Shown piece after piece: positions 1-64,000 of a stretch of DNA of 64,000 nt. Position numbers and translations under genes: made by a program. The notes beneath the pieces were generated by a model. The model was not told the origin of the DNA. It did not search any database and worked only from the letters and a program-made list of their open reading frames with translations. Each line of letters opens with the position of its first letter. Within the stretch, counting starts at the first letter, position 1. Source of the DNA: Eledone cirrhosa (taxonomy: Eukaryota); NCBI GenBank assembly GCA_964016885.1, contig OZ024740.1, forward strand, positions 346,394,001 through 346,458,000, given 5' to 3'.

Positions 1-99
1 TTCTTCTTCTTCTTCTTCTTCTTCTTCTTCTTCTTCTTCTTCTTCTTCTTCTTCTTCTTCTTCTTCTTCTTCTTCTTCTTCTTCTTCTTCTTCTTCTTC
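1..99. repeat. (TTC)n microsatellite
   Basis: Perfect TTC repeat from the window start. Confidence 0.98.
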
Positions 100-1784
100 A
101 AACCATTGTTTTTATTATTATTATTATTATTTGATCATTTTCATTTTGTTTTCTTCATTTATTTAACAAGTAATAATTTCAATTGGCTTTCTTTCAGTAC
201 ATTGTTGTTGTCTTTGTGGTTTCTTTTTCTCTCCACTGCTGCCTATCTTTCTGCCAAGTCTGCCTGATATCTTGTATGTCTGTCTGTCAGTCTAACTTCC
301 TTGCATTTACATTACTTTGCATCATCTTACAGTGCATTGCCCTGTCACAACTTTGCAATTATAACGAGTATAATCAAAATAGTATTATATTCAATTTCCT
401 ATTGTTTATACAATGTTGATTGAAAAATGTATTGACATCGTCATCATCAGTGACAGCTTGTTTTAGCAGATTTCTAGTCAGCGGTTTGATCTGGACTAAG
501 CTATTTTTATTCAAACTATTAACAAATTCTTTATTCAGTCGATAGATAAAAATGGAAAAAAGGAAGAAACAAAAGAAAAAGAAAATAATTATGAACGAAA
601 AAGATAAAGAGAGCTACGGTTGAAAGAGAGGGTGAAAGGGCGTGCGTGTGCGTGAGTGAGAGTGCGGTATGTTTGGGTGGGGGAAGAGAGAAATGCTGGA
701 TGAGAAGGGAGAAATCGACAGCTGAAGAAATTGTTAACGCAAAATATATAAATAACGAGAGCAAGTTGGAGAGAGGGAATGGTATATGACAGTAGGGGAG
801 CCACTTCCACTTCATCCTAAATATTTTCAAAGTAGGAATATTGATGGGAAGTGCTATTCAATAATGAACATATGAGTTGAGAACATGTTGATGCTTAGTC
901 TGTAGTAAAAACACTATACACATTAACACCACGCATTTTTCAAACAGGTAGATAATACTCTATAAATTATGTACACAGAGACATGTGAATTATACAGTGA
1001 TACCTCTACGCAGAGGAAGAATAATTCGGCACACAAGTATTTCATATGTAGCGTACGCAAAGTAATCCGAGTATCAGAGAGTGAAATCGAAAAGTTAACT
1101 TTTCATTTACTAACTAGAATAGTATCGCTTGAGAACTAGCCGCGATGATATCCACTTAGCTACAACAGCGTAACAAATATGAATAACATTTGTGATTTCA
1201 TTTATCATCATTTTTCATGTTTCTCCGTAAACTGTGTTGATATATTTAATCTTGTAAAATGCTCAAAGAAATCTCAATAATTTGAAATGCGTAAATTGCT
1301 GCATAAATCGCTAATATATTTATAAAATACATTATAGACATTTTAGGTTTTAACATATACATGTATATATGAACGAGAATATATGTGAAATTATGTCTTT
1401 TTCATCGTGTATAAGAACCACTAATACGTGCGCTTTATGCCATTGAATTTTTTATGCATTGAATTGTTTACATTTGTAGGTATGTGTATATAAATTCATA
1501 AACATCCACAGAATTATTTCTCTTTTCAGCAACTTGTTTGATGCTTTCTACAATCGAATAATTCAAATTTAAAATGGGCACATGATATCAAGTATTGCGC
1601 GTGTCTGTGCCTGGATACGCCAAAATATCTGGTGTGTTATTTAATCAAATCGCGTGTTTATTGGCTAAACAAGAAACTAAACAAAATATGCAAATAACTA
1701 CAATGATAAATTCATGAGAATATACATTGAAAACCTTACGACAAGCACGAATATTTGACATTTATTATTCAATTTTTCTTATTT

Positions 1785-3545
<1,761 letters not shown>

Positions 3546-3820
3546 GTTTGTGTGTCTATATTTTTAAGTTTTGTTACCCATTTAGTGATTTTGTTCACAT
3601 TCATAGTTATTTTTCTATTATATATCGAGGCATATTGTTGCGTTTTGAAATCTATTGCTCTTGAACAAAATATATTTGATTTTGAAATGAAATTGAAATA
3701 TGACTTTTTATTTGCAATGCTTTTATATGAAACGCGAAAATGTTATAGATATTATAGAATATATATTATATAACATGGTTCTCATAATACAATTTTTCCA
3801 CTATTATTCTCTTCTGTGTC

Positions 3821-5400
3821 TTACATAGACAAGACTTTTCTTAAAATCCTATCAGTACCCAAATTTTCTGTCTTCAGCACGACCTGTAACTTTGCGTTAA
3901 TTACAATTCCATTTAAACAGCCCTCAAACCTGTTCCATATGCATGCCATTGCTCTGAATTCTACTGGAATCACTAAAACCTTCATCCTCTACAACTTCTC
4001 AGCTTACTCCTTCAGTGACTCATACTTTCCATATTTTCATGCTCTTTATCCTTCACTCTACTAACTCCTGGGACAGATATATTGATAATTGTGCTTCTTT
4101 CTGCTCGTTCAGAACTAAAATATTTGGTATTATTGCCCCAATCTTTCTATTGCAACAGATTGTGAAGTCTCCTGAAAGCTTGAAGTTTGCATTCTCTAAC
4201 ACCTTCTAGTCTCTGCTCATACCATTTAGTAGCTCTAACAAACCAACATTTATCAGATATCATCTAATGGATATACATAGCAACGTTACCATGATGTCTG
4301 TTGTACTCCCGCCGTGTTAAATTAATATATTCGCTTAACATATGGCTGATCGTTTCTCCTTTTGTTCCACACATTCTACACAATGGGGATTTTATCGTTT
4401 CGTCAACATAATGTTTCATGTCGTTATTTCGAAGAACCTGCTCTAGGGAACTGCATACTAGAGCTTTGGTGTATTCTTTCAGATCATCAGTTTTAAGCCA
4501 CGACGAAGTATTTTCGCAACGAATGCCAACTATATATTTAGTCTACTGTCCATGCATAAGTTTATCCTTCCATTCCTTTTCAATTTCTCTTTCACTATCT
4601 TCTTACATTCATTAGTTACTACTGCATCATCATATTTTAGTATATGGAGTTTTTTAAATTTTAACATGATGATACCCCTTATAATGTTAAGGTACCAAGC
4701 TAGCTTGTTTTCTTCACTTTTGATACAAATTTACAAATTTATTAGTACTTTAACTCGTTTCTTTCTTCCAGCGTAAGTCTTGCATCATCACTCTTTGGAT
4801 AGAGTTCTTTATGCACTGCCATCTGTTTCCAATTCATCCTTCACCACTTAGACCATGATAGACACAGCCCATTTATTCGTTGCCTCCACTGTATTGCTTC
4901 CATTCAATTTAGGTGACATTAGATGTCTCACCCACCTGTGGTATTCTTTTTAGATCATCTCCTAAATTTCCTTTACATGATCAGTTCCATTTCTCACAAG
5001 AGATGTTGTATTCTGAGCTTCTATTTAAACGGAGATGCATTTTAGCCATGAACTCTTGCTTTTTTTTCTTCTTTTTGTTTTTCATTTTCCAACAATTTTT
5101 TAGTTTTCGTTGTTTTCAATACTATCTTACGATCGATCGTCTTCTCATGCTACAGCTTCTAACAATTTCACATAACTATTTGCCAAGTAGTATTGTATGA
5201 TACTTATCTGCAGTATTCCACAACACCGATAATTTGTCTTCCATTTCTTTTCATCTAATGTACAAATATAATACGTTTAAATAGTGGATACATGCCCCTA
5301 CACATCCGTCAAGATTACCTCTAATCGTTCTTTTGTAGATATTAGAAATCCTTCCTGTTTTTTGGTAATGCAGTGATAGAGTATGCTTTAATACTTTTTA
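3821..5400 (-). mobile_element. Old, decayed Dong/R4-type LINE fragment (RLE end)
   Basis: Minus-strand translation with frameshifts gives DFTICCNRKIG..PNILVL..IINISVPG..RVKDKEHE..KYESL..VLVIPV..LGTDRILRKVLSM*, matching the C-terminus of the intact Dong ORFs in this window. The 5' extent is uncertain. Confidence 0.65.
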
Positions 5401-7399
5401 GTAGATGACTCAAATGAAGTAGATCTCTGCTGAATTACAACCATTTTACGGCTAGATAGGTTATGTCAAAAACCTTGTATTACAGGCCCCTTGAGCAAAG
5501 ATAAAACTGCTATCGTTTTCGTTGTTTCCTGAGGTTGACAATGTAACATGCAATATATGCGTTTTTTTGTTGTTTTATTACATGTGTTAATCCTATAAAA
5601 ATGTGCGTCATGCAAATATTACGTTACGTAAATGAAGTATACTATTATTGAAATTTGTTCATGTTTTATAAATTTAATTTTGTGTGTCACATGTTTCAAA
5701 TATTATTCTCTGTTTAGGAGTTTTGGAGTTATGACTATAAGAGCAAAAAAGTATTCGTTTGAAATGACTTGATTTACATAATCATTTGGTTGATTTAATA
5801 CCAGACATATGATGCTTTGCTTTCCGCGCTTCCTAAGTAAGGTTTGATTTTCACTATTGATGAGGCTGGTAGAAATAGCAGTCATATACGTGATATCAAT
5901 GAGTTGACGAAAGTCCCAAGAGTTTGCGATCTCCAGATACTGAGCAATAGCGTGTAGAATAGATACGTTGCCCTATGTATATCCAGGTCAATTTTAGCTG
6001 TTAGCACATCTATGTCTGTACAACTTCACACGAACTTGTAATGCGTTGAATTTTGTAAATTGTTTAAATAGCTAATCTGAAATATATTCAGAAATGACAT
6101 TTGAGACTTTTCTTATCACCTATCTGGGATACTCTGAGATATCGCTGTATATACGCTCTCTTAATTCCATTTAGAATGTAAGCATTGTTTTCCGTTTGGC
6201 AATCGCATTGCTAAACTTGAAATAATTTACATGTGAGGCGCCGAGCGTCAGTCTGAACCATGACTCTGCGTCAAATTGTTTAATGAACCGCATAAATATG
6301 TATCACACGAAAGGCACTCACATTAGTTGACCTTCTGCTTCGGCAATATTGTTGGCACATAATTCTTCAAGGTGCATTAGGTGAAGTGCATTCTTGGACA
6401 TCATTCAGGGCGGCATGATGATGTCACCACTGATTGGATAGTCGTAGCAGATGGATTTCGTGTCTAAAGACACTGCTACCCCATAAAATACGAACGAGAA
6501 TATGCTCGAATCTAGTTATTTGTTTTGGTGGGGATACAGGTCAATTATATTCATTTCTTCAATTGACTAAAAGGTATGAGATAGGTAAGACAACAACAAA
6601 CAAAAATGGTGGAAGGATTCATATTGAAGAAAGCCAGGTAGCAATGACGAACAACGACACATTACAAAACAGAGTAACCAGTGGTGAACACTTTAGGATA
6701 CAAGTAACGGTTCTCCACCTTAGAAGGTGACTCCATAGGTTATTTCGGGGCACACAACCACAACAACGGATTACCTTGATAAATCTAATAGGGTGAAGAT
6801 ATTTATGCACAGATACGTGCAACCAAGCAAATACAAACACACATTTGTTAGTATGAAAAGCATTTTTCGAAATAATTAAAACTTATACCAAATATGTAAA
6901 TTGAAGTTCTATTGTTATGGATGTTCAAACTAGTTAGATACATGCGCCTAGGCAACTTTGAAGAGAAGAAAATTAATTAAAATCACTAATATACTAGATA
7001 AAGGAATTGAGATGAGATAATTAGATTAAATACTTAGAAAGAGAACCGACTGGCGAGTCTGTATATAATGAGCGGAAATGAAAGAAAAGACTGGGATATA
7101 CAATATAGACACATCACATTAAGACGGAAGGCTGTGCTAAATAGATAAAAAGGTTAATAGTTAACAGCATATCATCAATACACTGCGTTTAGTATATTAT
7201 ATTTACCAGGAATACAGGAATACATTTGGGCTTTCACGTAAATTGGAAACTATTATATAATATACAATGTCACACTATTATAGTACCTATTGAAGAACAA
7301 TGTAAAGCTAAATAAAGTATCTGCGGAACTCGACCAAAACAATAAATGATTTCTGTGTTCAAATACACTCGAAAATACATCTCAGGGTCTAACATGACA

Positions 7400-8800
7400 G
7401 ATGTGTAGGAAGCGAAACTAGAGACAACAAAAATAGTGAAGTTTCTAAAATCTCAGCTACAGAATACCGCCATAAAATGAACATAAAAGGTCCCAACAAA
7501 AACAGAAACAGCTGAATAGAAAGGGAATAAACAACGAGGATCATTAACACTTGTTAAAAGGAGCACTACTGACAGCAGAAACTCACGCGTTCTTGATTGT
7601 AGCTCACCAAATTTTCTTTACCACAAAAATCACACACATTAGGAAATAAGATATATTATGGAACTGTATATCATGTGGAAATGGGGTAGAAACGAATATC
7701 CACATTATTTCACACTCCTAGGAAATCCGGAATGCATATACAGTCATGATTGCGTGGGAAGTTATGCAAGTATTATGAATTATCGGCCAAAAAGAAGTAG
7801 TGTCGGTATACAGCAGAAAAGGAGCCATACATTGCGATATGCAAACATACCCATAGAGAGAGATAAAGGCTAAGTATTTTAACTTGCAAAGCAAAAGGGT
7901 GAAACGAATCAGGTTTTCATGAACAAAAGAAAGCTTTATGTCAATAATAAGAATCAACTGGGCTCTTTGACACAAACCATGCAAATATTTAGTAAGGGAA
8001 ACGGTATGAAATTTGGCATGGAGAAATGCACTAGAATTGATATGAAGCATAAGGAAGTTTTCAAGCTACTGGAATGGTTCTAGCTATAAAAGAATATAAA
8101 ATCTATTGATGTAGACTTAAAAACATATGAATGAAGAAAGTCTACAGAAAATAATATTTCTGTAGAATGAAAGAAGTTTTAAAGAAAAGTGTTAGTACCA
8201 AAAAGGAGGAATTTGGAAAATCGAGAGTGAAACGTAGATAGAATAGAAATCCATCCACTGTTTTTCAGAGACAGCAGCGTTACGTGAGGAAGAAGGTATT
8301 GGAAAAATGATTGTTGCATTGATTTCAGCAACATGGGAACAGCTGGAAATGTAATAGGGATCGAAGAAATGGTTGAATGTGCGAGGAAACTGAAAGGAAT
8401 ATAGCTCAGATATATTGAAAGTGATCAATGATAGATGAAAATGATTATTAAATATGAAGATGTGAAAAACTATAATACAAATCAAAAGTGAAATACAGGA
8501 CAAGAAACCGTATGTTGTGGTCTGGCAAGTGATGTCACATAACAATTGAGAAAAGTAAAATCATGCTAATTTAGAAGCCTAGACATTATGCCAGACTGGA
8601 TAAGATGGAGAAATGTTCGTTAACTGGATCACAAAAATTTAGAGGAAGAAACTTGACATATAATGACGACAAATATGTAAAATTTAGAAGTAATTTAATA
8701 GAAATGAGACAAGGAAACCGCACTTCCAAGACCATCGGCTGCTCTCTCGCTAAAACTGAGGAATGGCAACAATACAAGTTCACCTTTAAAATACATTTGC
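7400..8800 (+). mobile_element. Old, decayed Dong/R4-type LINE fragment
   Basis: NQVFMNKRKLY (cf. HLFYMDDLKLY) near 7905, QIFSKGNGMKFGMEKC (cf. IFSSDICMQFGISKC) near 7982, KPYVVVW (cf. RPDLVVL) near 8505. Confidence 0.55.
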
Positions 8801-9161
8801 AAATGCCATAGCCCCAGGGAATATTTGGACAACTAGAGCTACTTCATGATGAGCCCTCCAAATACAGGTTTTTGGCATAAAAAGGACTCTATAATTAGGT
8901 AAAGCACTCCAAAATATTGAGGCAGGAACTGGAGAAAGATACAATGGTCTGGCTGTAGCATATAATAATTGCGATGTATGTGTTCATCACGACTCACCGA
9001 CCTTTCGGAGGCAGCTTTCTCTCGACCCAAATGAGAGTTAATACCCAGCTCGTTTGACGAGCGTTTAGCTCAAAATGGCTAACTAAACGCAAAAATTCTG
9101 TTTGTTCCTTTACTCATTCTCTTCCATCTTTCCACTTATTCATATATTTATCATGCAATTT

Positions 9162-9790
<629 letters not shown>

Positions 9791-10360
9791 GTGATTGAGG
9801 GATTGATGAAAGCGATGACTGAACCATTAAAAGAATAAAAGAATCACATATTTATATGTATATCTATAATATTTCCTTAGGTATATATAATAGTTTCAAA
9901 ATGCTATTTACGCATAATATATTTTTTGTTTTACTCAACACTTCAAACTGGTTGTACAATCTAAAGCATTTTGCTTTACGTAAAGATTTTTTCTGTTTAT
10001 AATTCGATTTGTTTGTAAGTAAATAAAATAAGAAATAACATCAAAAGCAATAAACCAATATTCCATGGAATTCTCTGTTGTGTGTGTAACTGTAATTAAA
10101 TCATTAAAACCATGAAATATTATGGTATTTTAATTAGACGCCTGAAGAATTACGCGAATTGTTTAAATAACAGACCCACTCAGTAACTCAGCTATAGTTC
10201 AAATTACATACACATGCATGCATATATGTACAAAACAAACACACATATATATATACACATATAGGTGTGCCCCTACACTTATGCTCACACAAAGGAATAC
10301 AGACATATTCATAATTGTAACATCATTTAAATAAAACAAACGGGCAAAATTACAATCGTC

Positions 10361-10392
<32 letters not shown>

Positions 10393-10401
10393 AACAAATT
10401 C

Positions 10402-10443
<42 letters not shown>

Positions 10444-11260
10444 TCGAAGACAATAGAAACGAAATAAGCAGAGGTAAGGAACATATAGATATATTTAGGG
10501 AAATATATAGATATGGATGTAGGAGTAACGTTGTTTGTAATTGACTTTAAATTCAAATAGCATAGCAAAGCAATCAGTATTTAAAATGAAATAAAAATAT
10601 AAATATTTGTAGCTTTTGTTGTAGTTAATGATGTTGCTGCTGCTGTTATTGTTGCTGTAACGTTTTAGTAAGTAATTAATGTTATTGATGTATTTCATTA
10701 ATGCTCTTGATATTACTGTTCTCTGTTTTCCTCATTCCCTTTCTACCATTTTTTAAATTGTTATTTGTGCTTGTGTGCGTATGTGTGAATGTGTGTATTT
10801 GCTTTTAATTTTGTTCGTTAATATGGTTGGAGATATTAGCGATGATGGCGGAAGCGAAGTTTTTATGATGCTGGTTGTATTTATAATGTGACTGAATTTA
10901 CAGATGGTATACCTTGTAGTGCTACATTTTATTGCTGTGCATATATTATTGTTACGATTACTTTGCTGGTAATAGTGGTAGCAGTCGTCGTGACAAAGAG
11001 GTTATTTGTGGTAGTTAGTAATAGTATTTGTTGTTTCATCGATTTTGCTGTTAATATTTTAGTTATATATTCCTGGATGGTTTTCTTTCTAACTTTGTTC
11101 TGTTATATTATTCTTGAATAGATCCCTTGCTTACAAGTACATAACATGTGTACATCAATTAATTATTTGGAATCCTCATCAAGTTTGCCGTCATGGACAA
11201 GCAACTACCGTGTGCTCCTTGTCATCATAGCCATCGTCATTAGAAGCTAATAATAATAAT

Positions 11261-11427
11261 TGTTTCTACTTTAGGCACAACGCCAGCAATTATCCAGTAC
11301 ATTACTGGTACTTTATTTTATCGACCCCGTAAGGATGAAAGGCAAAGTTAACCTCGGCGGGATTTGAACTCAGAATGACGCTCTATGCGTCAAAGCTTGG
11401 CGTCCGACCCTCTACTGATACTGCCAA
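11261..11427 (-). mobile_element. tRNA-derived SINE, copy 1 (slightly 5' truncated)
   Basis: Minus strand has an A box (TGGCAGTATCAG), a B box (GAGTTCAAATCC), a central GCCTTTCATCCTTACGGGGTCGATAAAATAAAGTACC segment resembling the Meta/Sauria-type SINE core, and an (ATT)n tail. A second copy is at 17791. Confidence 0.85.
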
Positions 11428-11438
11428 ATAATAATAGT

Positions 11439-14400
11439 TTCATTTATTGGCCACAAGTGCAGACATTTGGGGACAATACACTACAGGGGGACGGTGGGTG
11501 TTTTACACAGAAATCGAGTAAAAAATAGGAAAATAATAACAATAAACAATAAAAGTACAACAATGAAAATTGCCCAATGGGGGTGGGGATATAACCACCG
11601 AGGGCATATTCAGGAGACCCACAATCCTGAACCACTTGAAGCTTCCAGGGCACCCGGGAAGAGCAGCCCTCTCCCTCTAACATTTGCCAGCCAACAGGCA
11701 CATGATCAGATTAGGCCCACTCACATGGGCCATTCTCGCCTCTTCACCCACCTTCCCTCTTCCCGCAAATGAACTAGAAGGCAGCACTTCTCTCTCCACT
11801 CTCACCTTACTTTCCAATTGAAATTTGAAAAAGTTGATTAGGCCGAAGATAAAGGTGTGTCTTCAATCCTTTCAACCTGGTCCACTATACAACTTCTTTC
11901 GCAACTGTCATCAGACAGGAAAACTGCGTGCACTTCCTGGACAAAAGAAGGTGGCAGGTCGATCTTCAATGGTCTCGGCCGATAGTAAGATCCCTTCTAC
12001 ACGCGACAAGAGCTGTTCGACATAACTTCACAAGTCATTAATGCACTGATACTGGGTGAATTCGTGCAGACAGGTTTCTTCGCTCTGCACACATCTAGGG
12101 CAGTTCTATCTGACAACACTTCCTGTCTGCAGCTCAGTCAAAGAGATGAGCTGTAGAAGGCCCGTTTGACAAACGGTGACCACACCTATTCACTGTTTAG
12201 GTAGAATATCTGGAGATACCACAGCCTCAGCGTATATCCACGCATCATTAGCCACAGCATGCCCAGCCCTCCGTGTCGATGGTTCTGGCAGCAGATGGAC
12301 TGCCTCACCAACAGAACCTCTCCCCTCCTCAAGAATTTGAAGAGGAACCGTTCCAACTTGGCGAGGCGTGGACATGGGCAAAGCATGACGGTCTGGTGGT
12401 AGTAGAATTCGGACGCGATGTATGCAGCCACCCTCTTCGCCTGACCTTTCAGTGACCGCTTCCTCGCAACCCATTTCTGGGTGATACTGGCTACCTTCAT
12501 CGTCACCTCTTCCCAATTCTCATCTACCTGGAGGTCTTGGCTGAACCAAACCCCGTCCAACGCCCCACAACGCTGTTGGACTGCATGGGCTTGGCTCTCC
12601 AGGTGCCGAGCTGCAAGCTCATTAACTTTTCCGGGTTAAATTTAACTCCCGCCAAACTTTCATATTCTGCTAATAATGTGCCGACCACCTCAATTTCCGA
12701 GGTGTCCGACACCATCACAGTTATTTCGGGCGCATAAGCTGACACAGCCTTTCCGCGACCTGGTTCGAGCGGGATGCCCTGCAACTGATCCAGCCTCCGC
12801 AGTAAAGGCTCGAGGGTCCATACGTACAGAAGGGAGGAGAGAGAGCACCCTCGAGAGACCGATCGGTGGATCTGAAATGGTTGCGAGAGATAGCCATTAA
12901 CTTTGACCAGCGGGCTGATGCCTCTGTGCTTTGCAGCGATCCAGCTTCTGAAGACGGGACCAAAGCCAGCTGCCTTGAGGACAGCCACCATATTCTGATG
13001 GTCGACCCTATCGAATGCTTTCGATTGATCTATATTAATTAGAGCCCCACCGAAGCCAGGTTTACACCCTACTCTCTCAATGATGTATCGCATGAGGTGG
13101 AGTTTGTCGTGTATGCACCTGGTGGGGATTGCGCAAGTTTGCAGCTTGCACAACAAATATTCGATGACAAGCGCCAACCTCTTCGCTAACACCTTGGCTA
13201 ACTCTGTGTTGAGCATAGTTATGGGCTTGAAGTTATCTAATGTGTCCCTCTTGTTCTTGCTTTCCTTATCAGCGTCACTATGCCCCTGCTCACAGAACTG
13301 GGAATAGTACCGTTCTGCTGCAAGTTGCAGTAGAGCGCTTAGAGGAGATCGGGCAACAAGTCTGGCATATTTACGTAAAGCTGATAGGGAAGACCATTCA
13401 AACTGGGTGACTTGCGTCTCGTGCAGCCGAAAAGAGCATTCTGAATTTCAGCTGAAGTTATCGGCCTTTCGTAACACACAGTGTCGACCGTCGACCGAAC
13501 AACCTTGAAAAGTGCTAGACAAAGGCGTCACACATCCGCCTGTAATCGCTCAGTGCGTGTCCGTCCTAGTCCGTCAAAGACCGAATTGTGGATTTATTAC
13601 CACACTGCGATTCTTCCACGCGGGCCCATACAATGACTTTGGTTCCCTCGTCTCTCAGAGTACGCGCCTTAGCTCTGACAATGAAACTTTGGTGTTTCGC
13701 ATTGGAGAAATGGTTTAATATCATTCTCGCCGCTAGCATGTTAATTGCAATGCCACTAGAAATAGCTTCGTCTATCTTAGCTACCAGATCTCCCTACTTT
13801 CTATCTTTCCCTAACGCTACTTCTCAAACCTCTCTTTTGAGAGCCTTTCACCCCCCCCCCCCGCCACCTCCCTGTCAACTTTTGCTTAACTAAATTGTTG
13901 ACCCGGTCCCTGTAAGCCTTAGGTGCCGGAGTGTCCAGCTTCCAGTAACCAGGTCCTAATCCACGCGTCTTATCTAAGTCGACCATACAGATCACAAACT
14001 TGTGATCTGAATAAGTTTTAAAAGGTGGACAGACTACACTATTTCTATCTCTTTTCGTAATGAAGATCATCTCTATGTACAATCTAGATGACCCTATGTG
14101 ATTGAACCAGGTCTACATTGGTGCATTAGGGAAATCTAGTCGGTACCTATCAGGCAGTTGTAACTGGCTGATCAAGTACTTGAGGGTTTTACCCTTCCCG
14201 CTCCTATCAGCTACTACCACACAATCTCATCGTGCGTCTAAGATGCCGTTCCAGTCCGCAGCTAAGAGTAAAGTGCGAGATACACGGACAGGCTTCCAGG
14301 CACCTAAAGAATCCGGCCGTCCGGCACCGTTAGGGCCGTAGATGGCCACCAGTCTAAAGTCACCACCATCTCTATTGTTCAGCCCAGAACCACAAACTTA

Positions 14401-15930
14401 CCCTCCGGTTCCCGGAAGATCGACCTTATATTTAGATCCAGCCCTTTCCTAAAAGCACTACCACCCCACCTCCCATTCCCCGCCGACTAACAGATGTGAG
14501 GATCTGATAGTCATCGAACATGGAGGCTAGTGTGCGTGTGTCGGAAATCTCGGTCTTTCTAATGGAAATTACATTAATGTCTAGAGACTTGATGTTGTTG
14601 AGCAGGCGACACTGCATCCAGGGCGACCCCAGGCCACGAACATTTTAACTTCCTACTCATAATATGAACAAGTTAGTAGGCTAAAAGAGAGAAGAAAGGT
14701 TTACTTACCTCCTGGGTGAGCTCCTTTAAAAATCTCGAAGTGGAATTCACACTTTTCGAATAGCTTTGTAGAAATCGAGCGACATTCGCACCAGTCACAA
14801 ATCTTCTGGCACCCGAAATTTACTTCGTGCTACGAGGCCATCAATTCTTTGTTGGCTCTTCTGACAAGCACGATGATTTGTATGCTTTTTTCGTGCGGTT
14901 TTACTTGTTTGCGTGGCTGTGGTGGACATGGATTTGTTGGTGTTGTTTCGATTGTGCCTGTGTTTGTTGTGGATGCGGTGTTGCGGTGTCTGCGGTTTCA
15001 GATGTTTGTGTATGTATTTGTACTTGTGTCTGTTTAGGTTGTTTGATTTGGGGGGATTCTGGTGATTGTGATGGTGTTGGTGATGTGGTGTTAGTGCTGT
15101 TGGGGAGATGTTTGCGTGGATGGTGTCTGCATTTTTTTTTTATTGTGGGTGTATTTGTGATTTGTGGAGTTTTTGTTTTCTTTGTGTGTTTTGTTTTGTC
15201 TTTTGGGGGTCATTTTGGGTTACCTTCATCTTTACTACTGAAAGATCAGAGGTCTGTGGCTATAAGTGTGTCTGTATTAGTGTGTGTGTTTATGTTTTTG
15301 TTCATGTGTGTATTTGGGGTGAAGGGAAATTGGAGTACTTTCCACGTTTCTCCGATGGGTGGCCAATGTTGCTGTTATTGCTGGTGGTTTTGTTGGTGCT
15401 GGTGTTGGCGGTGGTCCGCGCTCCAGCGCCAGCAGTATAGGAGACCTCGACCCCTTGCTCCTTTTAGCAGTTGAGTGCAGAAGGCTCTCAAATGGGTTGT
15501 TTCTGCGCAATCAAAACAAAGCTGCCTTTTGTCATCATATGTGCCACCATCCCGTTCTGGATATGGATGTGGTCCGGGATTATTTTAAAATCATCGGGCA
15601 TTATCTGGCGTAGTCCTCCCTAGCAGTTCTTGAAACCTCTATCGGGACGGTATCCGTCACCTCCACAATCCGCAATCCCAGGAGCCACCACATGCCAAGT
15701 CCTGGAGGAATTCCGGGAATGTAGACATGAGCTGTTTGTTTTCCCATGCTGGTTTTGCAATGGGTCATTCGCATGTTTCATAGTGAGGGCTTCTGAACGA
15801 AATGATGCCGCATTGTCTGCCCCTCACTATGTACTCGGTGTCATCCCTGGTGCATCTCAGTGAGGCGTCAATATCTGCCAGGGCAATTACTTCATTACTT
15901 CTGAACGCGGGACTCACAATATGATCCGTA
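11439..15930 (-). mobile_element. Older Tx1/L1-clade LINE, near full length, decayed
   Basis: APE motifs (NVRGL, SDHK), RT motifs (DQSKAFDRV, RGCSLS, degenerate YAPE), ORF1 remnant (IPDHIHIQNG) and 3' end CTTGTGGCCAATAAATGAAAC(TAT)n; homologous to the array Tx1 copies. Confidence 0.9.
11680..14660 (-). pseudogene. Tx1 ORF2 (APE endonuclease-RT), disrupted
   Basis: ORF fragments 14432-14617, 13801-14082, 12524-13216 and 12186-12560 are collinear with the ORF2 at 44085-47500. Confidence 0.88.
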
Positions 15931-16849
15931 ATCGATATATATATATATATATATATGTTTGTGTGTGTGTTTTAATAGTATTACGAATATAATTCATTTT
16001 TAAATGTCGCATGAGACTGTCTTCTAAAATCTAGCGCACATGTCTCAGCCCAGTGCGGAAAACTGGAATAGATTGCATAACTCTCTCTCCCTACTGCTGT
16101 ACACATTCGTACACATTCAGCGCATGTAAAAGATTAATATATGAAATGTTTAAAAAGAAAACAATTCCATCGATTCTTTAATAATCCGTCATTACATATA
16201 TAGCTGTATGTATATTCATGTTTTTAAATATACTTCCACATATGTGTTTCTATACATCTGTATGAGAGGGTTACGCATTATCTGAGACGAAATATCAGTC
16301 TTCACAGCGAATAATTGATTGAAGATAGGCATTAAGCGTTGTCTTCTTAGAGAAAATATGACCGATTTAGTAATATAGAATAATACTGACAAAGCTTACA
16401 GGTTATTTGTGTTCAGCAGGGAGATATACCTAACCATAACTGTCTCTAATTACCTACACAATATTTCCATTCGTAGTTTATAGCGGAGATTTACACCAAC
16501 ATTACGTTTCTCTTTTCAACATTTCTCATTACTTTGCCCTCGAGACTTTCTTCGAGAATTAGTAGCGTTACACCGTAGCTTTTATTTAGTTTCCTTCATT
16601 ACAAACTTGCCCTTAAGACACGATATTTCGAGTAAATTTTGCGCTCTGCATTCTCCTAGGTCAGTCCCGTTTTCAAGCTATTTATTGCTTTCACCCAGTC
16701 AAATTTTAGAGGTGAAAATCAGCAGGCCTCTATTTCATGTCACAGGTCAGATTAGCTAATTCCAAAAGATTTCTAGCTTGATATCAGAGGAAATTGAATT
16801 AGCCAGCCATCCACTGGATGAGCAGTGCAAAAAGTAGATTAGATAAAAT

Positions 16850-16851
16850 TT

Positions 16852-16923
<72 letters not shown>

Positions 16924-16950
16924 GCTTTCTTTCTTTCTTTCTCCCTTTCT
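16850..16950. repeat. (TTTC)n microsatellite
   Basis: Directly visible. Confidence 0.95.
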
Positions 16951-17454
16951 TTCCTCTCTGTCTCTCTCCCTATATCATATAATCTCCTTCTCTCTAATGC
17001 ATAACTCTATATTTCTATGTTGCTTCACCCTCCCTTTAGAATCATATCTCGGCAACTTCTCTGTTGTCCGTCCTTTTTCTCATTGAAAGCAGTCGAAATT
17101 GAATTTGCTTCTTAAACTGAAAATCGCTTAGAAGAGGTAATAGTCATTTTTACCACAACTTTCTCTTTATATTCTCTACTGCCGCTAGCACCATCATTAT
17201 CCCCACCACCACCACCACCACTGTTAAAAACACCAGCAGCAGCAGCAGCACCACAAACACACTGCTACCACCACCTCCATCAAAAACATCACAACCATCA
17301 ATATCATCATTTCCATCACATCCACAATGACTGTTATCATTATCATCTTCTGATTTAATTTAATCTAAAGTAGATTATCAGGGACACTACCACAATTTTA
17401 ATCCATTTTAAGCCGTTGTATATTCCCAATTATTACATTGTGACATATATACAA

Positions 17455-17714
<260 letters not shown>

Positions 17715-17790
17715 GTCAGCGAACCCACAACTCATAAATATAAAGTTATTGTAATAATGTTTACTATAATTTTACTAATTGTAAGATAAT

Positions 17791-17979
17791 TGTTTCTACT
17801 TTGGGCACAAGGCCAGCAATTACCACAGTGTATTACTAGTACTTTATTTTATCGACCCTGTAAGGATGAAAGGCAAAGTTAACCTCGGCCGTAACTCTTT
17901 GCTGCAAAGCATGGCGTCCGACCCTCTACCGATACTGCCAATCCACCGCCCCTAGATAATATTAATATTATCCACCGCC
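17791..17979 (-). mobile_element. tRNA-derived SINE, copy 2, with 11-bp TSD
   Basis: Homologous to 11261-11427 with the B box region lost. TGTAAGATAAT is repeated at 17780-17790 and 17980-17990, and the head sequence TCCACCGCC is duplicated. Confidence 0.85.
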
Positions 17980-18506
17980 TGTAAGATAATATTAATAACT
18001 TCGATCTATAATAATCACATTATAAACTAAAGTTGAATGTAGGAAAGGATTATGTGGTGTTCATGGGTAGACGAAATTACATGAGTGCAACGGGTAGAGA
18101 TGTGCAATTGAAAAGAGAGTACTTCTGAGGTATTCACAACACACACACACACTCAGACACACACATACACACACACACATATATATATCCCATTGCAGAT
18201 ACACATACATATATGCACGTATCAGTTTAGCGGACGCTTATTATAACGCCGCTTTGTTCGTTTGTAAATAAACTGAACAGCCTGAATTTTTGCCATACGG
18301 TGTTAAGGCAACCACGTCACCTTTTTGTTCAACACTGACACAGGAACGATGTACTAGTTTCAAGCTTGTTAGCTATCATCAGCACCGTATACCCTTCTGC
18401 CAGATAGTTGAACGTCCGAAAGTATATACTTTCCTTATGAAAATAACGGCTGAGCAGCCTAATTTGCATATCGAGTGAGTTAAATCGGTCAGGCATACCG
18501 AAAATG

Positions 18507-18736
18507 ATAAGTTGAAATAAAATGAAAACGAAATTTTATTTCTCACTCTTAGTACGGCACTTACTTAAATGTAAGTATGTATGTATACGTACATACATAT
18601 ATGTATACAGACGTATGCATGCTACTGTACGTCTGTATACATATATGTATGTACGTATACATACATACTTACATTTAAGTAAGTGCCGTACTAAGAGTTA
18701 GAAATGAAATTTCGTTTTCATTTTATTTCAACTTAT
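18507..18736. repeat. Near-perfect palindrome: ~109-bp arms, 12-nt loop
   Basis: 18507-18615 is the reverse complement of 18628-18736, with 2 mismatches seen. Confidence 0.95.
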
Positions 18737-18819
18737 ATATATATATATATATATAAATATATATATATATATCTGTGTGTGTGTGTGTTGGTATAATATA
18801 TACATATATTATATATATG

Positions 18820-18853
<34 letters not shown>

Positions 18854-18878
18854 CATACATATATACATATATATATAC

Positions 18879-18927
<49 letters not shown>

Positions 18928-19379
18928 CATGTATGTATATATATATAACCACATAAATACAGATATATTCATATGCCGGAACTCTACCCGGGTAAGATAC
19001 CCCACTCGCTCGGTGTAGAGGTAAAGCAGCCCACCGGCAAATGACAGTCGTGAGTATGTTTCTTTTTTTTTTGTCATCTCTATGCATTTTATATGACCAA
19101 ATTCATCGACTATTTTATAGTGAAATCTGGTTTTAACAGTTTATTTTAATCTAAAATATTTTCAAAATTCAAAATCGATCAATGTTTCGCAAAGCGACTG
19201 TTTCTTTCTTTCCATCTCCTTGTTTAAAGAAAGGACTGAATCATTAAGCTAGTGTATCTTTTGTTAAGTGAGTTGTTTATTTTATTCAGACGTTTTGTTT
19301 TTATATTAGTAGTATTTTATTATAAATTGTTTTAGTTTTTTTTTTATAGATCTTTATCGTTGAGGCTTATCATTCGAGT

Positions 19380-19670
19380 AGGGTAATATGTGCTTGAACT
19401 AATTCTATGTAGGTGGAATATGTATTACGTATCGGAGTGGTGGTTCTGCAGATATATAAACGTGGCCTAATGATAGAAAGCTGCCGTCTGGTGGACCGAT
19501 TCACCAAACACCTGAAGGACATACTACTGCAAAATTACATCCCTGTCGTTTGTTACTTCCCTACTCGACTCAAGCTATTCAACGCCTCATTGGTCAAGGT
19601 CTCGCACCAGGACCGAGCAGAATTTAAATTTTGCATTGGACGTACTCAGTTTCTACCCTACAGTTTCTAG
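19380..19670 (+). mobile_element. Penelope-like GIY-YIG endonuclease relic
   Basis: CRLVDRFTKHLKDI..PVVCYF resembles the GIY-YIG R-L-x-x-R-F-x-E-H-L..PVAxHF segment; decayed. Confidence 0.55.
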
Positions 19671-20896
19671 AACCTCACTTTGTCCTTGCTCTCATATACT
19701 AATACATGGGCACCCCCTCCACACAATTTTATCCACCACACAATGAACATTCATATTTACAACACTCCATATAGCATCAAACACTTAAATACACCTGCAC
19801 ACATACAACCCTCAAATTCATATTTACACATATGAATGTCCACCTTATCGGACACATCGTTACCATTACACACATATGCAGCTTTCCATACACACAACCT
19901 GCATTCACACATACGGCTACATCATAAACCCATACAACTGCGTCATAGGTCATTATAACACAATCTTCACTCCCACTACACTTCTAGGTGCATGCACGCG
20001 TACGTGCGTAAAGTCACACACCACCGACATACACGTCTCATGCTCTCGCACGAGGGGGTACGTGTGCTGCTTTCACTTGCGCGCGTGCCTGTGATCAGAT
20101 GGCGCTGAGTGCCACAGCTAGTTGCCGTTGGTTTGAATGTTAGGAAACATCCAACACGCACATCGCTTCCACCCATAAATCCTCCCTGCTTTATCCACCT
20201 GCTTGTACGTAGTGACTCCACACTTCGTAGTTCAGCTGTTTACGGTTGTATCATCGTATCGCCGTGCCAGAATCTAAGAAATTTCTCTTACTGTCACACC
20301 ACAAAATAAAATACATAAAGCAATGTTCATTTTCGCTGCTGCCTTCTTTTCTATACTAAGCTTTGCGTCTGATTCTACGTATGTGTGCATGTATACGCAG
20401 AATTTCTTATACATATCCATACTCCACTTATCGCTGTTCAGTTTACGCGCGTTTGCTCACTCACACCTCGACATCTCACAGCTGCCAGTCCCGTCACAGT
20501 TCAATGCCCATCCTTCAATCAATTGCACAAACAAATGAACCCATTTACACATGCACATGCGCTAACACACATTCATGCAACAGACGCAAAGACATGTCCG
20601 AACAAAATATACAATAATTACCCTATTTTCTAAACCTATCTAATACATGAACACCCATTTCCCATCATTTCTCGAAAACGGTTGTGTAAAAGAATTGTCA
20701 CGTGATTTATCTAAAATTATACTTTCTGTTTCTTCCTCTTCTCGCTCTCTATCTTTCTATTTCACCTTCTATTTTCCATTCAAACTACTCTACTTATGAA
20801 GGACTTGTATCCGATATGTTATTATATTTTTCCTACTATATAAAGCGTTAAAAGAATATATTTCTACATTGTACTGTGACATGTGGTTTTCTCTAT

Positions 20897-20952
<56 letters not shown>

Positions 20953-21307
20953 TGTATGTATAGTATATTTGGCAATACACCGTATGTTTAATTAAAAACA
21001 TTTAGAAGACCATACGTTATCAGTTTTACTATTTCAGTTAGTTATTTTCGGCGAAAAAGGGATAGAAGCTGACAGTCTGTATCACGCTGGTTGGCGTTCA
21101 TCACGTACTCTCCTGCTTTTGCCGAAAATTATAGAAGCTGGATTCTTATAGAATTCCTGTAATAATCAGGAGCTGATATATATATACATATTTTGAGCCA
21201 ACTTATGCAGCTTCATATGCAAATGAGACTAATTACCTCATTTACACAGACGAGAAAACCATATACTCTTGCCTGTTTTCAAGTCCAGCAGTCGCAAGTG
21301 TGAGAGG

Positions 21308-21353
21308 GATCGTCCTGATGAGGACCAGCTATGTTCGAAATTCATCGATGATT
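21308..21353 (+). ncRNA. Minimal type I hammerhead ribozyme candidate (Penelope/retrozyme type)
   Basis: GATCGTC-CTGATGA-GGAC(CAGCTAT)GTTC-GAAA-TTCA-TC-GATGATT: complete core, 7-bp stem I, 4-bp stem II, vestigial stem III; predicted cleavage after C21346. Confidence 0.65.
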
Positions 21354-21567
21354 GTTCCCCTTGCTTCTGGTAGACACCACCTGAGGGTGATAGCCCGGGT
21401 GTTTTACGTAGCTACGGTTTTCTAAATCGTTATCAATAAACAGTATTTCATTAGAAATACGAAATTTCAATACATATCTATATCTATCTACGTATCTATC
21501 TATCTATTTCTATATGTATATCTCTCTCTCTATATATATAGATATATAGATATATAATTATATATCT

Positions 21568-21652
<85 letters not shown>

Positions 21653-22183
21653 TATATATATATATTTATATATATATATATATATACACATGTAATCATG
21701 TTTCCCATTGATTATTCAAGGGGAAGCAGATATTTACATAATATCTACGTATTTATGATTTTTTTATCATTTATTTATACACATTCTACTTTTGTATTTG
21801 CATTTAAAAGGTCAAATTAATATATTTTTGCCTTTGTATCACACCACGTATTAAGAAAATATTGAGGCTGTTTTACCTTTCTTGAAAATATATTATCTTC
21901 AATTTCAACCTTAAATATGAAATAACATAACAAAAATATTTACATCTGCGAAGCAATGAAGTTTTCAATAAAGTCTTTGATAAGTTGGAATTCGTTAGTT
22001 TACAGCTTTCCTATATCGAGAAAAAATGTCTAATTCTCTTTGTAATATAGTTTTCATTTTAGATATATACATATATTATTTTTTTCAGCGATGCTGAGAC
22101 AATTTGTTGGAGAGGGTATACTCTATAGAACCTGTCTCTGTAAGACTCTGTTATTCAGATGTGGAATTTCAATTTGATTATTA

Positions 22184-22666
<483 letters not shown>

Positions 22667-22743
22667 CTTAAACCTAAGCAGGTGAAATATATATTAACGT
22701 ATCACCTCCTTGCTTGTTGGCAATCATATATATATATATACAT

Positions 22744-22795
<52 letters not shown>

Positions 22796-23052
22796 TGCGC
22801 GTGTGTGTGTGTTTAAGTATACGTCCATATTTATGTGTACGTGTAATGTAAGGATAATTATGTATCTGATAGCTATTCTCATAAACATAATATGAATATG
22901 AGAGATTACTTACCTTCGTAAATGACGAAAAGTCTTTTTTGAGTTGACTCAATGCTTAACACCTGGCGCCCAAACAGCAAACCTCACCTCATTATTCCTC
23001 TATCGACTGTTCATTATAAATTCAGATTTGTATTATTATTATTATTATTATT

Positions 23053-23347
23053 CTTTGAGTCTCAGTCATTGATGTTAGTTAACTGGAAAGTTTGTTGATA
23101 TGAATATCAAGCCACTACCTGCAACCTCAAATATTCAGGACGTATCGGAGGGTTCTTTCTATTCCCAGCAAGCATGCCTTTTGAAGTGTTCCAAAAAGCG
23201 GGGCAGGGCCAGTTTTCTGTAACCAACCCTGGAAACTCCTTGAGATAGTACCTGGTGCGCCTATGACAATCGGGACCACTTTGACCTCATGACAGTTCCA
23301 AATCCTTTTTACCCCCCCCCCTTTAAGTCCTGGTATCGGTTAAATTT
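23053..23347 (-). mobile_element. Dong/R4 family A, severely 5'-truncated 3' end (A0)
   Basis: Matches the 3' ends at 29277, 39089 and 57340; (TAT)n on both sides. Confidence 0.92.
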
Positions 23348-23872
23348 TATTATAATCATTATTATTATTATAATTATTAATATTATTATTGTCGACCTAC
23401 GTAGTAAATCGTATCATCGTGAGCTCCGCAATGGTTTGTTATTTTCAGTTATTTAAAATTGCCATTTATGGAAAATTTTTATTGTTAAATATATATAAGT
23501 GCACATACATTGATTTCTGAAAATGACACTCAAAAATATTGGGGCCTTGAGCCCAAAATTTAAACTTTTTATAATTATCAAACAAAAAATGTTTTCTTTG
23601 AAAAATAATGGATGACTCAGATTCACTCCTTCCTCACAATCCAACACCACACACCGACACCACCATTGTAAATATTGCTACGTTTGCCAACACTGGAATT
23701 GTAAGCAGTAGCTATATTTTAAATTTGTCTCAGGCAGACGTTCATTTCCCGCCATTACCAATGCCGCCACCACCACCACCGCGACAACCACCACGCCCAC
23801 CACCACACAGCGACAACAGAAACAAAAGAAAAAAATAAATTAACTCATGATATCGAAATTAATTCAACCAAA

Positions 23873-25548
23873 ATGAACTCTTCCACACCGAACACCACTG
23901 ACGCCACTACCACCACAACTGAAACTAAAATTAACAATAACAAAAATAACGATAATAACAACAGCAACGATGAAATTAAGAAAACTACCCTGAGTTTTGA
24001 CAGAGTAGTAAAAACGTGCGAAGCAATCCAGGTAACTCAGGAAGAATTAGACGAAGCCAAAGGAATGGTAAAGAAAGATGGGTACAGGGTCAGCCTCATC
24101 GCACCCCCACCCCACCTAATAAAATGGAGCAACGCCGCCTATGCACCGTGTCTTATCGGACAATAAACATAAAATCGCGCCGAGTGGAACGGGCATCTGA
24201 GTACCAAATCCAAAAATCTTTGGGACATGTGTAGGCAAAAAAAACCCACATCAGACGTAGGCAGAAGTATGGAACCGTGGACGTGTTCTTTGAAACACCA
24301 CAGGAGGCCAGAGAACACTCCATGGCCCCATTAAGAAGTGACGACTTCACACTCATCCCAAGCTATCGTGGCCAGAGACTTGTGAAGATCAGGGTGACCC
24401 ACGTTCCACCGGCCATTGAAATTCCCGGGCTAATGGCTGCCGTCCTCGCCGGCATCGAGGCCAACACCAAAATAATAGAAATAGCAAAAGAAAAGCAGGA
24501 GAACTGGTCCGGATCGGGCATGGAGCTCCTGATCCAAGCGGACCACAAAAACATTGAGGAGATCCCAGAGGTAATAGACCTCACTGACGGCAGCCACCTC
24601 ACCGTAATTGTCGAGGGCAGAAGGCCTAGGTGTGTCGTTTGTGGCGAAGGAACCCACCTAAGAGCTTTCTGCCCTCAGGCTAAAAGGTTGAGGCCACCTC
24701 TCTTACCCACCTCAGTGACTCAACCATCAACACCACCAGCAGCAGAAACAGGAGCAACAACTGTAGCAGCAACAACAGAAGCAACTGTAAAAGCAACAGC
24801 CCCAGCAACAGTAACAAAACCAACACCACCACCACCCAACGCCCCAGAACTAGCGCCAGCGCCTACACCAACCACCACGCCACAAACAAAACTAACGCCT
24901 GTGGAGGATTTTCCACTCCCCGGCTTATCGCAACTGGAAACAGATTGTGACGACGAGGAGTGGGAACGGTATCAGGAAAAAAGAAAAAAAAAAGAAACCA
25001 AAAAAGAAAAAATTCTCTTCCTTCCCCCTCAAAAACCAAAATACAGAGGGAAACAAATAAATTATCGCACAAGAAAGTTAACAGATATGCCACCATCCAC
25101 ACCAGCATCACCAACCCCATCACCACAAAAACCAACGCCATCACCATCATTAACCCCAACACCACCATCACCAACACCACAAAAGTCACCAAAAAGCGTA
25201 ACAGAAACAAACACACATCAAACGCAAACAAAACAAAACAACCAAAACGATACACACTACACAGCATTAAATTTGAACAACAACCAATTATTACACTACA
25301 TGCAACACAACACCAGCATCACAGAAAAAGACTAGACAACAACCCAAAAGTTCACACCACATTCACACATACAAATCACTCGTATCACACAGAAAACGTA
25401 CACGACACTGAAACAAAAATTCCCCAAAGACATCGGAGACTTCCGACAAACACTCTCCAGGAGGATTTATAAGGACATCCTTCCGGAGAAGGCCACAAGC
25501 AGTGAATAGGATGGAAAAACCGTCCTTCCTCTACGAGAAGTAAGGTAA
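23873..25548 (+). pseudogene. Tx1-1 ORF1 (gag-like, CCHC zinc knuckle), disrupted
   Basis: RPRCVVCGEGTHLRAFC (CX2CX4HX4C) and a Pro/Thr/Lys-rich tail; stops and frameshifts. Confidence 0.88.
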
Positions 25549-25582
25549 GTGGTCTTTCCCATCTTTTCCACTCCATTTCAAC

Positions 25583-28500
25583 TTGACCTCACTCAGAATA
25601 GGCAGCATAAATGCGCGTGGCTTGGCGTCGTCATGGAAGCAGGGCCACCTGCTCAACGACCTCTGGTCACTAAACATAGATGTAGTGGCCATCAGCGAGA
25701 CCAGAATCTCCGAAGCACGGGTCTTCGCACCGATCTTCGGCGACTACGATGTGTACGCATCTCCCAGCGGTCCGGGATCAGGGGAAGGAGTTGCTGTGCT
25801 TTTTCGGAGAGGTTTGGATCTTGCCATACGGGCCATCTTCCTGGACCCAGAAGGTAAGTTGGTGGTGCTAGACGTAACCAGCGGAGACGGGCAAGCTTTC
25901 AGGCTAGTGGCCGTCTATGCCCCGACAGGAGCAGGGCGGCCTGATTTCTTCCGGCGTCTGGAGAGCTTTCTTGGAACCTCCCGCTCTTTAGTGTCAGTGG
26001 GCGACTGGAACGGGATCTTAGATGCACGCTGGCACTATGTGGGATTAGCGTATAGGGGAGGAGGGTGCAAGAGCCTCACCAACCTGCTCAGACGTTTTGA
26101 ATTGTCTGACAGGTACCGATTGGATTTCCCAAATGTGCCAATGTGGACTTGGACAAATCGCATAGGGTCATCCAGATCATATTTAGATAGAGTATTTTGT
26201 AGAGAAATAGATAGGTCTAGCATAGGCTGTCCACAATTCAAGATAGTCAGCTACACGGACCACAAACTCGTGATTTGTGTACTTCACTTAGATAGGCTTC
26301 ATAGACGAGGACTCGGCTACTGGAAGCTAAACGCGTCCTTACCAGCGCGCAAGGTCTACAGAGACCGGATTAGCGAACTAGTTAAGCGGGCGTTGACGGG
26401 GGCCATCGTCAACAACAAGTGGTGGTTTGCTCTGAAAAGAGCAATTAGAATAGAGTCCATTAGGTTTAGTAAGGCTTTAGCAATAGAGAAAAATAGAGCT
26501 GAGGGAGAATTAGTTAGAAAATTAGACGAGGCCCTTAGCAAAGGCATCGCGACCGATGTACTTGCGGCGAAATTGGCCCTTGACCAATTCTTCAATGCGT
26601 TGTCAGAGCTAGGGTGCGTGCTCTCAGACAGGAAGGTACGAAAGCCGTTCAATGGGCCCGAGTGGCTGAAGCGCATCGTGCCAACAAAGCCACGATCCGG
26701 TCTTTGGTGGGCCACGACGGGCGCATGCTACTCGATCCCGGGCAAATGTGTGAAGCTTTTCAGCGACACTTCGTTCAGTCGTTCGGGGGCAGCGGCGGGC
26801 CGGATGGAGGGATGGACTTTAGTGTCTACCTCGACGGACTGCCGCGGCTCTCGGCCACTGAGGCTGAGTGTTGCGAAAAGGCGATAACAATCGCTGAAGT
26901 ACGGGAGGCAATGACTAGCTGCACAAGGGGTAAATCGCCTGGTTTGGATGTTCTGCCCTATGAACTTTACGAACAGATGCCAGACGTGTTCGGAGGCCTC
27001 TTGGCGGACGTCTACTGCAACTCGCAACAGAACGGGAGAATTCCCAGCTCTGTGAGCCAAGGAGCTGTGGCGATGCTGAGAAAGGATCCGAACAAGGGGG
27101 ATAACATAGATAATTTTAGGCCCATAACTCTGCTAAACACAGAGTTCAAGATTTTGGCCAAGGTGCTAGCAAAGAGGTTGGCGCTTGTCGTTGGTGGTCT
27201 GGTGGGAGAGGCGCAGACATGCGCCATTCCAAACAGATCCATCCACGACAACCTCCACCTCATGCGATACATCATAGAGAGGGTAGCTAGGGAATCTGGC
27301 ACGGGTGGGACAATTATCAATTTTGATCAGTCGAAAGCTTTCGATGGGGTCGACCATTGTTACCTAGTGGCAGTCCTGAGGGGGGCTGGCTTTGGGCCCG
27401 TCTTCAGAGGCTGGATCGCTGCCATGCACAGCGACATCTGCTTTGGGGTGAGAGTGAACGGTCATCTTTCGGAACCGTTCAACATCATGCGCTCGGTCCG
27501 CCAAGGATGTCCCCTCTCGCCCCGCTTGTACGTATTGACGCTCGAGCTATTACTGCAAAAACTGGAGATGTTGAGGGGGGTCCCGCGCGAACTAGGATGC
27601 GGAAGATCCGTGTCAGCATATGCAGACGATGTCACAGTAGTGGTGTCGAACGCCAAACACATCGAGGCGATGGGCAGTACACTAAGAGAATACGAAGTGG
27701 TGACAGGAGCAATGATCAACCAGGAAATGTCAGTCGGCCTGCAGCTCGGCACCTGGAGAGGCAGGTCCATGCCGTCCAACAGTGTCGTCGGACGCTGGAC
27801 GGACGGACCGGTTAAATTGCTAGGGGTCTGGTTCGGTCAGGACCTCCAGACGGACAAAAACTGGGACGAGGTGACGAGCAGGGTGGCTTCTCTCACCCAG
27901 AAATGGGCCGAGAAGAAGCTATCCATGAAAGGTCGAGCGGAGGTGGCTAACGCGAATATCGCATCCGTCATCTACTACCGCCTGACCGTCGTACCTTGTC
28001 CTAAACCCCGCCTGACTGCGCTGGAGCGTTTGCTCTTTCGCTTTTTGTGGAAGGGACGCGCTCCGATGGTCAGGCGGTCCATCTGCTGTCAACACCCGCT
28101 ACGTGGAGGGCTGGGCATGCCGTGGCTGATGATGCGCAGACACGCGCTCAAGCTACGACATCTTCACCTCTTCCTCGACGGTGATCAGATGTGGTCTCCG
28201 TTTACTAGACACGTCTCTCCCCAGCTCGTCTCCTTGACGGAGCTGCAGTCCTGGGTCAAGCGAAGACGGAGAGCGAGCGTTTGGAGACTGGAATGTCTTC
28301 AGGCGCTCACAGCCCTCGACCAATCGGGCAATGTGATCGGTGGAAACTCCACCTTGGCGTTCTATAGAGGATTAGTGGAGGGGAAGAGCGACGACGTACT
28401 TGGGGAAACCCTAGGCGTCGACGAAAATCAACTAGCCAATAGCTTTGTAAGAACTTTCGGGACAGGGCCTATGGACAACTTCCCGAAATCCCTGGCCTGG

Positions 28501-28986
28501 CAGTGCTACCGAGGAGCTTTGCCAGTTCGGGATAAACTCTACAGGCATGGAGGTGCCGTCAACCGGGCATGTGCGAGATGCGCGCAGGGCGACGAAACCG
28601 TCCTGCACGCACTCGTCCAGTGTCCGAGCATTGCTGACTTGTGGGTTTATGTGGAACACCTGCTGTCGCGTGTGGGACGGATCCAGCTATCAGCTGAGTC
28701 CATCGTGAGGATTGCCCCGCCCTCTTCCTTTAGCCGGGAAGGGTAGGCAGTTTTTATCTGTCTGGTGGCCATGGCGAAAGAGATATTATGTTGGACACGT
28801 TTGAAAGGGCTGAAGACGAGCACTTACCTCTTCGGTAATGCCCTGATTGACTTTTTCAAATTTCATTTGAAAAGGAAAATCAGGGTAGAAAGGGAAGTGC
28901 TCTCTTCCCTGCATTTTGTTGAAAGATGGGTGAGAGAGGCAAGAATGGCCCGAGTGAATGGGCCTACTCCGAGTACGTGTCTGTAA
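25583..28986 (+). pseudogene. Tx1-1 ORF2: APE endonuclease, RT, C-terminal zinc finger
   Basis: INARGL, ISET, VYAP, GDWN, YLDR, TDH; QGCPLSP, YADD; CARC..HALVQC. Start is TTG where other copies have ATG. A 16-bp deletion causes a frameshift near 26598, and there is a TAG at 28744. Confidence 0.95.
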
Positions 28987-29276
28987 ATTAAACGTGGAAA
29001 GCTGGGAGAGGGCACTTGCCCTGGTGGTCAGGGTCACTGTGGCTTTTTAATGGGCTTTCTCCCCAAATATTCCTTGGAAGTCTCCCCCTATTGGGAAATT
29101 GTTTCATTGTTCTATTATTACATACTCTGTTACATTTTTTTACACGCAGAAATGTCCATTTGTACCGCCCTGTATTGTTCTGTACTGTCCTTAATGTCTA
29201 CCTTATGTAAACCCTTGTGGTTAATAAAGAAATCATTATTATAATTATTATTATAATTATAATTATTATTATTGTT

Positions 29277-32200
29277 CTTTGAGTCTCAGTCATTGATGTT
29301 AGTTAAATGGAAAGTTTGTTGCAATGAATATCAAGCCACTACCTGCAGCCTCAGATATTCAGGACGTATCGGAGGGTTCTTGCTGTTCCCAGCAAGCAAG
29401 CCTTTTGAAGCGTTCAAAAAAGCGTGAAGGGGCCAATTTTCTTTAACCATTCCTGGAAACTTTTTGAGATAGTACCTAGTGCGCCTATGACAATCGGGAT
29501 CACTTTGACTTCATAGCAGTTCCAAATCCTTTTTACCTCCCAATTTAAGTCCTGGTATCTGTTAATTTTCTCCCTCTCCTTCTCATGCACTCTCGTGTCG
29601 AATGGGCAGGCCACATCCACAATCAGGCACGATCTTTTTTCTTTGTCCAAAACCACCAGGTCAGGTCTATTGTGTTCCAGTTTCTTGTCCGTCTCTATCC
29701 TAAAATCCAACAGCACCTTTACCTGATCGTTTTCTATCCCTGACTCTGGCTTATGCTCATACCACTTCTCAGAATGTGGTAAATTGTTTACTTTGCATAG
29801 GTGCCAGTAGATCACCCTGCCCATCACATCATGTCTCCAGCCCTTATAGTGAGTATGTGCTAGGTGTTTACACTCGGATACAATGTGAGCCATAGTCTCC
29901 TCTCTCGTCTCCACAGATCCTGCACAGTGGGCTAGCCTCCTCCTTGTAAATATGGTGTTTCAACCACTTCGTTTTGAGAGCCTGCTCTTGCGCAGCCATT
30001 AACATTCCTTCTGTAGCCTTTTTAAGGTCTCCTCTTTTCAACAATTTCCATGTCTGTGGATCTCTGAATTCAGTTTTCTCAAAGAAGGTACTATGAAGGG
30101 ATTTTTCCTGAGGCTGCTCTTTCTCCTTGTTGTTATTTCCTCCTTGGACATCCCATTGTCTATTGCCCTCTGCTACAGTAAATTTCTGAACATTGGCTCC
30201 TTACTATCAGTCACATATTTGGGTAGGTTGTTTTTCTCCATCTGAACACAGTCCTCTATGCTGATAAGACCTCTTCCACCTTCAGATCTCCTTAAGTATA
30301 GTATAATAATAGACACAGCTCGGGAATTTACTGCACTTATGGCATTCCTACTGTTCAGATGTGACTTTAATACGCTTCTTACTCTCCGAATGAATTCAGT
30401 TCTTATCAATTCCTTCATTTTTTTGTTCTTGATGTCATCAGCCTCCAGAACACCCAAATACTTGTATCCTTCTTCATTGTCAATTTCCTTTATCATCTCA
30501 CCTGTTGGTACCTGGATTCCGTTGCTTCTGCTCAATTTACCCCCCTTCATCACCAGGACTCCACACTTACTAATACCAAATTGCATACATATATCATTGC
30601 TTAAAATACGGTCGGTGTCAACAAGCACATCCAACTCCTTCTCATTCTTCCCGAAGAGCTTAACTTCGTCCATGAAGAGGAGGTGATTGATGGTAAGCTC
30701 TCCATTTCCCAACTTGTATCCTGCTCAAACTTTTAGCAGTATAATGGTCAGGGGCATCAGGGCAAGGACAAACAACAGAGGGGACAGACTATCTCCCTGG
30801 AAGATACCTCTCTTGATCTTCCCGCCTCCCAAGGAATCTCCAGCTGATGTTAACTCTGTTTCCCAGGACTTCATACTTTTGCCCAACAACTGTCTGATGT
30901 TATCTGCCACCTTGAAGATATCTAGGCTTTTGGTGATCCAAGAATGAGGCACCATGTCAAATGCCTTTTTGTAGTGTATCCATCCCATGGCAAGATCAGT
31001 GTGTCTCCTCTTGCAATTCCCTTTTACCATCTTATCAATAAGTAACTGGTCCTTAGTACCACGGGACTTCTTTCGGCATCCTTTCTGTCCGTCCGGTAAC
31101 AAGTTGTTTGTGTGGAGGTGATGGTAGATTTCCTCAGACATATTGCTTGACAACAGTTTCCACATTACGGACAGACATGTGATAGGTCTATAGTTGGTAA
31201 CATCATTACCCTTGATTCGGTCTTTCATTACCAGAACTGTGGTACCTTTTGTCAACCACTCTGGTACCTCACCTGATATCAAGCAGTCATTGAACATGGT
31301 TGTCAGTTTCGGGTGGAGGGATGTTATAGTTTTAATCCAATACCCCTGCACACCATCTGGGGCTGGTGATTTCCAGTTGGTTACTTTTTGGCCTGCCCCT
31401 TAACAGTTTCAACTGTGATACTCAAATCAGTTTGTTGGTGTGCCTGTTCACCAATCTCCTTCTGTACTGTCTCAATCCACACTGCATGGTCATTATTTTT
31501 AACATCCTTCTCCCATATTCCTCTCCAGAATGTTTTAGTGTGTTCCGCCTCAGGGATCAAGTCGTTGCCTCTTTCTTTCCCTTCAAGCTGTCCAAACAGC
31601 ATCTTCCGGTTGTTGTCAAACATGCGGTTCTGTCTATACTGACTGACTCTGTTCTCGTATCGCCTAATTTTTGCACTCTTTGCTACAATGCGTTGCTTCA
31701 GTTTCTCTATGATAATATTTAGCTTTTTCCTCCTAGTTTTGTACTTTATTTCCAGTCTATTTTTAGTGTTTATGTTTTTTAGTGTCCCATTCAGTAGGGA
31801 CTCAAGCTTTCCAATGTCATTTCTCATTTCCCTGATTTGACCATTCAATCGTTTCTTCCACCAAGGCTCTGATCTTTCTTGTTTGTTGTTTCCTCTCGCT
31901 TTTATACCAAGTAATTTCCTCACCGCATTTGCTTTTGCTTTGAGGATATTGTTGCACTGGTGAAAGCTCCTCGCCTCAAGGTATGGGATGACTTTGTTTA
32001 CCTTAGCTGTTGTTTCTTTTAACTTTTTCCTGTCTACAAATCTCAGGTTCATAGGTTTCCCACTATCATTGTTCAATTCATCTACCACTAAGTTTAGGAT
32101 ATCAACCAAATATTGTCCTAGCCCGTCAGCATTCATCTCCTCAATGGCCGTATCTTTCTTCCAGATATTATTTATTTCAGCATTCAGATCATTGTCTGCT

Positions 32201-34095
32201 CGGATGGTTCCTCCGTTCTTTCAACCTCTTCACCTTCATTTCCCACTGGCTAGTTTGCCTGGCATACTCCACTCTCCATCTCCAAGGTTATCTCTCTGCT
32301 CAGTTCCTCCAGTTCCAGCTCGCTTATCCACCCATTAGTTCTTATTACCCGAGCCTGCCCGGCCAATTTGTGTTCATCTAATTTAAATAGACCAATCTCG
32401 TTCCAGATGTTATGCATCCGTTTCCTATAGCCTTTCTCCTTGGGGTTACTCTTCAGGTAACATTGCATAACAGTTCTATTCAATTATTTCGTCCAGTTGG
32501 TTCTGGTCCCCTTCCTTCTTCTTCTTCCTCCAACACCAGTAGTATTTGGTTGACAGCCAGGTCCCAGCTGCTGAGCCAGGGAGCACCTGCTGGGTAAGAG
32601 TCTGTCACATGAATTCTAGTCTCCACTTCACCGTTATTCGAACTGTTTAGGTTCGACATTTAAAGACTCTTATCGAGGATTGGTGAATGTATGGTTACAT
32701 AACCACCGGTGATTTCATCACTCTCGATGATTTTTTTGTGTGGCACTATCACGCTGTAGACGAACATAAATAAACAAGCAGACAAACAGGCAAAAAAACA
32801 ACCAAAAAAGAATATGCATAAGTTTCATTGTAATGTAATGTTTGAATGTCTGACTTAGTTTTTCCCCTCCCTTCTCTGTCCGTCTGTTTGTTTTTCTTTT
32901 CATTTTTCTTTTCTTTACGTTTTTCGTTGTTGCTGTGCTGCTTTGATTTTGATTTTTGGTCTCTTGATTGTTTGACCGGGTCATCAAATCAGTATATTTA
33001 TATATTTTGATGCCTTCCTCTTTTAGTGGGGACACTACGATGCATGTCTTAGCAGGAGGTAGTGGTAGAGAATAGCGGCGGCAGTGATAATGAGGCAGTG
33101 GTGATGGTGCTGTGCTAGTAGTACTTAGCAGGAGGTAGTGGGAGAGAATAGTGGCGGTAGCGATAATGAGGCAGTGGTAGAGGTGATGTGATCGTAGTAC
33201 TGTAGTGATGGTGTTGAAGTTGAAGTAGAAATAGAAGTTTACGTAACTTGACTAGAGTTTTTAGCGTGGTAGTGGTGGTGAAATTATCTTCTCTGTCCAC
33301 TTAGCCATTTAGCTATTTAGCTATTTAGCCATTTTGCCATTTTCCTCCTTTTCGACTCTAACATTCCTGATCCAAAATTAAATATTAATATTGTCTAGTG
33401 ATACCGCCACCTTCCCCTTTCTTAAGTTAACAGAAGGTAATGAGGGAATAGTGGTGGTAGCAATGAAGGAGTGGTGGCGGCGGTGATGGGATAGTGGTAG
33501 CAATGATGGATGGAGTGGTGGCGGCGGTGACTATAGTGATGGCGTTGTCGTTACTGAGTTTTGTTGAATACACTGTAGTTTGTTTGATCGGTGTATCTAT
33601 GCGGTTTGTCGCGTATGTTTAATATGTGTTGACATATTTCTTAATATTGGAATTAAACATTTTGTGAAAACTTGAGACAACAATAATAGTAATTATTATT
33701 ATTATGCTGGGGTTGGTGGTGGTGGTGGTGAAATTGCCGTTCTCTTGCTGTTGTATTTAGTGTACACAGAGGGGTGATGGGATAGGTGGTGTATATAGTT
33801 TGTAGTGTTGGTGAAATTGCTGTTATTTGGCTGTTCTATATAGTGTAGACAGAGGTTGTTTTCTTCCATTTATAACCATTTTCTTTTTTGAATATAAAAT
33901 GTATAATACAAAATTAAATATTTGAGCGATATAACAGAATATTATGGATCCGAATTTTCTGAGAGTTGAGTCTGGTGCTTTATGTATCATTTGTACTAAG
34001 AATTGTTATTCCACAATTGATTTAAATATGTTAAAAATCAAAAACTTACGGGAGCGATTTCATGACCTTCTATCCACCACGTGCGTCTTCTTCCC
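29277..34095 (-). mobile_element. Dong/R4 family A copy A1, full length
   Basis: Single RT-RLE ORF and a long 5' leader starting GGGAAGAAGACGCACG; bounded by (TAA)n. Confidence 0.95.
29351..32659 (-). pseudogene. Dong A1 ORF (Myb-like N-terminus, RT, CCHC, RLE), disrupted
   Basis: GIFQGDSLSP, LFMDE, RHD, RPDLVVLD..IVDVACP; frameshifts and an internal deletion near 30300. Confidence 0.93.

Positions 34096-34179
<84 letters not shown>
34096..34179. repeat. (TTA)28 spacer between Dong A1 and Dong B
   Basis: Perfect repeat; longest spacer of pure TTA in the array. Confidence 0.97.
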
Positions 34180-34180
<1 letters not shown>

Positions 34181-37100
34181 AGCTGCATTTATCTTTTTTT
34201 ATGTTAATACGAGGTATCAACAAGTCACATCCAGTGACCTCAAGAGACAACAAGGTCCGCCATGTTCAAGAAAGAACATACGTACTCACACATGCATCTT
34301 TAGGTGTTTAGACTTGTGATGTACTTATATTGACAGAATCTTCCTTAGTATATGGGCAGTTCCCATTAGTACTATCTTTTGTATTTCTCCTATACGCGGG
34401 TTTCCTGGGATTTGCGATAAGTAATCATTAGACCCCTTAGGTATCATTCCTAGAGCGCCTACAACCACTGGTATTGTTTCAGTCTTCAATTTCCACATAT
34501 TTCCAATTTCTATCTCCAGGTCCTTATACTTGCTCAATTTTTCAAATGTTTTTATAGATACATTCTTGTCTATTGGAACGGACATATCAATTAGCAGGCA
34601 TTACCTCTTTTTAAAGTCCTTCAATATTATATCAGGTCTATTTGCATCTATTTTACGGTCTGTTTAGATGCTAAAGTTCCACAAGATTGAGATGTGATCT
34701 TTTTCAAGTATGGGAGGTGGTTTATGCTCCCACCAATTGTTTTGATGGGGCAGGTCAAAATGTTTACACATTATCCAATGTATGTATTGTGCAGCTCTGT
34801 CATGCCTGTTTAGGTATTCGGTTGGAGCTATAGGACTGCACATTGAAATTATATGGTCAATGGTCCCTGGTTGTTTTTTACATACACGGCATAATGGGCT
34901 GCATCCATTTTTTATTATGTTTGCTTGGTAATTTTTTGTTGGCAGACACTGATCTTGTGCTGATATAATCAGTCCTTTAGTCTCGGATTTCAGTCCAGAG
35001 GATGCCAACCACTGATGGGTTAAAGTTTTGTCAACATCAGGATTGTTAGCTCGTTCTGGGTATTTTCCATACAGAGGCTTTTCTTGCCATTTCTTAGCCA
35101 GTTTCTGTAGCAGTTCTTTCTTTGCAGTTACTTTTACCTGCTTTGCTTTTTCTGTGTTTTCCATTTCAGCAGTAAATGGGACTTCTGAAATGTGTAGTCC
35201 ATTACTGTATCTTTGTGCATCTTTTGTAATGGAGTATGATCTTTTGATGCTTTCGTATTTCAAAACGAGTTTGATCATCCAATCATGTGATTCCCTTACA
35301 TATGTAGATAATCCAATTGTTGCAGTTTTCAACGCAATGTCTAACTGGATTAACCCACGTCCTCCTTCTTTCCTAGGGAGATATATTCTATCTGTATCTG
35401 CCTTAGGATGATGCATTCTGTGCATGGTTAAGAATTTTCGAATTTTTGTATCGAGCCTACGGATCTCTGTGCTTGACCAGTTGATGGATGACATTGTAAC
35501 TGTAGGTTACTACTGGTATGGCAAACGTGTTTATGGCATCGATCCTATTCCTTACATTCAATTCCGTTGTTAAGATTGCACTTACTCTGCGGTAACATTC
35601 CTTCCTTATCCTTTCCCTCATTGTCAAGTGCTTGATTCCGTCTGCTTCACAAACACCTAGATATTTGTAAGTTTCCTCTTGATCAATTCTCTTATCACAT
35701 TCCCCCGATCAAGATTAATGTCTGAACTTTTCAGCAGCTTTCCTCTGGTGAACGTTGCTTTGGCGCAAACTCCATTTTAATGTCATCACTGAACTGCTCT
35801 ACAGTGGATAATGGCCCTTGCAATTGTTCATCATTTTTTGCAAATAGTTTCAGGTCATCCATGTAGAACAAGTGATTAATGGTTTTGTCGTAGACTTTAT
35901 ATCCATGTTTTGTTTCATTGAGCATTTTACTTAATGGTATAAGTGCGATGCAGAATAAAAGCGGTGATAAAGAGTCACCCTGAAAAATTCCACAATTAAT
36001 ATTAACATCTCCAGCTTCCAGGGATTTTGTTTCACTATTCCAAAGGAGTGTCGTTTTCCATGTCTTCATACTGAATGACAAAAACCTCCTGACAACGGGA
36101 GATATTTTGAAAATCTTTAAACATTTTTCAATCCAACTGTGTGGCAAACTATCGAATGCTTTTTTATAATCTATCCAAGCAATTGATAGATTTTTCTGTC
36201 TATTATGACAATCTTCCAGTATCATTTTGTTAATCAAAAGCTGATCCTTACAGCCATATGAGCCTCGTTTACACCCTTTCTGTTCAATGGGAAATAGGTC
36301 ATTTGTTATCAGGTGGTCATATGTATATTCAGTTAGGTCTGATGTTAAAATTTTATACATTGTGGTCAAGCAAGTTATCGGTCTGTAATTTTTGGGATTG
36401 TTTGTCTCATCATTCTTCGGAAGCAGGAATGTAATGCCGTTAACTAGCCATGATGGTATCTTTTCTGGCTCCTTAACTCTTTCATTGTAAAGTTGGGCTA
36501 ACAGCTCATTAGACTCTGGGAAGGCATTTATCCAAAAATTTTGTATTTTGTCTTTTCCTAGGGATTTCCATTTGCTGGTTTTTCTTAGGGCCAAACGCAA
36601 CTGTTCAACTGTTATATTTTCCCATATTTGTTCCTCAAGGTGACCTGTATCTTTCATTTGTCTGTCTGTCATTGGGGCATGTATATTATGAACTTTTTCT
36701 CCGGCCCAGATCCTTTCCCAGAATTCTTGCACTTCCTCCTTGGGTGGTATTGATTTAGCAGTTATTGTTGACTTACCAATTTTTCTGTAGAAGTTTCTTT
36801 GATTGTTTTTGAACATATTATTGTCCTTATACAATCTAGATCGTTTTTCAAAGCGCCTTATACGAACAGCTTTGGCCGACACTTTTTGCTTGATTATTTC
36901 TATCAGCATGTCTATGTCACTTATTGATTTTATACTGTACTTTCTTTTCAATTTTCTAATTTTAGTTTGTTTAACATGTTCACCTACTTTATAGTTTGTT
37001 AACATTTCTATGTCAGATCGAAGAAGGTTTATTTGGCGATTGATGTGCTCTTGCCAAGTAGATTTCTTGTGGGAATTCCTTTGTTTTTTCATCTTCACTC

Positions 37101-39050
37101 CACATAAGTGAGTGGTGATTTTAGCCGATGCATAATAGAGATGATTTAAATCAGTAATGTTTAGGTTGTTTGTGATGATAATGTTTTTGAGAATTATGTT
37201 AGTCTCGTGTATTATCTTTTGGTTCTGTTTGGAGTTCTGGATCTTAGGGAGGGTGTCTCGTTCCCCCATGTCAGATTCTTTCATTTTCATCCATTCGATC
37301 ATAATTTCATCCTTCAAGTTGGCAAGTTCATTCTCATTCATTAGATTATCATTTACGATCTCATTGTTTTCATTTTGAGTTTTATCTTGAGCATGCACTC
37401 CCTCCCCTTTTTCGATCCTTTCTTTAATTTGTTCTGTTGTCAGTGATTCCGCCCCAACCCTGGGATTCGAAGTGTTACAATTAACCTCATTTTCACTGAC
37501 ACATGTTTCATTTTCCCTTCGCTGACTTTGTGCTAATAGCTTGATCTGATCAATTTCTATATCAGTTAGTAACTTTTTTTTTACAATATTTCTTCGTATT
37601 TTGGCTAGTTTGTTACTCTCAATATAGCCTCTGTTTAAGCGATGTTTCTTTTTCCAGTTGATATATGTCTGTTCTGTATTCCATGTATTTGATGGGTAGT
37701 ACATGGCAGTGTAGAAAGCCTCAAGGACTTCTTTATTATCTTCGCTTGATAATTTTTCTCTCTTTTATTTTGGATTTTTTGGTGGTGAGCATGGAGGGCC
37801 AACAGTAGGAGTATTCCGGTTATGGGAGGTCTCCAGCTCCGAAGTGATGGGAAGGTTTGAACCATTAGCTGATTTTTCGACCCCAGTCTGGTTCCTCTCT
37901 GAGGGACGCGGCTCTTTTTGACTCGGGTGACGTCCGATCCGGTATGAGATTTTATCATTAGACATTTACTTTATTTTGTCTCGTTTTATCCTTGTCGGCC
38001 AAGGGGTAATCATTTCGTGTTACCACTTCTAGGACGAGTGTCAACCAAGACTAGAGGGGTCGTCCTCCCCTAGAGACACGGCTATTCCCCGCCGGCCGCT
38101 ATCCCGGTATTTCTTGGTCACGTGGTTTTCTTTTTTGTTGTTTTTTTAAATTGTTATTATCATGAGTGGTTCCTTAATGTGAGCATTGCGTGGCTTAAGA
38201 ATGAAATTATTAATAATATAATATACTTTTTGCAGAAGTTGCCTGTTATTGTTGTTGGCTATGTCGGTGGTGGTGCTGGGGCTTTTTCTATTGTTGGTGG
38301 GGAAGGGGGGAGGCAGCAGTGCCATTGTGGTTGACGTTTGGCCGGTGGCCGGGTCACTAAGTCAATCTATTTATATATTTTGCTAGCCTCTCTCTTGTCT
38401 AGTGATAGCGCCACCTTCCCCTTTCTTAAGTTAACAGAAGGTAATGGGGGAATAGTGGTGGGAATAGTGGTGGCGGCGGTGACTATAGTGATGGCGTTGT
38501 TGTTACTGAGTTTTGTTGAATAGACTGTAGTTTTGTTTGATCTGTGTATCTATGCGTTTGTCGCGTATGTTTAATATATGTGTTGACATTATTCCTATAA
38601 TATTGGAATTAAACATTTTGTGAAAACTTGAGACAATAATAATAGTAATTATTATTATAATGCTGGGATTGGTGGTGGTGGTGGTGAAATTGCCGTTATC
38701 TGGCTGTTGTAGTAAGTGTACATAGAGGGGAGATGGGATAGGTGGTGTATCTAGTTTGTGGTGTTGGTGAAATTGCTGTTATTTGGCTGTTCTATATAGT
38801 GTAGAGAGAGGGGGCTTTCTTCCATTTATAACCATTTTTTTTTTTTATATAAAATGTATAATACAAAATTAAATATTTGAGCGATATAACAGGATATTAT
38901 GGATCCGAATTTTCTGAGACTTGAGTCTGGTGCTTTACGTATCATTTGTACTAAGAATTTTTATTCCACAATTGATTTAAATATGTTAAAAATCAAAAAC
39001 TTACGGGAGCGATTTCATGACCTTCTATCCACCACGTGCGTCTTCTTCCC
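34180..39050 (-). mobile_element. Dong/R4 family B, full length
   Basis: ORF is divergent from family A but has the same 5' terminus; bounded by (TAA)n. Confidence 0.95.
34325..37965 (-). pseudogene. Dong B ORF (RT-RLE), disrupted
   Basis: 657-aa fragment with GIFQGDSLSP and FYMDD; CRVC..HIISMC, RHD, C-terminal GTAHILRKILSI. Confidence 0.93.
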
Positions 39051-39088
39051 GTATTATTATTATTATTATTATTATTATTGTTATTACA

Positions 39089-41711
39089 CCTTGAGTCTCA
39101 GTCATTGATGTTAGTTAACTGGAAAGTTTGTTGGAATGAATATCAAGCCACTACCTGCAGCCTCAGATATTCAGGACGTATCGGAGGGTTCTTGCTGTTC
39201 CCAGCAAGCATGCCTTTTGAAGCGTTCCAAAAAAAAGGGGCCGATTTTCTTAAACCATCCCTGGAAACTTTTGGAGATAGTCCCCAGTGCGCCTATGACA
39301 ATCGGGATCACTTTGACTTCATGGCAGTGCCAAATCCTTTTTACCTCCCACTTTAAGTCCTGGTATCGGTTAATTTTCTCCCTCTCCTTCTCTTGCACTC
39401 TCGTATCGAATGGGCAGGCCACATCCACAATCAGGCACGATCTTTTGTCTTTGTCCAAAACCACCAGGTCAGGTCTATTGTGTTCCAGTTTCTTGTCTGT
39501 CTGTATCCTAAAATCCCACAGCACCTTCACCTGATCGTTCTCTATCACCGCTTCTGGCTTATGCTCATACCATTTCTCAGAATGTGGTAAATTGTTTACT
39601 TTGCACAGGTGCCAGTGGATCACCCTGCCCATCACATCATGTCTCCAGCCCTTATAGTGGATCTGGGCTAGTTGTTTACACTCGGATACAATGTGAGCCA
39701 CAGTCTCCTCTCTCTCTCCACAGATCCTGCACAGTGGGCTAGACTCATCCTTGTAAATATGGTGTTTCAACCACTTCGTTTTGAGGGCCAGCTCCTGCAC
39801 AGTCATTAACATTCCTTCTGTAGCCTTTTTAAGGTCTCCTCTTTTCAACCAGTTCCATGTCTGTGGATCTCTAAATTCAGTTTTCTCAAAGAAGGTACTA
39901 TGAAGGGATTTTTCCTGAAGGCTGCTCTTTCTCCTTGATGTTATTTCCTCCTTGGACATCCCCTGGCCTATTGTCCTCTCATTCAGTACAGTTCTGAGCA
40001 TTGGCTCCTTACTATCAGTCACGTATTTGTGTAGGTTGTTTTTCTCCACCTGAACACAGTCCTCTATGCTGATAAGACCTCCTCCACCCTCAGATCTCCT
40101 TAAGTAGAGTCTATCGACATCACTCCTCTTGTGGAACATGTTGTAGATAGTCAATAGCTTCCTAGTCTTCCTATCCATTTCTTTTTGTACAGCAACATTC
40201 CATCTCAGAATTCCCGCACTGTACCTAATAATAGACACAGCTCGGGAATTTACTGCGCTTATGGCATTTCTGCTGTTCAGATGTGACTTCAATACGCTCC
40301 TAACTCTCCGAATGTATTCAGTTCTTAACAATTCCTTCATTTTTTTGTTCTTTATGCCATCAGCCTCCAGAACGCCCAAATACTTGTATCCTTTCTCAGA
40401 GTCAATTTCCTTTATCATCTCACCTGTTGGTATCTGGATTCCGTTACTTCTGCTCAACCTACCCGTCCTCATCACAATGACTCCACACTTACTAATACCA
40501 AATTGCATACATATTTCACTGCTGAAAATACGGACAGTGTCAACAAGCACATCCAACTCCTTCTCACTCTTCCCGAAGAGCTTAGGATCGTCCATGAAGA
40601 GGAGGTGATTGATGGTAAGCCCTCCCTTTCAAAACCTGTATCCTGCTATCACTTTTCGCAGTACACTGGTCAGGGGCATCAAGGCAAGGACAAACAACAG
40701 AGGGCACAGGCTATCTCCCTGGAAGATACCTCTCTTGATCTTCACGCTTCCCAAGGATTCTCCAGTTGATGTCAACTCTGTTTCCCAGGACCTCATACTT
40801 TTGCCCAACAACTGTCTGATGTTATCTGCCACCTTGAAGATCTCCAGACTTTTGGTGATCCAAGAATGAGGCACCATGTCAAATGCCTTTCTGTAGTCTA
40901 TCCATCCCATGGCAAGATCAGTGTGTCTCTTCTTGCAATTCCCCATTACCATCTTATCAATAAGTAACTGGTCATGTGTACCACGTGACTTCTTTCGGCA
41001 TCCTTTCTGTTCGTCCGGTAACAAGTTGTTTGTGTGGAGGTGATGGTAGATTTCCTCAGACACAATGCTCGTCAACAGTTTACACAGTACGGACAGACAT
41101 GTGATAGGTCTATAGTTGGTAACATCATTACCCTTGATTCGGTTTTTCATTATCAGAACTGTGGTACATTTTGTCAACCACTCTGGTACCACACCTGACA
41201 TCAAGCAGTCATTGAACATGGTTGTCAGTTTCGTGTGGAGGGATGTTATATTTTTATCCAATACCCCTGCACACCATCTGGGCCTGGTGATTTCCAGTTG
41301 GTTACTTTTTTGGCCTGCCCCTTAAGAGTTTCAACTGTGATACTCAAATCAGTTTGTTGGTGTGCCTGTTCACCAATCTCCTTTTGTACTGTCTCAATCC
41401 ACACTGCCTGGTCATTATGTCTAAAATCCTGCTCCCATATAGCTCTCCAGAATGTTTTAGTTTGTGCCGCCTCAGGGATCAAGTCGTTGCCTCTTTCTTT
41501 CCCTTCAAGCTGTCCAAACAGCATCTTCTGGTTGTTGTCGAACATGCGGTTCTGTTTATACTGACTGACTCTGTTCTCGTATCGCCTGAGCTTTGCACTC
41601 TTTGCTGCAATGCGTTGCTTCAATTCCTCTATGATAATATTTAGCTCTTTCCTCCTAGTTTTGTACTTTATTTCCAGTCTATTTTTAGTGTCTATGTTTT
41701 TTAGTGTCCCA

Positions 41712-41713
<2 letters not shown>
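39089..41713 (-). mobile_element. Dong/R4 family A copy A2, 5'-truncated
   Basis: RT-RLE fragments 41246-41623, 40629-41261 and 39171-40595; ends mid-ORF at an ATT that runs into (TTA)n. Confidence 0.95.
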
Positions 41714-41761
<48 letters not shown>

Positions 41762-41971
41762 GAATGGTTGACGGAGGCTCGGCTCTGTAAGGTATTGTAA
41801 ATTTTGACCGCTATAACAATTGTAAATTGTTTAAAACTTGAACCAAATTGTAGACAAAAACACCCTCCTCCTCTTGAGAGGGGTCTTTCTGCCCGTTATT
41901 TGGCCCTTCGGGGTTAAATAACTGCTTATTGGGGTTTTGTGCCCAATATTTATTTTAAACAAAAAAACAAA

Positions 41972-44049
41972 ATGGCTACGAAAAAGAATGTTCATAGGTC
42001 ACTCCCACTCATTCCGTCTTCTTCTTCCTCAATCGTCACTACAGCAGAGAGAAGATTGTCTCTCTCCCTTCCTTCTTTAAATGTGTCTCTCTCCCTCCCT
42101 TCTCTTTCGCAAGTGACAACAGAAATAAAAATCTCGTGCAAAGCGTGCAAGATTTCTCCACGACGACGACGACGACGACGAAACAGGTGTGCGGGAAATA
42201 CGAATACCCATTTCATTAGTCTGACGTCAGGAATAATAGCAGTAGCCGCCGTAATAACAACAGCAACAGTGACTATGAAAACAACAGTAGCAGCCGCAAC
42301 AGCATCAGCAGCAGCATAAACAACAACAGCATTAGCAGCAGCAACAACAATAACAACCACAGCAACAGCGGCGGCAGCAGTAGTCGTAGTACCTGCAGCA
42401 ACAACAAAAAGTAACAGCAGCTCTGACGACAACAACAACAACAACAGCAGCAAAGAAAAACCAATCTCATTTGCAGGTATCACAAAGAACCTGGAAACGA
42501 TCCTAATAACAAATGAGGAATTAGAGGAAGCGAAGAAGATGGTGACAAAAACTGGACACCGAGCAATCTGCAAGGCAGCGGAAACATTATTCGAAACCCA
42601 ACAGCACTGTACGGTCACGTACCGTACAGTAAGTACAAAATCCCTTAGAGTTGAAAGAGCCACAGAGGCTCAAATACAAAAAGCCTTGGGGGTCTGTGTG
42701 GCAGCGGAAAACGCACATCGCCCGAGGCAAGAATATGTCAGCGTAGACGTACTTGGTGACCCTAAGGAGCGAGGAAATTGTGTTGGTGCCCTCCTACTGC
42801 GGGCAAAAAATTGTGAGGGTCAAACTGATCCACGTCCGCCCCGGGATGGCCCCTTCTTGGCTGGCCGCGTCTGTCCTCGTCGGAATCGAGGACAAAACAA
42901 CTGTACTGCAAGTACAGAGAAAAGTAAGAGAAGATTGGGTCGGCACCTCCATTGAGATGTTAATCCAAACCAACCAGGAGTTCATCGAAGCTATCTCGGA
43001 TGTGATAGACTTCGATAACGGCACTCAATTGCCCATAAGTGTTGAGGGCAAACGCCCGAAATGCTTTCGCTGTGGATCGAAGACTCACCTCAGGGCCTTC
43101 TGCAACGAGAAGGTCCTGAGAAAGGAGAAAAACCCCCTCCTTCCGAAACCGGCTCCACGGCTACCAGCAACAAGACAAGCGGCAACCAGGAACGATAGGT
43201 CCGTGGCACCCATACCCACGCCACGGAAATCAAAAACAGCAGCAGCAGTGGAAGTATTAACAGCAACAACAGCAATACCAAATGCAGCTGCAACAGAGAC
43301 TCCAGTGCAAACATTACCAACAACAACAAGTGAAAGAGTGGAGCTGGTACCCCTCCCCGACCTCACAGAAACAGACATGGAGTGTGAGGTGGGAGAGGGA
43401 TGGAAAAAAGGACGTAAGAAGGCACAAGCGCAGAAACAGCGCCTCGTCGCCTTCGAAAAGGGAGGAAAGAAATGAAAAAAGGGTAAAGGCTACTGCAAAG
43501 AGTCTCACAGCAGCAACTCCACCAACACCATCACCACCCACACTAGCACCACCATCACCACCGGCGACAACCCCACTGCCAACAACAACAACACCTTCAA
43601 CAGCACCACCACAAGCACCCACATCGAAAACACAAAAACAAAACACACACACCCAGCAACAACGACAAGAAAATAGCAGAACCACACCCCACCCCCAGAA
43701 AAAACAAATGCACAGCAATAAATACACACAACAAGAAACTAATGACTTACATAATTGAATACACAGACATTTCACAACACGACTACATAATACAGGCACC
43801 AATCAAAACGCCAACTAACATAAGTCTGGTAAAAATCGCACAGAAACAATACACAAACATTAAAACGAAATTCCCCAACGCAGTTGGTGATTTCAGAGAC
43901 CTTTGAGGGACTCTAAATCGAAGAGTATATTCGGACATACTCATAGAAGAGCCGACAACCAGCCGAAGGGACGATTCAACGGTCCCTTCAGCAGACGATC
44001 AAGTGAAGAGGGATGGAAAAACATCCCTCCTCTACGAAAAGTACGGTAA
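41972..44049 (+). pseudogene. Tx1-2 ORF1 (CCHC knuckle), disrupted
   Basis: RPKCFRCGSKTHLRAFC; low-complexity Ser/Asn and Thr/Pro tracts. Confidence 0.87.
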
Positions 44050-44084
44050 GTGGTTTTTCCCATCTTTTCCACTCTGTTTTAAAC

Positions 44085-47000
44085 ATGACCTCACTCAGAA
44101 TAGGCAGCATAAATGCGCGTGGCTTGGGGTCGTCATGGAAGCAGGGTCACCTGCTCAACGACCTCAGGTCACTAAACATAGATATAGTGGCCATCAGCGA
44201 GACCAGAAGCTCCGAAGCACGGGCCTTCGCACCGATCTTCGACCGCTACGATGTGTACGCATCTCCCAGCCGTCCTGGATCGGGGGGAGGAGTTGCTGTG
44301 CTTTTTCGGAGAGGTTTTGATCTCGCCATACGGGCCATCTTCCTGGACCCAGAGGGTAAGTTGGTGGTGCTGGACGTGACCAGCGCAGACGGGCAAGCTT
44401 TCAGGCTAGTGGCCGTCTATGCCCCGACAGGAGCAGGGCGGCCTGATTTCTTCCGGCGTCTGGAGACCTATCTTGGAACGTCCTGCTCTTTAGTGTTAGT
44501 GGGCGACTGGAACGGGATCTTAGATGCACGCTGGGACTGTGTGGGTTTAGCGGATAGGGGTGGAGGGTGCAAGAGCCTCACCAACCTTCTCAGGCGTTTT
44601 GAATTGTCTTACAGGTACCGATTGGATTTCCCGAATGTGCCAATGTGGATTTGGACAAATCGCATAGGGTCATCCAGATCATATCTAGATAGAGTATTTT
44701 GTAGGGAAATAGATAGGTCTAGCATAGGCTGTCTAGAATTCAAGATAGTCAGCTACACGGACCACAAATTCGTGATCTGTGTGCTTGACTTAGATAGGAT
44801 TCATAGACAAGGACCCGGCTACTGGAAGCTAAACGCGCTAACCAGCGCGCAAGGCCTAAAAAGACCGGATTAGCGAACTAGTTAAGCGGGCGTTGACGGG
44901 GGCCATCGACAACAACAAGTGGTGGTTTGCTCTGAAAAGAGCAATTAGAATAGATTCCATTAGGTTTAGTAAGACTTTAGCAATAGAGAAAAATAGAGCA
45001 GAGGGAGAATTAGTTAGAAAATTAGATGAGGCGCTTAGCAAAGGCATCGCGACCGACGTACTTGCGGCGAAATTGGCCCTTGACCAATTCTTCAATGCAA
45101 AGCACGAAGGCTGCGTTGTCAGAGCTAGGGTGCGTGCTCTCAGACACGAGGGGACGAAAGCCGTTCAATGGGCCCGAGTGGCGGAGGCGCGTCGTGGCAA
45201 CAAAGCCACGATCCGGTCTTTGGTGGACCACGACGGGCGCATGCTACTCGATCCCGGGCAAATGTGTGAAGCTTTTCAGCGACACTTCGCTCAACTGTTC
45301 GGGGGCAGTGGCGGCCGGATCGAGGGATGGACTTTAGTGTCTACCTCGACGGACTGCCGCGGCTTTCGGCCACTGAGGCGGAGTGTTGCGAAAAGCCGAT
45401 AACAACCGCTGAAGTACGGGATGCAATGACTAGTTGCACAAGGGGTAAATCGCCTGGTTTGGATGGTCTGCCGTATGAACTTTACGTACAAATGCCAAAC
45501 TTGTTCGGAGGCCTCTTGGCGGACGTCTACTGCAACTGGCAACAGAACGGGAGAATTCCCAGCTCTGTGAGCCGAGGAGCGGTGGCGCTGCTGAGAAAGG
45601 ATCCGAACAAGGGGGATAACATAGATAATTTTAGGCCCATAACTCTGCTAAACACAGAGTTCAAGATTTTGGCCAAGGTGCTAGCAAAGAGGTTGGCGCT
45701 TGTCGTTGGTGGTCTGGTGGGAGAGGCACAGACATGCGCCATTCCCGACAGATCCATCCACGACAACCTCCACCTCATGCGATACATCGTAGAGAGGGTA
45801 GCTAGGGAACCTGGCACGGGTGGGTCTTTGATCAACTTAGATCAGTCGAAACCTTCGATAGGGTCGACCATCGTTACCTAACAGCAGTCCTGAGGGCGGC
45901 TGGCTTTGGGCCCGTCTTCAGAGGCTGGATCGCTGCCATGCACAGCGACATCTGCTCTGTAGTGAGAGTGAACGGTCATCTTTCGGAACCGTTCAACATC
46001 ATGCGCTCGGTCCGCCAAGGATGTCTCCTCTCGTCCCTATTGTACGTATTGACTCTCGAGCCATTAATGCACAAACTGGAGACGTTGAGGGGGGTCCCGC
46101 GCGAACTAGGATGCGGAAGATCCGTGTCAGCATATGCCGACGATGTCACCGTAGTGGTGTCGAACGCCAAACAGATCGAGGCGATCGGCACTACACTAAG
46201 AGAATACGAAGCGGTGACAGGAGCAATGATCAACCAGGAAAAGTCAGTGGGCCTGCAGCTCGGCACCTGGAGAGGCAGGTCCATGCCGTCCAACAGCGTC
46301 GTCGGGCGCTGGACGGACGGACCGGTTAAATTGCTAGGGGTCTGGTTCGGTCCAGACCTCCAGACGGACAAAAACTGGGACGAGGTGACGAGCAGGGTGG
46401 CTTCTCTCACCCAGAAATGGGCCGAGAGGAAGCTATCCCTGAAAGGTCGAGCGGAGGTGGCGAATGCGTACATCGCATCCGTCATCTACTACCGCCTGAC
46501 CGTCGTACCTTGTCCTAAGCCCCGCCTGACTGCGCTGGAGCGTTTGCTCTTTCGCTTCTTGTGGAAGGGACGCGCTCCGATGGTCAGGCGGTCCATCTGC
46601 TGTCAACACCCGCTACGTGGAGGGCTGGGAATGCCGTGGCTGATGATGCGCAGACACGCGCTCAGGCTACGACATCTCCACCTCTTCCTCGACGGTGATC
46701 AGGTGTGGTCGCCGTTTGCAAGACACGTTTTTCCCCAGCTCGTCTCCTTGACGGAGCTGCAGTCCTGGGTCAAGCGAAGACCGAGAGGGAGCGCTTGGAG
46801 ACTGGAATGTCTTCAGGCGCTCACAGCCCTCGACCAATCGGGCAATGTGATCGGTGGAAACTCCACCTTGGCGTTCTATAGGGGATTAGTGGAGGGGAAG
46901 AGCGACGACGTACTTGGAGAAACTCTAGGCGTCGACAAAAATCAACTAGCCAATCTCTTCGGAAGGACTTTCGGGCCGGGGCCTATGGACAACTTCCAGA

Positions 47001-47500
47001 AATCCCTGGCCTGGCAGTGCTACCGAGGAGCTTTGCCAGTTCGGGATAAACTCTACAGGCATGGAGGTGCCGTCAGCCGGGCATGTCCGAGATGCGCGCA
47101 GGGCGACGAAACCGTCCTGCACGCACTCGTCCAGTGTCCGAGCATTGCTGACTTGTGGGTTTATGTCGAACACCTGCTGTCACGTGTAGGACGGATCCAG
47201 CTATTAGCTGAGTCCATCGTGAGGATTGTCCCGCCCCCTTCCTTTAGCCTGGAAGGGCAGCCATTTTTTATCTGTCTGGTGGCCATGGCGAAAGAGATAG
47301 TATGGTGGACACGTTTGAAAGGGCTGAAGACGAGCACTTACCTCTTCGGTGATGCCCTGATTAACTTTTTCAAATTTCATTTGAAAAGGAAAATCAGGGT
47401 AGAGAGGGAAGTGCTCTCTTCCCAGCATTTTGTTGAAAGATGGGTGAGAGAAGCAAGTATGGCCCGAATGAATGGGCCTTCTCTGAGTATGTGTCTGTAA
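44085..47500 (+). pseudogene. Tx1-2 ORF2 (APE-RT-zinc finger), frameshifted
   Basis: GDWN, TDH, YADD, CPRC..HALVQC; about three frameshifts. Confidence 0.95.
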
Positions 47501-47782
47501 ATTAAAGGTGGAAAACTGGGAGAGGGCACTTGCCCTGGTGGTCAGGGCCACTGTGGTCTTTTAATGGGCTTTCTCCACAAATGTCCCTTGGAAGTCTGCC
47601 CCCTATTGGGGAATCTTTCTTTGTTATTTTATTTCAACCTCTGTTTTTTTACACGCAGAAATGCCCATTTGTACCGTCCTGTATTGTCCTGTACTGTCCT
47701 TAATGTCTACTTTATGTGAACCCTTGTGGTTAATAAAGAAAACATTATTATTATTATTATTATGATTATTATTATTATTATT

Positions 47783-50700
47783 TTCTTTCATTATTGTTTC
47801 TGAGATGTATGTGTTTTCCTGACACCTAGTGCAAATAAATTCACAGTGTGCATTGATTATAATTAAAAGAAAAAAGAAACGGTTTCATATATACACATGT
47901 GCATATGCATATGTAAATATAAGGCGGGATATCAATCTTACAGAGATAGTGCTCTTCTCAATACGTGTGCAGTACCAGTCAAAACAATTGTTTGCACCTC
48001 GTCCAGAGATGGTAAACCAGGAATCATTCGCAAATATTGTTATGTTCCCTTCTTGATCATTAGACTGGTATTGTAAGGGGGTGCTACATTTTCTCAATTT
48101 CAATAAGCAGATCTTTATATTTTCGTAGCTTGTCAAATTCATTTGCCGCGATATTGTGATCACATGGGATGCTCATATCTATCAATAAACAGACCCAGTT
48201 ATGTTTATCTTTTATAATGATGTCAGCTCTATTTGCTTTTATGGTCCTGTCAGTATGTACAGGAACGACCCTGAGAAGTGTTACTTTTTCTCCGTCAGTT
48301 ACAGCCTCAGGGTGATGATTGTACCACTTGTCGTAAGCTTTGATTTTGTAATGCCGACATATTACTCAGTGTAGATATTGGCCAACTCTGTCATGTCTAT
48401 ATGTGTATTCTAGTGTTGCTAAAACTTTACATCCAGAGACTAATTTATCCACTGTTTCAACCTCAGCATAGCAGAATCGGCACTTTGAGTTTATTCGTTT
48501 CTCATCACATTGGCCTGGTAATTACGAGTCAATAAGCTTTGATCTTGGGCAGCTAAGACGAGCCTTTACTCTCCGCCTTTAGCCCTGAACTACGTAGCCA
48601 CTGATGAGTGTGCTTTTGGTCAACATCAGCTTGTTTGCTACGGGCCACATATTTGCCATGCAGAGGTTTCTGCTCCCAATTTGATGCTAATTGTCCTTGC
48701 CCCTTTGCTTTTGCCAGTGATTTTATGTGCCTAGCAGCATCAGTTGCAACAGTTTCTTTAGTCTGTCCAGCCTGGGCATCAAGCATGAGATCAATAGCAT
48801 ATCTTTTGCTCTCCTTCAAGATAGAATGAAGCTTCTTACTTCTCTCATGCTTTTCAACAAGTTTCAGCATACAGTCGTTAGTTGTTTCAATGCATTTGGC
48901 CTGTCCAATGATGGTGGTCTTGTAAGCAAATTCAAATTGGATCAGGCCACGGCGTCCTTGAGTTCTAGGAAGGTAAAGACGATCCACATCTGCTTTTGGG
49001 TGGTGATATTACAGGTCAGTAGCTTACGGATTTTGGTGTCGATTCTTTTGATTTCACTCATATTCCAGTTCAACACACCGAAGCTATAAGTGACAACTGG
49101 GACTGCCAAGGAATTTATGGCTAGCACCTTGTCACGAGCGTTTAGTCCTGCTCTCAGAACTGCACGTACTTTCCTGTAACGTTCTTTCCTTATCCCCTCT
49201 TTCATACGTGCATGCTGTATGCTAGAGCCCTCATTAATCCCTAAGTATTTATAGGTTTGTTCCTGCTCAAGTTCTTTTATGATTGTTTCAGCATCCACTT
49301 CAACTGAGTCTGTGTTGACAAGCTTCCCCTTCTTGAAAGTGGCTTTTGCACACTTGTCAAGTCCAAACTCCATCCTGATGTTATCGCTAAATGTTTTTAC
49401 TGTCCGCAAAAGGCCTTCTAGTTCGTCATTATCTTTGCAATATAGCTTCAAATCATCCATATAAAATAGGTGGCTTATTTTTGTTGTTGTCAATTCTATA
49501 ACCGTACCCTGTTTTATTAAGTTCGGATGTAAGTGGTACTAAAGCTATGCAGAAAAGCAAGGGTGAATGTGAGTCACCCTGGAATATACCACAGTTGATA
49601 TTTATATTCCTAGAGCACAGTACCCCAGTGAAATGCGACAATTGGAGATTTGTGTTCCATAATGACATATTGTGTTTCAGGAACTCTGATATCACAGGAG
49701 AGATTTTGAAGATGTCCAGTGATTTCAGAATCCATGAGTGTGGTGTGCTGTCAAAGGCTTTTTTTATAATCGATCCATGCAGAGCTGAGATTTCTGTGTT
49801 TGTTATGACAGTTCTTAAGGATCATACGATTAATCAAAAGTTGATCTTTGCAACCATATGAACCTCGTCGGCACCCTTTTTGTTCAATGGGGAAAAGATT
49901 GTTCTCCTCCAAAAACACGTATGCTTTTTCCATGAGAATAGAGGTAAATAGTTTATAGGTTATGGGCCGATAGTTTTTTTTATCTTTGGTTTAGTTGTTC
50001 TTTGGTAGAAGGTAGGTAATGCCACTTGCTATCAAATCAGGTGTATTTTTTGGATCTTTCATAATTCGATTAAACAGCTTGACCAATATATTATGAGTTT
50101 ACGGGAGTGAGGAAAGCCAGAAATTTGGAACCCTCTCTCTACCAGGAGATTTCCATTTATGAGATTTATTGAGTGCTGTCCTTATGTCCGCTATAGAGAT
50201 GTCTTCCCACGCCTGTTCTTCTAAATTTGTGTAGGATTTTTCCAGGCGACTAATTCAATCTACATTAGCATTATATGTCTTCTCATCACTCCAAATCTTA
50301 CTCCAAATGTGTTCAACTTCTTCTATGGACGGAGTGCGTGTGTGTGTGTGTGTGGGGGGGGGGGGGGGGTCTTCAATAATTATTTTTTTCTTCCCTAAAA
50401 TGACTTGGCATTGGATGAGACCAACTTATTTTGCCTGTAGAAGGTGTTTCGCTTCTCGAATCTACGAATTCGTTGGGCTTGTTGCTTGGCCTTTTTGTTT
50501 CAGAGATTCTTTTGTTGAAACTATTGCTTCTCTAGAAGACAGTCCATATTTTCTCTTTGGCTTTCTTACCTTCTTGGATCTTATATCATTTCTAGCGGTT
50601 AACTCACTCAATAAAGATATTTCTCCTCTCATTACGTCAATCTTTCGATTCTACTCCTCCAAATTGGTTTACCTCGAAGGTTCGACTTTTTTTGTTTTTT

Positions 50701-51569
50701 TAGTGGTAAACAACTTGTTTCAATTACTATAGCAGATGCATAAATGATTTCATTTAACTCAGGAAGATCAGGTTCTAGTTCTTCTAAGATTTCTTTTGTC
50801 ACAGAATTACCAATCATTATTTGTTTTCTATTTTGGATTGTATATGGGAGTTTTTGAAGTGGTTCTCTATCATTTATACTAGATGTTTGGTTTTCAATTA
50901 CTGTTTCTAAGTCCCCCTCCTGGCTATTTTCAACGGGTTTAATAGGGCTTCTCATTTCTACAAACCTATTTGAGATTTGGTCAGATGGAGGTCTTTCAGT
51001 AAAGACTTGTGACTGGTTACTCTCTCCAGGAGATTCTTCAGTTCTTTCATCATTTATATTTATGTCATTCTCCACAGCCTGCTTGATCGCAGTTAGTTCA
51101 GTGTCTGTGAGTCTATTTTTACTGAAGATATGCCTCCTTACATTTGCCAACTTATTTCCATCCATATTACGTCTGATAGCTTGATTCCGAGTTTTCCAGA
51201 TTTTGTAGGAGTTTAAGGTGTGTTTGTCTTGTGATGGCCCACCTAATGCATAGTAATATGCATATATTACTTCTTTATACTATTCTCGGGTCCATTTCAT
51301 CGTTTTAGGTTTTCTTTTTGAGGTGGTTTTGGTGGTGGATCTGGAGGCCTCGAGTTGGTGCAATCCCCGATCAAGTGACCATCCAGGTCCATGATTGGAG
51401 AAGAATTTGTGCCAGAGGAGAACTTTTTGATCTCAGGTTGGCACCTTCTTGAGGGACGCGCTTCCTGATTAACCATAAGAAAAGCGATCTGGTATTGTGT
51501 ATTAATTTTTATTTGTTCATCTCGCAGTACATGCTTGGGCTACACATGGTATTGGACGTACATGGAAAG
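47783..51569 (-). mobile_element. Dong/R4 family C (related to B), decayed, short or truncated 5' end
   Basis: GIFQGDSHSP, FYMDD, CRFC..SGC, RHD, NRADIIIKD..LIDMSIP, GTAHVLRRALSL* at 47938; ATG at 51520. Confidence 0.92.
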
Positions 51570-51816
51570 TTGTTGTTATTATTATTATTATTATTATTAT
51601 TGAATGCTATGGTTGACGGAGGCTCGGCTCTGTAAGGTATTGTAAATTTTGACCGCTATAACAATTGTAAATTGTTTAAAACTTTAACCAAATTGTAGAC
51701 AAAAACACCCTCCTCCTTGTGAGAGGGGTCTTTCTGCCCGTTATTTGGCCCTTCGGGGTTAAATAACAGCTTATTGGGGTTTTGTGCCCAATATTTATTT
51801 TAAACAAAAAAAAAAC

Positions 51817-53904
51817 ATGGCTACGAAAAATAATTTTCATAGGTCACTCCCACTCATTCCGTCTTCTTCTTCCTCAATCGTCACTACAGCAGAGAGAAGA
51901 TTGTCTCTCTCCTTCCCTTCTCTAAATGTATCTCTCTCCCTCCCTTCTCTTTCGCAAGCGACGCTAGTAAAGAAAAATCACGTGCAAAGCGTGGAAGATT
52001 TTTCCACGACGACGACGACAACGACGAAAAAGGTGTGCGGGAAATACAAAAACCCATTTCATTCGTCTGACGTCATGAATAATAGCAGTAGCAGCCGTAA
52101 TAACAGCAGCAGCAGCAACAGTGACAAGGAAAACAACAGTAGCAGCCGCAACAGCAACAGCAGCAGCATAAACAACAACAGCATTAGCAGCAATAGCAAC
52201 AATAACAGCAGCAGCAGAAACAACAACAACAACCACAGCAACAGCGGCGGCGGCAGTAGTCGTAGTACCTGCAGCAACAACAAAAGTAACAGCAGCTCTG
52301 ACGACAACAACCAATCTCGTTTGCAGCTATCGCAAAGAACCTGGAAACCATCCTCATAACAAATGAGGAATTACAGGAAGCGAAGAAGATGGTGAGAAAA
52401 CCGGACACCGAGCAATCTGCAAGGCAGCCGAAACATTTTTCGAAACCCAACAGCACTGTACGGTCACGTACCGAACAGTAAGCACAAAATCCCGTAGGGT
52501 TGAAAGAGCCACAGAGGCTCGAATACAAAAAGCCTTAGGGTCTGTGTGGCAGCGGAAAACGCATATCACCCGAGGCAAGAAATATGCCACCGTAGACGTG
52601 CTTTTTGCCACACCCCAGGAGGCAAAGGCTCAATCCTTATTGACCCTAAGGAGCGAGGAAATGGAGTTGGTGCCCTCCTACTGCGGGCAAAAAATTGTGA
52701 GGGTCAAACTGCCCCCCCCCCGCCCCCCGGGATGGCCCCTTCTTGGCTTGCCGCGTCTGTCCTTGTCGGAATCGAAGACATAGCTCTACTGCAAGTACAG
52801 AAAAAAGTAAGAGAAGATTAGGTCGGCACCTCCATTGAGTGCATCGAAGCTATCTCGGATGTGATAGACTTCGATAACGGCACTCAACTGCCCATAAGTT
52901 TTGAGGCCAAACGCCCGAAATGCTTTCGCTGTGGATCGAAGACTCACCTCAGGGCCTTCTGCAACGAGAAGATCCTGAGAAAGGAGAAAAACCCCTCCTT
53001 CCGAAACCGGCTCCACGGCTACCAGCACAGGACAAGCGGCAACCAGGAACGATAGGTCCGTGGCACCCATACCCACGCCACGGAAATCAAGAACAGCAGC
53101 AGTAGTGGAAGTATTAACAACAACAACAGTAATACCAAATGCAGCTGCAACAGAGACTCCACTGCAAACATTACCAACAACAACGAGTGAAAGAGTGGAG
53201 CTGGTACCCCTCCCCGACCTCACACAATCAGACATGGTGTGTGAGGTGGCAGAGGGATGGCAAAAGGTCGTAAGAAGGCACAAACGCAGAAGCAGCGCAT
53301 CGTCGCCTTCGAAAAGGGAGGAAAGAAATGAAAAAAAGGTAAAGTCCACTGCAAAGAGACTCACAGCAGCAACACCACCAACATCATCACCACCCACACT
53401 AGCACCACCATCACCACCGGCGACAACCCACCGCCAACAACAACAACACCTTCAACACCACCACCACAAGCACCAACATCGCAAACACAAAAACAAAACA
53501 CACACACCAAACAACAACGACAAGAAAATAGCAGAACCACACCCCACCCCCAGAAAAACAAATGCACGGCAATAAATACACACAACAAGAAACTAATGAC
53601 TTACATAATTGAACACACAGACTATTCACAGCACGACTACATAAAACCAGCACCAATCAAAACGCCAACGAACATAAGACTGGTAAAAATCGCACAGAAC
53701 CAATACAGAAACAATAAAACGAAATTCCCCAACGCAGTTGGTGACTTCAAAGACCTAGGAGGGACACTCAAGCGGAGAGTATATTCGGACATACTCATAG
53801 AAGAGCCGACGACCAGCCGAAGGGACGATTCAACGGTCCCTTCAGCAGACGATCAAGTGAAAAGTGATGGAGAAACCATCCTTCCTCTACGAAAAGTACG
53901 GTAA
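51817..53904 (+). pseudogene. Tx1-3 ORF1, disrupted
   Basis: RPKCFRCGSKTHLRAFC; ends ILPLRKVR*. Confidence 0.87.
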
Positions 53905-53938
53905 GTGGTCTTTCCCATCTTTTCACTCCATTTTAAAC

Positions 53939-56900
53939 ATGACCTCAATCAGAATAGGCAGCATAAATGCGCGTGGCTTGGGATCATCATGGAAGAAGTG
54001 TCACATGCTCAACGACCTCACGTCACTAAACATAGATATAGTGGCCATCAGCGAGACCAGAATCTCCGAAGCACGGGCCTTCGCACCGATCTTCGGTGGC
54101 TACGATATGTACGCATCTACCAGCTGTCCTGGATCGGGGGGAGGAGTTGCTGTGCTTTTTCGGAGAGGTTTGGATCTCACCATACGGGCCATCTTCCTGG
54201 ACCCAGAGGGTAAGTTGGTGGTGCTGGACGTGACCAGCGGAGACGGGCAAGCTTTCAGGCTAGTGGCCGTCTATGCCCCGACAGGAGCAGGGCGGCCTGA
54301 TTTCTTCCGGCGTCTGGAGAACTTTCTTGGAACGTCCCGCTCTTTAGTGTTAGTGGGCGACTGGAACGGGATCTTAGATGCACGCTGGGACTGTGTGGGA
54401 TTAGCGGATAGGGGTGGAGGGTGCAAGAGCCTCACCAACCTTCTCAGACGTGTTGAACTGTCTGACAGGTACCGATTGATTTCCCAAATGTGCCAATGTG
54501 GAGGTGGACAAATCGCATAGGGTCATCCAGATCTTATATAGATAGAGTATTTTGTAGGGAAATAGATAGGTCTAGCATAGGCTGTCCACAATTCAAGATA
54601 GTCAGCTACACGGACCACAAATTCGTGATCTGTGTGCTTGACTTAGCTAGGCTTCATAGACGAGGACACGGCTACTGGAAGCTAAACGCGTCCTTACCAG
54701 CGCGCAAGGCCTACAGAGACCGGATTAGCGAACTAGTTAAGCGGGCGTTGACGGGGGCCATCGTCAATCACAAGTGGTGGTTTGCTCTGAAAAGAGCGAT
54801 TAGACTAGAATCCATTAGGTTTAGTAAGGCTTTAGCAATAGAGAAAAATAGAGCAGAGGGAGAACTAGTTAGAAAATTAGACGAGGCGCTTAGCAAAGGC
54901 ATCGCAACCGACGTGCTTGCGGCGAAATTGGCCCTTGACCAATTCTTCAATGCAATGCACGAAGGCTGTGTTGTCAGAGCTAGGGTTCGTGCTCTCAGAC
55001 ACGAGGGGACGAAAGCTGTTCAATGGGCCCGAGTGGCGGAGTCGCATCGTGGCAACAAAGCCACGATCCGGTCTTTGGTGGATCACGACTAAGCGCATGC
55101 TACTCGATCCCGGGCAAATGTGTGAAGCTTTTCAGCGACACTTCGCTCAGCTGTTCGGGGGCAGCGGTGGGCCGGGTCGAGGGATGGACTTTAGTGTCTA
55201 CCTCGACGGACTGTCGCGGATTTTGGCCAAGGTGCTAGCAAAGAGGTTGGCGCTTGTCGTTGGTGGTCTGGTGGGAGAGGCGCAGACATGCGCCATTCCC
55301 GACAGATCCATCCACGACAACATCCACCTCATGCGATATATCGTAGAGACGGTAGCTAGGGAACCTGGCACGGGTGAATCTTTGATCAATTTAGATCAGT
55401 CGAAAGCTTTCGATAGGATCGACCATCCTTACCTAGCGCCAGTCTTGAGGGCGGCTGGTTTTGGGCCCGTCTTCAGAGACTGGATCGCTGCCATGCACAG
55501 CGACATCTGCTCTGTGGTGAGAGTGAACGGTCACTTTCGGAACCGTTCAACATCATGCGCTCGGTCCGCCAAGGATGTCCCCTCTCGTCCCTCTTGTACG
55601 TATTGACTCTCGAGCCATTACTGCACAAACTGAAGACGTTGAAGGGCGTCCCGCGTGAACTAGGATGCGGAAGCTCCGTGTCAGCATATGCGGACGATGT
55701 TACCGTAGTGGTGTCGAACGCTAAACACATCGTGGCGATCGGCACTAAACTAAGAGAATACGAAGCGATGACAGGAGCAATGATCAACCAGGAAAAGTCA
55801 GTGGGCCTGCAGCTCGGCACCTGGAGAGGCAGGTCCATGCCGTCCAACAGCGTCGTCGGACGCTGGACGGACGGACCGGTTAAATTGCTAGGGGTCTGGT
55901 TCGGTCCGGACCTCCAGACGTAAAAAAACTGGGTCGACGTAACTAGCAGGGTAGCTTCTCTCACCCAGAAATGGACGGAGAGGAAGCTATCCCTGAAAGG
56001 TCGAGCGGAGGTGGCTAACGCGTACATCGCCTTTGTCATCTGCTACCGCCTGACCGTTGTACCTTGTCCTAAGCCCCGCCTGACTGCGCTGGAGCGTATT
56101 CTCTTTCGCTTTTTGTGGAAGGGACGCGCTCCGATGGTCAGGCGGTCCATCTGCTGTCAACACCCGCTACGTGGAGGGCTGGGCATGCCGTGGCTGATGA
56201 TGTGCAGACACGCGCTCAAGCTACGACATCTCCACCTCTTCCTCGATGGTGATCAGGTGTGGTCGCCGTTTGCTAGACACGTATTTCCGCAGCTCGTTTC
56301 CTTGACGGAGCTGCAGTCCTGGGTCAAGCGAAGACCGAGAGGGAGCGCCTGGAGACTGGAATGTCTTCAGGCGCTCACAGCCCTCGACCAATCGGGCAAT
56401 GTGATCGGTGGAAACTCCACCTCGGCGTTCTATAGAGGATTAGTGGAGGGGAAGAGCGACGACGTACCTGGGGAAACTCTAGGCGTCGACGAAAATCAAC
56501 TAGCATATCTCTTCGGAAGAACTTTCGGGCCGGGATCTATGGACAACTTCCAGAAATATCTGGCCTGGCAGTGCTCCCGAGGAACCTTGCCAGTTCGGGA
56601 TAAACTCTACAGGCATGGAGGTGCCGTCAGCCGGGCATGTCCGAGATGCGCGCAGGGCGACGAACCGTCATGCACGCACTCGTCCAGTGTCCGAAAATTG
56701 CTGACTTGTGGGTTTATGTCGAACACCTGCTGTCACGTGTAGGACGGATCCAGCTATTAGCTGAGTCCATCGTGAGGATTGTCCCGCCCCCTTCCTTTAG
56801 CCTGGAAGGGCAGCCATTTTTTATCTGTCTGGTGGCCATGGCGAAAGAGATAGTATGGTGGACACGTTTGAAAGGGCTGAAGACGAGCACTTACCTCTTC

Positions 56901-57053
56901 GGTGATGCCCTGATTGACTTTTTCAAATTTCATTTGAAAAGGAAAATCAGAGTAGAGAGGGAAGTGCTCGCTTCCCAGCATTTTGTTGAAAGATGGGTGA
57001 GAGAAGCAAGAATGGTCCGAGTGAATGGGCCTACTCTGAGTACGTATATGTAA
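53939..57053 (+). pseudogene. Tx1-3 ORF2, disrupted
   Basis: APE and YADD motifs; ~303-bp deletion near 55219; stops and frameshifts. Confidence 0.93.
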
Positions 57054-57339
57054 ATTAAAGGTGGAAAACTGGGAGAGGGCACTTGCCTTGGTGGTCAGTG
57101 TCACTGTGGCCTTTTACTGGGCTTTCTCCACAAATGTCCCTCCGAAGTCTCCCCCCTATTGGGGAATTTTTCATTCTTATTTTCATTGTTATTTTTGTTA
57201 CATCCTCTGTTTTTGTTTTTTACACGCAAAATATGCCCATTTGTACCGTCCTGCATTGTCCTGCACTGTCCTTAACGTCTACTTTATGTAAACCCTTGTG
57301 GTTAATAAAGAAATCATTATTATTATTATTGTTGTTATT

Positions 57340-60300
57340 CCTTGAATCTCAGTCATTGATGTTGGTTAACTGGTAAGTCCGTTGGAATGAATATCAAGCC
57401 ACTACCTGCAGCCTCAGATATTCAGGACGTATCGGAGGGTTCGTGCTGTTCCAAGCAAGCATGCCTTTTGAAGCGTTCCAAAAAGCGTGAAGGGGCCGAT
57501 TTTCTTTAACCATCCCTGGAAACTTTTGGAGATAGTCCCCAGTGCGCCTATGACAATCGGGATCACTTTGACTTCATGGCAGTTCCAAATCCTTTTCACC
57601 TCCCACTTTACGTCCTGGTATCGGTTAATTTTCTCCCTCTCCTTCTCTCTTGCACTCTCGTGTCGAACGGGCAGGCCACATCCACAATCAGACACGATAT
57701 TTTTTCTTTGTCCACAACCACCAGGTCAGGTCTATTGTGTTCCAGTTTTTTGTCCGTCTGTATCCTAAAATCCCACAGCACCTTCACCTGACTGTTCTCC
57801 ATCACCGCCTCCGGCCTATGCTCATACCATTTCTCAGAATGTGGTAAATTGTTTACTTTGCACAGGTGCCAGTGGATCACCCTGCCCATCACATCGTGTC
57901 TCCAGCCCTTATAGTGGGTCTGGGCTAGGTGTTTACACTCGGACACAATGTGAGCCACAGTCTCCTCTCTCTCTCCACAGATCCTGCACAGTGGGCTAGC
58001 CTCCTCCTTGTAAATATGGTGCTTCAACCACTTCGTTTTGAGGGCCTGCTCCTGCGCAGCCATTATCATTCCTTCTGTAGCCTTTTTGAGGTCTCCTCTT
58101 CTCAACCAGTTCCATGTCTGTGGATCTCTAAATTCAGTTTTCTCAAAGAAGGTACTATGAAGGGATTTTCCCTTAAGGCTGCTCTTCCTCCTTGATGTTA
58201 TTTCCTCCTTGGACATCCCCTGGCCTACTGTCCCCTCCTTCAGTACAGTTTTGAGCATTGGCTCCTTACTATAGGTCACGTATTTGTATAGGTTGTTTTT
58301 CTCCATCTGAACACAGTCCTCTATGCTGATAAGACCTCTTCCACCCTCAGATCTCCTTAGGTAGAGTCTATCGACATCACTCCTCTTGTGGAACATGTTG
58401 TAGATAGATAGTCAATAGCTTCCTAGTTTTCCTATCCATTTCTCTTTGTTCAGCAACATTCCATCTCAGAATTCCCGCACTGTACCTAATAATAGACACA
58501 GCTCGGGAATTTACTGCGCTTATGGCATTTCTGCTGTTCAGATGTGACTTCAATACGCTCCTTACTCTCCGAATGTATTCAGTTCTTAACAATTCCTTCA
58601 TTTTTTTGTTCTTTATGCCATCAGCCTCTAGAACGCCCAAATACTTGTATCCTTTCTCAGAGTCAATTTCCTTTATCATCTCACCTGTTGGTATCTGGAT
58701 CCCGCTACTTCTGCTCAACCTACCCCTCCTCATCACAATGACTCCACATTTACCAATACCAAACTGCATACATATATCACTGCTGAAAATACGGACAGTG
58801 TCAACAAGCACATCCAACTCCTTCTCACTTTTCCCGAAGAGCTTAAGATCGTCCATGAAGAGGAGGTGATTGATGGTAAGCTCTCCCCTTCCCAACTTGT
58901 ATCCTGCTCTCACTTTTCGCAGCATAATGGTCAAGGGCATTAGAGCAAGGACAAACAACAGAGAGGACAGGCTATCTCCCTGGAAGATACCTCTCTTGAT
59001 CTTCACGCTTCCCAAGGATACTCCAGTTGATGTCAACTCTGTCTCCCAGGACCCCATACTCCTGCCCAGCAACTGTCTGATGTTATCTGCCACCCTGAAG
59101 ATCTCCAGGCTTCTGGTGATCCAAGAATGAGGCACCATGTCAAATGCCTTTCTGTAGTCTATCCATCCCATGGCAAGATCAGTGTGTCTCCTCCTGCAAT
59201 TCCCCATTACCATCTTATCAATAAGTAACTGGTCCTTTGTACCACGTGACTTCTTTCGGCATCCTTTCTGTTCGTCCGGTAACAAGTTGTTTGTGTGGAG
59301 GTGATGGTAGATTTCCTCAGACACAATGCTCGTCAACAGTTTCCACATTACGGACAGACATGTGATAGGTCTATAGTTGGTAACATCATTACCCTTGATT
59401 CGGTCTTTCATTATCAGAACTGTGGTACATTTTGTCAACCACTCTGGCACCTCACCCGACACCAAGCAGTCATTGAACATGGCCGTCAGCTTCGGGTGGA
59501 GGGATGTTAAATGTTTAATCCTATACCCCTGCACACCATCTGGGCCTGGTGATTTCCAGTTGGTTAGCTTTTTGGACTGCCCCTTAAGAGTTTCAACTGT
59601 GATACTCAAATCAGTTTGTTGTTGTGCCTGCTCACCGATCTCCCTCTGTACTGTCTCAATCCACCCTGCCTGGGCATTATGTCTAACATCCTGCTCCCAT
59701 ATTCCTCTCCAGAATGTTTTAGTTTGTTCCGCCCCAGGGATCAAGTCGTTGCCTCTTTCTTTCCCCTCAAGCTGTCCAAACAGCATCTTCTGGTTGTTGT
59801 CGAACATGCGGTTCTGTTTATACTGACTGACTCTGTTCTCGTATCGCCTGATTTTTGCACTCTTTGCTACAATGCGTTGCTTCAATTCCTCTATGATAAT
59901 ACTTAGCTTTTTCCTCCTAGTTTTGTATTTTATTTCCAGTCTATTTTTAGTGTCTATGTTTTTTAGTGTCCCATTCAGTAGTGACTCAAGCTTTCCTATG
60001 TCATTTCTCATTTCCCCGATTTGCCCACTCAGTCGTTTCTTCCACCACGGCTCTGCTCTTTCTTGTCTGTTGTTTCCTCTCGCTTTTATACCAAGTAGTT
60101 TCCTCACCGTATTTGCTGTTGCTTTGAGGATATTGTTGCACTGGTGAAGGCTCCTCGCCTCAAGGTATGGGATGACTTTGTTTACCTTAGCTGTTGTTTC
60201 TTTTAACTTTTTCCTGTCTACAAATCTTAGGTTCATAGGTCTCCCACTATCATTGTTCAATTCATCTACCACTAAATTTAGGATGTCAACCGAATCTTGT

Positions 60301-61894
60301 CCTAGCCCGTCAGCATTCATCTCCTCAGTGGCCGTATCTCTGTTCCAGGTATTATTTATCTCAGTATTCAGATCATTGTCTGCTTCGGGTGGTTCCTCCG
60401 TTCTCAGGACCTCTTCACCTTCATTTCCCACTGGCTCGCTTGTCTGGCATACTACACCCGCCATCTCCAAGCCATTCTCTCTGCTCAGTTCCTCCAGTTC
60501 CAGCTCGCTTATCCACCCATTAGTTCTTATTACCCGAGCCTGCCCGGCCAATTTTTGTTCATCTAATTTAAATAAACCAATCTCGTTCCAGATGTTATGC
60601 ATCCGTCTCCTGTAGCCCCTCTCCTTGGGGTTACTTTTCAGGTAGCATTGCATAACAGTTCTATTCAATTCTTTCGTCCAGTTGGTTCTGGCCTCTTTCC
60701 TTCTTCTTCTTCCTCCAACATCAGCAGTATTTGGTTGACAGTCAGGTTCCTGCTGCTGAGCCAGGGGGCACCTGTTGGGTGAGAGTCTGTCACATGACGT
60801 TCTAGTCTCCATTTCACCGTTATTCGAACTGTTTATGTTCGATATTTAAACACTCTTATCGAGGATTGGCGAATGTATGGTTACATAGCCATCTGTGGAT
60901 CCGACATCCCACTTGGCCCTTGTGTGGCATTATCACCACGCTGTATACGAACACACATAAACAAACAAACACACAGGCAGAAAGGGCCCCAAAAATGAAT
61001 AAGCATAAGTTTCATTGTAATGTAGTGTTCGAATGTCTGACTTAGTTTTTGTTTTTTAAGTTTTAGTTTTTCCCCCCTCTTCTCTGTCCGTCCGCCTGCT
61101 TCTCTCTTCATTCTTATTTTCTTTACGTTTTTGGGGTTTCTTTTTTTGTTTTTGTTTTTCTCTGTTTGTTTTTCTCGTTTTTGCTGTTGTTGCTGTGTTG
61201 CTTTGGTTTTGTTGTTTGTTTTTTCTTTTTTCTTTTGAGTCTATCTATATATTTTGATGCCTTCCTCATTGTTAGTAGTAGGAATTCTATAATGTGGAAG
61301 TAGCAGCCAGCAGGGAGAAGTGGGAGACTGGCGGCGGTAGCGATACTGAGACAGTGGTGGTGGTGATGTCGATACCGAGGCAGTGGTGGCGGTGATGTGA
61401 CCGTATTACTGTAGTGATGGTGCTGTAGCGGTGGCAGCAGTGAAGGAGTGAAGGGGTGGTGGCGGCGGTGATGGGATAGTGGTGGTAATGATGGCCGTAG
61501 TGAGCGGTGGTGGTGAAGGTGAAAATGCCGTTATCTGGCTGTTGTGTTTAGTGTACACAGATGATGGGGTGGGTGGTGTATCTAGTTTCTGGTGTTGGTG
61601 AGTTTGGCTGTCCTATATAGTGTAGACAGAGGAGATGAGGGGGGGGGGGGTTCTTCTTCCATTTATAGCCATTTTCTTTTTTGGATATACAGTGTACAAT
61701 ACAAAGTTGAATATTTGAATATTTGAGCCTTATAACAATATATTTTGGGTCCGAATTTTTTGGGGCTCAAGCCGGGTGCTTTACGTAGCATTTGTACTAA
61801 GAGTTTTTATTTCACAAATGATTTAAATATGTTAAAAATTCAAAACTTACGGGAGCGATTTCATGACCTCCGTCACCTCGTGCGTCTTCTTCCC
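57340..61894 (-). mobile_element. Dong/R4 family A copy A3, full length, best preserved
   Basis: 5' terminus GGGAAGAAGACGCACG at 61894; bounded by (TAA)n. Confidence 0.96.
57414..60812 (-). pseudogene. Dong A3 ORF: Myb-like, RT (LFMDD), CCHC, RLE (RPD..D..K); two small frameshifts
   Basis: 811 aa + 262 aa + 93 aa fragments. Frameshifts are an ATAG duplication near 58405 and an extra CT near 57648, both in short repeats. Confidence 0.95.
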
Positions 61895-61895
61895 T

Positions 61896-61930
<35 letters not shown>

Positions 61931-61999
61931 GTTGTTGTTGTTGTTGTTGTTATTTTTGTTGTTGTTATCATCATCATCAACATCTTGGTTGTTGAGTCT

Positions 62000-63978
62000 T
62001 TCTAGACGTGTATACACATCGCTACGTCTGCTTTGTTTGTTTTAATTTGTTTGGAGTGTGATTTTAATAAAGTATATTGTAACAAACTGTTAATAAGCCA
62101 CGATACATTGCCCTCTGAAAAGATGAGCCTGTAGTATTTGGGCTTTTGGCACAAATATTTGAACTTTATGGGTTTTTTTCCGCCCACAGGCGTTAAAAAA
62201 GTGGCAGAGATACGCCCATCAATTTTGGGCCAGCTGTTACGTGACAATAACATCATCCCCAGCACCACAACCAATATAACAACTGTTACAACTACCTCCA
62301 CTATAGACAGCAAGACCACTGTCGACAACAACAACGACAGTGGCAACAACAGTAACAACAACATGCACAACAGTAGCAACAACTACTAGAGCAACAATGA
62401 CGGTAAAAACGACAGCAAGACAACAAGAATAATGACTAGAGCAACAACAGAAGCAGCAACAGCAACAATAGCAGCAACAACAATAACCGCAGCAGCAGAA
62501 ACAACGGCACAATCAACAACATCCTCAACGACAACAACCACAACAACAACAACACAATCGCCGACGACAACAGGAACAGTAACACAAGCACCAACAGCAA
62601 CAACAATAACAGCATTAGAAACAACTGTAAATTCAACATCAGAAACAACAAACACAACAAAATCCTATTCACCACTATGGCTGCGAAAACCACGGAATTA
62701 TTCCATATGGATTTGAGTAGGAGGGAAGAATGTTTGGTTCAGACAACCACATTTTTAAACGTGGACAATGTACAACAACAGCAATTTCCACACCGACAAC
62801 ATCAGCAGTAGCTACGACAAGACTAAGCCAACACATCAGCAACGGCAGGCACTGAAAAACCAACACAAATATCAAAACCTGCAAGAAATTTAAAGCCACC
62901 CAGTGGGTCTCACTATTTTAATCTCATTCTCCTTTTATTTAAAACACGCACACACGCAGTCCCTCACACACTGACGACCTCCATTTTAATGAAAGGATTC
63001 GTCTACAGAAACCTCTTCTTCTCGCAACGAGGAAAAGGTAAATTCCAAAAGGCCAGTAACACCCCACCCCCGCAAAAAAAAACAGGAAAAGAAACACAAA
63101 ACTATGCAGCAGCATTTCAACACACTAACCAAGGTAAACTCTAAAAAAAACGGAAAAAATCCAACATGTAAAAAAAAGACACTTTCACAACAACAGCAAC
63201 ACCACCAATAAGACACATTAACACCACTACCACCAGCAGCACGACAAAATAAACGAAAACACGGTTAAATACAGCAACCAGCAACTAGTTAGAAGGGCTA
63301 AAAAATAACTGCTGGCCCTCATAGCATGATGCAAAGAGAGAGAGAGTGAGAGGGGGGGGGGGGGGGGATTTGACACTGGAAACCTTAAATTGCTACAGAA
63401 CATCTCGAATTTGCGAATGTCACCAGGGTCGTATAGAAACATTGGGAAGAGCTATCCGCACGGCATGGTGACCCTAAATGTAAGATCCACCATCAAGCTT
63501 TTAAAGGGGCTCCCAAGGGAAACACCACCAACTATAGAGGTTGACCACGTGATCGCCAACAGTTATTTTTCACATGGGGTTATTCGTATCGCTTAGTCGG
63601 CCTGGCATCTTAGGTGCGGTGGCAGTGCTGCTTAGGATTTTTCTAGACCAGGATGGTAAGTTTTTGGTCCTCGACGGGGGTAACAGAAATGGTGTTGTCT
63701 TTATACTGGTGGCCGTCTGCGCTCCGATTGGGCTGAAGAGCTCGATTTCTTTAGGTGTATAGAAGCTTTGTTTACGAACGTATCACCGTTTCCTGTTAGT
63801 GGGGAACTGAAACAGCATCTTGAACGCACATTGTGATTGCGTGGGAGTGGCCGATAGAAACAGGGAGAGGGTGCAAAATCCTCAAGAACTCGATCAGTCA
63901 TTTCCAACTATCTGAGTTGTACCGACTAGATTTCAAGAATGCGCCAATGTGGACATTTATTATCTGCATGGTCGACCT
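62000..63978 (+). mobile_element. Decayed Tx1-like LINE copy 4 (5' part)
   Basis: Thr-rich ORF1-like region, then SRPGILGAVAVLLRIFLDQDGKFLVLD..LVAVCAP, homologous to the APE domain of copies 1-3; cut off by (GAA)n. Confidence 0.78.
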
Positions 63979-64000
63979 AGAAGAAGAAGAAGAAGAAGAA
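63979..64000. repeat. (GAA)n microsatellite
   Basis: Directly visible; runs off the window. Confidence 0.9.

Follow-up and report, generated by a model that had tools for sequence, protein, structure and literature searches.

The source lineage of a large Dong-like LINE family in the genome of Eledone cirrhosa has drifted from A to G and from T to C on its sense strand, and this lineage-level, family-specific mutation signature is real: the 349 events placed on the source branches of a tree of 158 copies include 142 A>G, 58 T>C, 58 G>A, and 26 C>T. We put at roughly 0.55 the probability that the drift results from misincorporation by the reverse transcriptase (RT) of Dong itself across many rounds of retrotransposition. 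The copy in which an A-to-G excess had been noticed, A3, is unexceptional: it belongs to a young subfamily of this LINE and is frameshifted.

The window (the whole 64-kb stretch of DNA analyzed) carries three minus-strand copies of one LINE, A1, A2, and A3, with a Tx1-type LINE interleaved (Table 1). Upon self-alignment, the (TAA)n run at the 3' junction of A3 doubles as the tail of an oppositely oriented Tx1-type LINE. A segmental duplication of a Tx1 plus Dong unit was ruled out, since A1, A2, and A3 belong to three different subfamilies. The preliminary description had stopped A3 at 60900, and the element was found to continue to about 61898. It had also presented the ORF as nearly intact, which does not hold: the 5' part of the frame stops after an A3-specific 4-nt insertion near 58408, and another insertion of its own (2 nt, near 57650) causes a second frame shift. 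As projected, the 1,141-codon frame is uninterrupted in 32 of the 36 youngest copies. RVT_1 was the only Pfam match, the N-terminal APE domain being absent, and the best matches among solved structures were the R2 proteins (E 3e-26), followed by L1 ORF2p (E 3e-14). The motifs which we take to be CCHC, RHD, and PD..D, as these are named and defined in Dong-like ORFs, occur at aa 952, 981, and 1038 of an intact sibling. Insertion into (TAA)n is seen at both junctions of A3 and also at the 5' junctions of siblings. The Dong label would fit the motifs, the single RT frame, the (TAA)n, and the ranking of R2 above L1. The features described for Bombyx mori Dong, of the Dong/R4 clade, are likewise a single RT ORF, C-terminal CCHC/RHD/PD..D motifs, and (TAA)n insertion, Dong being linked to TAA insertion in PMC3774820, and a Dong consensus is recorded in O. 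bimaculoides (PMC9115989). Compared with known Dong/R4 elements, the present family, which was placed by its features, is large (5,741 genome matches to one 22-mer pattern) and includes very young copies. No named Dong protein is present among the 120 homologues listed for the ORF, and an Rfam scan of positions 60800-62000 for a 5' HDV-like ribozyme gave two chance-level matches, neither of which is a ribozyme.

Table 1. Positions in the window of the LINE copies, the parts of A3, and the two groups of clustered differences
Feature	Position	Strand	Basis or content
A3, full-length RLE-type (Dong/R4-like) non-LTR retrotransposon, young subfamily S3	57340..61898	-	siblings and abutting (TAA)n ends
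(TAA)n run, A3 3' junction	57313..57339	-	sequence
(TAA)n run, A3 5' junction	61899..61930	-	sequence
Single ORF, 5' part, RT domain aa 487-738	58377..60845	-	translation, Pfam
ORF 3' part: CCHC knuckle, RHD, PD..D restriction-like endonuclease motifs	57608..58411	-	positions from intact sibling
A3 5' UTR	60846..61898	-	alignment
A2, 5'-truncated, older subfamily S2	39062..41713	-	alignment and subfamily grouping
A1, still older subfamily S1 (aligned part)	29240..32924	-	alignment and subfamily grouping
First cluster	57788..57820	-	two trunk, one sub-branch, one private, one G>A in A2
Second cluster	59041..59115	-	five trunk changes, each on a branch of its own, and one private

The A-to-G excess of A3 relative to A1 and A2 was confirmed. 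In the three-way alignment (2,536 columns), 41 of the 81 A3-specific changes are sense A>G and 8 are T>C (p=0.002 after allowing for base composition), and the peptides CRRRH, ITRSLEIFRV, ERGYRRRM, and HRPE were found in the translations of A3. These changes are not specific to A3, as had been supposed: among 29 dispersed siblings, most copies have G at 34 of the 39 scored A>G sites, three of the other sites being minor shared variants and two private. A genome search gave siblings 98-99% identical to A3, the figure for these 29 being 98.5-99%. The two clusters do comprise five and six differences from A2, but their origin in a single event was not borne out, the changes being spread over separate branches; at site 57809, the change is a G>A in A2, that is, of the opposite polarity to that originally read. 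The intermediates, such as L044 and L054, hold scattered subsets of the S3 changes, a pattern which does not suggest mosaics generated by gene conversion. The own branch of A3 in the 158-copy tree carries 20 changes, including 6 G>A and only 5 A>G. It is true that all five private A>G of A3 have a 5' A and that private T>C are absent, yet p=0.16. G is the subfamily consensus at most of these sites, a finding that the preliminary description had itself named as refuting its reading. Since the clusters were, in addition, built stepwise, a heavily edited RNA was not the template of either A3 or a single source copy. The three-way asymmetry notwithstanding, the proposal that one RNA heavily edited by ADAR served as the template for A3 or its immediate source is barely credible, and the claim of an ADAR-edited retrocopy at the level of A3 fails. 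The lesson in polarity is that a pair of older copies cannot serve as the outgroup of a young subfamily. Contigs from three sequencing runs mostly show the G states of A3 and are uninformative about editing.

The family forms a ladder of subfamilies from S0 to S4, in which A1, A2, and A3 fall into the nested S1, S2, and S3, whose median divergences are 2.2, 1.3, and 0.56%, respectively; it also includes chimeric copies. Copies were sampled from 80 stretches around the first listed 22-mer matches on one contig, likeness to A3 being no criterion, and none of the 102 pieces obtained from these stretches was hypermutated. No 100-nt window with at least five new A>G was present in 371 pieces (826 kb). 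The 158-copy tree was built with FastTree from members with at least 2,300 aligned bases, after the removal of shorter pieces, of 14 duplicates, and of 9 further copies that were chimeric or duplicated. It is a single ladder leading from old to very young copies, with weak basal support, and the polarity of its oldest part depends on the root. The tree was used in preference to counts of allele-count-one singletons over 267 pieces, in which the common changes saturate.

The spectrum of the source branches is the opposite of that of decay after insertion, which is rich in G>A and C>T and nearly symmetric between the strands: singletons in the S3 group amount to 1.54 A>G, 1.56 T>C, 2.99 G>A, and 2.96 C>T per 1000 sites. 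Synonymous source changes occurred at 72 of 289 sites for A>G, 41 of 268 for T>C, 25 of 292 for G>A, and 20 of 283 for C>T, giving a 1.6-fold excess of A>G over T>C (p=0.014), and the composition of the lineage shifted from 1,268 to 1,191 A and from 915 to 991 G. Between S2 and S3, where the counts are small, 15 synonymous A>G and 8 T>C are found where 0.49 and 0.27 are expected by the host clock, i.e., about 30-fold excesses in both cases, those of G>A and C>T being 4- and 2-fold. On source branches, TE dating and subfamily clocks that rely on host mutation rates can be badly misleading. Among the young tips, A>G is in mild excess, at 107 vs. 46 T>C (p=0.046). A Poisson intercept test for a load per insertion was uninformative, the intercepts of G>A and C>T being positive as well.

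The non-coding part of the element drifts likewise: a hand count in the proximal 300 nt of the 5' UTR gave 23 A>G, 11 T>C, 6 G>A, and 3 C>T, with equal per-base rates for A>G (23/119) and T>C (11/57), the misaligned distal columns (before column 2535) being excluded. Because the 5' UTR behaves in this way and the spectrum is opposite to that of decay, the A>G and T>C input probably arises within the retrotransposition cycle, selection on codons alone being insufficient. Selection or GC-biased gene conversion among the thousands of copies, replacing A/T by G/C in the source lineage through preferred codons or the removal of UpA or A runs, would account for the fact that A>G and T>C are both raised; the per-codon rates track common codon preferences (TTA 8/11, CAA 9/14, GGA 1/29, GCA 0/16), and the chimeric copies are compatible with conversion. 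The weak-to-strong transversions are not raised on the source branches, however (A>C 8 and T>G 10 vs. C>A 13 and G>T 7), the excess and its sequence context are already present in unselected young copies, and the equally abundant Tx1 family lacks the signal, so that this explanation appears to be improbable.

Misincorporation by the RT, which was not considered in the preliminary description, fits the excess at least as well as editing does. If new full-length copies repeatedly turn into sources, the errors made in each round would accumulate on the trunk of the tree; dC placed opposite rA would give A>G and dG opposite rU would give T>C. Template editing cannot explain the rise in T>C, as ADAR yields no sense T>C. 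R2 RT was reported to make 1.17e-4 substitutions per base in vitro, 47% of them at thymine and with cytosine as the commonest misincorporated base, in the data given in PMC11331410; if this spectrum is taken to refer to the nascent cDNA, a convention for reading errors which appears in PMC6009661, about 0.2 sense A>G might be expected per 3.55-kb copy. In the 36 youngest copies, 30 of which were chosen by their likeness to one young copy, 20 of the 93 singletons are A>G, as compared with 277 of 2,490 in the old tips (p=0.004), giving a surplus of about 0.27 A>G per copy. Private A>G are unclustered within copies (27 pairs within 30 nt vs. 24.5).

Slippage of the primer on its template would favor a 3' neighbor equal to the new base and disfavor a matching 5' neighbor. 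Slippage of this kind could have produced the neighbor bias: among the A>G, the new base equals the 3' neighbor in 54 cases vs. 37.7 expected and the 5' neighbor in 20 vs. 42.4, and among the T>C, the corresponding figures are 16 vs. 9.9 and 7 vs. 13.1 (p~0.03 each). The T>C of another RLE family (family B), only 3 of 22 of which have a 3' C, speak against this interpretation, and the literature searched contained no data on the neighbor context of LINE RTs. The in vitro spectrum of human L1 RT resembles that of R2 RT, as far as PMC11331410 describes it, and the fact that the L1-clade Tx1 family has no load in spite of this similarity argues against RT error; the lack of a load might, however, reflect no more than a smaller number of rounds in the Tx1 trunk.

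The comparison with other LINE families of the genome bears on all these readings. Tx1, with 4,794 pattern matches, is about as abundant as Dong, and the source branches of 97 copies, in two lineages, carry 20 A>G, 19 T>C, 39 G>A, and 35 C>T, the young copies in this set showing no A>G load. The source changes in 44 copies of family B, from which two copies had been dropped, are 11 A>G, 22 T>C, 6 G>A, and 5 C>T. Since the spectrum of Dong differs from those of both Tx1 (p=4e-11) and family B (p=1e-4), one host process acting equally on every LINE RNA is unlikely. The signature of the retrotransposition cycle is thus specific to the family, with A>G in one RLE family, T>C in another, and host decay in the L1-clade family. 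No account of A>G drift in the source lineages of LINEs was found in the literature searched, most subscription journals being outside the search.

Low-level, site-selective editing of Dong RNA by ADAR in the germ line, leaving one or two inosines per round on top of RT errors supplying the T>C, might account for a large share of the A>G, and we consider this tentatively as a possible, less probable explanation. The host is a coleoid carrying ADAR genes, and one ADAR exon shares 94% identity with Octopus vulgaris ADAR2. The neighbor bias anticipated in the preliminary description was found in the A>G of the source lineage, which show an ADAR-like triplet order (TAG > AAG > AAC > TAC ... > GAT, CAT; e.g., 12/44 at TAG, 26/117 at AAG, 2/79 at GAT, and 0/48 at CAT). 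Synonymous A>G have a 5' T in 21 cases (10.2 expected), A in 39 (26.2), C in 8 (14.9), and G in 4 (20.7), in agreement with the order U>A>C>G given for human ADAR in the part of PMC11276115 dealing with 5' neighbors; the anticipated bias is missing at first codon positions, where 5' G is not depleted (8 observed vs. 7.2 expected). In young copies, the 68 private A>G, which are unselected, likewise have more 5' T (19 vs. 9.9, p=0.003) and 3' G (31 vs. 18.8, p=0.001) than expected, a context absent from the older tips, although their 5' G is hardly reduced (18 vs. 22.1, p=0.18). The A>G are not the second-strand mirror image of the T>C (z=3.4 and 2.8), and this failed mirror, together with the ADAR-like triplet order and the 1.6-fold asymmetry, tells against RT error. 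The flanks of the source A>G are slightly more paired in the matched comparisons (p=0.0025 and 0.047); the pairing test on the mid-lineage sequence (p=1e-4) was discarded, being confounded by the derived G, and with ancestral bases it gave p=0.13, unmatched. In one old copy, three A>G fall within 22 nt; this copy was the only genome-wide match when two A>G were forced into the search pattern, and the rest of it is not hypermutated (26 A>G vs. 38 G>A).

Against a contribution from ADAR, Tx1 and family B have no A>G excess, A>G and T>C are symmetric per base in the 5' UTR, and T>C exceeds the host clock by about the same factor as A>G. The A>G are not clustered within copies, dense A>G windows are lacking in all the pieces surveyed, and A3 has no long inverted repeat. 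Clustering on the same trunk branch, which was tried as a sign of ADAR, is also seen for changes other than A>G and was rejected. A 3' A is depleted here, unlike the preference for 3' A described for invertebrate hyper-editing in the portion of PMC5625713 concerned with it; strongly edited coleoid sites tend to have G or T, according to PMC7703385 where it treats such sites. The original idea survives in a weaker form, in which A>G would be acquired by the source lineage during its RNA phase, because the excess is strong, differs from host decay, and has ADAR-like neighbors. That ADAR served as a steady mutagen, its low-level edits of germ-line Dong RNA being copied into DNA in successive rounds and responsible for a large part of the shift in which the lineage lost approximately 77 A and gained 76 G, is rather doubtful. 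If it did, editing would steer the evolution of a live element, beyond killing single copies, and dozens of amino-acid replacements in the active RT/endonuclease would be included.

Whether the preferred explanation, RT error, is adopted or that of RNA editing written into DNA, the outcome can be counted from the genome sequence alone. The nearest known cases differ from Dong in part. APOBEC-edited LTR retroelements also carry strand-specific, context-biased transitions originating in the retrotransposition cycle, but the copies described in PMC4866542 and PMC2873906 have dense private clusters of G>A, whereas the A>G and T>C of Dong are sparse and lie along the source lineage. The ADAR-edited repeat RNAs of coleoids, in the aspects covered by PMC9068888, PMC5625713, and PMC7703385, resemble Dong in their A>G on the transcribed strand, synonymous Dong sites showing 5' G depletion; in Dong, however, single-molecule clusters are absent, long dsRNA was not found, T>C rises, and the 3' neighbor is G rather than A. 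The R2 RT data available in PMC11331410, which concern another element in vitro rather than genomic lineages of three differing families, are also dominated by transitions, with cDNA thymine-to-cytosine, read here as sense A>G, in the lead, and the error rate would match the per-copy A>G excess of Dong in size.

Dong, a non-LTR LINE family, includes a very young subfamily (L299-L328), whose copies carry about 2.6 private changes each. Since private changes are so few and the reading frame, as projected, is uninterrupted in 32 of the 36 youngest copies, the family is probably still active. On the sense strand of the youngest copies, private G>A changes number 24 versus 7 C>T, although these numbers are small.

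The repeats matching the 5' UTR region of A3, the young Dong copy of the window, are on account of this match additional Dong 5' segments (see the table). The Dong copies L079, L083, L084, L086, and L087 are chimeric, with a 5' part that is old and a 3' part that is young, which suggests that recombination or template switching has occurred between subfamilies. In the old copy L379 (G000:C5:86562700-86566700), three A>G changes, two of them in a TAG context, fall inside 22 nt, and this stretch is possibly a small edited patch; the rest of the copy shows ordinary decay.

Features identified in the window
Feature	Position	Strand	Remarks
Second RLE LINE family (family B)	34600-37800	-	2,723 pattern matches
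Tx1-type LINE	44000-47760	+	With relatives
Repeat matching A3 5' UTR region (61506-61977)	33391-34177		Self-alignment
Repeat matching A3 5' UTR region (61506-61977)	38395-39086		Self-alignment
Dong/Tx1 tail-to-tail junction	29240-29290		
Dong/Tx1 tail-to-tail junction	57313-57339		

Dong copies recurrently lie tail-to-tail with the Tx1-type LINE, placed in its (TAA)n tail (L009, L015, L020, L054, L059, and other loci), and the two junctions present in the window are independent insertions of different Dong subfamilies. The Tx1-type family consists of two coexisting lineages, both including very young copies, some of them arranged in tandem with a spacing of about 6 kb. In the source branches of the second RLE family, T>C is favored over A>G, an asymmetry opposite to that of Dong.
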